From Promethearchaeota archaeon (GTDB taxonomy: Archaea > Asgardarchaeota > Thorarchaeia > Thorarchaeales > Thorarchaeaceae): DNA of 64,000 nt. This document shows, piece by piece, positions 1 through 64,000 of this stretch. The DNA is taken from assembly GCA_048939765.1 (NCBI GenBank), contig JBHLPF010000004.1:1-64000 (forward strand), in the 5' to 3' direction. Numbering within the stretch: the stretch's first letter is position 1; every line of letters begins with the position of its first letter. The notes under the pieces were generated by a model. That model did no database searches, was not told the origin of the DNA, and worked only from the letters and a program-made list of their open reading frames with translations. The position numbers were made by a program, and so were the translations under genes.

Positions 1-140
1 ATGTCACACCCGTTAAGGTCCTTGTGATGCTTGACTGTGCAGGTGATATCTCCGGCGTCTTCTATCCCAGCCGCAATCTCTTCAGCCAGCAGCTTTGTGT
101 TTCCGAAGGTTGTGTCATAGATTACTAGTGCGTGCTTCAT
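1..140 (-). CDS. Flavodoxin-family protein (5' part; runs off window start)
   Basis: Manual translation from ATG at 140: MKHALVIYDTTFGNTKLLAEEIAAGIE..., matching the flavodoxin FMN-phosphate loop (Y.[ST]..GNT..lA..Ia). Not in the ORF track because it is truncated. Confidence 0.8.
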   Translation of the reverse strand, partial: MKHALVIYDTTFGNTKLLAEEIAAGIEDAGDITCTVKHHKDLNGCD

Positions 141-205
141 GATTATACATCTCCACTATGACATGCATAGGTGGGTTATGTTGACTGGCACTCAATAGAA
201 TTTAA

Positions 206-286
206 ACGTTTGCAAATTGTATAACGTTTGACGTTTATCAAACAATTTATAAGCAAATGATTCTACGTTTGATATGTACCAAACGT
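206..286. promoter_or_regulatory. Three tandem inverted-repeat operator sites, consensus (AC)GTTTG-N8-CAAAC(GT), in the AT-rich divergent promoter
   Basis: ACGTTTG-caaattgt-ATAACGT (206-227), ACGTTTG-acgtttat-CAAACAA (224-245), and the perfect ACGTTTG-atatgtac-CAAACGT (265-286). Confidence 0.65.
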
Positions 287-303
287 TCATGTTGTGAAGC
301 GAA

Positions 304-1512
304 ATGGTAACAACTCTCAAACAGCACGCCAATGGAATCCGACCAAAGGGGCTCGTGGATAGAGTCTTTGATGGTCTTGACACAAACATGACGCGCCTCT
401 TTATGCCGTGGGTAGCACGCCATCCACGGTACCTCCGAGCTGGCCTCAGACTTGCACGCTCGTACAAGAAGACTGAGAAGCTCAGGCAGGAGGCATTGAA
501 GTCTGGACTGAGAGTCCCTCCCTTCTTAATTCTCAGCATCACCTCACAATGCAACTTGAGCTGCGTTGGATGCTATGCCGCTGCAGTTGGCACGCTTGAG
601 AGCAGGCGTCCTACAGACTGTTCGCAGACTAGGCCAGTTCTCAACTACAATCAGTGGCGTGACATCATTGCAGATGCAAGCGAACTTGGAGTTTTCTCCT
701 TTATCATAGCGGGCGGTGAGCCCTTCCTTTTCCGTGGACTTGTCCAATTATGTGAGGAGTTCGATGATCGATTCTTCATCATCCTCACTAACGGAACTGC
801 TCTCGCAGTCAGTGACTATGCACGCCTAAAGAAGACAAAGAACATTGCCGTTATTGTCAGCGTTGAGGGTAGTGAAGAGCTCACCGATTCCCGGCGAGGC
901 AAGGGAGTGCACAAGCAAGCATTGGAGACCCTTGGAAAGCTGAAGTCCATCGGAGTTCCTTCAGGAATATCAGTCACGATAACCAGAAAGAACTACCAAT
1001 ACTGGATGACGCCAGAGAACCTGGACCGCTATGTCGACCTGGGTGTCTTGGTTGGTGTGTTCATCGAGTACATTCCGCTGATGCATGAGAACCTGACCGG
1101 AACTGGTCACGGGTCTATTGATGAGAAGTCTGAACTGATGCTTACAGCAGTGGAGAGGGATGAGTTCCGATCTAAGGTCCTTGAGTACCGCAGAGAGAAC
1201 TCCCTCTATGTCATTCACTCTCCAGGAGATGAAGACTACTTCGGAGGCTGTGTATCTGCGGGCCGAGGATTCGCGCACGTCACTCCATCGGGCGATCTTA
1301 CCGCATGTCCTGTTTCCAATCTAGCCACGCACAACCTCTCCACTGCATCCTTCAGGGATGGACTGGCAAGTCCATTGTTTGCCGCTATTCGTGAGAACGA
1401 GCATCTCCTCACAAACGAGGACACCCCTTGTGCACTCTTTGGGCATCCTGATGAGGTCCGAGAGCTCGCAGAGGCGGTGGGCGCTTACACGACAGATAGT
1501 TTGGAAGTTTGA
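304..1512 (+). CDS. Radical SAM protein with C-terminal SPASM/twitch domain
   Basis: CNLSCVGC (CxxxCxxC), GGEP and TNGT motifs; C-terminal GCVSAG...VTPSGDLTACP...C. Confidence 0.9.
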   Translation: MVTTLKQHANGIRPKGLVDRVFDGLDTNMTRLFMPWVARHPRYLRAGLRLARSYKKTEKLRQEALKSGLRVPPFLILSITSQCNLSCVGCYAAAVGTLESRRPTDCSQTRPVLNYNQWRDIIADASELGVFSFIIAGGEPFLFRGLVQLCEEFDDRFFIILTNGTALAVSDYARLKKTKNIAVIVSVEGSEELTDSRRGKGVHKQALETLGKLKSIGVPSGISVTITRKNYQYWMTPENLDRYVDLGVLVGVFIEYIPLMHENLTGTGHGSIDEKSELMLTAVERDEFRSKVLEYRRENSLYVIHSPGDEDYFGGCVSAGRGFAHVTPSGDLTACPVSNLATHNLSTASFRDGLASPLFAAIRENEHLLTNEDTPCALFGHPDEVRELAEAVGAYTTDSLEV

Positions 1513-1529
1513 TAAATTAGGTGAAAATA

Positions 1530-2438
1530 ATGTCTACGTCTTTCAACACACTTGTTGACGACATCAAGTCGAGCTTTAGGCTCGCAAGGGAAAACATGCT
1601 CAGCTATTTTCTAGCTAACCTAGGGATGCTGATTGCTGTTGTCCTTCTTTTGGGTCTAGTGATGGTACCTATAGCTGTTGCCGCGCTATTGATGGTTGGA
1701 ACCAGTCCAGCGGCATGGGAAGCAATTGGTGTAGGATTAGCAGCTTGGGCTGAGAGCAATCCTTGGGCAGTAGGCGGAGTAGCGATTCTATTCATTATTC
1801 CGTTCATAGCCCTGTTCCTTACAGTGGTTGGTTCAATCTACGGCATGAGCAAGGATCTAATCGCTCATGGTGAGACCAAGGCTGAGAGAGCCTTCTCCTG
1901 GTTCAGGCACAAGTTCCTGACCTTTGGAGGTGCTAGCGCCATTCTGACGATAATCATTGTGATTCCTCCTGTGGTTCTCTGGGGCTCTGTATCAATACTC
2001 AACGCGTACACCATACCTGCCGCATATTCTACTCTCCTCTCCGTGTCTACATTCGTCTGGGTCTTCTTCACCGTGGGTCTATGCTCAATGGTGTTCCCTG
2101 CCATCACATACGGCAAGGGCGTCCAGGATGCCTTCAAGGAGTCGTTCCGCCTAGCACGAGAGCGCTTTGACCATGTATATGGTCTATTGAGTGCCATAGT
2201 TGTCATGGCTGTTGCATCATATGGTCCCGTGATTATCTGGGGCCTTACTGTACCCCTTTCAGGTGTGATTGTGTTTGATGTAGTGTCGATAGCAATCATG
2301 GTCTGGACTGTCTTAGTGACTTTCCTTTGGCTCTTGGTCCTACTGCCTATGACTATCATCGTATTCACGAAAGTCTATGCCGAGATGACCGGTGGTCAGG
2401 TGGCAACCGAGAGACCTCTCCCAATCCCCTTTGTTTAG
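1530..2438 (+). CDS. Polytopic membrane protein of unknown function (paralog of the next gene)
   Basis: About 6 hydrophobic segments. SD AGGTGA precedes ATG 1530 (the track start is GTG 1521). Shares LVdDlK.SF..A..N.LS, WF/YR.KF and MVFPAI blocks with the next ORF. Confidence 0.8.
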   Translation: MSTSFNTLVDDIKSSFRLARENMLSYFLANLGMLIAVVLLLGLVMVPIAVAALLMVGTSPAAWEAIGVGLAAWAESNPWAVGGVAILFIIPFIALFLTVVGSIYGMSKDLIAHGETKAERAFSWFRHKFLTFGGASAILTIIIVIPPVVLWGSVSILNAYTIPAAYSTLLSVSTFVWVFFTVGLCSMVFPAITYGKGVQDAFKESFRLARERFDHVYGLLSAIVVMAVASYGPVIIWGLTVPLSGVIVFDVVSIAIMVWTVLVTFLWLLVLLPMTIIVFTKVYAEMTGGQVATERPLPIPFV

Positions 2439-2511
2439 GAGGTTTCCAATCTGAGAGTGCCTCGAATGACTTTTCAAAGGGGCACTCTCTACCAATTTAT
2501 GGGGTGATACA

Positions 2512-3444
2512 ATGAGCAACAAAAACGCAAGCATTGGAGTATTGGTGGAGGACCTTAAGGTCAGCTTCAAGTTCGCCGTGAAAAACATACTTTCTTTCCT
2601 TCTAGGGATGATCGGAGTCATCATTGTGACTCTTGTCGTAATGTTGATTGGATTCGCAATAGTATCCATCCCCCTCCTCTTTGCGCTGGGTGGACCAGAG
2701 GGCTTTGTGGCTTTCTTTGAATCTCTAGGTGTAGTCATGGAAGCAGTCTTCGTAGCACAACCAGATCCTGCAGCAGCTCTTCTTGGAATCTTTGCAATAG
2801 TGCTCCTAGTGACTCCATTCTTCGTTGCTATTGGTGTTGTCTTTGGAATGGGAAGAGAGATTGTTGAAAGCGCAGGAACTAGTGCTGAAGGAGTCTTTGT
2901 CTGGTATCGTAAGAAGTTCTTCTCTCTGGCAGGCGGGGGGATTGTCATATTCGCAATTATTGGCTTACCCCTCTTTCTAGTATATGGTGGTCTCTTTCTT
3001 GCTGGCTATGTTGTCACTGGTCTTCCTGGTGCGATTCTTGCTGGTTTCAGCGCATTATGGATCATGCTCTCGTCTGGAATGATGACCATGGTGTTCCCTG
3101 CCATTATCGACAACTACTCTGTTATAGATGCAACTCGTCAGTCGATTCGCCTGTCACTGAAATACTTCGACAGAGTGTTCTCTACCTGGTTCACTTTCAT
3201 CCTGATTATAGCTCTCATGTTTGCACCAGTTGCTATGGGGATTGCGGCATTTACAGTGCCATCTCTGGGATTCGATTTCATTGGAGCTGCAGTGTATGCC
3301 GTCATTGCAGCATTCGTTCTGGTGCTCGTTGTTCTCCCAGCATTGGTGATTGCTCTAAGTAGGCTCTACATGATCCTGAGCGGCATTGAAGTTTCAGCTG
3401 TACGTGATGTTGAGCCCGATGTCAGTCTTGTTGGAGGTATGTGA
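2512..3444 (+). CDS. Polytopic membrane protein of unknown function (tandem paralog)
   Basis: SD GGGGTGA; about 6 TM segments; visible paralogy to 1530-2438. Confidence 0.8.
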   Translation: MSNKNASIGVLVEDLKVSFKFAVKNILSFLLGMIGVIIVTLVVMLIGFAIVSIPLLFALGGPEGFVAFFESLGVVMEAVFVAQPDPAAALLGIFAIVLLVTPFFVAIGVVFGMGREIVESAGTSAEGVFVWYRKKFFSLAGGGIVIFAIIGLPLFLVYGGLFLAGYVVTGLPGAILAGFSALWIMLSSGMMTMVFPAIIDNYSVIDATRQSIRLSLKYFDRVFSTWFTFILIIALMFAPVAMGIAAFTVPSLGFDFIGAAVYAVIAAFVLVLVVLPALVIALSRLYMILSGIEVSAVRDVEPDVSLVGGM

Positions 3445-3447
3445 ATC

Positions 3448-4092
3448 GTGGAAAACGGGTCAACGACAGTTCCTATGAAGGACTTGCAGGTAATCACAGA
3501 TGCCAAGAAGATCAAGGTTCTCTTCGAACCAACAAGAGCGAGTATTGTCTTTCAATACTTGGTAAATGGTTCTTACACTGTCAAACAGCTTTCGGAAGAA
3601 CTTGATAAGAACCCCGGCACAATCCTCCATCACATACAGAAGCTGCAGGACATAGGCGTTGTTGTCCAAGAACGTACAGAGATGACGACAACTGGTATAG
3701 TTCAAAGGTATTACCGTGCAACAGCCAAAGAATACCGTCTAGGTATTAGTGGAATGATGGAAGCTAATGGCGGAGTTGCACAGTTCGCCAAGAAACGACT
3801 CGAGTCCATTGTAAGAAGCCTCTCAGTCTATGGCATAGAGATTCCAGAGTCTCAGAAAGAGAAGGCTATGGACGTTTTGAGGAAGTTGATTGAACGGGAG
3901 AATGCTGTAATCTCCCAACTGCCGATTGCAGATGAGAAGGAGTACCGCAAGCTCCCCACTTCCGTTAGAGGCGATGCGTCCCGAATCATGCGTCGCTTTT
4001 CTCTGGAGGAAGATTCGGAATATCAAAAGCTGCGAGAAGAGTGGCACCGTTTCCTCCGATCGCATCGCAAGGTAGGTAAAGAAAATGACTAG
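3448..4092 (+). CDS. ArsR-like winged-helix transcription regulator
   Basis: LFEPTRASIV...TVKQLSEELDKNPGTILHHIQKLQDIGVV...RYYRATA is a typical archaeal wHTH. Confidence 0.85.
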   Translation: MENGSTTVPMKDLQVITDAKKIKVLFEPTRASIVFQYLVNGSYTVKQLSEELDKNPGTILHHIQKLQDIGVVVQERTEMTTTGIVQRYYRATAKEYRLGISGMMEANGGVAQFAKKRLESIVRSLSVYGIEIPESQKEKAMDVLRKLIERENAVISQLPIADEKEYRKLPTSVRGDASRIMRRFSLEEDSEYQKLREEWHRFLRSHRKVGKEND

Positions 4093-4843
4093 TTACGAAA
4101 GAAACACTGGAATGGTAGTGTGTATTATTGGAGTAATGGTAATTGGTGCGGTCCTTGTAGGCGCCTTCACGTACTTCGGTCCTACAACTTGGGGCTGGTT
4201 CTTTGGAGATGACACAGTGTATTATCATTTTGACAATACTGTGGACAATACCACTGGATCTGTCACTCTTGACGTTGATCTCACAACAGGTAGCGTCAAC
4301 ATAGACTTTGAAGACAATATCACACTGTTGTATAGGATTGATCTTGGAGTCAGCAACCGGACTGTCCAAGAGATTGGTGCTCCTACAGTAACCTTCCTCG
4401 CCAACACAATAGCACTTGACTATACGACATCAGCTGTCAATGTCACGTTGGGGAGTGGTGTCAACTATACACTGGATATTACGACTGAAACTGGTGCTGT
4501 TGACTGTGATGTCACACTGGGTGCTTATATCGGCGACGTTACAATTACGACTGGCACTGGAAGCATTGACTTTTTCATGGGTAATGGCGTTGCTGTCCTA
4601 GGAAGTCCAGACTTCAACTTCGAAACCACTACTGGTACAATTGATTTGAATATTGTACTCCCCACTGGAATTGGAGGCAGCATCGAAGCTGCTGTTGGGA
4701 CCGGATCAGTAGATATCGATGCCCCTGGATGGACTGAGATAACTTCGCGCCACTTTGAATCCACTGACTATGATACAGCTAGCCAGAAAGTGACCGTAGT
4801 TGTCGAAACTGGGACTGGAACAGTTGATGCCCACATCAACTGA
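4085..4843 (+). CDS. Membrane-anchored DUF4097/adhesin-like beta-strand-repeat protein
   Basis: N-terminal TM, followed by repeated T.TG.V/I.I units (TTGSV, ETGAV, GTGSI, TTGTI, GTGSV, GTGTV). Confidence 0.7.
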   Translation: MTSYERNTGMVVCIIGVMVIGAVLVGAFTYFGPTTWGWFFGDDTVYYHFDNTVDNTTGSVTLDVDLTTGSVNIDFEDNITLLYRIDLGVSNRTVQEIGAPTVTFLANTIALDYTTSAVNVTLGSGVNYTLDITTETGAVDCDVTLGAYIGDVTITTGTGSIDFFMGNGVAVLGSPDFNFETTTGTIDLNIVLPTGIGGSIEAAVGTGSVDIDAPGWTEITSRHFESTDYDTASQKVTVVVETGTGTVDAHIN

Positions 4844-4857
4844 ATTCTGGTCTTATT

Positions 4858-4892
4858 GAGGAGGCAATTCCTCCTCCCTCTCTTTCTTTTTT
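4858..4892 (+). terminator. Hairpin plus T-rich terminator of the radical-SAM operon
   Basis: GAGGAG-gcaattc-CTCCTC followed by CCTCTCTTTCTTTTTT. Confidence 0.6.
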
Positions 4893-4919
4893 CATTCAGA
4901 TGAAGAATCGTAGCTCGAT

Positions 4920-5399
4920 TCATTGCTTTCTGAGTACCACTGATGTTTCAAGCTGGCGCTCAGGGATATCCCAATACTTCAGGAGTAATTCATCTCCTTG
5001 TGACTTCTCCAATAGAGTATAGCCATTCTTTTCATAGAATGATATCGCCCAAGTAGCAGCCATCCAAGTGCCGACGAGGATAGGAGTAGTAATTCCAGCC
5101 TCAAGTTTCTTGAGCATCATGGTCCCTATCCCCTTTTGGCGATGGCGTGTCTGGACGTATGCATGGCGTATAAGATGGACATCTCCTTTATCCTGAATGC
5201 CCATTACTCCACATAGTCCCGTTCCATCATCATACCCCCAGAAGACCACTCCTGAATCAATCTCATGCCGCAAATAAGCTGCCGACATATATGGTTCCTG
5301 CCAACGGTCTTCAGGAATCACTCCCTTGTACGCTTTGGCGGCATCATTGATGATCTCATAGATTCTCTGGAAATCAGTTGATTCGCACTTACGTATCAC
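4920..5399 (-). CDS. GNAT N-acetyltransferase
   Basis: YVQTRHRQKGIGTMML acetyl-CoA motif A; AISFYEKNGY motif B. Confidence 0.88.
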   Translation of the reverse strand: MIRKCESTDFQRIYEIINDAAKAYKGVIPEDRWQEPYMSAAYLRHEIDSGVVFWGYDDGTGLCGVMGIQDKGDVHLIRHAYVQTRHRQKGIGTMMLKKLEAGITTPILVGTWMAATWAISFYEKNGYTLLEKSQGDELLLKYWDIPERQLETSVVLRKQ

Positions 5400-5494
5400 T
5401 AGCGCTTCTCCCCAATCGTCATTATTTGAGTTCGTGAATCTAAAAGAGAAAATGCAAAATACCTTTTAAGAGATTACAGTTGTAGAGGCTTGTA

Positions 5495-6097
5495 ATGTCC
5501 GACCATCATGACGATATTGACATGTCGGAGGTCTATCAGTTACCACACCAGAAAGTTAGTCTTTCGGATTTTCCACTTGGTGAGGAATGGATTCTTGACA
5601 TTGGAGGCGGCGGAGAAGGCATCATTGGCAGAATAAAGGGGCGTCAGGTAGTTGCCATTGACAAGCGGAAGCCTGAGTTAGAAGGAACTAATAGTGATGC
5701 ATTGAAGCTTGTTATGGATGCCAGAGAGCTACAGTTCTTGGAGAACTCCTTCGGAACAGTGACAATCTTCTTCACGTTGATGTACATGCCGCTGAAAGAC
5801 CTTGACACCATATTCTCTGAGATTGCACGTGTCCTCAAGCCTGGCGGCGAACTGATGATGTGGGATGTCAACGTAGAGATCCCACCAGACTTGGATCCCA
5901 AGATCAAGTATTTCATGGTGCCTCTGACTGTGACCTTCCCGGATGGCACAAGCAACGAAACTGGATATGGTGCTTACATTCGGAATCAGAACATGGATTC
6001 CTTTGTCACTGTTGCTGCAGCACATGGATTCGAACTGGAAGAAACCAAGGCGGATGACCTAACATTCTATGCTCGACTTAGTCTACGCAAAGGTTAG
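5495..6097 (+). CDS. Class I SAM-dependent methyltransferase
   Basis: ILDIGGGGEG, MDARELQF..NSF, EIARVLKPGG. Confidence 0.88.
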   Translation: MSDHHDDIDMSEVYQLPHQKVSLSDFPLGEEWILDIGGGGEGIIGRIKGRQVVAIDKRKPELEGTNSDALKLVMDARELQFLENSFGTVTIFFTLMYMPLKDLDTIFSEIARVLKPGGELMMWDVNVEIPPDLDPKIKYFMVPLTVTFPDGTSNETGYGAYIRNQNMDSFVTVAAAHGFELEETKADDLTFYARLSLRKG

Positions 6098-6191
6098 GTC
6101 TTGCCACTCAATCAGATTTCAACTGCTTGTGTCACAAAGTTCATATTCGATTACCTAGCGGACCGCCTATTCTTCTTCTGGAGGCTAATGG

Positions 6192-9100
6192 ATGTCCAGC
6201 AGACACACCAAGAATAGGGTCAGAGACTTCGAGTTGACTAATGAGGATGCTGCCCGTCTGGCGGAGTGCCTCACAAGCTTCAACGACTCTGACTCCTGGC
6301 CTGGAGGTTTCAATGAGGGAAATCCTTTCACTGCAGAAGAGGTTCTGGACTTCAATAGGAAGACAGATGATATTCGTGTCATCGTTGCATATGAGGGAAG
6401 CAGAATCGTTGGCCACTGTAATGTATGCCCACATCCCCAAGACCTCGAGGCAGCATATGTAGGTCTCTTAGGAGTGAATCCTGCATTTCAAGGGAAAGGC
6501 TATGGGAAGGCCATGCTGATTGAGGCGGCTGAAACCGCCGCAAAGGCTGGCTTTCGCCGTATTGATTTGCACACCTGGGCTGGCAACCTGAAGGCAGTCC
6601 CTCTCTACAAACGAGTTGGATACAACTGGGTCCCCAATACACGGGTGTTGATGGAATCACATATTCCCGGAATAATCAACAATCCTCTATTCCAGGAGTT
6701 CTTTAATCGTCATTATTGGTATGATGCCTACAAGCCCATAATAAGGCAGGAACCGGATGACATTGTCGAGGAGGGCATTGGCATCTTCAAGTATCATTTC
6801 GAGGGCGAGAATGGTGACACCCTTGATGTGACCATTGACAGAGAGGCAAAGGGTATCTGCGGCTTTGCATTGACCCTTGATGGACAGACAATATCTGCCA
6901 AGGTTGTCCCTGAAACCCATACCGGCTTCATTGCGGTTGGAGCGTATCCCTTTGAAATCAAAGTCATCAATGGGGGACCTAAAGAGCTCCCCTACAAGAT
7001 AATTGCCACTCCATCAGAGAACTTCACTGTCAAGACTGATAGTGATATGTCTGGAGTGCTTGCTCCAGGTGAAGAGGCATCTCTGGTTGGAACCTATGCC
7101 ATTTCAAGCAAAACGAAGCACGTTGACCGAGAGACCAATCCGGATGAGAAAGTCAAGACTCAGGTAGAGTGGTCATTGAATCTTGGAACGGTTCAGACGA
7201 AGTTGTACAGTGGACTAGTGCCGGTGGCTGCAGTAAGCCTAAGCATGGGGCCAACATATCCCTGTCTATCTCCAGGGGAGTCGGGTGTTGTTGCGCTTGG
7301 GTATCAAAACAATACAGGCAGCTCGCTTACAGGTGTTATTGAACTCGAAGCACCTGCATCACAGAATCTAGGAGTTGAGAGGATCGAGTATTCGCTAGCG
7401 GCGCATGAACAATCAGAGCATGCGCTCTCTCTAATTGCAGATTCCGAAACAATGGCAGCTGTGATACCCATCAAGGTGTCAGTATATGTCCGCAATGGAT
7501 CTAATCTGACCCTGATTGATAAGAAGCGTGTCAGCATCCCAATAATTGGCGTCGGTGGGACAATAGCTTACGAAGCAATCAATGAAAGAATCGTGATTGA
7601 GAACGAGCAGCTGCGCGCTGCAATCAGCAGCAGGCCTCCTATGTACTTCAGAGAGATTGAAAACAAAGTTACACGCGAAGTCGTAACTGGCTGGTTTCTC
7701 TTCCCTGAGCTGGGCTATCCCTTTCCAAATGAAGGTGGCGAATGGGACCGAAAGGAGTTCGATGTCAAGGTCACAAACGAAGAGGACCACTCACAGATTG
7801 ATCTCGAGGGTGACTCCACTGACAGGCCTGGCTTAAGATATCGAATCTCTCATCGGCTCTACCCCAGCAGAGACTACATCGAAACAAGAGTGTCATTGAT
7901 GAATCTTGGAACTGAAACATATGCGAATCTGGGTGTTCGAATAGGTGGTTGGACGCGAGTTGAATTTCCGGAGCTAATCGTTCCATTGAGGGGTCGAATC
8001 CATATACTGGACTCACCCGAATGGACAGGCGGGGGTCAGCTTCCCCACAAACCTGACGCATATCATGAACACTGGATAGCTATGACCAATTCCGCAGAAG
8101 GATTGGTAGCAGGAATCATATATGATTCTGAGGGTGTTGCTGAGATCAGACCTAGACGTTCAGATGGGCTTCCATTGGTAGAATATGGCCTCCCAGACCT
8201 TAAGCCCGGAGAGTCAGTCGAAAAGGACATTCTCCGCCTCATTATGACGAATGGCATTTGGCATGATGTTCGTGCGCTCTGGGCTCGATTGAATGGAAAG
8301 CCCCTTGAAGCACTGGAATCCCATGATATCCGCTCTGATCTGGAAGTGGCCATAGTCCCAAGCGGTGCCGAACCGCATCGCCTCAATGGGTCGCCGCTAC
8401 TTCTTGATGCTGCGAAAGCCAATGAATTTGACCTCAGCGTGCATGTCATTCATGAAACTCCAATTGATGTTGATGTCAAGGTAAGAATGCCCAGAGGATT
8501 GCTGGCGAATGGTAAGAGGGAGCTGGAATTGGAAACCACTAGCGTGGGAATTGACCAACCCCTCAAGAAAAAACTCGAAATCAAAACCGAGCGTCTTGAT
8601 GCATGGCTTAGGCGGGAAGGAGAGATCGAGCTAGAGTTTGGAAATAGAATCAAGAGGATACCATTTATTGCGATTATCTATGACTCAGATGTCAAAGTAG
8701 AGAAGAAGGTGGAGGCGGTTGAAGGCTTGAAACTCCATACTCTGCTTTCAAATGGCTGGCAGATGGCGGTGTCCCCTGACTATGCTGGTAGCTTGGTTAG
8801 ATTTGGCAGAGACGGGCAAAGCGTCTTCCACGACACCTTCCCAAAATCTGAGCCCTTCATATGGTGGGACCGCTATTTCAGCGGGCTGAACCCGTGGATA
8901 CAGGGATGGAGCGTCTGGGACTGGGAGAGCGCATTTTGGAAAGAGTCTTGGATGATATCTGATAGAGAGATTGGTCAATGGAAAGGATTCGAGATGACCA
9001 CTGAGATGAAGCACAGCCCTGGCCTCAAGGGAATGGTGTTTTCAGCTCGTTTCATGACTGTTCCGGGATTGCCTCTTATGCAGGTTGAACTGACCGCCAG

Positions 9101-9497
9101 CAACTTATCGGGCCAGTGGAAGCGGTTCAACTATGGACTTCGTGGTACGGCTCGACCGGCAAGTAGAGTACAGAACAAAATGCATAGCGTCACCAATGGG
9201 CAACGAATCACCTACGAACCAACTGAGAACCGTGCACGCCTGTTTCCGGATTCCCGTGCCGGATGGGTCGCCTACGGAGACAAAGCAAGTGGCGAAGTCC
9301 TCGGAGTGATCTCAACACTCAAGACAAAGCCAAGTCTATCCGGACTTAATATTGGTCGTGATGCCCAGATGATGATCACTCAGGAAACAGTGAGCCTAAG
9401 GCCAAATGAAGTGGCGACATCCACAACATACTTCGTGATTGTGGAGGATGAGGCGGACATCCCTCTCATCAAGAATCTGCCAAAGGACATTCATTGA
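6192..9497 (+). CDS. Large multidomain protein with N-terminal GNAT domain
   Basis: LGVNPAFQGKGYGKAML and N.KAVPLYKRVGY in the first ~150 aa, then ~950 aa of beta-rich/Ig-like sequence. Confidence 0.8.
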   Translation: MSSRHTKNRVRDFELTNEDAARLAECLTSFNDSDSWPGGFNEGNPFTAEEVLDFNRKTDDIRVIVAYEGSRIVGHCNVCPHPQDLEAAYVGLLGVNPAFQGKGYGKAMLIEAAETAAKAGFRRIDLHTWAGNLKAVPLYKRVGYNWVPNTRVLMESHIPGIINNPLFQEFFNRHYWYDAYKPIIRQEPDDIVEEGIGIFKYHFEGENGDTLDVTIDREAKGICGFALTLDGQTISAKVVPETHTGFIAVGAYPFEIKVINGGPKELPYKIIATPSENFTVKTDSDMSGVLAPGEEASLVGTYAISSKTKHVDRETNPDEKVKTQVEWSLNLGTVQTKLYSGLVPVAAVSLSMGPTYPCLSPGESGVVALGYQNNTGSSLTGVIELEAPASQNLGVERIEYSLAAHEQSEHALSLIADSETMAAVIPIKVSVYVRNGSNLTLIDKKRVSIPIIGVGGTIAYEAINERIVIENEQLRAAISSRPPMYFREIENKVTREVVTGWFLFPELGYPFPNEGGEWDRKEFDVKVTNEEDHSQIDLEGDSTDRPGLRYRISHRLYPSRDYIETRVSLMNLGTETYANLGVRIGGWTRVEFPELIVPLRGRIHILDSPEWTGGGQLPHKPDAYHEHWIAMTNSAEGLVAGIIYDSEGVAEIRPRRSDGLPLVEYGLPDLKPGESVEKDILRLIMTNGIWHDVRALWARLNGKPLEALESHDIRSDLEVAIVPSGAEPHRLNGSPLLLDAAKANEFDLSVHVIHETPIDVDVKVRMPRGLLANGKRELELETTSVGIDQPLKKKLEIKTERLDAWLRREGEIELEFGNRIKRIPFIAIIYDSDVKVEKKVEAVEGLKLHTLLSNGWQMAVSPDYAGSLVRFGRDGQSVFHDTFPKSEPFIWWDRYFSGLNPWIQGWSVWDWESAFWKESWMISDREIGQWKGFEMTTEMKHSPGLKGMVFSARFMTVPGLPLMQVELTASNLSGQWKRFNYGLRGTARPASRVQNKMHSVTNGQRITYEPTENRARLFPDSRAGWVAYGDKASGEVLGVISTLKTKPSLSGLNIGRDAQMMITQETVSLRPNEVATSTTYFVIVEDEADIPLIKNLPKDIH

Positions 9498-9501
9498 TAC
9501 C

Positions 9502-10770
9502 TCACCTTGAAGGAAGTCGCTTCGCTCGTGCATTGCACTCCGCGGCTTTCACCTCATCATCCGCTTCCAAGTAAAGTGATGAGGCGATCTGCCAGGTCCT
9601 TCTGGCCTCCGGCTCTCGACCGAGTTTCTCTAGGCAGAGCGCCCGAAAATAGAGATGTTCTGGATTACCAGGGTCTACAGAGAAGGCAGCATCAAAGTCG
9701 GATAGGGCCTCCTCATACCTTTCTTGATTGAAATATACAATTCCTCTACTGTGTGCAACTTCTGGTCTTTCCGAGGACAAAGCCAGGGCTGTGTTGAAGT
9801 ACTCCAAAGCTGTGGATTCATCACTCATCAACAGCAAGACATTTCCGCTCTTCACCCAAGCATCTATGCATTCAGGATCAGCATTGATTGCCTTTGAATA
9901 TGCATTCAATGCCTCTTTGTAGGATCTCATCATCTTATGGACATCACCCTTTCGTATCCAGAGGCTAGGCTCATCGAACTTCACGGTGACAGCCTTGTCA
10001 TAATAGAAGAGTGCCTGGTTGAAGTCCTTCTCTTTGATAGAAACATCGCCAAGCAAAGCCATTGCATAGGGCTGTTCCGGGTCGACATGAAGCGCTCTTA
10101 CAAGAGCATCCTCAGCCTCTTCCAGCTGGTCATTTTCGTAGTAGATCGATCCCAGCTCCATGTATGCAGGAACGAATGTTTCTTCACTCTCAATCGCTCT
10201 CTTGAACCAAGTTATAGCGCCTTCATTCTTCTCTCTTTTCTTAAAATAGAGTCCCTTGGCCACGAGTGCTCTTGCGAATTTGGAATCCAACATGAGTGCC
10301 TTCTCAATGCTTTTCAGACTCTCTATATAATCGCCCAGCTCTATTTGGGCCAATCCCATGTATGTCAGCGCTCGCATATTCCGCTTGTCAACGGCCAATG
10401 CGCTTCCGAAGCAGCTCACCGCATCACGATATTCACCGATAAGGTAGTATGCCATTCCCATGTGGATCCATGCATTAGGCCGTTTGCTATCGAACCCAAG
10501 ACAGACTTCATAGTCCATTATTGCTTTGCCAAAGTCACCTTCAGAGAGGTGTAGATCGGCAAGTCTGCATAGAACCCCGGGTACGCGTTTGTCTTCTTTC
10601 AAAGCTTCCAGCGCATTCTCAAGAAGGGTCTCCAGCTCTGTAATCGCCTTTCGGTGCCTGGAATGAAGGGCTCTGGGCCGGATGATCTCTGGATCAATCT
10701 CTTCTGGAACACCCACTGCCATGAGTTTTTCCATGATTGATGCGCACAGATCTTCCGACTGTCTAGCCAT
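9502..10770 (-). CDS. Tetratricopeptide repeat protein
   Basis: About 10 consecutive 34-aa TPR units (AW...G..Y...G.Y..A...F..AL..D). Probable ATG at 10770; the ORF is open to 10827. Confidence 0.88.
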   Translation of the reverse strand: MARQSEDLCASIMEKLMAVGVPEEIDPEIIRPRALHSRHRKAITELETLLENALEALKEDKRVPGVLCRLADLHLSEGDFGKAIMDYEVCLGFDSKRPNAWIHMGMAYYLIGEYRDAVSCFGSALAVDKRNMRALTYMGLAQIELGDYIESLKSIEKALMLDSKFARALVAKGLYFKKREKNEGAITWFKRAIESEETFVPAYMELGSIYYENDQLEEAEDALVRALHVDPEQPYAMALLGDVSIKEKDFNQALFYYDKAVTVKFDEPSLWIRKGDVHKMMRSYKEALNAYSKAINADPECIDAWVKSGNVLLLMSDESTALEYFNTALALSSERPEVAHSRGIVYFNQERYEEALSDFDAAFSVDPGNPEHLYFRALCLEKLGREPEARRTWQIASSLYLEADDEVKAAECNARAKRLPSR

Positions 10771-10833
10771 GGCTTCCCCACAGTCCTTTGGGTAAACGAG
10801 CGTTGGGACTCTTATCAACCTATGCAACGGTCT

Positions 10834-11526
10834 CTAGAGCACGTAGACATATGCATTTAGCGCCAGCAGGAATATTGCCAGATAGTAAGTTGGCATGATG
10901 TATAGTTCATGATGCGTTATCTTCTGACGAAAGGCATTGATTCCAATCAACGAGTCTGACAATATGAAGAAGATAGCACCAATGACTGGGATGAATCCGA
11001 GCGGATTGTTCGTTGCTAGCCAGAGTAGGACTGATGTGCTCAATGTGCCTGAGATGAGTAGGAAATAGAATGTTCCTGCACGCAGAATGAGTGGTGGAAC
11101 CTCAGGACCTGCTGACCGGAGAGCCCTCACCAGCATGAAGACATAGACTATCATGACTGCGAAGCATCCGAGTGATACTGCTATCGAAAGAGATGTCAGC
11201 GGGGTGGCTTCAATAGCATGCAAGAGGAAGTCTACATTGAACAGCATATGGGCAATTAGGAACATGCCTATTCCGGGGACTAGGTCGACCTCCATTGCTA
11301 CATCTCCCAGCATACAGAACACAAGTGCAGCGGCTAGCAGTAGATAGAACAGCGTCAGCGATGCTGGCGTGAGCAGGACATATATGATGCTCACCAAAGC
11401 CGGAGCGAGCTTGATCAGTGTGGTCAGCGACACAAGCTTCTTCTCGCCTTCAGCTGACCGGTCTTGGAGTATACTCGAGATTATCGCGATGACCCAGAAT
11501 GCGGGTACATAGATGAGAAGCGACAT
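10834..11526 (-). CDS. YhhN/TMEM86 lysoplasmalogenase-family membrane protein
   Basis: K..P, ALVFCMLGDVAM, G.GMFLIAH, GAIFFILSDSLIG, IMPTYYLA motifs; about 8 TM. Confidence 0.85.
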   Translation of the reverse strand: MSLLIYVPAFWVIAIISSILQDRSAEGEKKLVSLTTLIKLAPALVSIIYVLLTPASLTLFYLLLAAALVFCMLGDVAMEVDLVPGIGMFLIAHMLFNVDFLLHAIEATPLTSLSIAVSLGCFAVMIVYVFMLVRALRSAGPEVPPLILRAGTFYFLLISGTLSTSVLLWLATNNPLGFIPVIGAIFFILSDSLIGINAFRQKITHHELYIMPTYYLAIFLLALNAYVYVL

Positions 11527-11757
11527 ATTCTCTCTCCGAGTTCTTCCGCCCCTTAAGTCTGCTTGATTTTAGCCCAGCCTTAAACGAGTATCTCCCATCC
11601 TTCCTTAAGATAGTACATCCTCTAGCAAGGAAGTCAAAGAGATCTGAGAGTACAACAACCAGACAGGAAGCATCTGTTCCCTTCAGGATTTGGATGCTTC
11701 TAACTCAGTCGAGTCTGATGAGAGCCGTAAAGTCTGCTGCTGGATTGAATGCTGGTC

Positions 11758-14700
11758 TTAAGCTACTATCTTCACTGGCTTCAGGTTCACAATTCTGTGC
11801 TCGCCCTTGACAGAGTCGTACTCTACCATACCTACGAGCTCTCCTGCCGCTCCTGGCTGAAGCTCGAATTCCACCTCGACCACTGACAGGTCACCAGCCT
11901 CCACAGTGCCTGCTGCCACGCTCTGTATCGTGTCGGTGAGGTCAGGGATACCTAGCACCACTTGCACATTTCTCATGGGGTTTGCAGAGTCGTTCCGCAC
12001 AGCTACTCCGAACACCACCTTGCCATCACGTATCTTGTAATCCACAACCACATCCATGCCCGGTTCAAGGCCTGGACTTGCCGGCTCAGCGGCGGTTACA
12101 AAGCCCTCAGGCTTGTATGAGCGTTTCACTCGCCGATAGACCACTACGGCAATCCCCGCAAACAGTATCAGGCCTGCTATTGGGACTACCCAGTGTACCC
12201 TTGGGTCGAAGTCCGCCGAGTCGAGGATGCCATCTTGATCCGAGTCTGCTAGGAGCGGTGAAGTACCGTAGATTGCTACCTCCTCGTAGTCCGTCCATCC
12301 ATCTCCATCTGTGTCCGCATTCAACAAGTCGGTACCATATGTGTTATACTCTGCGCCATCTGCCAAGAGGTCGGAGTCGGTATCATTTGAAAGAGGATTG
12401 CTCCCTAGCACTTCTACCTCGAATCCGTCGAGCAATGAGTCTTGGTCTGTGTCAGCGAGCTTTGGATTTGTCATGTAGAGGAACAATTCTTCGTAGTCCG
12501 TTAAGGTGTCATCATCATCATCCGGGTCTAATGGGTCCGTGAGGTAGACCATCACTTCATCGAAATCTAGGACGGAATCATCATCTGTATCGTTATTTAG
12601 GGGTGAGGTCCTGTACACGAACAGCTCTGCCTCGTCTCCCAACATATCCTGATCTGTATCATTTGAGAGGGGTGAAGTACCATAGATATTGTATTCTTCA
12701 CCATCGAGTAGCGTGTCGAAATCACTGTCCGGGTTCAACGGGTTTGTTCCTACTGTGATTTCTAGCCCGTCATCGATATCGTCGTTGTCTGAGTCAGGAT
12801 CACCAGGGTTAGTCCCGAGAGTTCTCAACTCTTCCAAGTTCCCAAGAGTATCATTGTCGCTGTCATAGAGTGAATCGAGGACTCCATGTGTCATGTTAGT
12901 CGTCGGGTCCGTCAAAGTCAAGACAACCTCTTCCCAATCACTCAATAGATCGAGATCCGTATCATTCGATAGCGGATCAGTTCCGTAGTCCTCTACCTCT
13001 TCTGCATCTTCGAGGAGATCCAGATCTGTGTCTTTGCTCAGAGGATCTGTGAAATAATCCTCCACCTCCTCTCTGTCATCAAGGGAGTCCCGATCCGTAT
13101 CGGCCTTTAGTGGATCAGTGCCCAGCAGAATCTCCTCACCATTTGTGAGACCTTCATCGTCCTCATCGTCATTGTAGTCCGATATGCCATCTCCATCGGA
13201 GTCTCTATTCCTTGGGTCTGTCTTTGTAATGGTGCACTCTTGGTAATTGGTGAGAATGTCTCTGTCTTCGTCATCATCCCCGTCAATCTTACCATCGCTG
13301 TCTGAGTCCTGAACATTTGGATTCGTTAGAGTTAGTGTTAGTTCCTGCTTGTTTGTGAGCTTGTCATTGTCCATGTCCCAGAGGGCATCAGAGACCCCAT
13401 TTCCTTGAGTGCTGAACAATAGAGGGTCGGTGAGCGTCTTGTTGTTCTCTTGAAAGTCTGTGAGTGAATCGCCGTCTGAATCTTTCTTCAGAGGATTGGT
13501 GCCAATCACCACTTCTTGTGCGTCTAGGAGAAGATCAGAGTCACTGTCTTCCTTCAGGGGATCTGTAATGTAGACAAACAGCTCCTGTCCGTCGCTGAGC
13601 GAGTCGTCGTCTGTATCATTGTCAAGGGGATTGGTTTCATACACTTTGATCTCATCGTAGTCATTTGCCATGTCGTTATCCGTATCTGTGTCATTGAGCA
13701 AGGTATGCCAGGTGAGAGCTTCCTCCCCGTCTTGCAAGAGATCTCCGTCTGTATCTTTTCTGTTCGGATTGCTTGAGTATCTGAATATCTCATCCCAATC
13801 GCTGAGCTGATCTTCGTCTGAGTCTATCTCAAAGGGATTCGTTTTGCTGATGAGAACTTCATATCCGTCACCGAGCATATCTCCGTCTGTATCAAAGATC
13901 GTGCAGTTCGTTTCGTACTGGTATATCTCGTCAAAGTTGTTTAGCCCATCTGCGTCTCTGTCATCTAGGTCATCTGGAATCGAATCTCCGTCCGAGTCGC
14001 TGTTATTCGGGTCAGTATAGCTGTTGAAGAGCTCGTCACTGTCAGCGATACGATCTCCGTCGGAGTCTGGATTCAGCGGGTCTGTTTCATAGACGTAGAC
14101 TTCATCGTAATCTGTGAGGGTGTCAAAGTCTGAATCTTCGTTATCAGGCTCAGTCCCATTCTCAATCTCTTCCTTGTCATTGAGCCCATCCCCATCGGCA
14201 TCAGCCACAAGCGGGTCTGTATCATATAGGACCCATTCCTCCCAATCTGTAAGGCCATCCCCGTCTGTATCATTCAGCAGGGGGTCTGTGCCCACAATCT
14301 CGATTTCTCTCTTGTCATCGAGTAGGTCTCTGTCTGAATCTGCTGAATTCGGGTCAGTGCCATAGTCGTTCACTTCAGTGCCGTCGCCTAGCAAATCGCC
14401 GTCGCTGTCCCAATTCATGGGCGAAGTAAGTGACACGTATATCTCATAGTAATCAGATAGTGCATCAGAATCGCTATCGCTGCCCGTTGTGTCTGTCCCA
14501 TAGACCATGTATTCAAGGTAATCGGAAACGCCGTCGTTGTCAGTGTCCTGATCTGTCGGTGATGAGCCTGCAAGATACACCTCAATTCCGTCAGGGAGTT
14601 CATCTCCGTCTGAATCTGGATCTGTTGCGTTTGAATGATAGCCGTTGAGCTCCAGTCCATTGCTCAAGCCGTCTCCATCATTATCTAGGTCATAGTCTGA

Positions 14701-17700
14701 CGTTCCATTCATGTTTGTGCTCCAAAGCGTAGCATCGGTTCCAAGAAGTTCTATCTCAGTATAGTCATCCAATTGATCTCCATCTGAGTCCTGAGCAGTA
14801 GCATTTGTCCCATATCTCACAATCTCATCATAGTCACTGAGGAGATCGCCATCTGAGTCGCTGTCCAGTGGGTCTGACCCATACGTGAGAATCTCCAAGC
14901 CATCACTGATGTTGTCATCATCAGAGTCGAGGTCTCCGGGACTTGTGTCGTAGATATAGACCTCATCACCATTTGATAGCCCGTCCCCATCGGAGTCCAC
15001 AACATAATCGCTGTGTGTGCCATTTGTCATGACTAGGGTGGGATCTGTGAGTGTGACATTGACCTCTATGAAGTCGTCAAGCAGGTCTCCATCTGTGTCA
15101 TTTGAGAGCGGTGAGCTTCCAAAGTCAAACACCTCCTGACCATCAAGTAGCTTGTCATCATCGGTGTCTGCTTTCAGTGGATTTGTGCCATAGTCATATT
15201 CTTCTCCATCCTCGAGTTCGTCCTCATCGGAGTCTGCATTCAACGGGTCGGTTTCCCAGGGATCAACAACGCCGTCTGCATCCACATCTTCGCCCCTCTC
15301 GCCAAGTAGCGGCTCATAGATGCCATTTGGATTGCTGTCATTCCAGCCGTCGTAGAGGCCGTCCTCATCCGAGTCAGGATTCGTTGCATTGAGACCCACC
15401 TGAATCTCGAGGCCATCTCGAATCATATCTCCATCAGTATCCCATAGGGTGACGTTCGTGTCGTACGTCCGGAGCTCCTGCAAGTTGGTCAATCCGTCAT
15501 TGTCCTGGTCATCTTGGCCATCGAGAGTCCCATCATCATCGTCATCATTGTCGTTGGGGTCTGTGTGAGTGTAATTGACCTCTTCGCCATCGGTCAGCTG
15601 GTCATCATCAGTATCTGCATCTAGAGGGTCGCATTTGTACCTGGTGTTGGGATCCGTGGCATTGTACTGGTACTCCAGCAAGTTGATGAGGTCATCACCG
15701 TCAGGGTCTTCCTCCCAGTCATAGATGCCATCGTCATTTGTGTCGTTAGACAGCGGGTCAGTTTGGCTCAGGAACACCTCGAAGTAGTTTGGCAGGGAAT
15801 CTGCGTCACCGTCATAGTCATCATCGCGGATACCGCCATACGTGAAGGCATTAGTTGCACTTGTGTTTGTGACGTACAGCTCTATTCCATTTGGCAGATT
15901 ATCCCCATCAAAGTCCTCGTCATAATCAGATATCGAGTCGTCATCGGTGTCATCATCATTCGGGTCTGTACCTAGTTTAAAGACTTCATCTCCATCCTTG
16001 ACTTTGTCATCGTCAGAATCTGGGTCTCTTGGATGTGTAAAGGTGACATAGAGTTCGTTGTAGTTGTTTATTCCATCGAGGTCGGAGTCCTCCAAGTCGT
16101 CGGTGGTGAGATCTCCATCAGAATCGTTGTTGTTCGGGTTGGTTCTTGTGAAGTAGATTTCCTGTCCATTGGACAGATTGTCACTGTCAAGATCCCAGTC
16201 ATAGTCGTTAACTCCAGGGTTGAACGAGTTGGGGTCAGTGGGGTCAAAGCCCGCACTTAGGTACTTGATCTCATCTGGATCCTTAACACCATCAAAATCA
16301 GTATCAACTAGGGTTGCATTCGTGCCATACTGCAGGATTTCTTTCCCGTCGTCAATCGTATCTCCATCAGTGTCTCGATTATTTGGATCTGTATTGTATG
16401 CTATCTCTGCAGCATCATCAAGCGAGTCAAGATCAGAATCTGCGGAGTTGGGGTCAGTATCATAGATTAGAACTTCATCGCCGTCGGAAAGAGTATCCGC
16501 GTCAGAATCTGGATTCAACGGATCTGTGTTATAGGTATTGATTTCCTCCGCATCATCAAGATCATCAGAGTCTGAGTCTGCCAGATTGACATTTGTCCCA
16601 TAGACAACGTACTCTTCGTAGTCGTTCAGCGTATCATCGTCGGAATCTGCGTCATTGGGCTTCGAACCAACGACTTTGACCTCGTCCCAATCGCTGAGAT
16701 TGTCGTTGTCAGTATCTGTATCGGTTGGCGATGATTTGTATATCTTGACCTCAGCCCCGTCAAGAAGGCCGTCATCGTCGGAATCGGGATCGAGTGGATC
16801 TGCCCCGACTTGAATCTCCTTCCAGTTTGTGAGGTTGTCCGCATCTTGGTCGTCATAGTAGTCAGAGGTGCCATCATTGTCAGAATCGACGTCATTGGGA
16901 TCGGTTTCGGTCAGCCGTACTTCCTGTAGATTGGTGAGGCCATCCCCATCGTTGTCGTCCTGCGCGTCGTTAATGCCATTGTCATTCGAGTCTGCCTCGT
17001 TGGGATCGGTCAGGGTGATGTTGTTCTCCTCATAATCGTCCAATTGATCTAGGTCGCTGTCTGCGGCATTGGGATCGGTCCCGAGATAGATCTCTTGCCA
17101 GTCTGTCAACAGATCGGAGTCGGAGTCTGGATCATTGGGGTCTGTCCCATAGGTGATGACCTCAGCAAAGTCGCTAAGTTTGTCAAAATCAGAGTCCGGC
17201 GCAAGCGGATTCGTTCCATAGTCTAGAACCTCTTCGCCATCATCTAGCTTGTCGAGATCAGAGTCTGGATTGTTGAACTGTGTGCCCTCAATGAGGGTCT
17301 CTCGAGCGTCCGCTAGGCGATCCTTGTCCTGGTCTTGACCATAGCATGCTACCTGACCCACGTTGTTGCCAGCGGCAAATTCATCTTTGCCATTATTGTC
17401 AAGGTCACCGTAGTCCATGGCTCCAGAGAATGCAGGCACTGCGGTGCTAGAGATGAGCTTTCCAGTGGCATTGTACAATGTGAGGGTGCCATTATTACTT
17501 CCCGCAAGGACTTGTTCATTGGCCAGACCACCGACATTCAAGAAATCGATGGCAGAAACCTGTCCGCCAAGGCTCTTGTTCCACAGGAGTGTGCCTGTAT
17601 TGTCTAGGACGCGCAGCTCATTATTTGAGGTGCCAATTGCTATCTCGGCCGTTGCTGCACCAATGATGTCTGCTGCCTCAAGAGCAGTTATCCCACCGGA

Positions 17701-18531
17701 GACCTCCTGTGAGTACTGGAATACCCCAGCTGTGGTATAGACCCAGAGAGTTCCGTTTGCAGCACCAAAAAGGACCTCGTCTTCGCCAGCACCGTCGATG
17801 TTTCCTGTGCCGACGACTCTAATTGGTGATTGTCCGGTAACCTCAAACATGACTCCTCCGCCGTTGTCTAATAGTGAGAATCTGCCCAGCTCCGAACCCG
17901 CGAGGACCTCATCGTTCACGTCAGCGTCGATGTCAGCCGCAGCAACTACGCGTACTTGTCCATTGCTCGAGTAGCTCCAGAGTTCAGTGCCAGACACGTC
18001 ATATGCGTATACTCTATTGTTGTCACAGCCAACCACAATCTCATCCAGAGAGTCGCCGTCCACATCAGCGCCCACGACTGTGCGTGCCGCATTGGGCAAG
18101 GCGACATCAGTGAGAACGTTCTGGCCTGAATCGACGACAAGAATGCCCTTGCTGGTACCAATGAGCAACTCCATCACGCTGCCGGCATTTATGGCGAGAG
18201 AGACCATGGCGTATGGCGTGTCAGTGATGTTCAACCGCCAGAGCAGCGTACTGTCGGAATCATAGAGGTATAGCGTTGCATTCTGTGTGACCACCGCAAC
18301 CTCATCAAGAGGATCCGCATCGAAGTTGTCAACCACGACATCGACTAGTTGGGAACCTGTTGCTTCTGTCCATACCTCCGCGACGTCAAACGGCGTAAGG
18401 TCTGAGAGTGCAGCCGAGCCTCCTCGTTGTAATATCGCTGTAGGTTGCATCGACGGGTTTCCTGCTACCGTCGATAGCCCAGCCAGAATCAACACAAATG
18501 CTAGTGCCAAGAGAATATGTCTGTGTCTCAT
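11758..18531 (-). CDS. Giant type-I membrane surface protein: signal peptide, FG-GAP-like beta-propeller, ~1,700 aa of acidic TSP3-like Ca-binding repeats, TM, cytoplasmic Ig-like domain
   Basis: ATG 18531 overlaps the upstream TGA (ATGA). Signal peptide MRHRHILLALAFVLIL; DxDGDxxDE blades; repeated DSDxDxLxDxxE..xxTxP; TM WVVPIAGLILFAGIAVVVYRR. Confidence 0.85.
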   Translation of the reverse strand: MRHRHILLALAFVLILAGLSTVAGNPSMQPTAILQRGGSAALSDLTPFDVAEVWTEATGSQLVDVVVDNFDADPLDEVAVVTQNATLYLYDSDSTLLWRLNITDTPYAMVSLAINAGSVMELLIGTSKGILVVDSGQNVLTDVALPNAARTVVGADVDGDSLDEIVVGCDNNRVYAYDVSGTELWSYSSNGQVRVVAAADIDADVNDEVLAGSELGRFSLLDNGGGVMFEVTGQSPIRVVGTGNIDGAGEDEVLFGAANGTLWVYTTAGVFQYSQEVSGGITALEAADIIGAATAEIAIGTSNNELRVLDNTGTLLWNKSLGGQVSAIDFLNVGGLANEQVLAGSNNGTLTLYNATGKLISSTAVPAFSGAMDYGDLDNNGKDEFAAGNNVGQVACYGQDQDKDRLADARETLIEGTQFNNPDSDLDKLDDGEEVLDYGTNPLAPDSDFDKLSDFAEVITYGTDPNDPDSDSDLLTDWQEIYLGTDPNAADSDLDQLDDYEENNITLTDPNEADSNDNGINDAQDDNDGDGLTNLQEVRLTETDPNDVDSDNDGTSDYYDDQDADNLTNWKEIQVGADPLDPDSDDDGLLDGAEVKIYKSSPTDTDTDNDNLSDWDEVKVVGSKPNDADSDDDTLNDYEEYVVYGTNVNLADSDSDDLDDAEEINTYNTDPLNPDSDADTLSDGDEVLIYDTDPNSADSDLDSLDDAAEIAYNTDPNNRDTDGDTIDDGKEILQYGTNATLVDTDFDGVKDPDEIKYLSAGFDPTDPNSFNPGVNDYDWDLDSDNLSNGQEIYFTRTNPNNNDSDGDLTTDDLEDSDLDGINNYNELYVTFTHPRDPDSDDDKVKDGDEVFKLGTDPNDDDTDDDSISDYDEDFDGDNLPNGIELYVTNTSATNAFTYGGIRDDDYDGDADSLPNYFEVFLSQTDPLSNDTNDDGIYDWEEDPDGDDLINLLEYQYNATDPNTRYKCDPLDADTDDDQLTDGEEVNYTHTDPNDNDDDDDGTLDGQDDQDNDGLTNLQELRTYDTNVTLWDTDGDMIRDGLEIQVGLNATNPDSDEDGLYDGWNDSNPNGIYEPLLGERGEDVDADGVVDPWETDPLNADSDEDELEDGEEYDYGTNPLKADTDDDKLLDGQEVFDFGSSPLSNDTDGDLLDDFIEVNVTLTDPTLVMTNGTHSDYVVDSDGDGLSNGDEVYIYDTSPGDLDSDDDNISDGLEILTYGSDPLDSDSDGDLLSDYDEIVRYGTNATAQDSDGDQLDDYTEIELLGTDATLWSTNMNGTSDYDLDNDGDGLSNGLELNGYHSNATDPDSDGDELPDGIEVYLAGSSPTDQDTDNDGVSDYLEYMVYGTDTTGSDSDSDALSDYYEIYVSLTSPMNWDSDGDLLGDGTEVNDYGTDPNSADSDRDLLDDKREIEIVGTDPLLNDTDGDGLTDWEEWVLYDTDPLVADADGDGLNDKEEIENGTEPDNEDSDFDTLTDYDEVYVYETDPLNPDSDGDRIADSDELFNSYTDPNNSDSDGDSIPDDLDDRDADGLNNFDEIYQYETNCTIFDTDGDMLGDGYEVLISKTNPFEIDSDEDQLSDWDEIFRYSSNPNRKDTDGDLLQDGEEALTWHTLLNDTDTDNDMANDYDEIKVYETNPLDNDTDDDSLSDGQELFVYITDPLKEDSDSDLLLDAQEVVIGTNPLKKDSDGDSLTDFQENNKTLTDPLLFSTQGNGVSDALWDMDNDKLTNKQELTLTLTNPNVQDSDSDGKIDGDDDEDRDILTNYQECTITKTDPRNRDSDGDGISDYNDDEDDEGLTNGEEILLGTDPLKADTDRDSLDDREEVEDYFTDPLSKDTDLDLLEDAEEVEDYGTDPLSNDTDLDLLSDWEEVVLTLTDPTTNMTHGVLDSLYDSDNDTLGNLEELRTLGTNPGDPDSDNDDIDDGLEITVGTNPLNPDSDFDTLLDGEEYNIYGTSPLSNDTDQDMLGDEAELFVYRTSPLNNDTDDDSVLDFDEVMVYLTDPLDPDDDDDTLTDYEELFLYMTNPKLADTDQDSLLDGFEVEVLGSNPLSNDTDSDLLADGAEYNTYGTDLLNADTDGDGWTDYEEVAIYGTSPLLADSDQDGILDSADFDPRVHWVVPIAGLILFAGIAVVVYRRVKRSYKPEGFVTAAEPASPGLEPGMDVVVDYKIRDGKVVFGVAVRNDSANPMRNVQVVLGIPDLTDTIQSVAAGTVEAGDLSVVEVEFELQPGAAGELVGMVEYDSVKGEHRIVNLKPVKIVA
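12200..17340 (-). repeat. Degenerate protein-level tandem repeat (~22-24 aa, roughly 70 units)
   Basis: Recurrent D[ST]DxDxLxDxxExxxxxT[DN]Pxxx units; the nucleotide copies are diverged. Confidence 0.85.
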
Positions 18532-19514
18532 GTTACACTCTCTCCTGTCTTTGTCTTCCAAGGTTTGACCTGGAAATAATCGAAGAAGTCCGCCTCTACG
18601 ACAGATATCTCTTCGAAGGGAACCTTCCTCTGATTCATCACTTTGATCAGCGGAAGTATCTGGTCACTCGGATTGTCGATGAACAGCTTCATGGCGTTTC
18701 TACCAGCCATGGCTGTGTATTGTACACCCGGTGCAGTCGCCAACCGATCTACAACTGTCGGCGAAAGCGAGGGCAATACAACTCTGATGCTCTCTCCCTT
18801 TCCTGGGAGGGTAGAAATGAGCTCCTCGGGCGTGCCAAACTGGCTTACAAGTCCATCTTCAAGCAGACACACTCGAGTGCAGTAGTCGACAATCTCAAGG
18901 TCGTGTGAGATAATCACCATAGTTGTACCCAGCTCGAAGTTGAGCTGCTTCAGGTAGTTCAGGGTTTCATGTCTTAGGTGTGCGTCGAGACCTGTTGTGG
19001 GCTCGTCGAGCAACAGCACTGGAGGTGCATGAATCATGCCAAGGCATATCGAAACCCGTTTTCTCTCGCCACCTGATAGACGTTTTACAGCCTTGGTCAT
19101 CAATTCCTCGTCAAATCCGAGGATCTCCAGAATATTGCGTGCACGTGCCTCAATCTCCTTAGGCCTCATGCCAAAGCATCTACCAAAGAACTCCGCATTC
19201 TGTAATGCGTTGAAATCATAATATAGGCTCAGATGCTCCAACTGTGGCACATATCCTACTAGGAGGCTGATGAGTTTCTCCTGTCTTGTGACATCATATC
19301 CTCCCACGTATGCCATTCCATCTGTCGGGCTGATCTGGCCAGTCAGCACCCGAAGGACTGTCGTCTTCCCTGCTCCCGAGGCTCCAATGATGCCGAGAAA
19401 CTCCTTCTTGTTAGCAAAGAATGATACGCCCTTAAGTGCGTAGAAATCTCCAAAGGCTACTTTGAGGTCCTGGATGTCAATTTCCTTCTCCGGAAGTGGC
19501 GATTCTTCTGACAT
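18528..19514 (-). CDS. ABC transporter ATP-binding protein (ABC-2/DrrA type)
   Basis: GASGAGKTT, LSGGERKR, LLLDEPT, SH loop. SD GGAGGTG precedes ATG 19514. Confidence 0.92.
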   Translation of the reverse strand: MSEESPLPEKEIDIQDLKVAFGDFYALKGVSFFANKKEFLGIIGASGAGKTTVLRVLTGQISPTDGMAYVGGYDVTRQEKLISLLVGYVPQLEHLSLYYDFNALQNAEFFGRCFGMRPKEIEARARNILEILGFDEELMTKAVKRLSGGERKRVSICLGMIHAPPVLLLDEPTTGLDAHLRHETLNYLKQLNFELGTTMVIISHDLEIVDYCTRVCLLEDGLVSQFGTPEELISTLPGKGESIRVVLPSLSPTVVDRLATAPGVQYTAMAGRNAMKLFIDNPSDQILPLIKVMNQRKVPFEEISVVEADFFDYFQVKPWKTKTGESVT

Positions 19515-19515
19515 C

Positions 19516-29345: not shown

Positions 29346-29403
29346 CGGAGGCCTAGCCTCTGGGGAAATGACTTAACTGCTGGAAGATGCTTCAAACATA
29401 GAG

Positions 29404-31011
29404 GTGACAGCCACCTTGAGCGATATTCGCAAGTGTGACTTTCTGGTGATTGGCACAGGAATCTCTGGTCTACTATTCTCACTAAAAGCAGCAAAACATG
29501 GCAGAGTTCATCTGCTGACTAAAGCAACCCTTGCTGAATGTGCAACAAGCAAAGCTCAAGGTGGAATTGCGGCGGTCACCTCCCAGGAAGACTCGGTTGA
29601 ATTTCACATAGAGGACACAATCACTGTGGGTGCAGGTCTCTGTCATCGTGATGTGGTGGAGAACATAATTCGTCAAGGCCCTGCCATTGTACAGGAACTG
29701 ATGGACCTTGGGGTGGATTTCGATCTCGGTGAGAATGAAGAATGTGATGAGCTCGACCTAGGCATGGAGGGAGGACACAGTCATCGAAGGGTCTTGCATG
29801 TGAAAGACCACACCGGTGCTGACATTGAGAGGGTCCTCATCGCCAAGGTCAGAGAGGAATCTAAAGTCGAGGTCTTTGAACACCATGTGGCTGTCAACCT
29901 CTTCACGAGCAACGCAAGGGTCATGGGAGCCTATGTACTCGACATCAACACAGGAATGGTTGACAGGTTCATCTCTAAGATCACTGTTCTAGCCACAGGC
30001 GGAGCGGGCAGAGTGTTTCTGTACACAAGCAACCCTGACATCTCGACTGGTGATGGGATCGCAATGGCTTATCGCGCTGGTGCTTCTATCACAAATCTGG
30101 AGTTCATTCAGTTTCATCCAACCATCCTGTTTCATCCGAAAATCCGCTCATTCCTAATTTCAGAGGCATTGCGCGGTGAGGGCGCTGTGCTGCTTGGTCC
30201 AAATGGCGAACGATTCATGGATAAGCATCACGAAGATGCCGAACTGGCACCGCGTGACATTGTGGCAAGGGCAATCGATAATGTATTGAAGCAGACTGGT
30301 GCTGACCATGCCTACCTGGACATCTCTTTTAAAGATGCAGACTTCATTCGTGACAGATTCCCGGTTATCTATGAAACCTGTCTTCAGGCTGGTATAGACA
30401 TCACAAAGGAACCAATTCCTATTGTGCCAGCCGTGCATTACGTCTGCGGTGGTGTCAAGGCTGATATAAACGGTCGGACAGATGTTGCAGGTCTCTATGC
30501 CATCGGAGAAACTGCTGGTACAGGGTTCCATGGTGCGAACAGACTGGCATCTAACTCGCTCTTAGAGGGTGCAGTACTGGCCCAAAATGCCTCCATAGCT
30601 GTTGCAGAGGAGATTAAGCAACCGATTGAGATCGTTGAAATGCCACCGTGGGATCCGGGAGAAGCCACTGATCCAGACGAACATGTTGTTATCTCCCATC
30701 TCTGGGATGAAGTCAGAAGATTAATGGTCAACTACGTAGGTATTGTGAGGACGAACAAGAGGCTGATTCGTGCCAGAAATCGAATCGAATTCATCGCCAA
30801 GGAGATTGAGGAGTTCTACTGGGACTTCGTTATCAATCCAGACCTCGTTGAGTTGCGTAACATCGCTACTGTTGCTGAGCTGATCATCAAGATGGCACGC
30901 ATGCGAAAGGAGAGTCGTGGGGCTCACTTCAACCGTGATTATCCGGAAACGATGGATATTCCAACTGATACCGTGCTGAAGAAGGGGCTACTCCCAATCG
31001 ACGACAATTAG
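29404..31011 (+). CDS. nadB: L-aspartate oxidase
   Basis: IGTGISGL, AQGGIAA, EGGHSHRRVLH, EFIQFHPT, LISEALRGEG, LAPRDIVARAI, HGANRLASNSLLE, ESRGAH. Confidence 0.93.
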   Translation: MTATLSDIRKCDFLVIGTGISGLLFSLKAAKHGRVHLLTKATLAECATSKAQGGIAAVTSQEDSVEFHIEDTITVGAGLCHRDVVENIIRQGPAIVQELMDLGVDFDLGENEECDELDLGMEGGHSHRRVLHVKDHTGADIERVLIAKVREESKVEVFEHHVAVNLFTSNARVMGAYVLDINTGMVDRFISKITVLATGGAGRVFLYTSNPDISTGDGIAMAYRAGASITNLEFIQFHPTILFHPKIRSFLISEALRGEGAVLLGPNGERFMDKHHEDAELAPRDIVARAIDNVLKQTGADHAYLDISFKDADFIRDRFPVIYETCLQAGIDITKEPIPIVPAVHYVCGGVKADINGRTDVAGLYAIGETAGTGFHGANRLASNSLLEGAVLAQNASIAVAEEIKQPIEIVEMPPWDPGEATDPDEHVVISHLWDEVRRLMVNYVGIVRTNKRLIRARNRIEFIAKEIEEFYWDFVINPDLVELRNIATVAELIIKMARMRKESRGAHFNRDYPETMDIPTDTVLKKGLLPIDDN

Positions 31012-31053
31012 GGGGTCCTGAGAATAACCAGAAGGGCACATGCACAGTCATTC

Positions 31054-31539
31054 ATGCTACCCTTTGCAGTGACAATACTGGTGCCTATTGTTGTTCTGTT
31101 TTTCACCAGTTGGCTTCCAAGCTGGCTATTGCTATTCCCAATTAACTTCCTTACAATTTCCCTCTCCATTGTTCTGATAATTGGAGGTTTCTATCTTCTT
31201 GCCTACACTATCAAGATGTTTGCTATAATTGGACAGGGAACACTCGCACCATGGAGTCCCCCTCAGACACTTGTCGTTCAAGGAATCTATCTTCATATGA
31301 GGAACCCTATGATAGTAGGGGTCCTCTTGATTCTCCTAGGGGAGTCAATCCTCTTTGGATCAATCTGGCTATACTTGTGGTTCCTTTTTTGCCTCATTGT
31401 GAACCATTTCTATTTCATCAAGTCTGAGGAGCCAGGGCTGGTGAAGCGATTCGGTGATGAGTATCTGCGATATGCTGAGAACGTTCCGCGTTGGATTCCG
31501 CGCAGGACTCCTTGGGACAGCTCTTCGGAGAACGTCTGA
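31054..31539 (+). CDS. Isoprenylcysteine carboxyl methyltransferase/PEMT-family membrane protein
   Basis: GQGTLAPW.P...LV..GIY..MRNPM..G, EE..L..RFGDEY..Y...VPRWIP. The true start may lie upstream (CTG 31018). Confidence 0.85.
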   Translation: MLPFAVTILVPIVVLFFTSWLPSWLLLFPINFLTISLSIVLIIGGFYLLAYTIKMFAIIGQGTLAPWSPPQTLVVQGIYLHMRNPMIVGVLLILLGESILFGSIWLYLWFLFCLIVNHFYFIKSEEPGLVKRFGDEYLRYAENVPRWIPRRTPWDSSSENV

Positions 31540-31611
31540 ATCTGGTGTTCAAAACCTGATGCTTTTATCGCAGAAATACACGCCATCGTCTATCATATCC
31601 AGGGCGGTTCC

Positions 31612-32712
31612 ATGATGAGTGAGAGGCTGATACATTGGGAAAATCTGTACAGCTTTGTCAAGAGGGCTATGATGAAATGTGGTGTGCCCGAAGATAGTGC
31701 ACATCACGTCGCTGACAATCTTGTTGCTTCAAATCTGAGGGGCATCGATTCCCATGGAGTGGGTCGAGTGAAACGATATGTTGGCGGAATCAATGATGGA
31801 TACATCATCCCTGACATTGTTCCAGAGATAGTGAGGGAGAATAGCGTTCTCGCCAATGTCGATGCTCGAAATGGCGTAGGGCAGAACGCCGGCATGTTCG
31901 GGATCAATCTCGCTATCACCAAGGGGAAAAAGGAGGGTATCGGGCTCGTCACAGTCTTCAACTCTAACCACTATGGCTTCGCCGGCTATTATGCCATGAA
32001 GGCTCTCGAACACGACCTCATTGGAATATCACTCACGAACTCAGAGCCCCTCGTTGTGCCAACATTTGCCAAGGATGCCATTCTAGGTACAAATCCAATC
32101 TCCATTGCTGTGCCGGGGTCTCGAAATCGTCCCTGGGTGATGGACCTTGCTACTAGCGTAGTGCCTCGCGGAAAGCTCGAGGTCTATGATCGTCTTGGGC
32201 AGAAGACGCCTCTTGGATGGGCCACAGATGAGAATGGTGTCAGCACCGATGATCCAGCACGAGTACTAGATAATGTTCTGCATGGGTATGGGGGCGGCAT
32301 CCTTCCTCTAGGCGGCGAGGGCGAGCTGCACGGAGGCCACAAGGGCTATGGTCTCTCGATGATGGTGGATGTGTTGAGTGGAGTCCTGTCTGGTTCCAAC
32401 TACGGACCAGATGTCGTATTCCGAAAGGATGGGGCTGTGAATCATCCCCGGGTTGGCCATTTCTTCATGGTTCTCGACCCTGCGTTTTTCATGGACGTTG
32501 AAGCATTCAAGAAGAGGATGGATGATTACGTTGACCTCCTCCACAATTCAAGTAAAGCTGAGAACTGCCCGAGAATCTATGTTCATGGAGAGAAGGAGTT
32601 CGAAATCCATGATCAACGTGAGAGGAATGGAATTCCTCTCGATGCAAGGACTGTAGAGAGCCTCTCCGGCTTTGCTGAAGAGTTCGGGGAGAAGATTGAG
32701 TTCATGGATTGA
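31612..32712 (+). CDS. Ldh_2-family (malate/L-lactate/sulfolactate) dehydrogenase
   Basis: LRGIDSHGV.R, NSNHYG..GYY, GTNPISIA, DLATS, HKGYGL. Confidence 0.9.
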   Translation: MMSERLIHWENLYSFVKRAMMKCGVPEDSAHHVADNLVASNLRGIDSHGVGRVKRYVGGINDGYIIPDIVPEIVRENSVLANVDARNGVGQNAGMFGINLAITKGKKEGIGLVTVFNSNHYGFAGYYAMKALEHDLIGISLTNSEPLVVPTFAKDAILGTNPISIAVPGSRNRPWVMDLATSVVPRGKLEVYDRLGQKTPLGWATDENGVSTDDPARVLDNVLHGYGGGILPLGGEGELHGGHKGYGLSMMVDVLSGVLSGSNYGPDVVFRKDGAVNHPRVGHFFMVLDPAFFMDVEAFKKRMDDYVDLLHNSSKAENCPRIYVHGEKEFEIHDQRERNGIPLDARTVESLSGFAEEFGEKIEFMD

Positions 32713-33433
32713 CGGGAATTGGCTTGGCTAGTGGGGCATTCCTGGTTCTATTATTGTAGGGGCTCCTTGGTCCTACAGGCGACTTGCCGTCCCCCCACCT
32801 TCCCTCATAGTCCGCAAAGTTCGTGTCTTCGATGGACTTCAGAACCGGCTCCGTATACCAGACCTCTCCTCCATCATCAGTGGTGTCCTTCCAAAATAGG
32901 GCTATTCTCCTCTTTCGTCCGTGGGGTGCGGGAAAGTTCGCATGAGACCCCAGGGCCACCCACACATGGACATGGTTGCCAGTGAGGGTGATAGGTTCCG
33001 GAATGAACTCTGGAAGAGTATAGGATGAAGGAGGCGACGCAAGTATCGCCTCATGATGGTATGAGAGGAGCCAGATAGTACATGGTGCCCTTGACGATGG
33101 CAGATAGTGTCTGACCTCCACATGTTCCCAGTCTCCCTTGTGCTTGCCTCGATTGAAGGGGGCTCTCGGAAAGTCGTTGTATCGATACCAGAACCAGTAC
33201 CTGATCTGGAACATGTCCTCATCCAGCCAGTACTCATAGTAACATGGTGCATCCGGCTGGAGCGTCTTTGGACTTGGGTCAACCATGAACGGTGTCCAGT
33301 CGGAGCCATACTTGGAGAAAATCTCCTCAGCATCAGATGGATAGCAGCAGTGCTCGCCCTCTCTCGGGTGGAAATGGAGTATCGGTGCATAATCTCTGAC
33401 GATAGCTTTGGGGTCTAGAGTTGGGTCGAGCAT
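32702..33433 (-). CDS. Vps62-like (NPP1-fold) protein
   Basis: YAP.LHFH..E...PS, YWFWYRYN, H.GDWEHV.V, LSYH, VWVALGSHANF, YEGRWG...P.GP. Confidence 0.75.
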   Translation of the reverse strand: MLDPTLDPKAIVRDYAPILHFHPREGEHCCYPSDAEEIFSKYGSDWTPFMVDPSPKTLQPDAPCYYEYWLDEDMFQIRYWFWYRYNDFPRAPFNRGKHKGDWEHVEVRHYLPSSRAPCTIWLLSYHHEAILASPPSSYTLPEFIPEPITLTGNHVHVWVALGSHANFPAPHGRKRRIALFWKDTTDDGGEVWYTEPVLKSIEDTNFADYEGRWGDGKSPVGPRSPYNNRTRNAPLAKPIPVNP

Positions 33434-33477
33434 GATGCACTATACGACTCAGAGGTTCCTTATGGTTGTGTCGTCAT

Positions 33478-34548
33478 TCAATCAAGATCACTGACATAAC
33501 GGTCCATGAACAATTTGATCCATCGGTAGAAGTCACCAAACATTTCCCTGACCTTTGGCAGCCCAATCCGGTCCCTCAGTATCATGTCGACTACAGCCTT
33601 CCTCAGGAATGGGTAATAGTGCGGTAGGGGGAATACGTTCTTAGGGAACACTCTGTGATTTGTGAGGAAGATGTTGATTCGTTCCACCCACCGGGCGTTG
33701 ATCATGTCCTCAGAGTAGTTGCTTGGGTCTTCTACTGACAACGAGTCAAGCTCGGACAAGATTGGCGAGAACACCTCTCTCTGAACTTGGTCAAAGGAAA
33801 AGCCCTGGACCTTGGAGGTCTTGTCCTCTGCTATCCTACGATAGAGGTCTGCAAGGTCATCAGAGCCAGGGACAGAGTAGATTGCTCGCTGAAACTTGAG
33901 GAGTCTGGACATCTCTGAGGTAAGCCTTCGCTCCTTCTCAAGAACAGTGAATACATGAATGAAGTTCGTGCTATCCCATGACTCTGCCTCAAACCAATCC
34001 TTGTAGTTCATGATTGTTGCACGGTAATCCTTAGGCATTCGCAGCTCATGGGGACTTGTGATGCTCCAGATATTGAAGAACACAAAAGGCGGATAGTCTA
34101 CAGCCATCTTCTGTCTTATGCGATAGCTTGGGAAGCAGTAGTTCCCATCCAAGACTATCAAGTCAGGATTGAAGACTCCCTGTCCTTTCTGTGAGGCAAA
34201 CTGGGTAGTAGACTCTGTTATCATCTCAACAGTCTGAGATGGCGTCAGAGGTTGGAATGCCCGTGAACGTACGAGATGCAGCTCCTCGGAGAGTGGAAGA
34301 TAGTATGCAGTTCCTGTTTTCTCAAGGGAAAAAGCGGTTTCAAAGCCGCCCCCATTACCTAGAGTGAGATGCTGCATCGCCTGGAAAAGGTCCTGATTGG
34401 TGTGATTAATGTCAATGACAAGGACCTTCAATCGAGGGTTTTGTGATAGTCCCCAAACAGCAAGATTCAACGAGATTGGAGTCTTTCCACTACCGCCCTT
34501 GTTACTGGTGACGATTGCTGTCAATGGTTTCTTCATGATAATATCCAC
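33478..34548 (-). CDS. ParA/MinD-family P-loop ATPase with divergent C-terminal two-thirds
   Basis: Deviant Walker A SNKGGSGKT, KVLVID.N, DLIVLD. Confidence 0.7.
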   Translation of the reverse strand: MDIIMKKPLTAIVTSNKGGSGKTPISLNLAVWGLSQNPRLKVLVIDINHTNQDLFQAMQHLTLGNGGGFETAFSLEKTGTAYYLPLSEELHLVRSRAFQPLTPSQTVEMITESTTQFASQKGQGVFNPDLIVLDGNYCFPSYRIRQKMAVDYPPFVFFNIWSITSPHELRMPKDYRATIMNYKDWFEAESWDSTNFIHVFTVLEKERRLTSEMSRLLKFQRAIYSVPGSDDLADLYRRIAEDKTSKVQGFSFDQVQREVFSPILSELDSLSVEDPSNYSEDMINARWVERINIFLTNHRVFPKNVFPLPHYYPFLRKAVVDMILRDRIGLPKVREMFGDFYRWIKLFMDRYVSDLD

Positions 34549-35462
34549 CCCAGTATGTACTCAAGTACGGTGCCCCATCCTATGTACAGAATGACATCTG
34601 TAATAATTTGAATCACAACAACGCCAAGAAATGCTGCTAGTAGTTTCTTGATAATCCCCCTGGGTGATGCGATTCGTGCGAGGTCGCTCTTTGACCTCTC
34701 AAGCAAACGAATGTCTGATTTCATGTCCCTTGTGGCGTCCTCAAGCTTCGCCCTCACATATCCAGCGTTTCTTGACAGGAGAGCCTCCTCGACCAGGATC
34801 ATCTCATTTCTCCATCTAGTCATGTATTCTGTCAGCGAGCCGGCGATTCGGATTCTATTGGCCTCCACCATTGTTTCATAACGACCAACTTCATAGACTA
34901 CTACTTTGATCACGCTGGCAAGGACAACAAATGTCCCGAAACTCAACGCGCTGCTTATGAAGAAGCCAATATTGAGGACCGGGCTGTCAGGAAAGAACTC
35001 TTGAAGGATTGAGAAACCTGCCAGTCCACTCAGCTTGTAGAGGGCGATAAAAATCAGCAATCTCACCGTTAGAGATAGTCTTGAGAGGCTCAACCTCCAC
35101 CATGAAACCGTTGGAGTTCCTCCAGCACTGAATGACTTGTGGATGAACACTGAGAAGATGATCCCACCAGTGTTCAGGATGAACATGATGGCCATGAGAA
35201 GCAGGCCAAGGCCAAAAGCCACTCGGACCCAACCTGTCACTCCCATGACGCCATCTGCAACAGCTTCCAGTGCTCCCTGAAGGGCGATGAAGTCCCAGTC
35301 AATGAATGACTGTTCTATCTGCTGCATGAGACTATTATGAGTGAGAAGATATCCAAAGAAGAACACTCCGTAGAGTGCGATCGCAACAATAGACCCAACA
35401 TTGACTGACATGAACAGATTTTCAATGCGGCTATCATGCGCGGTCCTATGGGTCGTAACCAT
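34533..35462 (-). CDS. Hypothetical polytopic membrane protein with cytoplasmic coiled segment
   Basis: 4-5 TM plus a helical charged segment; overlaps the downstream ATPase start. Confidence 0.7.
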   Translation of the reverse strand: MVTTHRTAHDSRIENLFMSVNVGSIVAIALYGVFFFGYLLTHNSLMQQIEQSFIDWDFIALQGALEAVADGVMGVTGWVRVAFGLGLLLMAIMFILNTGGIIFSVFIHKSFSAGGTPTVSWWRLSLSRLSLTVRLLIFIALYKLSGLAGFSILQEFFPDSPVLNIGFFISSALSFGTFVVLASVIKVVVYEVGRYETMVEANRIRIAGSLTEYMTRWRNEMILVEEALLSRNAGYVRAKLEDATRDMKSDIRLLERSKSDLARIASPRGIIKKLLAAFLGVVVIQIITDVILYIGWGTVLEYILGWILS

Positions 35463-35583
35463 TCCCTATACCCCGTGGCGTGCGGATGGTAAAAGAGTGC
35501 TATTAACAGCTATCTGAGTATATTTAAGGGTATGATGTAGAGACTTTGATTTGTATATAAACTGCTGGTGAATTCCTTCGCCC

Positions 35584-38508
35584 TCAGACATCGAGAAGTA
35601 GAGTCAAGAGGCCACGAGGTCTGATTTTGGCGGTGATGACCCTGCTCTTTTCCAACTTGACATCCACCTCAAGCGGTGTTTCATCAGCTCTTGCTGGTGT
35701 CGCTTTCCTGATGTCAAATCCAAGGTTGAGCTTGCATTCCTGCTCTTCATCGGATGAGTTCCACAGTCTGACTGCCAGCTGTTCTCCCTCTTCACACTGC
35801 TTGAATGCTGACAACTCAATGCACTCTGGTTCTATGGCCAGGTAGCTAGCACTGCGAACTCCTTTTGCACCTTCTCTCCCGGGAGTGAGTACGGCGGTCA
35901 TAGGAAGAAGGAACGCGTCAGAACTGGAAAGGATTTCCTCGTGCTGACCTCCAATATGTGGAGTGATGGCATACTCGAATATCTGAAGGCCCAGACATTG
36001 TCCTCCGGGGGTTTCCAATATTGGCCCTGCAGCATCCCTTCGAGTGGTCAGATTCCCCTTTGATAGCCATCCAACGGCCCTCAGAGTGGTGAGGGCAATC
36101 GTGCCCCCCTGTTCCTCTAGAATCTCGAATTCAAGCAATCCTCTAGTCGTGATCGCGAGCCCTCGAACATCAGAGTTCATAGACACGAATCTTCGCAATG
36201 GATAGGTTGGCGCCACAGGCTGCTTCCAATCAGAGTCGTCATCTAGTGGTCGGACTGGTCTATCTATGAGGTCAAAGGCGCTGTCGGCGAGCACAGTCTT
36301 CGCGTTCGTGCCACTGGGAAAGAGAACCCTTAGTCTATGGTCTTCAGCCTGATTCATGAACTCAGTGACTATTTGCAGAGTAGGGCTATTTGCGTGCACT
36401 GTGACCTCCGTGGCAAAATCGCAGAGGACTGTTTCCTCAGCACGTCCACCGCGTCCCTTTATCGCAGCTATCGGTAGCTCGAGAGCGCCTGATATTAACA
36501 AGGAGCCCACCAATGGACCAGTCTGAACAACCTCAACGTCGAACTTCATGTTGCTGGAACGGATGGATGAGTCTGACTTCATGGGATTATAGTCGTATTC
36601 ATCTCCAACATCTCCAGAGTCTTCCCATTCTAAGAGACCCTCATACTCCTCTCCATTCCTCTTGTCAGTCAGCTTGATTGTGCCATTTGATGAAGCTGTC
36701 ACCTTGATGAGATTGTTTTGCAAAGTGTTACCGGAGCTGCTCACCGCTCCCTCAACATTTGAAGCAGCCTCTTCAAGATCGTTCGTCAAATCAAGACGAA
36801 GTGTACCTAGACCATCAACTACCGGAACCTGCATGGCAACAGTCAGGAACTCTTCTCTATCTACAATGAGTCTTGCATCCTCATCCTTTCGAGTCTCATG
36901 GCTGAGGAGCTGAATCGGAATTGCCTCTCCTTTTTCTGTCCTGAGTACAGGAATTCCTTTCATTTCATTCCCTGCATATGCCTTCCTAGCCCAGACCTCA
37001 ACTATCTTGTTCGCAGAATTCACTCTGATTCGAAAGGCTGTGGAAATATGTGTTAGGAACTCAAGAAACTGAGGGAACATGAAAGCCAATGCACTGAAGT
37101 CGAACTCGAACTCGGTGATTACTTCTTCTCCGATCTTGATCTCCCTTGTTTCAGTTGGTGATGGATCAAAACCATATTGCTTCACGATTTTGATGTGAGA
37201 TTCGTTCTTTGCTGCTTCCAGTGCAGTTTCAGGCTCAAGATCATTGTCGATAAGCTGAATGTCAGCCAATCGAGTGTATCTAAAGTCTGATGCTGGCAGC
37301 TCCATTATGACAATGTCATTTCGTACTCTTGGCGAAGGATTGACCACCACTATTCCTGCAGACTCTGTTTCATGCACCTTCACGATAGTATCGTATGCAT
37401 CATCTACCAATGCCCCCGCAATCTCATCTGCCCATCTGAATCTCTGTACCATATCATCATGTACCTCGTCGATACTACACCCACAGATATCGTCGTGTGG
37501 ATGATTTCTCAGAAGATATTTCCAGGCCAATATGATTTGGTCTCTGGGATATGGTGAACCCAGTGCATTAGCAACTGAACACCAGGGTTCAACAGTCCTC
37601 TCAAGCAACCTCTGAACGTACTCGTTCATCTGCTTGAGGTATATTCTGGTGGAATACACCCCAGAAAGCAGATTCTCATATTTGGATCTTCGAAACTCGC
37701 CGCGAAACCGCTTGAGGCCATCTTTCTTCTTCTCTATTCTCTCGATAAACATAGGAAGCGAGCCGAAGATAATCTTGTCTTCGTACTTCTCGTTGTAGAT
37801 TCGAATTACTTCCGGCACCTGGGGTTGGGGCAAAACGTGATCTGAGCCATTCATCAAGAGAACGGTGCCTATTCGTGACCAAGGTTTGAGCTTCTGAACC
37901 ACATCATCAAGCGTGCCTAGTGCGTCGTCAATATCCTCTGGTAGTCTGGCTGCATTTCCATATGAATAGGGCAGCCAGTGTGTCAGGACTTCGCTGCCAT
38001 CTGAAGCCTCCCAGATGAACTCCGCACCGAGATCATCTATCTCATTGCCTGTTCCGCGGGCGAAAATCGCAGAATTATAGTTGAACTGCGACAATATCAT
38101 AGGAATCTGACTTACGTGACCAAATGGGTCTGGGATATACCCGACATCTATGACTTCACCGAACTCTTTGCCGATTCTACGTCCCATCAGAAGATTCCGG
38201 ATAAGGGCTTCTCCTGAAACAAGAAACACGTCAGGCAGGACATACCATGGTCCAATATCGATGCGTCCATCTTTCACATGTCTTTTGAATCTCTCCCGCT
38301 GATGAGGCACCATTTCTAGATAGTCTTCTATCACGACAGTCTGGCCGTCAAATGTGAATGTCTTAAACTCAGGGTCTCTATCCAGAATGTCCAGGAGTTC
38401 GTTGACAAGATTCACAAGTCTAAGTCTGAATTGCTGAAAAGTCCTGTACCAGGCTCGATCCCAGTGGGTTTCGCTGATTAGAATTGCCTCAACGTTATCC
38501 GGTTCCAT
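35584..38508 (-). CDS. GH38 alpha-mannosidase/mannosylglycerate hydrolase
   Basis: THWDRAWY, FTFDGQ, IGPWYVLPD, YIPDPFGH, MNGSDH, NHPHDDICGCSID, D.GDEYDY.P. Confidence 0.92.
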   Translation of the reverse strand: MEPDNVEAILISETHWDRAWYRTFQQFRLRLVNLVNELLDILDRDPEFKTFTFDGQTVVIEDYLEMVPHQRERFKRHVKDGRIDIGPWYVLPDVFLVSGEALIRNLLMGRRIGKEFGEVIDVGYIPDPFGHVSQIPMILSQFNYNSAIFARGTGNEIDDLGAEFIWEASDGSEVLTHWLPYSYGNAARLPEDIDDALGTLDDVVQKLKPWSRIGTVLLMNGSDHVLPQPQVPEVIRIYNEKYEDKIIFGSLPMFIERIEKKKDGLKRFRGEFRRSKYENLLSGVYSTRIYLKQMNEYVQRLLERTVEPWCSVANALGSPYPRDQIILAWKYLLRNHPHDDICGCSIDEVHDDMVQRFRWADEIAGALVDDAYDTIVKVHETESAGIVVVNPSPRVRNDIVIMELPASDFRYTRLADIQLIDNDLEPETALEAAKNESHIKIVKQYGFDPSPTETREIKIGEEVITEFEFDFSALAFMFPQFLEFLTHISTAFRIRVNSANKIVEVWARKAYAGNEMKGIPVLRTEKGEAIPIQLLSHETRKDEDARLIVDREEFLTVAMQVPVVDGLGTLRLDLTNDLEEAASNVEGAVSSSGNTLQNNLIKVTASSNGTIKLTDKRNGEEYEGLLEWEDSGDVGDEYDYNPMKSDSSIRSSNMKFDVEVVQTGPLVGSLLISGALELPIAAIKGRGGRAEETVLCDFATEVTVHANSPTLQIVTEFMNQAEDHRLRVLFPSGTNAKTVLADSAFDLIDRPVRPLDDDSDWKQPVAPTYPLRRFVSMNSDVRGLAITTRGLLEFEILEEQGGTIALTTLRAVGWLSKGNLTTRRDAAGPILETPGGQCLGLQIFEYAITPHIGGQHEEILSSSDAFLLPMTAVLTPGREGAKGVRSASYLAIEPECIELSAFKQCEEGEQLAVRLWNSSDEEQECKLNLGFDIRKATPARADETPLEVDVKLEKSRVITAKIRPRGLLTLLLDV

Positions 38509-38580
38509 GATGAATCACCGTTAGTCGACTGCTCCGACTCATCTTCATCCCCAATATGAATGGCTCGTATGGGTGCTGTC

Positions 38581-39738
38581 TCAGTCCAATCTTTCTACGA
38601 GGACTCCGCCTGGAATTTCCGGAACATAGACATCTGGGGTTTCACCTGTCTGAGATTCATATGCTTCAGTGATTTCCTCTATGAACCCCTCTACATATTC
38701 ATCAGCCACAACACTCAGAGTGGCTCCTCCAAGTCCCGCTCCAGTCAGCCTGCTTCCATACACACCCTTATGACTCCGAGCTATGTCGACCAAGAGGTCG
38801 AGTCTGGGATGTGAGACCTCATAGAGCTCCTTCGAGCTAACATGCGACTCATAGAGGAGAGATCCGAATCGACGCAGGTCGGCCTTCTCGAGTGCATCGA
38901 TCCCCTCTCTGACGCGTGCATTCTCAGATACAACATGTCGAACGCGGCGAGCCAATTTCTCCTCTAGAATGTCATCTACAGTATCTAGCTGATCTAGTCC
39001 TATATCGCTTAGACTCTGTAGTTTCATGTCGCTCTCATTGAGATGCTTCAATGCAGACAAACACTCGGCCCGTCTATCGTTCAGCACATCTCCTGCCAGT
39101 CTTGACACTCTAGAGTCGATGATGACCATCTTGAGCTTTAAACTCATCTGTATACTCGTCGTCTGAAGATTGCCACAATTGATGACCAATACAGAATTGG
39201 GCAGTCCGAGTTGTGAGGTGAATTGGTCCATCACACCGCATGAAATGCCACAAAAGAGTCTCTCAGCCTCAAAGGCAATCATGGCTGCAGCCTTAGGGTC
39301 CAAATGCACTTCACTGGCAGCAGCGATTACGTTCACCAGGGCGACCTCCAGTGCAGCTGAGGAGCTAAGTCCTGCTCCTATTGGAACGTTTCCGTGAATT
39401 ATGCCAGTCAAACCCTTCACAGCATGCCTTCTTCTCTCAAAAGCCCAATAAACCCCTCTTGCATAGCTATCCCATTGAATCTCATTGTTCGATTGAAGGC
39501 CTTTGGATGAAAAGGAAGTCCTCTCCTCATAGTCCAAAGAATAGATGTCAACCTCCTCAGATGCAATCCCCGCCGCCCAAACGAACCTGTCGATTGTGGA
39601 GGCTATCACCAAGCCACTGTTGTAGTCAGTGTGATTGCCCAACACCTCGACTCTTCCAGGAGCTCTAGCGAACCAGACTTCATTATCATTCTCTTTGAGA
39701 TTCTGCACTCTCTCATGCATCTTCTCTGGAATATCCAT
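38581..39738 (-). CDS. galK: Galactokinase
   Basis: APGRVEVLGNHTDYN, PIGAGLSSSAA, CGVMDQ, GSRLTGAGLGG. Confidence 0.93.
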   Translation of the reverse strand: MDIPEKMHERVQNLKENDNEVWFARAPGRVEVLGNHTDYNSGLVIASTIDRFVWAAGIASEEVDIYSLDYEERTSFSSKGLQSNNEIQWDSYARGVYWAFERRRHAVKGLTGIIHGNVPIGAGLSSSAALEVALVNVIAAASEVHLDPKAAAMIAFEAERLFCGISCGVMDQFTSQLGLPNSVLVINCGNLQTTSIQMSLKLKMVIIDSRVSRLAGDVLNDRRAECLSALKHLNESDMKLQSLSDIGLDQLDTVDDILEEKLARRVRHVVSENARVREGIDALEKADLRRFGSLLYESHVSSKELYEVSHPRLDLLVDIARSHKGVYGSRLTGAGLGGATLSVVADEYVEGFIEEITEAYESQTGETPDVYVPEIPGGVLVERLD

Positions 39739-40680
39739 CTAAAGAGCCTCTCTCAGTTCCTCTGCAATCTCTTCTGGAATTGAGTCATTTGTATAGGTGC
39801 CTGCTCCTAGCTCAATCCCTGCCAAATACTTCAGCCTTGTTCGATCCCTCCAGGGAGGATAGAACTCTACATGGAAATGCCAATGTGTGTGTTCTCCAGC
39901 ATTTGGGCGAGGATGAAACACCATCACATACGCTAACTCCTCAAAGACCTTGGAATATCTTCGCACAACGTCTTGGATGACTTGGCCAAACTCAAGCAGG
40001 TTGTTCTCCAGTTCCTTCAGACTTGGCACATGCTTTCTTGGAAAGACATGAACCTCATATGGAAGTCTGGCTGAAAATGGAACCAGTGAAACAAAGTTCT
40101 CTGTTTCATTTATCACACGTGACTCCAAGGACTTCAGTTCGTTCTCAAGCATTTTGCACACGAGGCAAGTGTCTTCCTTCTCCCAGAACTTCCTCGACTG
40201 TTCTAGTTCCTTGGCCAATCTTGGAGGTATGAATGGCAGTGCGTAGACCTGGGCATGCGGGTGGTCCAGGCTCACTCCGATTGCCCTTCCTCTATTCTCA
40301 AACTGCACCACGTATTCAATACCTTTCTTATTACTGAGTTCTTTGAAGGCATCTAGGTACTCCTTGAAGACTAGCTCGAGCTGCTCATCATTCATCTCCT
40401 CGATCTGCTCATTGTGATTCCTAGAGAGGAGAATTATCTTGCAGTAACCATACGCAGGGGCGTCCATCACGATATTCTCATCAATAGGAATTGGTCCAGA
40501 GTCAGGGCTAAGAGAAGGATATAGATTATCAAGCGTAAGAACTTGCCAATCCCCTTTTGTTTCAGTACCCCCTGGACAGAATGGGCAAACCTGGTTTTCT
40601 TCCTGAAATGGTCTTCTAGCTCTCTTGGGTGTGACTATGACCCATTCTCCCAGAAATGGATTCCACCTCAGTCTTCCCAT
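39739..40680 (-). CDS. galT: Galactose-1-phosphate uridylyltransferase
   Basis: RWNP..GEWVIV..KRARRP, CPFCPG, FENRG..IGVSLDHPHAQ, HWHFHVEFYP. Confidence 0.93.
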   Translation of the reverse strand: MGRLRWNPFLGEWVIVTPKRARRPFQEENQVCPFCPGGTETKGDWQVLTLDNLYPSLSPDSGPIPIDENIVMDAPAYGYCKIILLSRNHNEQIEEMNDEQLELVFKEYLDAFKELSNKKGIEYVVQFENRGRAIGVSLDHPHAQVYALPFIPPRLAKELEQSRKFWEKEDTCLVCKMLENELKSLESRVINETENFVSLVPFSARLPYEVHVFPRKHVPSLKELENNLLEFGQVIQDVVRRYSKVFEELAYVMVFHPRPNAGEHTHWHFHVEFYPPWRDRTRLKYLAGIELGAGTYTNDSIPEEIAEELREAL

Positions 40681-40735
40681 TATTTTATCAACAACCCTTA
40701 CGATACGTTCGTTGGTAAGCCATTAAATCAATGTA

Positions 40736-41545
40736 GTGGACGGGCGCTTTACATCAGGTGCGCACGGAGTGTGGTTGATATTGACCGTTTCTGAACAACT
40801 CGAAGAAATCAGGAAACTCGAAGTGATTGCATTTCACTCATGGCCAGCCCGGGAGATTGTACCTCTTGGGGACTGGATATTGCGCGCAGATGCTGGTGTG
40901 ACTAGAAGAGCCAATAGTGTCTTTCCCTATGGTGACCCTGGTTTGCCCTTGGATGAGGCTATAGGGAAAGTAGTAAGCTTCTACAGAAATCGAAATTTAA
41001 TCCCGAGATTCCAGGTGACAAAAGCCAGCGTGCCAGGCGGATTGGATGACGCTCTTGCGAAGTATGGATTTGCCTATGAGATGAAGACTTATTTCCACAC
41101 CTGCAAGATTGAGGACATTCTGCGAGTGAGTGGCGGATACAACGTGGAGATGTCCTCGGAGCCGGATGATGAGTGGTTCTCCTCTTACTCCCGTATTAGC
41201 GGACATTCAGCAGAAGTCTTGAGAGTCCGGAAAGGAATCTTTGAGCGAATGCCAGTCGAGAAGAGGTTCGCTTCCGTTCGAGAAAGGGGTGCAGTGATAG
41301 GTATCTCCATTGGTGTTATCCATCGAGGGTATCTTGGTATCTTTGGTGTACGTACAGATGAAGAGCATATGCGAAAAGGAGTGGCCAAATCAATCAATCG
41401 TGGCTTGATTTCATGGGCTGAGGAGAAGGGAGCGCAAATAGCCTATCTTCAAGTTGAAGCGGACAACAAATCAGCAATACAGCTCTATGAGGGCCTGGGT
41501 TTCAGAAAGAAGTATGAATACTGGTATCGTCAGCTTATAGAATGA
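40736..41545 (+). CDS. GNAT N-acetyltransferase (tandem type)
   Basis: WP......GDWILR...G.TRRANSV; HMRKGVAK; AYLQVEADN..A..LYEGLGF. The true start is probably slightly downstream. Confidence 0.85.
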   Translation: MDGRFTSGAHGVWLILTVSEQLEEIRKLEVIAFHSWPAREIVPLGDWILRADAGVTRRANSVFPYGDPGLPLDEAIGKVVSFYRNRNLIPRFQVTKASVPGGLDDALAKYGFAYEMKTYFHTCKIEDILRVSGGYNVEMSSEPDDEWFSSYSRISGHSAEVLRVRKGIFERMPVEKRFASVRERGAVIGISIGVIHRGYLGIFGVRTDEEHMRKGVAKSINRGLISWAEEKGAQIAYLQVEADNKSAIQLYEGLGFRKKYEYWYRQLIE

Positions 41546-41565
41546 GACAGACATACCTTGTAGGA

Positions 41566-41585
41566 GGGACCTCCAAAGAGGTCCC
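41566..41585. terminator. GC-rich hairpin between convergent genes
   Basis: Perfect 8-bp stem GGGACCTC-caaa-GAGGTCCC. Confidence 0.55.
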
Positions 41586-41632
41586 GCCGAATCTTTTATC
41601 CTACCAGGTCTGCCGCTGGAGAATGGGCGAGC

Positions 41633-42460
41633 CTAAAGGTCGCCGACCCATGATTCATAGTCGGCTTTGATTTGAGATGCTTCGTCTGAGTCGCCAAAGT
41701 CTGCTGGATCGATGTGCAGGTCGTCCCCATCTTGGACTGCTTCGATCACCATAATGCCTGGGGCCTCGATCTTGACACCCATCTTTCCATCACGCTCAAA
41801 GCGCTCTGTGTAGACTAGGTCTGCGTTTCGGACTGCTGAGTATATTAGGTATGCAGTTTTTTGCTCAGCCGCCCCTGCAGGGGGGGCAACGACTGGCTCA
41901 GGCTCGGGCTCAGGTTCCGGCTCCTCAGTGATGGTTGTAGCAGTGATAGTGGGTGTTTCGGGAACAGTTGGCGCAGGCTCAGGCTCGGGCATAGGCGCTG
42001 GCTTGGCTGGCCTTGCCTCACTTGCTATCGGGGGGCCCGGTCCAGGATCAAATGCCAAGAATTTGTCTTCAAATTGCCATCTCCTTGTGATAGCTTCTCT
42101 GAATCTTTCAATGGCTCCGGCAACCTCAGGGTCGCCAGCATCTTTCTCTAGCATCTCGACATAGTGCGTGGATGCCATTCCAATGTTGGTGATCCCTATA
42201 CTGTGTCCTGACTTCGCAACACTCTTCCCAATTCGAAGTGCGTGCATTCGTGTGGGCATGTTTACATTGCGCCCTACAAATACCCAGCATGTATCATTAA
42301 TCTCATCAAGCACTATGATGGCAGAATCGCTATTGACTAGTGATGCATCTAGCTTGACAGGCGTTACTTCACCAGAATCATCCTGAAGCATCAACATGAA
42401 TGGTTTTCTTGAAAGGGGTTTCTTCGGAATCCCGGTAACCTCCTGTAATGTTGGTCCCAA
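41633..42460 (-). CDS. Gelsolin-domain protein with Pro/Glu-rich linker and C-terminal domain
   Basis: LDASLVNSDSAIIVLDE...CWVFVG.......R..A resembles the gelsolin signature L.S.D.FILD....YVW.G...S..E...A; PEPEPEP linker. Confidence 0.72.
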   Translation of the reverse strand: MGPTLQEVTGIPKKPLSRKPFMLMLQDDSGEVTPVKLDASLVNSDSAIIVLDEINDTCWVFVGRNVNMPTRMHALRIGKSVAKSGHSIGITNIGMASTHYVEMLEKDAGDPEVAGAIERFREAITRRWQFEDKFLAFDPGPGPPIASEARPAKPAPMPEPEPAPTVPETPTITATTITEEPEPEPEPEPVVAPPAGAAEQKTAYLIYSAVRNADLVYTERFERDGKMGVKIEAPGIMVIEAVQDGDDLHIDPADFGDSDEASQIKADYESWVGDL

Positions 42461-42619
42461 ACAGCCCTTCCTATACTCGCTTTTAACAAATCCTCGGACA
42501 GACTCTCAGCCCACTGTCTTGATTCTTCTTCCAGAATTTCCGCGACTCACCGAATCTCCCGCACCAAGACAGTTCTAGTATATTATCATATCTCCTATTA
42601 ACAATACATTCGAGACTAG

Positions 42620-42671
42620 TTTATATAGAGCTCCCATTATGGGAAACTTGCCCATTCTTCCCATTATGGGA
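42620..42671 (+). promoter_or_regulatory. TATA box followed by two identical palindromes TCCCAT-T-ATGGGA
   Basis: TTTATATA at 42620-42627; TCCCATTATGGGA at 42632-42644 and 42659-42671; half-site CCCATT at 42651. Confidence 0.7.
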
Positions 42672-42722
42672 GTCGAATGGCCGGGACCAAAACATAGCGA
42701 ACGCAATGGGTGGGTGCAAGAC

Positions 42723-42980
42723 GTGACCAGAAGCACACTAACACCCGTTCCCTGTCCAGTATGTGGAGCAGTTGTGGACGGTGTCACTGTAGATGAGGAT
42801 TCTATCAAGAATGCCGAACGAGTGCCAGTGATCGTTCCCACAAAGTGTAGCAAGGGCCATGCAGTTGTGCTGTTTGTGGACAGGACCCTTACAGTAAGAG
42901 ACGTTGAGGCCGCTGCTGAGGCAGTACAGGATGAAAAAGATGCTGTAGAAAAAGCACAGGGCTGGATGGACAACTTCTAG
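42723..42980 (+). CDS. Small Zn-ribbon protein
   Basis: CPVCG...CSKGH...LFVD. GTG at 42723 follows a G-rich SD; the longer track ORF runs through the operator DNA. Confidence 0.75.
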   Translation: MTRSTLTPVPCPVCGAVVDGVTVDEDSIKNAERVPVIVPTKCSKGHAVVLFVDRTLTVRDVEAAAEAVQDEKDAVEKAQGWMDNF

Positions 42981-42992
42981 GTGAGAGATGCA

Positions 42993-43382
42993 ATGTTACA
43001 GGGAGTCTACATAGTGAACCATGCCGGGGAGACCCAGGCTGCAATAAACATGGGAGAATTCACGGTGGATGAAGTCCTCTTCGGAGGATTCCTCTCAGCG
43101 ATTCAGATGTACACCCAACAGATGTCAGGAACTGACCTTGAGGAGCTCTCTCTGGACAAGTTTCGTATGCTAATGTCACGAACGGAGAATTCCTTCGTAG
43201 TTAGCGTTCATGACCGAGATGACGAAGATGCAGCTGATCTGAATCGAAAGGTCAAGGCCATTCTCGATAATGGCATGGACGGTATAATCACGGAGGACAC
43301 TATAGAGATGATTCGTGAAGTTGCCCGCAGGGCCGCAGGTGCTGGCGAGCGCGCAGGAGAATGGGCTTCGAAGATGTTATAG
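42993..43382 (+). CDS. Longin-like domain protein
   Basis: vyIvn..G......., D..LFGGFLSAI..Y..., then three beta strands and a helix, i.e. the longin pattern. SD AGGTGA overlaps the upstream TAG. Confidence 0.72.
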   Translation: MLQGVYIVNHAGETQAAINMGEFTVDEVLFGGFLSAIQMYTQQMSGTDLEELSLDKFRMLMSRTENSFVVSVHDRDDEDAADLNRKVKAILDNGMDGIITEDTIEMIREVARRAAGAGERAGEWASKML

Positions 43383-43393
43383 GGGTGAAAGAA

Positions 43394-44779
43394 ATGCAAC
43401 TACTCGTACAGGATGCATCAGAACTTCTGATGGCAGTGACATTGATTCTTGCAGCCATCATTCTAACTCGATATACAAGGCTTCGGACCGCCGACCTTCC
43501 TCCTGAAGAGAGAGGGGCGGGTCAGCCGCTATATCTGTCAGCGTTAGGAATCTTGACGCTGGCAGTGGCTTCGTTCTTGAACTATCAGCTTCCACTTGAT
43601 GCTGCTGCTTCAGTGTTGACTGCAACATATTATGTTACAACAATGCTAGCAGCCGCACTATTCGCTATTGCAGCTCTCATGATATTGGAGTGGAGGCGAG
43701 CTATAGTCGTTCCAGTAGTGATGCTAGTCCTCGGAACTGTCTATACATACGCGATCGTATTCATGGAAATGACTGTGAGCTTTGGCATGGTGGTAGGGCC
43801 AATATCCCTGATTCTCAACCTTGTACCGATTGGGCTATTTGCCTATTTGGCACATAAGACCAAGAGAATCACAGCAATTGCTCTACTATTCCTTATCGTT
43901 TCTTACATCATATATCCAATGGCAAGCACGTCGATTGATCCTTCAATGATTGCGGCACTACTTGGAATTCGGCTTTTGGGTCCAGCTCTGGCGATTTGGG
44001 CTTTTCTCAAGCCTGATCTCGGCGTTTCCATTGAGCTCTTTGGCTATGCTCTGTCCATCAACATAGTCGCGTTCTTTCTCTCCTATGTTGTAGCGATTGG
44101 CTTTGGAGATGCAATACTTTCAATCTCGGTGAGTCTTCTTGCCCTGTTGGCTGTTGTAGGATTTGCGACGAGTACATTCACATTTTCTAGATTCCGTGAG
44201 CGACGAAATCCTGCAACTGGTCTGTTGGCGGTCTATTTCATTGTAGGGTCTGTGAGCTACATCATCGTTGCTCTCACCTATCTCGGTGCATTGACTGGCG
44301 CCATGAATGACTACACTAGCTCAATACTTGGCCTTATGGCCATGATGTTCCTCAACCTCAGTGCCTTTGTTGCTCTTGATTGGCGACGAATACTACTGCT
44401 TCCAATTGTGATTGCCGCACCAGCCATTGTCTTCATGATGATGAACTATCCGACCCCGATTGACGACATTGCTGGTTATGGGGCTTTCTTTGGAATGACA
44501 AACATGATTCAGAACATGGTTCCACTTGGACTGTATTTCTTGCTCTGGTACAGGATGAGGAAAGCAGATGCTATGGGAAGAAGCAGGCCCCTGTTTCTTG
44601 GTCTTGGACTTATCCTCCTAGCCGTTGGTAGCGTGATTGGTATGTTCACTCAAGGTGAGTTCACATCCGTTGGACTCGTTCCAAGCTCAACGTTGCTTCT
44701 TGCATACGTTGTGTTCTGGCTGGGTGTCACTGGCCGAGCCGACCAGCTCCTAGGCACATTTCGTCCGGAGGCACTATGA
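43394..44779 (+). CDS. Polytopic membrane protein, ~15 TM, internally duplicated 7TM module
   Basis: SD GGGGTGA precedes ATG 43394. Repeats: ILEWRRAIVVP / ALDWRRILLLP and LNLVPIGLF / QNMVPLGLY. Confidence 0.8.
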   Translation: MQLLVQDASELLMAVTLILAAIILTRYTRLRTADLPPEERGAGQPLYLSALGILTLAVASFLNYQLPLDAAASVLTATYYVTTMLAAALFAIAALMILEWRRAIVVPVVMLVLGTVYTYAIVFMEMTVSFGMVVGPISLILNLVPIGLFAYLAHKTKRITAIALLFLIVSYIIYPMASTSIDPSMIAALLGIRLLGPALAIWAFLKPDLGVSIELFGYALSINIVAFFLSYVVAIGFGDAILSISVSLLALLAVVGFATSTFTFSRFRERRNPATGLLAVYFIVGSVSYIIVALTYLGALTGAMNDYTSSILGLMAMMFLNLSAFVALDWRRILLLPIVIAAPAIVFMMMNYPTPIDDIAGYGAFFGMTNMIQNMVPLGLYFLLWYRMRKADAMGRSRPLFLGLGLILLAVGSVIGMFTQGEFTSVGLVPSSTLLLAYVVFWLGVTGRADQLLGTFRPEAL

Positions 44780-44780
44780 A

Positions 44781-45299
44781 ATGGCACTTCGAAGCCCAAT
44801 CTACAAGATGGTTCTAATTGGCGAAGGCGGCGTTGGCAAGACCAGCATCACTGTTCGCTACACTGAGGACCGATTCGATGAACAAATGAAGATGACAATA
44901 GGAGTCAACTTCGCATCAAAGGAGGTTGTTCTCGACGATGGGAGTGTCCGGCTTATGCTCTGGGATCTTGGGGGTCAGCCCAGATTCAGGGATGTAGTCT
45001 CCGGATACTTCAAGGGGGCAAGAGTAGCTCTTGCTGTCTATGATGCAAACAGGTACTTCTCTCTTGAACGTCTCACTGATTGGATAAGTCGTGTGAGAGA
45101 GAATGCTCCTGACTGTCAACTCATCTTTGTTGGAAACAAAATCGATGAAAGGCAGAATGGCCAAGGCGTGCCTCTAGAAGAGGGGCGAGAGTTCGCCGTG
45201 AAATACGGAGCCGCCTGTGTAGAAGTATCTGCAAAAACAGGAGAGGGTATCTCAGAGCTGTTTGAGGTCGTCGCTCGTTCTCTAGCGAGCGAAAATTGA
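44781..45299 (+). CDS. Rab-like small GTPase
   Basis: GEGGVGKT, TIGVNF, WDLGGQ, YFKGA, NKID, EVSAK; no C-terminal Cys. Confidence 0.93.
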   Translation: MALRSPIYKMVLIGEGGVGKTSITVRYTEDRFDEQMKMTIGVNFASKEVVLDDGSVRLMLWDLGGQPRFRDVVSGYFKGARVALAVYDANRYFSLERLTDWISRVRENAPDCQLIFVGNKIDERQNGQGVPLEEGREFAVKYGAACVEVSAKTGEGISELFEVVARSLASEN

Positions 45300-45489
45300 A
45301 TTGCAGGCTCTGGGGGCCCTCTCACCTTTCACCCCTCCTCCCTCCTCTCATTTCTACTCCACAGAGAATACTCCATTAGATAGGGATGTCCCTCCAGACT
45401 CAGATAGAAACTATAGAAATAGAATGATAGGACTGGCGCCTGACTCCCATGTCGGGCTCAGCCCTGATGGGGTTTAAAGATGTGTTCGG

Positions 45490-45624
45490 CTAGGTCATCG
45501 CGAATCTAGGACACTTTTCCTTGTTGATTCCCGGTGTTTCACAGGGCTTTTGCATACCTGTGTAGAATTTGAAGCCATCTACCCCGCATTTGCCTTCTGC
45601 AGCATTGTATTCTGGACAAGTCAT
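45490..45624 (-). CDS. Putative 44-aa four-cysteine microprotein
   Basis: MTCPEYNAAEGKCGVDGFKFYTGMQKPCETPGINKEKCPRFAMT, with SD GGTGA upstream. Confidence 0.5.
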   Translation of the reverse strand: MTCPEYNAAEGKCGVDGFKFYTGMQKPCETPGINKEKCPRFAMT

Positions 45625-45802
45625 CAGTAGATTCACCAACACGGTCTTAGTCACGACTCGGTCCCCTTTCTGAGATCCGAGTGACTTCGAGGAGTATTCC
45701 CTCTGAGGGCACATATTAAGCTATTTTGGCTCTCCCTATACCTAGTGTTTTCCACCGCGAATCAGCGTTTAGCGCATGCTATCTGTTTAGTATGCCCTTC
45801 TA

Positions 45803-46612
45803 CTAAAATAGTCCTCGTTCATTGAGTACAGTACGCATCAATGAAGGCTCGTCCGTGAAGATGCCATCCACCTCCATATCCGTTAGCCACTCCATTGTGT
45901 GCCTGTCATTTATTGTCCACACGTGGACAGCTATGTTCCGTTTATGGGCCTCCTGTACGAATTTAGGAGAAACGACTTGTATTGCTCCGTACTTAATCGG
46001 AACCTGAAATGCACGAAACCTGAGATGGGAGCTAAAGACCCTGATAGCATGAAGTCTCAATCCAATGACAAATCTCCGAACCTCTTTTGGGTGTGCACAC
46101 GTCGCCACGTCTGGAAGGATCCTTCGGAATCTCTCTAGCTGTTTTGGTATGAACGATGCTATCACGACAGATTCATGTCTGTTATATTCCTCAATGGCCT
46201 TGGCCAGCTTCTCTGATGCTGCGGTATTTGTGTCCTTCATGTCTATGTTGATTCTTGTATCCGGAAACGTTTCAAACGCTTCCTCAATAGTTACTATTTG
46301 GAATCCTTTTCCTCTGAAAGGAAAGGTCTGTCCATCCAAGGAGTATGAGTGGCCAAGATCCAACTTCCGTAGTTCAGCGAGTGTCCGTTGGCTGACGCTG
46401 CCTGAAATTCCTGTGGTCCGCTTGAGATCCTCATCATGAAACAAGACCAACTGGTTGTCCTTAGTCAGTCTGACATCTGTTTCCAGTGAGTCTGCTCCTA
46501 TCTGCAGTGCAGCTCTCATCGCTTCTAGGCTGTTCTCAGGCGCCTGATTGGGGTCACCCCGATGAGCCATTATCAAAGGACGCTTCTGTCCGAAGAACCA
46601 TTCATCTGTCAT
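45803..46612 (-). CDS. Glycerophosphodiester phosphodiesterase
   Basis: AHRG...APENS, ETDVRLTKD..LV.FHD, VHVWTIN, VDGIFTD. Confidence 0.92.
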   Translation of the reverse strand: MTDEWFFGQKRPLIMAHRGDPNQAPENSLEAMRAALQIGADSLETDVRLTKDNQLVLFHDEDLKRTTGISGSVSQRTLAELRKLDLGHSYSLDGQTFPFRGKGFQIVTIEEAFETFPDTRINIDMKDTNTAASEKLAKAIEEYNRHESVVIASFIPKQLERFRRILPDVATCAHPKEVRRFVIGLRLHAIRVFSSHLRFRAFQVPIKYGAIQVVSPKFVQEAHKRNIAVHVWTINDRHTMEWLTDMEVDGIFTDEPSLMRTVLNERGLF

Positions 46613-46726
46613 TGTACATCTCTGTTGCAGACTGATGCTTAAGTGATGTGCTATGTTGAGTGCCATGCTGAGGAATCTGACAAAGTAAAAATGGACAGAT
46701 GTAGATAATGGTTTCAGTGGAGTATT

Positions 46727-47947
46727 GTGACTGAAGGTCGAAAGAAGCTAGTCACGCTAGTGTTTGTACTAATCGCCATCTTTAGCAACTACTTGATTAT
46801 CACCCTCCTTCCAGCGGAACAGTACCAGGGATGGGTTGCACGTGAGGGAGATGAGGTTGAGTACTATGTTGAGGCAGAACTCAATTCGGGATCAACATAT
46901 GTGGCGAGTCTATTGGATGACTATGGGCTATCTTCTGGTTCCACCTTATCTGTCCGTGCAACCAAAGTCCCTACAGATGTCAATGTTTCTGCAATAGCAG
47001 GATATCTCTTGACCTTGAATGGCATCGTGCAGATAGAACAACGGACTGGTCAGGAATGGGTTCACAGGAACTCAAGTCTGCCGTTCTTCCTTCCTGTGGG
47101 TTATTGGGAGTCAATTGAAACGACCCTGGGCGAACAAATGGATGTGACTATAGAACAGGAGTGGTGGGGAGAGATGAGTCTCACCGCATCACATAGCTCT
47201 TCAGAACTGGGAAATGTTGGCCTATTTCTAGCTTGGGGGATTACAGACGGTGTGCTCCAAGGTATGGCCATTAACGCATCAGCTCCGGATGGATGGGACT
47301 TCGTGCGATTGGCACTCTCAGGTCAACGTCTTGCGTACGAAACGGATTTGAATTGGCTCAGCCGTTCTATCGGTCGAACTCTGATCAGCTTGCTTCTAAT
47401 AGCTGGTGCTTTCGGGCCAGTCATTCTCATAGGACTGCTATGGAAATTGGAAATCAGGGCACGACTGACCAAACCACTGACTGGGACCTTGGCAGAGCGT
47501 CTTGAAATATATGGCAGAGAATACCTATTTGTCTGGAGTCTAGGTGTCTTAATCTCTGCATTGTCGGGCATTATATCCATCCAATTCATCGAGGAGTCGA
47601 TTTCACCGGTCATTCAGTCATATCTTCTCTCAATCTTGCTGGGCACACTAGTTTCCCTGTACAGAGCACGAAGGATAGATAGTCCTGCTGCTCCACTCGA
47701 AGTCATTCAGTATTGTGTCACATGTGTGGCTGTTTCAATATCCGGCCTCTTCATAGTCAATCCAAGCGAGGTAGCTGACCCAGTCGCATATGCTCTGCCT
47801 CTAGTACTGATGGTGATCATGATGGCTATGCTTTTCCTTATGCATCCTCTGAGAGCCCTCAGGTCTAGAATAGAACTGGAGTCGGATGAACTGGTGTATG
47901 CTTCACCTAATGAGAATGATGACTATCCAAACGAGTATTCCTTGTAA
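46727..47947 (+). CDS. Hypothetical membrane protein (N-terminal TM, extracellular beta-rich domain, ~5 C-terminal TM)
   Basis: Hydropathy pattern of a 406-aa ORF. Confidence 0.65.
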   Translation: MTEGRKKLVTLVFVLIAIFSNYLIITLLPAEQYQGWVAREGDEVEYYVEAELNSGSTYVASLLDDYGLSSGSTLSVRATKVPTDVNVSAIAGYLLTLNGIVQIEQRTGQEWVHRNSSLPFFLPVGYWESIETTLGEQMDVTIEQEWWGEMSLTASHSSSELGNVGLFLAWGITDGVLQGMAINASAPDGWDFVRLALSGQRLAYETDLNWLSRSIGRTLISLLLIAGAFGPVILIGLLWKLEIRARLTKPLTGTLAERLEIYGREYLFVWSLGVLISALSGIISIQFIEESISPVIQSYLLSILLGTLVSLYRARRIDSPAAPLEVIQYCVTCVAVSISGLFIVNPSEVADPVAYALPLVLMVIMMAMLFLMHPLRALRSRIELESDELVYASPNENDDYPNEYSL

Positions 47948-48357
47948 TCGCCATGGAATTCCGTTGGCATTTCACGAAGGATTGCTACAAGACGATCTGT
48001 TGCCTTTGCTGTCTTCAATAACCTGGGCATATTGCCTTTGATCTTGAGCTTGCGAGTGATGAACGCCCTGTTGGCACTGATTTTACCAAGCAGAATGTCC
48101 ACCCACACACGATAGGGTGCGCTCAAGATGAAAGAGGTTTCACGCTCACCTGTCCAGATATCCGTCATCTTGCCTTCTGCTATCTCAAATCCCACTACTC
48201 TTGTGTCCTCAACCCCCTTGTCGGGCTCCGCCTGCAATACGAGAGTGTAGGAGTCATTGACAGCTGATGCGAGATTCATGTACTCCTCGTCTTTGTTGAG
48301 ATTCTCCTTGAATAGCTCCAGATACCTGTCATTACCGAGCTCCATTCTATCCGCCAT
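47923..48357 (-). CDS. SCP2 sterol/lipid-binding domain protein
   Basis: FILSAPY..W..IL.GK.....AF..RKLKIKGNM..LL. SD GGAGG precedes ATG 48357. Confidence 0.82.
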   Translation of the reverse strand: MADRMELGNDRYLELFKENLNKDEEYMNLASAVNDSYTLVLQAEPDKGVEDTRVVGFEIAEGKMTDIWTGERETSFILSAPYRVWVDILLGKISANRAFITRKLKIKGNMPRLLKTAKATDRLVAILREMPTEFHGDYKEYSFG

Positions 48358-48371
48358 TTCATTTCCTCCTT

Positions 48372-49385
48372 TCATATCTCCACAAGCACTTTCACTTCAT
48401 TACTCTCAGGCTGGGTCAGTGCTTTGAACCCTTCCTCGACAATATCATCCAGAGGGATAACCTTCGTGATATAAGGCGTCGGGTCAATTGTCCTGTTGCC
48501 CAACAAGTCAATCGCTTCTTGGAACTCTGCGTATCCCAAATAACTGAACTGTACAGTCAGTTCGTTCAGAACGCCCGTCATGAAGTCTGCTTCCACAGGC
48601 TCTTCGCTTATTCCTATAATCAGTATTGTCCCTCCTCTCTTTACCAACTGAAAGGCGTCTGCAGTTGGTCCGGGCGCACCTGTACATTCCACCACTAGGT
48701 CTACTCCCATGCCTGCTGTGAGAGCCTCTATCCTCAGAGACACTGACTCATTCTTCGCATTGATGACTGACTCTATTCCCGCCTCTCTTGCCATTTCTAA
48801 TCTCCCTTGTTTGATTTCAGAAGCATAGATTGCAGACGCTCCTTTGAATCTAGCATACTGTAGACTCAGTAGTCCTATTGGGCCTGTCCCTTGGACAAGA
48901 ACCGTTTCTCCAGACTTGAAGGCTGTTCTTCTGAAGCCTCTGACTACTATAGAGAGTGGCTCGACAAAGGCCCCGGTCTTGTAGTCGATTGAATCGGGCA
49001 GGTGGTATAGGACGACTTCAGGCAGAGCAACAAGCTCAGCTAATCCTCCATTCATGGATATCCCTACCATCTGCATATCTTCGCAAATCGAATGCCTATT
49101 CTTCGTACAGAAGGTGCATCTGCCACAAGGAATCAAGGGATTTGGAACCACTCTATCTCCCCTCTTCCATTTGCTCACCCTCTCTCCCACATCCACGACT
49201 TCTCCTGTGAACTCGTGACCCATGATAAGGCCGCCCTCGTACATCCCATATTCCCATGCACTCAGGTCTGTGCCACAGATGCCTACATACTTCGGTTTCA
49301 CTAACACATCAGCGGATCCCACCTCAGGCTCTGGAACATCTTTTACTTGGATGTCGTCTGCCCCCTCGTAGACTGCCGCCTTCAA
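48372..49385 (-). CDS. Zinc-dependent (MDR) alcohol/butanediol dehydrogenase
   Basis: GICGTD, GHEFTG, CGRCTFC...C, GTGPIG, ECTG. Confidence 0.9.
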   Translation of the reverse strand: MKAAVYEGADDIQVKDVPEPEVGSADVLVKPKYVGICGTDLSAWEYGMYEGGLIMGHEFTGEVVDVGERVSKWKRGDRVVPNPLIPCGRCTFCTKNRHSICEDMQMVGISMNGGLAELVALPEVVLYHLPDSIDYKTGAFVEPLSIVVRGFRRTAFKSGETVLVQGTGPIGLLSLQYARFKGASAIYASEIKQGRLEMAREAGIESVINAKNESVSLRIEALTAGMGVDLVVECTGAPGPTADAFQLVKRGGTILIIGISEEPVEADFMTGVLNELTVQFSYLGYAEFQEAIDLLGNRTIDPTPYITKVIPLDDIVEEGFKALTQPESNEVKVLVEI

Positions 49386-51110
49386 TTACTCATCACCTGG
49401 TAGCTGGCAGCCCTCGAGCCACAGAGATGCCACGGAGTCAAAGTCAGGTGGCTTAAGATTGATGTCAGGATCAATGACAACATCAATGACTGAAGGCAGT
49501 CCTGATTCCTTTGCTTTCTCAAGAGCCTCTGTAATGTCTTCGGGCTTTTCCACTCTTATTCCAAAACAGCCCATTGACTCTGCAATCTTATCATATCTGA
49601 CATCAACGAAGTCGACTCCTACATATCTTTCATCGTAGAGACCTCTCTGACCTGCCTTAATCATGCCGTATGCTCTATCATTCGCCACTATGACTGTGAA
49701 CGCGACTCTCGCACGGCGAGCGGTTTCGAGCTCCTGTACATTGAACATGAATGCTCCGTCACCGGAGATAACGTACACATCCTTATCGGGATGGGCAAGT
49801 TTCGACCCAATTGCATATCCAGTACCTACTCCGAGATGCCCTGAGTCTGAAGGCCAAAGAAAGGTCCTAGGTTCATAGATTCTGTTTAGGTAGTTGGCCC
49901 ACACAACAATGTTGCCGCCATCAGCAATTGATATTGCATCTCGCGGGTAGAACTCACGAACTGCCTGTACTAGCTTGAGCGGATGGATTGGTACATCGTT
50001 TGATTTGCCCTGTTCCATGAAGTCCTCAAGCCAATTCTCTTGAGCCTCGCTGCAATCCGCCATCTCCGGTCTCGGTTTAGCTTTTGGATTCTTCTTTAGT
50101 ATCTTAAGCAGCTCTGCGAGAGTGGTTTTCGCATCTCCTACAATGGCCAGATCAACGACTCGGTTTAGAGCGATCATCTCGGGAGCGATATCAATCTGAA
50201 TCAATTTCTGGTCTGCGCATTCACCCCATGCAGGCGTTCTTCCCCAGAAATCCAGATCGCCCAGTTTTCCTCCCACAAGGAGCACAAGATCTGACTGACA
50301 TTGAGCCCCAATAGCGCCGAAACTGGCTGGATAGAGTGAGAGTGGATGATCCTCAGGAATTGAGCCTCTGGCTCCTACTGAAGTTGTGACAGGAGCTTGT
50401 AGATGTTCTGCAACTGCAATCAGCTCTTGTGAGGCTTCAGACGCCAAGACCCCACCACCAGCATGAATCAAAGGAAACTGCGCTTTGACTAACATATCTG
50501 CGGCCTTTGCTATCAGGTCGAGGTTTCCCACAGGCCTGTGAGTTGCTCTGTATTGCTCTTTAGGCACAATTCCGTCTTCCAAAGTGCTATCATCGCACTT
50601 GAGATAGAGGATATCAGCGGGAATATCGATAAAGACAGGGCCTGGCTTTCCTGCGACGGCCTCTCTGAATGCCCAGTGAACAAGATGTGGAATCCTCTGC
50701 CAATGTGAAACTGTAGCACCCCATTTAGTAATTGGTTTGAATAGATTGAGCTGGTCAAGACCCTGCGAACTACCATGGTCTGGATGGATTCTCCACGATT
50801 GGTTTTGAGCGCAAATCACGATCATTGGGATGCTGTCCGCAAATGCAGGGTAGACGCCCGGCACAAGATCGGCTGCTCCAGGTCCAACCGTACCTAGACA
50901 TACGCCTGGATTTCCAGTTGTTCTAGCCCATGCATCTGCAGCATGAGCCGCAGCCTGTTCGTGTCTAAATGTTATGAACTCAATCCCATCTGAGGTGTGC
51001 AACGAGTCAAGTAATGGGTACAGCTGATCGCCGGGTACACCGAAGACGTACTTGACACCTTCCTCAATGAGACACCTGGCGAGAACCTCGCCGCCTGTCG
51101 ACATAGTCAT
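49386..51110 (-). CDS. Thiamine-pyrophosphate enzyme (acetolactate synthase / 2-hydroxyacyl-CoA lyase / benzaldehyde lyase superfamily)
   Basis: VFGVPG, RHEQAAAHAADAWAR, GKPGPVFIDIP, GDGAFMFN..ELET...NDRAYGMI. Confidence 0.9.
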   Translation of the reverse strand: MTMSTGGEVLARCLIEEGVKYVFGVPGDQLYPLLDSLHTSDGIEFITFRHEQAAAHAADAWARTTGNPGVCLGTVGPGAADLVPGVYPAFADSIPMIVICAQNQSWRIHPDHGSSQGLDQLNLFKPITKWGATVSHWQRIPHLVHWAFREAVAGKPGPVFIDIPADILYLKCDDSTLEDGIVPKEQYRATHRPVGNLDLIAKAADMLVKAQFPLIHAGGGVLASEASQELIAVAEHLQAPVTTSVGARGSIPEDHPLSLYPASFGAIGAQCQSDLVLLVGGKLGDLDFWGRTPAWGECADQKLIQIDIAPEMIALNRVVDLAIVGDAKTTLAELLKILKKNPKAKPRPEMADCSEAQENWLEDFMEQGKSNDVPIHPLKLVQAVREFYPRDAISIADGGNIVVWANYLNRIYEPRTFLWPSDSGHLGVGTGYAIGSKLAHPDKDVYVISGDGAFMFNVQELETARRARVAFTVIVANDRAYGMIKAGQRGLYDERYVGVDFVDVRYDKIAESMGCFGIRVEKPEDITEALEKAKESGLPSVIDVVIDPDINLKPPDFDSVASLWLEGCQLPGDE

Positions 51111-51248
51111 TTTCTCTCTCCTCTCCGGATGGAGTCCTCTCCTGTCTAATTGGAACGGCTGGATTTATCCATTCCGAGTCTGCCTGGTTGATGAAACGGC
51201 AATTTGCAGAATATATCGATTGTGAGTCGGCGAATCTAATATATTGGA

Positions 51249-51269
51249 AGTTTGATATGATATCGAACT
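51249..51269. promoter_or_regulatory. Near-perfect palindrome in divergent promoter
   Basis: AGTTTGATAT-G-ATATCGAACT (one mismatch). Confidence 0.45.
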
Positions 51270-51304
51270 GCAATTGAGCAAGCAAGGAAAGGAAAGAGTC
51301 TCGT

Positions 51305-52390
51305 ATGTCAAAGGATCCCTATGAGCAACTTGCAGAGACGCTAGATAAAATCCCTAATAGCTTCACTCCAACCGAAGATGGTAGTCATCTTAGGTTGTTA
51401 GAATGGATCTTTACTCCAGAGGAAGCCATCCTGGCTAGCCACATGAAGATACGCGGTGAAACAGCCGATGAGATTGCTGATCGGCTTGGCATCTATGTAG
51501 AGGGTTTGGAGAGTCGACTTGAAGAGATGGCTAATAAGGGTCAGATTCGGGCATGGAGTTCAAGCACAGGCCGAAGATACGCCCTCCTGCCTTTTGTTGT
51601 AGGTATTCATGACGAACAGATAGACCGTATGGACGGTGAATATGCCCAGCTCATAGAAGATTACTTGGACAGTAGCAGGTTCGAGGGACTGTGGGGCAAT
51701 GCGCCTGCATTGTTTAAGGTGATTCCGATTCATCGGACAATTAGTACTGATTTGGAAATCCACCCATATGAGATGGCTGAACAGATTATTGAGAATTCAA
51801 AGTCATGGGGAGTTCGCGAGTGCATCTGTAAGAAGCAACAGAAGCTGCTAGGAAATCCCTGCAAACATGGCATGTCGAAATGTATCCAACTTCATCCCCG
51901 AAAAGAAAACGCGTTTGATGAGACTGATTTGACCGAGGCGATAACAAAGGAGGAAGCTCTCAAGATTCTACGTGAAGCTGAAGAGGCAGGACTTGTTCAC
52001 TGCTCAATGAATACGCAGACAGATCACTTCTACATCTGCAACTGTTGCACGTGCTGCTGCTTGCCATTGAGAGGACTGACTAAGTGGGATCAGCCCTATG
52101 CATTCGTTCGGTCTAACTTTCAGGCAGCTGTCAAGACTGAGCTTTGTCCGGGGTGTGGTTCATGTTTGAGCCAATGTCCCCTTGATGCATTGAGCATACC
52201 CGAAGATGTCGTTCAAGTCAACGCAGAGCGATGCATAGGATGCGGTGTCTGTACTATTAGCTGCCCAGAGAACGCTCTGCAATTAGTGCCTCGCGACTCC
52301 AAGGAGAAGGACACGCCTCCGGAGTCTCTGATGGAGTGGGGAATTCTCAAAGCCTTCTCACGCGGAATAGATCCGTCTGATTTGGGGTAG
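51305..52390 (+). CDS. Fe-S cluster protein (N-terminal wHTH-like region, CxC/CNCCxCCC cluster, 2x[4Fe-4S] ferredoxin)
   Basis: CICK, ICNCCTCCC, CPGCGSCLSQCP, CIGCGVCTISCP. Confidence 0.85.
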   Translation: MSKDPYEQLAETLDKIPNSFTPTEDGSHLRLLEWIFTPEEAILASHMKIRGETADEIADRLGIYVEGLESRLEEMANKGQIRAWSSSTGRRYALLPFVVGIHDEQIDRMDGEYAQLIEDYLDSSRFEGLWGNAPALFKVIPIHRTISTDLEIHPYEMAEQIIENSKSWGVRECICKKQQKLLGNPCKHGMSKCIQLHPRKENAFDETDLTEAITKEEALKILREAEEAGLVHCSMNTQTDHFYICNCCTCCCLPLRGLTKWDQPYAFVRSNFQAAVKTELCPGCGSCLSQCPLDALSIPEDVVQVNAERCIGCGVCTISCPENALQLVPRDSKEKDTPPESLMEWGILKAFSRGIDPSDLG

Positions 52391-52403
52391 AATCAATGTG
52401 GTT

Positions 52404-53357
52404 TCACTCAAGACCACATCGTTTCTTCAGAAGATCCCAATCATGATTGACTTGATCCTGAATCTGCTTCTTGAAGCCGTCCCACTTCGAGTCCTTCAAG
52501 TGTCTGAACTGGCCTTGCGTTTCCCAGTACTCTTCAAGCGGCTTTAGCTCCTTCAGGTTCTTGCTAGGGCTCGACATCACCCACTCTTCACCATCAATCA
52601 CTTCATAGAGTGGATGAATACCGGTTTCAACAGCCAATTTTGCAAGCTCGATGCTTCTTCCACTTGGAGACCTCCAACCTCGAGGACATGGAGAGAACGC
52701 ATGAATGAATGCAGGACCATCGACTTCAATTGCCCTCCTGAACTTCGTAACAAAGTCGCGGTAGTGATAGGGGTCGACTGTCGCCACATAGGGAATCCTA
52801 TGGGCCGCCACTATCTCAGCGATTGGTTTCTTCCGCTCTCGCTTACCCGGTTCGACCTTGCCAGCCCAAGATGTGGTGGTTTCCTGACCAGGCAGAGTGG
52901 CTCCGGAACGCTGGATACCTGTGTTCTGATAGGCACCATTGTCGTAGACCATATAGACTATGTCATGTCCACGCTCAAGCATTCCGCTGAGGCTACCAAA
53001 CCCAATGTCAAAGGTCCCTCCATCTCCGCCTATAGCAATGACATCGACATGCTCATGCTCATAACGACCTTTTTCACGCATCACATCCATGGCTTCGATG
53101 ACGCCTGATGCGACTGCCGGGGCATTCTCAAAGGCCACATGAATCCACGGGATCTCCCAAGCAGTGTAGGGATAGATTGTTGTAGCGACCTCAAGACATC
53201 CAGTAGCCTCGCACACAATGGTTGGTCCTCTGAGTGCCATGCCCATCAATTTCACAACAGTAGGTGCAGCACACCCAGCGCACATCCTATGACCAGAGGA
53301 CAGAATTGGGCTCTTCTTTAGCATGTCTTTGATGCTTACTGCTGCTGGTTCTGTCAT
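52404..53357 (-). CDS. porB: Pyruvate/2-oxoacid:ferredoxin oxidoreductase beta subunit
   Basis: GHRMCAGC, ATGCLEV, FENAPAVASG, GGDGGT.DIG, YDNGAYQNTG.QRS, SPCPRGW. Confidence 0.92.
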   Translation of the reverse strand: MTEPAAVSIKDMLKKSPILSSGHRMCAGCAAPTVVKLMGMALRGPTIVCEATGCLEVATTIYPYTAWEIPWIHVAFENAPAVASGVIEAMDVMREKGRYEHEHVDVIAIGGDGGTFDIGFGSLSGMLERGHDIVYMVYDNGAYQNTGIQRSGATLPGQETTTSWAGKVEPGKRERKKPIAEIVAAHRIPYVATVDPYHYRDFVTKFRRAIEVDGPAFIHAFSPCPRGWRSPSGRSIELAKLAVETGIHPLYEVIDGEEWVMSSPSKNLKELKPLEEYWETQGQFRHLKDSKWDGFKKQIQDQVNHDWDLLKKRCGLE

Positions 53358-54550
53358 TATTTGCGCACCCCCAGAGTTTCGTACAACGGAGTTTTTCCTT
53401 TCTCGATGTACTTCTTTGTCATCTCGATGCCTTCCACGAAGGTCTGTGGGGGAACATCACGCCCTCCAAGACCAACCACGAAGTCGGTAACAAGAGGTCT
53501 TTTCTCAAGGTCGTAGAGTGCACTTCTGACCTCCATAGCCAACGGATTTGTGACCCCGCCAAACGACATAGCCTTCTCGAAGACCATGACTGCCTTTGCA
53601 CCGCTCACCACCTTTGCGATGTCCTTCGCAGGGAATGGGCGGAACATCTTGAGTCGAACTACGCCGACCTTGTCGCCTTGCTCCCGTAATACGTCTGCAA
53701 CTGCCTTGGCTGTCCCTCCCATAGTGCTCATTGCGAGAATGATGATGTCCGCATCTTTGGTCTTGTGGGTTTCGAACATTCCGTAGGAGCGACCTGTCAG
53801 TTTCTTGAATTCCGCCTCCACCTTCTTGTAGCTTTTGATGACTCTCCCCATGGCCCTGTCCTGCTGTTCCTTGAACTCGAAGTAGTAGTCAGTGAGAGCC
53901 AGGGGTCCCATGGTGATTGGATTCTTTGGGTCCAGAGGTTGGACGGGTACCCTTACACCGAGAAACTCCTTGATCTCATTATCGGGAAGCATCTCTACCC
54001 TCTCGACATTGTGGCTGAGAATGAAACCGTCAATTCCGACCATCACAGGAAGTAGGATATCATGATCCTCAGCGAGTTTGAATGCCATGATGGTTGTGTC
54101 ATAGGCTTCCTGGGAGCTCTGACAGTAGAGCTGGATGAATCCGCTGTCTCTCATTCCCATACCGTCCGAGTGGTCGTTGTGGATGTTTATGGGTGCTGAG
54201 AGCGCGCGGTTCGCCACAGTGAATACAATAGGCATTCTCATGGATGCAGCACAGTATAGGATCTCCCACATCAAGGCTAGACCAGCAGATGCAGAGGCCG
54301 TTGCCACTCTTGCACCAACCGCAGATGCTCCCACACAGGCTGACATTGCGCTGTGTTCAGACTCTACAGGAATGACTCTAGTGTGAACTTCACCATTCGC
54401 TGCAAATCTCTGGAAGTCCTCTACGATGATCGTCTGCGGAGTGATTGGATATGCAGCGAGCACATCAATATCGCATTGCTTCAGAGCATATGCGATGGCG
54501 GCGTCACCAGTCAGACCCTCAACTGTGATTTTGTCTTGCGATACTGTCAC
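53357..54550 (-). CDS. porA: Pyruvate/2-oxoacid:ferredoxin oxidoreductase alpha subunit
   Basis: AAYPITPQT, VESEHSAMS, NRALSAPINIH.DHSD, DGFILSH. Probable GTG start at 54550, right after porD. Confidence 0.92.
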   Translation of the reverse strand: MTVSQDKITVEGLTGDAAIAYALKQCDIDVLAAYPITPQTIIVEDFQRFAANGEVHTRVIPVESEHSAMSACVGASAVGARVATASASAGLALMWEILYCAASMRMPIVFTVANRALSAPINIHNDHSDGMGMRDSGFIQLYCQSSQEAYDTTIMAFKLAEDHDILLPVMVGIDGFILSHNVERVEMLPDNEIKEFLGVRVPVQPLDPKNPITMGPLALTDYYFEFKEQQDRAMGRVIKSYKKVEAEFKKLTGRSYGMFETHKTKDADIIILAMSTMGGTAKAVADVLREQGDKVGVVRLKMFRPFPAKDIAKVVSGAKAVMVFEKAMSFGGVTNPLAMEVRSALYDLEKRPLVTDFVVGLGGRDVPPQTFVEGIEMTKKYIEKGKTPLYETLGVRK

Positions 54551-54551
54551 T

Positions 54552-54851
54552 CTACTCACCTTCCATATGGATGCTGTCAGTGGGGCATTCATTGGCACAG
54601 ATGCCGCAACCCTTGCAGTAGTCATAATTGTACTCGTAGGAACGAGTGCCATCTTCATTCTCAATCAGTCTGACTGCCATATCGGGGCAGAATATCCAAC
54701 AGCGACCACAAGTTCCATTCTTCATCCAGAGACAGTTCGTATCATCATGTATGGGGCGCTCAGCTCTCCATCCACCTGTCAGATACTTCTTTGAGTTCCC
54801 TGGCTCAATGATGTTTCCAGCCATTGGTATCTCGTTGAATTTCTCGCTCAT
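54552..54851 (-). CDS. porD: 2-oxoacid:ferredoxin oxidoreductase delta (ferredoxin) subunit
   Basis: TGGWR..RP, C...CGRCWIFCPD, YDYCKGCGICANECP. Confidence 0.92.
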   Translation of the reverse strand: MSEKFNEIPMAGNIIEPGNSKKYLTGGWRAERPIHDDTNCLWMKNGTCGRCWIFCPDMAVRLIENEDGTRSYEYNYDYCKGCGICANECPTDSIHMEGE

Positions 54852-55423
54852 CCTATCTTTGCCTCCTCTACTGCTCTCTCCATAGCAGCCTCGTTCAGAT
54901 CACCTATCTTGCCTGGGTATCTCTCCAGAACCTCGTCAATGACCGTTTCAATCTTGACGACTCCTGAGGCCTTCACAGCCGCAGCCATCGTCGGCATGTT
55001 ATAGAATGGTCTGCCGAGAATCTCCATTGCAATGGATGTTGCATCAACTGTGACCACCTTGCCGCCCTTGAAGCCATACTTCTCACGCACCTCATCAGGG
55101 CTCAAAGTTGTGTTAAGAACAAGAGTTCCATCCTCCTTCAGTCCCTCTGACGGATTCACGACATCTAGCAGTGTCGGGTCAATGCACACAACTATGTCTG
55201 GAGCATAGACCTGTGCGTAGACCTGGATGGGCTTCTTGCTGATTCTCAGAAACGCCCGCACTGGGGCTCCGGTCCGCTCCGGCCCAAACTCGGGGAACGC
55301 CTGTATATAGTTGCCTTCCGCGAGAGCTGCTTTTCCAAGCATCTGGTTTGAGGTGACTACACCCTGTCCACCTCTGCCGTGCCAGCGGAACTCGGTGATT
55401 CCTTTTGCGAAGTCAAGTGCCAT
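54848..55423 (-). CDS. porG: 2-oxoacid:ferredoxin oxidoreductase gamma subunit
   Basis: RWHGRGGQG.VT, QAFPEFGPERTGAPV.AF.R. Confidence 0.92.
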   Translation of the reverse strand: MALDFAKGITEFRWHGRGGQGVVTSNQMLGKAALAEGNYIQAFPEFGPERTGAPVRAFLRISKKPIQVYAQVYAPDIVVCIDPTLLDVVNPSEGLKEDGTLVLNTTLSPDEVREKYGFKGGKVVTVDATSIAMEILGRPFYNMPTMAAAVKASGVVKIETVIDEVLERYPGKIGDLNEAAMERAVEEAKIG

Positions 55424-55576
55424 TGTTCTTCTTCACCTACGTGGGGAAGGTACGAGGGAGCCTCACTTCGCCCTGCTTAAGTATTTGATGGCCTGACCTC
55501 TGTACCTGCCCTCCACTGACTGTGTGACCCTTCACTGATGGGTCAAGATGGCGTAGCATGCCGACTTGATTCAGGA

Positions 55577-56308
55577 TTAACCTGCTTGGAGTGCCCGTCT
55601 CTGGAAGAAATTGCCTAGGAGTATGATCCACCACCCGATTGCGTGAGTGCTTACTACTGTTAGACCTATGCTGCTGAAGAACGAGTTCCAGCCTGGCATA
55701 TTCAGCAGCTGACTACTGCCCAGTAGGAGCTCTCCAAAGAACCAGATCAAGACGCCGATCAAAGTTAGCCATATCCACATCACTCGAGCAGTACCTTTGA
55801 TTCTATCTTGGCCAACATATCGAATAGTGGTGTAGAGTGGAATTAAGGCCATGTATATTGTCACAAAGACGACATCTGTGACTAACCACGCATCTCGATA
55901 TGGACTTGATACAATCGAAAAGGTGCCAATCATGAGCGCCTCGTAGACAATTGGCAGGATTAGGAGTACTATGACTAGCCATTTGCGTTCATTGATTAAG
56001 TCTGGCAAAGCCCAGATGAAGCAGTACACCGCCAATAGGAAAAGCCAGATGCCCCTTACCCCAAAGTCGATATATCGAGCAAGAGACCAATCCATTAGCG
56101 GCATATTCATTCGTTCCATTGTTACTACAAGCCATCCTATTGCCACGAAAAGGTATCCTAGAAAGGCTAGAAGTGAGAGAGTTCTAGTTCGACCCGAACC
56201 CCCAATGAAACCCCACAGCATGAGGAGAACCAGCAGGAAGATTGGAATCATCCCTATGATTCCCATGCTGTTTACTAGTAGTTCAAATTGCACAACAACA
56301 ACCTCCAC
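55577..56308 (-). CDS. Stand-alone 7-TM membrane protein (HisKA_7TM-like sensor topology)
   Basis: Seven hydrophobic segments in 243 aa; no soluble domain. Confidence 0.7.
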   Translation of the reverse strand: MEVVVVQFELLVNSMGIIGMIPIFLLVLLMLWGFIGGSGRTRTLSLLAFLGYLFVAIGWLVVTMERMNMPLMDWSLARYIDFGVRGIWLFLLAVYCFIWALPDLINERKWLVIVLLILPIVYEALMIGTFSIVSSPYRDAWLVTDVVFVTIYMALIPLYTTIRYVGQDRIKGTARVMWIWLTLIGVLIWFFGELLLGSSQLLNMPGWNSFFSSIGLTVVSTHAIGWWIILLGNFFQRRALQAG

Positions 56309-56385
56309 ACTTAACCACTCGGCATTGAACTACTATTTAAATAGTTTCAAAATGAAACCAAGCTTCTCTCATTGACTCACATAAA

Positions 56386-56529
56386 CTAGTCCAAGATGTC
56401 CTCCTTGAATTCTCTTGTCTTTTCATATTCCAGTTTTGCAATATAATAGCAAATAGCCGCTGCGACAGCCATCGGAATGATAAATCCGAGGAATATCACG
56501 GGGTGCAACGAGGGAGGTGGATAAGTCAT
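56386..56529 (-). CDS. Putative 47-aa single-TM microprotein
   Basis: Manual translation MTYPPPSLHPVIFLGFIIPMAVAAAICYYIAKLEYEKTREFKEDILD; co-oriented with both neighbours. Confidence 0.5.
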   Translation of the reverse strand: MTYPPPSLHPVIFLGFIIPMAVAAAICYYIAKLEYEKTREFKEDILD

Positions 56530-56588
56530 CAAACTAGTATATTGCTTCTGGGCTACTTATTCTTTGAGAACCAAGCATGAAAAGTGGT

Positions 56589-57878
56589 CTATGGTCTTCT
56601 CTTAATTATGCATAGAATGACCAAGAAGAGAGCTACGCTTAATGCCGATGCATAAGCAACTAACTCGGTAGCAATATCCTTGAGAGGCACATAGAGGACT
56701 GATACTTCCACAATGTCATTTGTACTGTTACCCGATCCATCTACGACAGAAAGGATGAGAGTGTAGTCGCCAGGTTCCAAGTATCCCAGATTGACGCTGT
56801 ATTCATCATCAATCCAAGCACGTGTCCAGATAGGGTCTGCATTTATACGGATTGCGTATTCCAGCGGAAATGCGTCTCTTGGATACCATGTGACATTTAT
56901 GTTGTCGCCTTCAAACATCTCAATATTGTCTGGAGAATTGATGGTGGGACCTTCTCGATCAATCAATAGTGTTGGAAGGAGGTCTTGGGCGTTGGAAACT
57001 CCACTGACATTGTAGGGACCAGGCGATGCATAATCGGACCATGAGTTGTCATGCCACGTATTGTTATTGCCATTGTCCTCAGCGTTGACAGAGGAAAAAG
57101 TGCGTATGTCATTCCAACCAACCTCGTTTGATAGGAACGCATTGTAAGAAGATGTATTATCCGCCATGAATCCTGCATGAGTGTTCCCATAGATTCTGTT
57201 GGCAGAGAAAAGACATCGGGAGGTATTGGTCAAGACAACTCCTAGTTCATGGTGATATATAGAATTGCCTTCAGCCGTGATATTGAGCGAAGCGATGAAT
57301 CTCAGTCCGTACTCACCTTCGCATATGGCATTTTCAAGAATCCGTAGATTTCTTGTCTGCGATCCATGAATTCCTTCGTAGCCCCCGATTATGATGTTTT
57401 CCTCAAGAGTGCCGTTCTGTACATCTGTGAGCCGAATTGCCGGGAGCGGGGTACGAGATGGGTACGATGTGATTCTGCAGTTTCTAATGACAAAACTGAC
57501 GTTGACATCTGAGATCCAAATACATGTTTCTTCCGAGGTTGAGATGTTGAGCCTCTCAATGATGTAGGGATTCGACTCTGTCCCATCACCGGGAAAACCA
57601 TATCTGACAAAGTCATCAGCATTCTGGATGAGTATCGGTTCCCAATCCTCATATTGCGCCGGCACGAAGTCAGTTCTTGCATCAAGGACCACGACTTCTC
57701 CTCCGAGGCAAATTGATTGGGCGGAGGAAGCCAAAACAGGGGTGAGCAAAAGCAACACAAGTGTAGGAGGGAGCCACTGTTTCTTCCTTCCAACACCTAA
57801 CACCAAACCACCGCTTTTCAGTACCTCTGCAATGCAGAAAACGATTTCCCTGTAAGCCTTTTCCCTTGGTCTGTTCAT
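56589..57878 (-). CDS. Surface protein with right-handed parallel beta-helix (NosD/PbH1), Ig-like domain and C-terminal TM anchor
   Basis: GDGTESNPYIIE, repeated I..N.I....GI units, PGDYTL.L.V.DGSGN, TM plus KRR. The real start is probably ~25 codons downstream. Confidence 0.82.
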   Translation of the reverse strand: MNRPREKAYREIVFCIAEVLKSGGLVLGVGRKKQWLPPTLVLLLLTPVLASSAQSICLGGEVVVLDARTDFVPAQYEDWEPILIQNADDFVRYGFPGDGTESNPYIIERLNISTSEETCIWISDVNVSFVIRNCRITSYPSRTPLPAIRLTDVQNGTLEENIIIGGYEGIHGSQTRNLRILENAICEGEYGLRFIASLNITAEGNSIYHHELGVVLTNTSRCLFSANRIYGNTHAGFMADNTSSYNAFLSNEVGWNDIRTFSSVNAEDNGNNNTWHDNSWSDYASPGPYNVSGVSNAQDLLPTLLIDREGPTINSPDNIEMFEGDNINVTWYPRDAFPLEYAIRINADPIWTRAWIDDEYSVNLGYLEPGDYTLILSVVDGSGNSTNDIVEVSVLYVPLKDIATELVAYASALSVALFLVILCIIKRRP

Positions 57879-58249
57879 ACTGGGGGCATAACGATGATTT
57901 GAACACTGGTCAGCGGTCTATTCGTTTCAGGGTCTGCAGCCTCAAAAGTATCGAAGGTCATCTCGTACACAAACCTGCTCTCCCTCTTCTTCAGTTCATG
58001 CGCAACCCTGACAGAGAGGCCAACTCCCTTGAATCCGTATCCCCGGATTGCCACCATTCTCTTGTCATCCCTTACCAGATCTCGAATCGTGTTAGATATC
58101 TTTGGAATGTCTACTCTTCCAGCATTCGGTGAGATCTCAAGGAGGATATACTCCGCCGTTGGAAAGACTTCGACATCGTCCTTGACAGTGATGGCAACCA
58201 TCTCATCTCTTAGTCTGAGTTGTTCAGGAATCCGATTTCGGAGCGACAT
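57875..58249 (-). CDS. Divergent Alba-fold nucleic-acid-binding protein
   Basis: VAIRGYG..G...VRVAHELK...F.TFE......R.LTSVQIIV matches the Alba/Rpp20/SpoVS pattern. Confidence 0.6.
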   Translation of the reverse strand: MSLRNRIPEQLRLRDEMVAITVKDDVEVFPTAEYILLEISPNAGRVDIPKISNTIRDLVRDDKRMVAIRGYGFKGVGLSVRVAHELKKRESRFVYEMTFDTFEAADPETNRPLTSVQIIVMPPV

Positions 58250-58339
58250 ATTTGATTTATCTCCAGACTCTTTAATCAACATTCTGAGGACAGAGGATAT
58301 AACTCAATCCTCATATGTGAACTATAGATTACCTGACAC

Positions 58340-59362
58340 ATGGCTTCTCAAGAGAGGAAACGACCCAAGATGGACAGAAACAAAGCTCTAGCAGCAACTG
58401 TAGTTGTCATTGTAGTTTCTTCAGCGGCATTGATCGCTTTATGGTATCCAACCACATTGCCAGATGTGAGAATCGGGTATCTTGAGAAGGACCTTCATCA
58501 ATTGGCATTTCGTGTAGCCCTTGTAAATGGATGGTATGAAGAAGCAGGCCTCACTGTTGAATTGAAATCCTACAACAATGGCGGCTTTGAGATGGATGCT
58601 TTTCTTGGAAATGAGATTGATATGGGTTATTTGGGTGCGGCGCCAGCTCTGACAAAGAGTATAAACCAAGACATATTGATCACAATACTCGCGTCGGCGA
58701 ACCTCGAAGGATCTGCGATTATGGTTCGGAAAACGGACTATGATTCTGGTACCATAACACACATAGCCAATCTTACTGGGAAATCAGTCTATATACCTGG
58801 ACTGCCAACTGTGCAAGCTTTCCTGCTTCGTCTTGCTTTGAATCAGTCGGGACTGAGTCCCTCTGATGTTTCTCTCCTCTCCACATCTCCTGCATTCATG
58901 GCAGACTCTCTCACTGAAGATGCACCTGCCTTTGTTGCATGGGAGCCATTCAACGCGAGAGCGGAATTTGATGGTCTAGCAGTTCCTTTGGTGCTTTCAG
59001 GAGATATTTGGCCACGCCATCCTTGTTGCGTTGTAGCATCATCTAATGCTTTTCTCAGCAATCATCCAGACATAGTTCAAACAATCGTTGACATTCATGT
59101 TCGTGCTGAAGAATGGATTGTGAACAATCCTACAGAGGCAATTTCCATTGCAGCTACATGGCTTGAGATGGAGGATGCTGTTTCTGCTGTTGAAACCGCT
59201 TTCAACCGGATAATTTACGATTACAACGTGAACCGCACTGCACTTGGGATGTATCTGGACTTTCTGATTGACCAAGACCAACTGCTTCCGTATCAGATTC
59301 CTACTGACCCAAGCGCCTTCATGGATGGATTCATCAATACAACATTCTTGGAGAACACCTAA
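58340..59362 (+). CDS. NitT/TauT-family ABC substrate-binding protein
   Basis: N-terminal TM, VRIGYL, GWYEEAGL.VE, G.IDMGYLG..P, WEPF, HPCCV. Confidence 0.88.
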   Translation: MASQERKRPKMDRNKALAATVVVIVVSSAALIALWYPTTLPDVRIGYLEKDLHQLAFRVALVNGWYEEAGLTVELKSYNNGGFEMDAFLGNEIDMGYLGAAPALTKSINQDILITILASANLEGSAIMVRKTDYDSGTITHIANLTGKSVYIPGLPTVQAFLLRLALNQSGLSPSDVSLLSTSPAFMADSLTEDAPAFVAWEPFNARAEFDGLAVPLVLSGDIWPRHPCCVVASSNAFLSNHPDIVQTIVDIHVRAEEWIVNNPTEAISIAATWLEMEDAVSAVETAFNRIIYDYNVNRTALGMYLDFLIDQDQLLPYQIPTDPSAFMDGFINTTFLENT

Positions 59363-59414
59363 GCCAAAAAACGGTAGAATCAAAAGAAAGTCAAGCAGCT
59401 GAAGCTCTCAGAAG

Positions 59415-60242
59415 ATGACATCAGCTACACAGACTTCAGATGAAGCGAGCCCGATACAGAGTACAGAGCCCAATCTTTCAAGGTTTGCAGAGTCGCCTAT
59501 TGTCAGATTGATTGTAGCAGGAATAATACTGGTTCTGCTCTGGGTCTTCATCGCGTTCTTCTCAAGAAGCACCATTCTGGAAGTGATTGATGCTTTCATT
59601 AGGTTGTCCACGGAGGGGGACAGCCAAGGCTTTCTTCTCATAGATCATGTAGCACAGAGTGTCTTCATCGTCAGTGTGGGATTTTGTGTGGCTGCAATTA
59701 CAGCGATACCCCTTGGCATTGCGCTTGGCAGGTATAAGGTAGCGGATTCTATCCTGGGACCAGTCGTCGAGGCAATGCGACCAATTCCACCAATTGCGTG
59801 GATTCCGCTATCACTCCTTATCTTTGCTAGTCTTTTGTATTCACAGATCTTCATAATCTGGGTAGGTGCCTTCTTCCCAATTCTCATCAATACTACCACC
59901 GGAGTCAAACGTACGGAACCTGTTCATGTTGATGTGGCTAAGACCTTCGGGGCATCAGAATCAAAGATACTTAGCTCGGTTGTTATTCCATCGGCTGCGC
60001 CTGAGGTGTTTGCAGGAATGCGAATCGGTTTTGGAATTGGATGGATGTGCCTAGTAGCTGCAGAGATGATTGGCAGCAACAAGGGATTGGGCTATCTGAT
60101 TTGGACCATGCAACAGGTTGGATGGACTGGAGCTGTAATCTCAAGTATGTTAGTTATTGGGGTAATTGGATTTGCAGTCAGTTTCCTTCTGCTTATGATT
60201 GAAAGAAGGCTGCTCAGATGGCGACAGGGGGTTTCTGTTTAG
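59415..60242 (+). CDS. NitT/TauT-family ABC permease
   Basis: MRPIPPIAWIPL, FFPILINT..GV, A.TFGAS...I...VVIPSA.P, WMCLVAAEM. Confidence 0.92.
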   Translation: MTSATQTSDEASPIQSTEPNLSRFAESPIVRLIVAGIILVLLWVFIAFFSRSTILEVIDAFIRLSTEGDSQGFLLIDHVAQSVFIVSVGFCVAAITAIPLGIALGRYKVADSILGPVVEAMRPIPPIAWIPLSLLIFASLLYSQIFIIWVGAFFPILINTTTGVKRTEPVHVDVAKTFGASESKILSSVVIPSAAPEVFAGMRIGFGIGWMCLVAAEMIGSNKGLGYLIWTMQQVGWTGAVISSMLVIGVIGFAVSFLLLMIERRLLRWRQGVSV

Positions 60243-61014
60243 ACTGGCGGCTCATGGCCTTTTCCTGTTCGACTCTCAGGACTTCCAATATTCTTGCTCG
60301 ATAGTCAAGGCTCTCAGGAGATGTTCTATTACGTGGTTTTGGAAGGTCCACAACATACTGTGCGATTATACTCGAGGGTATATTGCTCATCACCAAAATC
60401 CTATCAGACATGAAGACAGCTTCATCAACATTGTGTGACACAAATAGGACAGTTGAGCCAGTTTCCTCTGTAATCCTTAGGAATTCAGCTTGAAGGTGAT
60501 TCCTTGTCTGTGCATCTAGATTTGATAGTGCTTCATCGGCGACAAGAATATCAGGTTTGATAATCAGACTCCTTGCCATTTCCGTACGTCGAGCCTGCCC
60601 TCCTGATATTTCGTGGGGAAGGTTGTCTTCCAGTCCTTCCATTCCTACAATCCGAATTATCTCATTAGACAACGCCCGTCTATCTGATATCTCGGAGCCA
60701 GCAATCTCTAGGCCATATTCTATATTCTGGCGGACACTCCTCCAAGGAAAAAGTGACTCCTGTTGAAAAATGAAACCTACACGATTATGGCCGGGACCAA
60801 CTGGAACCCCATCTATCGCGACTTCTCCCTCATCCGGTACGAGGAGACCTGCGATGATTTTCAGGAGTGTTGTCTTGCCGCATCCTGAAGGGCCGAGGAC
60901 GCTCAGAAATTCCCCGTCTTTCACGTCAAATGAAATCCTATCGAGAACTCTGGTTACTCCGCCCTCTCCATTTGGATAGGCCTTCACAATGTTCCGAACC
61001 GAGAGTGTAGGCAA
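60214..61014 (-). CDS. NitT/TauT-family ABC ATP-binding protein
   Basis: GPSGCGKTT, FQQ..LFPWRSV, ISGGQ, DEALSNLDAQTR, SHNVDEAV. Confidence 0.92.
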   Translation of the reverse strand: MPTLSVRNIVKAYPNGEGGVTRVLDRISFDVKDGEFLSVLGPSGCGKTTLLKIIAGLLVPDEGEVAIDGVPVGPGHNRVGFIFQQESLFPWRSVRQNIEYGLEIAGSEISDRRALSNEIIRIVGMEGLEDNLPHEISGGQARRTEMARSLIIKPDILVADEALSNLDAQTRNHLQAEFLRITEETGSTVLFVSHNVDEAVFMSDRILVMSNIPSSIIAQYVVDLPKPRNRTSPESLDYRARILEVLRVEQEKAMSRQSKQKPPVAI

Positions 61015-61208
61015 GGTGTCACCAATCTACATCACGACGGCTTCGTGTTAAATAATGTGCTATTTTGTGCATTCCATATATGATACTTGAGACCGACCCA
61101 ACAAAGTACAAAAAGGCCGTTCGTCCTCAAAGAACTATTAGAACAACCCACTAGACATGCAGTTGAAGGTCTGAATGGTGTTGTTTTCGAACCGGATGGT
61201 ATCTCAAA

Positions 61209-63512
61209 TTGACCACGCCTAGAATTCTCTTCGAGATCGAGGATGACAAAAGCACCACCGCAATAGCCATGGGAGACGTCACTGGATCAGGAACCTCAGA
61301 ACTCTGTACGGGAGACCGGGATGGTGTCCTTAGGCTATATGATGGAAGTACAGCTGAGATTAGGTTCCTCGCTCAAAAGGACCTAGAAGGCAGTATCCTG
61401 TCACTCAAAATTGCAGATGCGAATAATGATGGTCGAATGGAGATTGTTGTAGGACGCAGTCTCGATCCAGGAGATATTCCGGGTGAGTCCGGTACTCTTC
61501 AAGTCTATAGATTCGCACCAAGTGGACAGTTTCAACTTCTAGGAGAGTATCCGGTTGACAAGTTTATCACAACTGTCATGGTGACTGATGTCACGGGGGA
61601 TGAGAAGAACGAGATAATTGTTGCAGGGAGTGACTCGTCTCTTCGAGTGTTCCAGATGGATGTTGATGACAAGATTACTGAATATGCCAAGCATCAGCTT
61701 GAAAACATGCCAATCTCGATCGGTGTCTGTGATGTGATTGGTGATGAAATCGACGAGTTTGTCACAGGTAACATTGATGGCTCACTCAGAGTGTTCAAGG
61801 TGAGGGACCACACCATTGATGAGATTGAAGTACTACAGCTTCCGAGTCCGATCATATCAGTCAAGGCTGGAGATATCTTGGGTGACAGGAAGATGGAGCT
61901 GGGCGTTGTCACTCGAGACGGGACTATCAGAGTCTATCGAAACGAGGAGAGCAAGCTGGACCTCTTCACCAAGCTTGAAGGAGTGAATGCACTCTCCATT
62001 GTGATGGAAGAGATCAATGCAGATCACATGGATGAGATGATAGTTGCAACTTCTGATTACAAGGTCAAATTCTACAATCTGCATATGGCCGAGCTTCTAG
62101 AACTAGCCAGCGTGAACATTGGCGAGAAGATTCTCTCAATCAGTGTTGGAGATGCAGGAGGAGATGACCGAAAAGAAGTCCTAGTGGGTATATCGAACGG
62201 TCCATTGAGGGTTCTCCAGGGCCTCTATCAGCTGATTCCCAAGTTTGAGATTGATACACAAGCAAAGACCGGAACTAATCTCATAGGCAAAGTCACTGTT
62301 GCGAATATCACAAGTCAGCCCATCACTGGAGTCACTGGCAAGGTATACTGGTTCCCTAAGGATAACCTCCAGGTTTCTAACAATCACCTCAAATTCGATC
62401 TGAATCCTGGTGAAACCAAGACGATTCAATTGGACCTTGTACCTACCACTGAAGGAACTGTCATCATTCGTCCAATAGTGTTGATGTGGACAGATGCTTC
62501 AGGCCAAGTGAAACAGATCACAACTCCTGAGACTGCGATCCTCGTGGAGAAAGGAGCTGCTGTAGCTGCGCCCGCTGCCATGCCATCAGTATCATTGCCC
62601 GAACCTTCGGCAGCCATCGTTGATGATTTGACAGACTATGCCCCAGCCGAGGGCACTGGCTTTGCTGAAGTCGAGAAAGCTAAAGCAGCAGAGATTCTCA
62701 AGATGACTGCCTCTGAGGGTTCGGATGAGTCCTTGAGAGAGGCCGAAGAGTTGCTCGACAAGCTGTTTGGAGTAGAGGAAACCGGTACAGTCATCTCTGA
62801 GGTTGAAGAGGTTTCGGCAGTGATGGAACAGGCTGCTCCCCCGGCCCCTGCTCCGGCACAAGTAGTCGTTGAAGAAGTCGTGGATGAGAGCGCTCTAGTC
62901 ACTGAGATGAGAGCACGTACTCCTAAACCGCCACGCCCAGGTACGCCCAGCGACAGTTACACTTACCTCTTCAAGGTAATGGTGACCGGGGAAGGCGCTG
63001 TAGGAAAGACGACGCTCGTAAATCGCTACGTAACTGGTGTTTTCGAGAGGGACTACAAAACGACGATTGGATCTCAGTTCGCCGTCAAGCTCACTCACAT
63101 TTCGCCCCCAGAGCCGGAGTACGCTGTGGGAATCAAGCTTCAGTGTTGGGACGTTGCCGGGCAGGCCAGATTCAAGGCTGTGCGCAAGATGTACTACAGT
63201 GGTGCAGCAGGAATCATCCTCGTCTATGACGTGACCAGAAGACGCTCATTCACCGAGCTCTCCAAGTGGGTCAAGGAGGCGGACGAGTCAATTGGCCTAC
63301 GCGTGCCAATTGTTGTGGTAGGCAACAAGACCGACCTTCCAGACAGAGCAGTACCATCAGCTGAGGCGAAGCGCTGGGCGGAGGACCAAGGCTTTCTCTA
63401 CATGGAGTCTTCTGCAAAGACTGGTGATGGCGTAGCAGATATGTTCACTGTCCTGGCTGAGCAGATGTGGCGAGATGCAAAGAAGGCCACTGAGGCAAAG
63501 AAAAACAGATAG
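61209..63512 (+). CDS. Fusion protein: FG-GAP-like beta-propeller + Ig/appendage-like domain + low-complexity linker + C-terminal Rab-like GTPase
   Basis: Seven blades with [GAT]D..GD...E.[VL].G..DG.LRV. GTPase motifs GEGAVGKT, TIGSQF, WDVAGQ, NKTD, ESSAK. No signal peptide or TM. Confidence 0.9.
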   Translation: MTTPRILFEIEDDKSTTAIAMGDVTGSGTSELCTGDRDGVLRLYDGSTAEIRFLAQKDLEGSILSLKIADANNDGRMEIVVGRSLDPGDIPGESGTLQVYRFAPSGQFQLLGEYPVDKFITTVMVTDVTGDEKNEIIVAGSDSSLRVFQMDVDDKITEYAKHQLENMPISIGVCDVIGDEIDEFVTGNIDGSLRVFKVRDHTIDEIEVLQLPSPIISVKAGDILGDRKMELGVVTRDGTIRVYRNEESKLDLFTKLEGVNALSIVMEEINADHMDEMIVATSDYKVKFYNLHMAELLELASVNIGEKILSISVGDAGGDDRKEVLVGISNGPLRVLQGLYQLIPKFEIDTQAKTGTNLIGKVTVANITSQPITGVTGKVYWFPKDNLQVSNNHLKFDLNPGETKTIQLDLVPTTEGTVIIRPIVLMWTDASGQVKQITTPETAILVEKGAAVAAPAAMPSVSLPEPSAAIVDDLTDYAPAEGTGFAEVEKAKAAEILKMTASEGSDESLREAEELLDKLFGVEETGTVISEVEEVSAVMEQAAPPAPAPAQVVVEEVVDESALVTEMRARTPKPPRPGTPSDSYTYLFKVMVTGEGAVGKTTLVNRYVTGVFERDYKTTIGSQFAVKLTHISPPEPEYAVGIKLQCWDVAGQARFKAVRKMYYSGAAGIILVYDVTRRRSFTELSKWVKEADESIGLRVPIVVVGNKTDLPDRAVPSAEAKRWAEDQGFLYMESSAKTGDGVADMFTVLAEQMWRDAKKATEAKKNR

Positions 63513-63514
63513 CT

Positions 63515-64000
63515 TCAGCGCCGCAGTCTGAGGATGTCGGCAACACCTGCATCATATGCTGCCCGATTCATTTCTGGATTACGAAGAGTAGTTTCTACTG
63601 CTTTCCGAATTTCATCCTTGTCCATTGGGATTCCCCTCAAAGAAGATACGGCACCGAGCATGTAGGAGTTAAGAAACAGCAGGCCTCCCGATTTCTCTAA
63701 GGCCTCCATAGGATCAAGCGCTATGGCCTCTCCGCAAAGAAACTGGAGTGATTCGACTATCTTCTCTACTGGTGGATAATCCTCAGTTTCGGCGAGGGAG
63801 CTCGGCGTCTCGACTATCGTGGTACTGACGACTGCAACGGTCTGTTGGCTCGCATACTCGATGGCCGCTCTCAAGGCTTCAAGCGGTTCCATTCCCAATA
63901 GGAGGTCAGCTTTTCCTTTGGGAATCAGAGGTCCTCTGTCCTGCTTACTGATTCGAAGATGTGTAAGGACTGTGCCACCTCTCCTTGATGCACCAAAGGT
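63515..64000 (-). CDS. iorB: Indolepyruvate:ferredoxin oxidoreductase beta subunit (3' part; start outside window)
   Basis: The frame extends beyond the track ORF: FGASRRGGTVLTHLRI....GPLIPKGKADLLLGMEPLEALR...N.YMLGA...N..AY..G. Confidence 0.85.
   Translation of the reverse strand, partial: TFGASRRGGTVLTHLRISKQDRGPLIPKGKADLLLGMEPLEALRAAIEYASQQTVAVVSTTIVETPSSLAETEDYPPVEKIVESLQFLCGEAIALDPMEALEKSGGLLFLNSYMLGAVSSLRGIPMDKDEIRKAVETTLRNPEMNRAAYDAGVADILRLRR

Follow-up and report, generated by a model that had tools for sequence, protein, structure and literature searches.

The window, by which we mean the whole 64,000-nucleotide stretch of archaeal DNA analysed here, contains a four-gene Thorarchaeota operon on the plus strand, and our analysis confirms that this operon is real. 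Its genes, g1 to g4, and the other features of the locus are listed in Table 1. With the starts used here, the gaps between successive genes measure 12, 11 and 1 nt, which agrees with the tight packing claimed by an earlier, sequence-only reading of the locus, and each downstream gene is preceded by a Shine-Dalgarno-like word (AGGTGA for g2, GGGGTGA for g3 and CGGAGG for g4). The start of g1 may lie at ATG 42639 (113 aa), ATG 42666 (104 aa) or GTG 42696 (94 aa), the last of which corresponds in alignments to the ATG at which orthologues begin.

Table 1. Coordinates of the operon, its upstream elements, the divergent neighbour and the parts of g3
Feature	Position	Strand	Description
g0	41633-42460	-	divergently transcribed ORF, 275 aa; contig C54
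TATA-like box TTTATATA	42620-42627	+	upstream of operon; putative function
Near-palindrome TCCCATTATGGGA, 13 bp, two exact copies 27 bp apart	42632-42644, 42659-42671	+	
g1	42639-42980	+	small Zn-ribbon-like protein
g2	42993-43382	+	longin-fold protein, 129 aa
g3	43394-44779	+	15-helix membrane protein, 461 aa
g3 repeat 1, residues 1-205	43394-44008	+	TM1-7; AF2 helices, hhalign
g3 linker helix TM8, residues 213-235	44030-44098	+	invariant Glu214 and Tyr218
g3 repeat 2, residues 237-461	44102-44776	+	TM9-15 and short terminal helix; GPCR-shaped bundle
g4	44781-45299	+	Rab-like small GTPase, 172 aa

Upstream of g1, a TATA box with twin operators had been proposed. Both elements can indeed be read in the sequence, but 'operator' describes a role that the near-palindromes may have, and we regard the pair as candidate operators. 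The TATA-like box also occurs at a same-genus locus (L002). The two copies of TCCCATTATGGGA overlap the longest g1 reading frame and are the sole exact copies in the 3.37-Mb assembly, and the pair is conserved only at two orthologous loci of the same genus (L002 and L004). TCCCATTATGGGA was also considered as the motif of a wider regulon and rejected, as copies with one mismatch occur in the genome in roughly the number expected by chance. One such copy, which lies in the spacer between g1 and g2 of a paralogous module, is an exception to this chance-level spread.

The divergent neighbour g0, in which a Pro/Glu-rich linker joins conserved N and C domains, had been taken for a gelsolin-like protein. 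The Pfam Gelsolin profile (PF00626), which finds four stretches above its cut-off elsewhere in the same genome, misses g0 even at E ≤ 10, and g0 has no match in Pfam, in NCBIfam or in a profile search of the PDB. Gelsolin is thus ruled out at the level of sequence (PF00626, PDB profile search), and the cytoskeletal output proposed for the operon is therefore unsupported. The gene is kept beside orthologous modules in several genera, NCBI locus tags placing the g0 and g3 homologues 3-4 genes apart, and is absent beside paralogous modules; it is uncertain whether g0 belongs to the GTPase system.

The encoded proteins

The identity of g4 as a Rab-like GTPase is well supported. It matches Pfam Ras (PF00071) at 2.9e-42, with 144 bits against a cut-off of 21.6, and NCBIfam TIGR00231 at 8e-22. 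Its G1-G5 motifs are intact (GEGGVGKTS, Thr39, WDLGGQ, NKID and SAK) and, with NKxD for G4, invariant or nearly so in 26 homologues. The 60 best PDB chains are all Rab/Ypt/Sec4 proteins or the Thorarchaeota Rab 7ezb (E 1e-30 to 3e-34), headed by Rab6, Rab11, Rab8 and 7ezb (1e-32 to 1e-34). None of these homologues (26/26) has a cysteine near the C-terminus, where the geranylgeranylation motif of Rabs would be expected, as the sequence-only reading had noted for g4 itself.

The AF2 model of g2 (pLDDT 75, pTM 0.71) contains the elements E2-9, E14-19, H27-42, E49-54, E57-63, E67-74, H80-95 and H101-116. This order of strand-strand-helix-strand-strand-strand-helix-helix is the longin topology, without the N-terminal helix of a roadblock. 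In the VIA comparison, g2 is closest to synbindin (Z 13.9 over 114 aa at 2.5 Å), Sec22 (12.8), VAMP7 (12.5) and AP-3 sigma (12.5), whereas roadblocks score lower (Z 8-10 over about 90 aa); Foldseek returns AP-2 sigma at 8e-6. Topology and ranking thus uphold the claim of a longin fold for g2. By sequence, g2 itself has no Pfam match, and sequence and profile searches of the PDB give nothing significant, with MON1 longin domain 1, for instance, at an E of about 2. Of 400 Asgard genomes, 388 contain longin domains that the g2 profile picks up, and the profile also matches the N-terminal domains of Asgard longin-GTPase fusions, which themselves resemble Fuz_longin_1 (E 1.3e-4) and Clat_adaptor_s (E 0.0096), both below cut-offs. 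Six residues from its C-terminus, g2 carries a Trp that is invariant in 25/26 modules.

A tail of the same kind is found in g1, where the Trp lies five residues before the end and never varies (26/26). In the body of g1, C30, P31, C33 and C61 are invariant among 28 homologues and H65 nearly so, a pattern repeated in 26 paired rows, so that the claimed Zn-ribbon holds at the motif level, as a conserved CPxC and C...H metal-ligand pattern. The protein belongs to no Pfam or NCBIfam family, DUF742 included. A profile search of the PDB gave weak, non-significant matches to small zinc ribbons (E 0.2-0.35), and the Atlas model (pLDDT 0.57) has Zn_ribbon_21 as its best named match (TM 0.43/0.53), the Atlas search otherwise returning unnamed Asgard clusters only. 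Outside the modules, contig C87 of the same genome holds a 73-aa gene related to the g1 core domain; inspection of the neighbouring ORF translations revealed no evident longin or GTPase.

For g3, the earlier proposal of a double-7TM protein is borne out by the model, by the internal duplication and by the topology. The AF2 model (pLDDT 85, pTM 0.80) has 15 helices arranged as 7TM, linker TM and 7TM; in hhalign the N half aligns with the C half with a probability of 90.8% (E 1.2e-6, residues 27-159 against 262-391), and in the model and predicted topology TM8 keeps both 7TM units equally oriented. In both repeats the N-terminus is predicted to lie outside and the C-terminus inside, according to the model and the positive-inside rule, with K+R of 18.7 in the predicted inner loops versus 1.7 in the outer loops. 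Conservation is highest in the cytoplasmic loops (0.58), followed by the TM helices (0.50) and the outer loops (0.37). The outer loops comprise 3-11 residues only and, being short and variable, offer no obvious ligand-binding surface.

The second bundle (residues 238-461) was compared with known folds as a separate query. In the wide VIA comparison, 46 of the 50 rows were GPCRs, with 200-215 residues aligned at 3.4-4.3 Å; the leading scores belonged to a designed GPCR-like fold (Z 17.2), ADGRL3 (16.2) and GABA-B (15.7), and a second comparison gave class C GPCRs at Z 13-15.7, although helical models without known kinship reach Z roughly 14, which the 14-17 of g3 exceeds only modestly. Sequence tells of no such kinship, as a profile search of 1.84 billion representatives recovered only the narrow family of g3 itself, with 69 representative clusters, and no GPCR-family membership. 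Likewise, g3 matches no Pfam or NCBIfam family and has no HK or HAMP domain, and the Atlas search returned only unnamed Asgard clusters, with HisKA_7TM at 0.84 as a lead only. Foldseek against the PDB gave nothing below E 0.1 (LYCHOS, PDB 8u5n, at E 0.26-0.56). Its best transporter rows, MurJ, MATE and WzxE, have TM-scores of only 0.13-0.22, and because of these values a known transporter fold, raised in the sequence-only reading as a point to be checked, was dropped.

Conservation of the module

Homologues of g3 occur in 49 of 400 Asgard genomes, with 43 of 85 in its own family and further cases in families f4 (all three genomes) and f14 (2 of 19). The latter two families have only the phylum in common with the source and belong to other Asgard classes than Thorarchaeia. 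Every full-length g3 homologue with enough flank is adjoined by g1, g2 and g4 on the same strand, and the synteny, which the sequence-only reading had proposed to check, proved strongly conserved, with 32 non-identical four-gene modules in three Asgard lineages. Orthologues and the distant families share the order g1-g2-g3-g4, and in a paralogous clade g4 comes first (g4-g1-g2-g3). The source genome itself holds three paralogous modules.

The genes also co-diverge. Pairwise distances correlate at 0.89 between g2 and g3, which cluster identically, and at 0.83 between g1 and g2. In another Asgard genome (G122), a fusion protein of 332 aa combines a g2-like longin domain (hhalign against g2, 98.2%, E 3.5e-14) with a g4-like GTPase, which shares 35% identity with g4 (E 4e-30). 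Given that the linkage spans both gene orders, all three lineages and the three paralogous modules of a genome, and given the co-divergence and the fusion, the notion that g1-g4 are mere neighbours without a common function is scarcely credible. A four-chain complex prediction with g3 as the partner scored 0.38, compared with 0.00 and 0.00 for controls in which g3 was replaced and 0.36 when g4 was replaced, a score that counts neither for nor against binding. We found no published description of the g1-g4 module in the literature searched, which is itself incomplete in coverage.

Possible function of the module

The claims of the sequence-only reading, taken together, are partly supported, and on balance we favour the view that the operon as a whole encodes a self-contained small-GTPase switch docked at the membrane. 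In this switch, g4 would be the nucleotide switch proper; because it lacks a lipid anchor, protein contacts would be needed for its access to the membrane. The longin g2 would act as a platform for g4, binding it and controlling its nucleotide state, as a GEF or a GAP, with g1 as its zinc-ribbon co-factor, and the Trp tails of g1 and g2 would, in the simplest reading, be docking peptides for a common partner. As the membrane partner, g3, with its conserved basic cytoplasmic face, may position the soluble proteins and possibly gate them. That the proteins bind one another is our inference, as are the direction in which regulation runs, any signal that g3 might sense and the output. Depending on the system, longin and roadblock platforms serve as GEFs, as GAPs or simply as scaffolds (PMC10933270, PMC3747258), and the sign of g4 regulation therefore cannot be read from the g2 fold.

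A more specific proposal, which follows the sequence-only reading, is that a ligand or a membrane property is sensed by g3 within its 7TM bundles and that a conformational change is passed on to the longin/Zn-ribbon pair, which would be the GEF for g4. The GPCR-shaped bundle is predicted to stand in the GPCR orientation, N out and C in, and its conserved cytoplasmic loops occupy the site where GPCRs meet their partners; moreover, in the Rab GEFs TRAPP and Mon1-Ccz1 the catalytic core consists of longin dimers (PMC3747258, PMC10152722), and the conservon offers a prokaryotic precedent for sensor-to-small-GTPase logic (PMC13343842). However, the outer loops of g3 are tiny and variable, an extracellular domain is absent, and g3 has no sequence homology to any receptor family. 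GPCR-like 7TM folds are also common in prokaryotes without G proteins (PMC13581589, PMC10760455), and g2 may be a GAP instead of a GEF. We therefore consider sensing of this kind possible but rather unlikely.

Alternatively, g3 could be the target and not the input. It would then transport substrates, form a channel or handle lipids, and the GTPase, together with the longin and the Zn-ribbon protein, would govern how active it is, how it assembles or where it is placed. The longin-like SRX domain with the SR-beta GTPase at the translocon is a comparable case, and g2 matches SRX domains of the SRP receptor in the VIA comparison (Z 9.8 and 9.0). Fifteen TM helices arranged in parallel repeats would suit a carrier, g2 and g3 are the tightest pair and exist in extra copies without g1 and g4 (L043), and the linkage evidence fits equally well. 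Yet no transporter fold was found, MurJ and MATE having only the low scores given above, the second bundle instead appears to follow the 7TM domains of GPCRs helix by helix, and conservation peaks on the cytoplasmic face rather than in the membrane core, so that we regard control of g3 by the GTPase as distinctly unlikely.

One could also imagine a pre-eukaryotic pathway in which the covalent pair of GPCR-shaped 7TM bundles senses a membrane-borne or small hydrophobic signal and, via a Trp-docked longin/Zn-ribbon exchange factor, turns the Rab-like GTPase on. This is an improbable scenario, offered as speculation; if true, 7TM-to-GTPase coupling via longin platforms would be an Asgard invention older than heterotrimeric G proteins and organelles.

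Asgard genomes encode dozens of small GTPases and roadblock/longin proteins, which are generally not in operons (PMC10933270; 10.1101/2020.10.19.343400), and genome layout therefore cannot pair GTPases with their regulators. The g1-g4 module is an exception, in which a GTPase, a longin, a zinc-ribbon protein and a membrane partner have remained together through duplication and change of gene order. Because the partners stayed together, four small recombinant proteins would allow direct tests of several questions, namely how an archaeal Rab-like GTPase without a lipid anchor gains access to the membrane, which of the two roles, GEF or GAP, an archaeal longin plays, and whether GPCR-shaped 7TM proteins were coupled to GTPases before eukaryotes.

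Relation to known systems

The closest analogue of the module is the actinobacterial conservon, or actinobacterial G protein system (CvnA-D; Mfp operon), which likewise consists of four genes, for a membrane protein, a roadblock/longin-superfamily protein, an accessory protein and a Ras-superfamily GTPase (PMC13343842, PMC13621833, PMC4316618, PMC11343762), and is likewise read as a prokaryotic sensor-to-G-protein system. The g1-g4 module is not a conservon, and no component is orthologous. The conservon has a CvnA-type histidine-kinase-like sensor, an MglB-type roadblock, a DUF742 protein and an MglA-type GTPase, whereas the corresponding parts here are a tandem 7TM protein without a histidine-kinase domain (g3), a protein of longin topology (g2), a Zn-ribbon-like protein (g1) and a Rab-like GTPase with DxxGQ (g4). 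Of the prokaryotic 7TM-to-G-protein module that had been claimed, the operon set stands, but an operon linking a membrane sensor to a small GTPase in a prokaryote has precedent, because conservons share this general logic (PMC13343842, PMC4316618).

In the MglA-MglB pair of Myxococcus and Thermus (PDB 3t12; PMC9481161), a small GTPase likewise adjoins a roadblock/longin-superfamily regulator. MglB matches g2 at Z about 8-10, but it is a roadblock-fold GAP and g2 a longin; furthermore, MglA lacks the Rab-type G3 motif, and the MglA-MglB operon, unlike the one described here, has no membrane protein or Zn-ribbon. The TRAPP core, Mon1-Ccz1 and DENN have a Rab-like GTPase as partner, as here (PMC3747258, PMC10152722), and the best structural matches of g2 include synbindin/TRAPPC4, sedlin, TRAPPC1-type subunits, DENND1A and Mon1-Ccz1. 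In contrast to TRAPP, g2 comprises just one domain, 129 aa in length and ending in a Trp tail, and its operon holds no TRAPPC3/Bet3 partner; with eukaryotic longin regulators in general it has no sequence-level family match, the likeness being one of predicted fold.

At the lysosome, in the Ragulator-Rag, FLCN and GATOR1 system, the polytopic sensors SLC38A9 and LYCHOS/GPR155 control small GTPases via roadblock/longin platforms (PMC7063858). One of these sensors has a GPCR-like domain; the match of g3 to LYCHOS is weak, as given above. Rag GTPases, too, lack a lipid anchor and rely on protein contacts to stay in place; unlike g4, they are heterodimers with C-terminal roadblock domains. An mTOR-type output is not known from archaea.

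Most Asgard ESP genes lie outside conserved neighbourhoods, and the Asgard operon for a LAMTOR1-like roadblock, a Rab-like GTPase and DENN likewise places a Rab-like GTPase beside a roadblock/longin-superfamily protein; the g1-g4 module is absent from the main text of that study (Liu et al., 10.1101/2020.10.19.343400). The partners of the GTPase are DENN and the LAMTOR1-like protein in that operon, whereas here they are the Zn-ribbon protein, the longin and the tandem 7TM protein.

Class C GPCRs (GABA-B, mGlu, CaSR and TAS1R) act as obligate dimers. Their 7TM domains superpose on the modelled g3 repeat 2 over 200-215 residues at 3.5-3.9 Å (Z 13-15.7), share the N-out, C-in orientation predicted for g3 and likewise place two 7TM units side by side. 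In g3, however, the two units are joined in one chain by an eighth helix, with no extracellular domain and no sequence similarity to class C GPCRs, and where those receptors have a heterotrimeric G protein as partner, the operon provides a small GTPase and a longin.

Layout and conservation of the four-gene operon

The four forward-strand genes for a zinc-ribbon-like protein (g1), a protein modelled as a longin (g2), a 15-helix membrane protein (g3) and a Rab-like GTPase (g4) constitute a real and strongly conserved feature. The sequence-only reading had described them as a candidate operon, and this observation is correct, because the ORFs, the intergenic gaps of 12, 11 and 1 nt (g1/g2, g2/g3 and g3/g4, respectively), the TATA box, the twin palindromes and the divergently transcribed neighbour g0 are all seen in the DNA. 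Shine-Dalgarno-like words precede g2 (AGGTGA), g3 (GGGGTGA) and g4 (CGGAGG).

Features of the operon and gelsolin-domain genes elsewhere in the same genome (C, contig)
Feature	Position	Strand	Remark
g1	42639-42980	+	ORF
g2	42993-43382	+	ORF
g3	43394-44779	+	ORF
g4	44781-45299	+	ORF
g0	41633-42460	-	275-aa ORF, divergent from g1-g4
TATA box TTTATATA	42620-42627		upstream of g1
Gelsolin-domain gene	C46:96910-97431		Pfam Gelsolin
Gelsolin-domain gene	C54:80086-80295		Pfam Gelsolin
Gelsolin-domain gene	C69:17253-17465		Pfam Gelsolin

In a profile search, the g3 family was present in 49 of the 400 genomes of the phylum: 43/85 of the family to which the genome under study belongs, 3/3 of f4 and 2/19 of f14, the last two being families that share only the phylum with the genome under study. 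Wherever a locus holds a full-length g3 homologue with sufficient flank, g1, g2 and g4 adjoin it on the same strand; the parts of the module and their linkage are matters of observation. The synteny across Asgard genomes, which the sequence-only reading had named as a check, is indeed conserved, in 32 non-identical modules from the same family, f4 and f14. The gene order is g1-g2-g3-g4 in orthologues and in the distant families and g4-g1-g2-g3 in a paralogous clade; three modules are found in the genome under study (contigs C54, C48 and C13). The distances of g2 and g3 correlate at 0.89, with identical clustering, and those of g1 and g2 at 0.83, which points to joint divergence of all four genes, as a descriptive measure only because related genomes are not independent. 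An array g1-g2-g3-g4-g2-g3 on one strand, with an extra g2-g3 pair, was seen in one extracted locus (L043, G334:C3:61000-71500), and two full modules lying head to head, one on each strand, in another (L038, G319:C119:15527-27022).

Soluble components and longin-GTPase fusions

The g4 gene encodes a small GTPase of Rab-like type (Pfam Ras, 2.9e-42); among solved structures its best relatives are Rab6, Rab11, Rab8 and 7ezb, a Rab crystallised from Thorarchaeota. Among 26 homologues its G motifs are all invariant, and a C-terminal Cys is absent from all 26. For g2, no family match was found in Pfam or NCBIfam; its AlphaFold2 model (pLDDT 75, pTM 0.71) shows the longin order of elements, strand-strand-helix-strand-strand-strand-helix-helix. 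The best structural matches are longin domains (synbindin, Z 13.9; Sec22, 12.8; VAMP7, 12.5; also sedlin and the AP sigma and zeta-COP subunits), and roadblock proteins match less well (Z 8-10 over ~90 residues); thus, as modelled, the longin fold of g2 is clear. A profile built from g2 sequences picks up longin domains in 388 of the 400 Asgard genomes, and matches stronger than 1e-30 were seen only in genomes of the g3-carrying families f1, f4 and f14.

The aligned g1 homologues share a C-P-x-C that never varies, a third Cys and a His that is nearly invariant; this ligand set resembles that of zinc ribbons, and the zinc-ribbon fold itself is putative. Both g1 and g2 end in the tail pattern Ala-x-x-Trp-hydrophobic, with the invariant Trp 5 residues from the C-terminus of g1 (26/26 sequences) and 6 residues from that of g2 (25/26); the g2 tail is disordered in the model. 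A 73-aa relative of the g1 core without the Trp tail lies elsewhere in the genome under study (G000:C87:54400-54621; L047:2001-2222) beside a 276-aa ORF, and no longin or GTPase was evident among its neighbours when ORF translations were inspected. ORFs of 150-290 aa in other Asgard families also contain the core domain. Several g1 homologues in f14 genomes (G094, G100, G109 and G111) are reported to carry in-frame TGA or TAG codons, which could reflect pseudogenes, sequencing errors or recoding.

In G122, a genome of another Asgard family, a 332-aa protein (L045:148-1146, minus strand) consists of a g2-like domain (hhalign 98.2%, E 3.5e-14) fused to a Ras-family GTPase that is 35% identical to g4; this fusion is evidence that a g2-type longin works on a g4-type GTPase. 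Its GTPase part lacks the catalytic Gln, as WDFGGS replaces DxxGQ. A second Asgard fusion is found in G301 (L044:261-1157, minus strand); the fusions combine g2-like longins with Ras- or Arf-family GTPases.

The membrane protein and the possible working of the module

No family match for g3 was found in Pfam or NCBIfam, its homologues in NCBI are named Candidatus Thorarchaeota, and the family is narrow, with 69 representative clusters in a set of 1.84 billion proteins. The model (pLDDT 85, pTM 0.80) has 15 long helices and the halves are homologous (hhalign 90.8%, E 1.2e-6, residues 27-159 aligned to 262-391), indicating a 7TM + linker TM + 7TM architecture. Loop Lys+Arg amounts to 18.7 in one set and 1.7 in the other, which predicts an outside N-terminus and an inside C-terminus for both 7TM units. 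Conservation is highest in the inner loops (0.58, versus 0.50 in the TM helices and 0.37 in the outer loops).

Exhaustive structural comparison aligned model residues 238-461, that is, the second 7TM unit only, helix for helix with GPCR 7TM domains, which fill 46 of the 50 best rows (each alignment 200-215 residues at 3.4-4.3 A). The Z-scores (designed GPCR-like fold, 17.2; ADGRL3, 16.2; GABA-B, 15.7; mGlu, CaSR and TAS1R, 13-15) are to be read against the ~14 that helical bundles reach without known kinship. Foldseek returned no match below E 0.1. Transporter rows were poor (TM-scores 0.13-0.22), and a transporter fold was not adopted.

The GPCR-type fold and the predicted orientation would suit a receptor in which g3 is a sensor acting on the GTPase; however, the outer loops are only 3-11 residues long, leaving g3 nearly without an outer surface, and we consider such a receptor unlikely. 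We slightly favour a membrane-docked GTPase switch. Because g4 has no lipid anchor, its recruitment to the membrane would have to be by protein contact. The mode in which small GTPases bind to longin and roadblock platforms is conserved (PMC10933270, PMC3747258), and g2 may be the longin platform that binds g4, whether as GEF or as GAP, with g1 as a co-factor. The Trp tails of g1 and g2 resemble docking peptides that would share one binding partner; the obvious candidate would be g3, which is internally duplicated and has a basic, conserved inner face. The same genomic evidence fits control in the reverse direction, with the GTPase governing the placement or activity of g3 as its target, much as in the pairing of a longin-like SRX domain with the SR-beta GTPase; we regard this as distinctly improbable.

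By analogy, the closest known system to the proposed switch is the actinobacterial conservon, or actinobacterial G protein system, which combines a histidine-kinase-like sensor in the membrane with a roadblock of MglB type, a DUF742 protein (in the Mfp system, a GEF) and a small GTPase (PMC13343842, PMC13621833, PMC11343762, PMC4316618). The proposed logic is the same; each component differs in fold or family, and the module is therefore an analogue rather than a member. According to published Asgard work, GTPase genes as a rule do not share an operon with roadblock or longin genes (PMC10933270), and the neighbourhoods described there are only ESCRT and a LAMTOR1-like roadblock/Rab-like GTPase/DENN operon (preprint 10.1101/2020.10.19.343400). 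Many prokaryotes are known to have 7TM folds of GPCR shape (PMC13581589, PMC10760455), and a listing exists of structural clusters of Asgard 7TM and class C GPCR-like proteins (preprint 10.64898/2026.10.28.762692); none in these three sources is tied to a GTPase operon. We found no description of the module in the literature searched, so that, as far as found, it is undescribed in print; we place it with the sensor/platform/small-GTPase operons. Its interest is high because a GTPase, a regulator and a membrane protein come here as one defined set, open to testing, in organisms closely related to eukaryotes.

The divergent neighbour and the upstream region

In the g0 protein, two conserved domains are connected by a linker of variable sequence rich in Pro, Glu and Thr. 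Its conservation in Thorarchaeota is very high (194 proteins; identities of 59-100% among the 120 matches listed), and it is one of the better conserved Thorarchaeota-specific proteins seen in this analysis. It is kept beside orthologous modules and not beside paralogous ones. A local sequence pattern recalls the gelsolin repeat, and g0 had been called gelsolin-like, a label that the searches do not bear out: Pfam Gelsolin does not match g0 even at E <= 10, although the model picks up four genuine gelsolin stretches at other places in the genome, and Pfam, NCBIfam and PDB profile searches gave no family or structure match. The cytoskeletal output proposed for the module is consequently without support so far.

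The start codon of g1 is ambiguous between ATG 42639 and GTG 42696 (region 42639-42720). Only ~12 nt separate the TATA box from the ATG. The Met start of orthologues in other genera aligns exactly with the GTG, which has GGTGGGTG just 5' of it; in other genera the equivalent DNA (GAGGTGACC) is a ribosome-binding site and not coding. The nearest Thorarchaeota cluster in the Atlas holds proteins of 95 aa.

Two exact copies of the palindrome TCCCATTATGGGA lie upstream of the operon, 27 bp apart, and no other exact copy occurs in the 3.37-Mb Thorarchaeota assembly. One-mismatch copies of this 13-bp palindrome (TCCCGTTATGGGA and TCCCATTAAGGGA) sit in the g1-g2 spacer of a paralogous module in the genome under study (G000 C13:51037-51049; L032:5052-5064) and in a genome of the same genus (L041:2401-2413); as one-mismatch copies are genome-wide about as frequent as chance predicts, this placement might, but need not, reflect shared regulation. 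In another genus (L005, L007-L011), the g0-g1 intergenic region is without CCCATTATGGG palindromes and has repeated TTGCGA...TCGCAA-type palindromes around a TATATATAGG box upstream of the g1 orthologues, which suggests that the operon has a different operator there.
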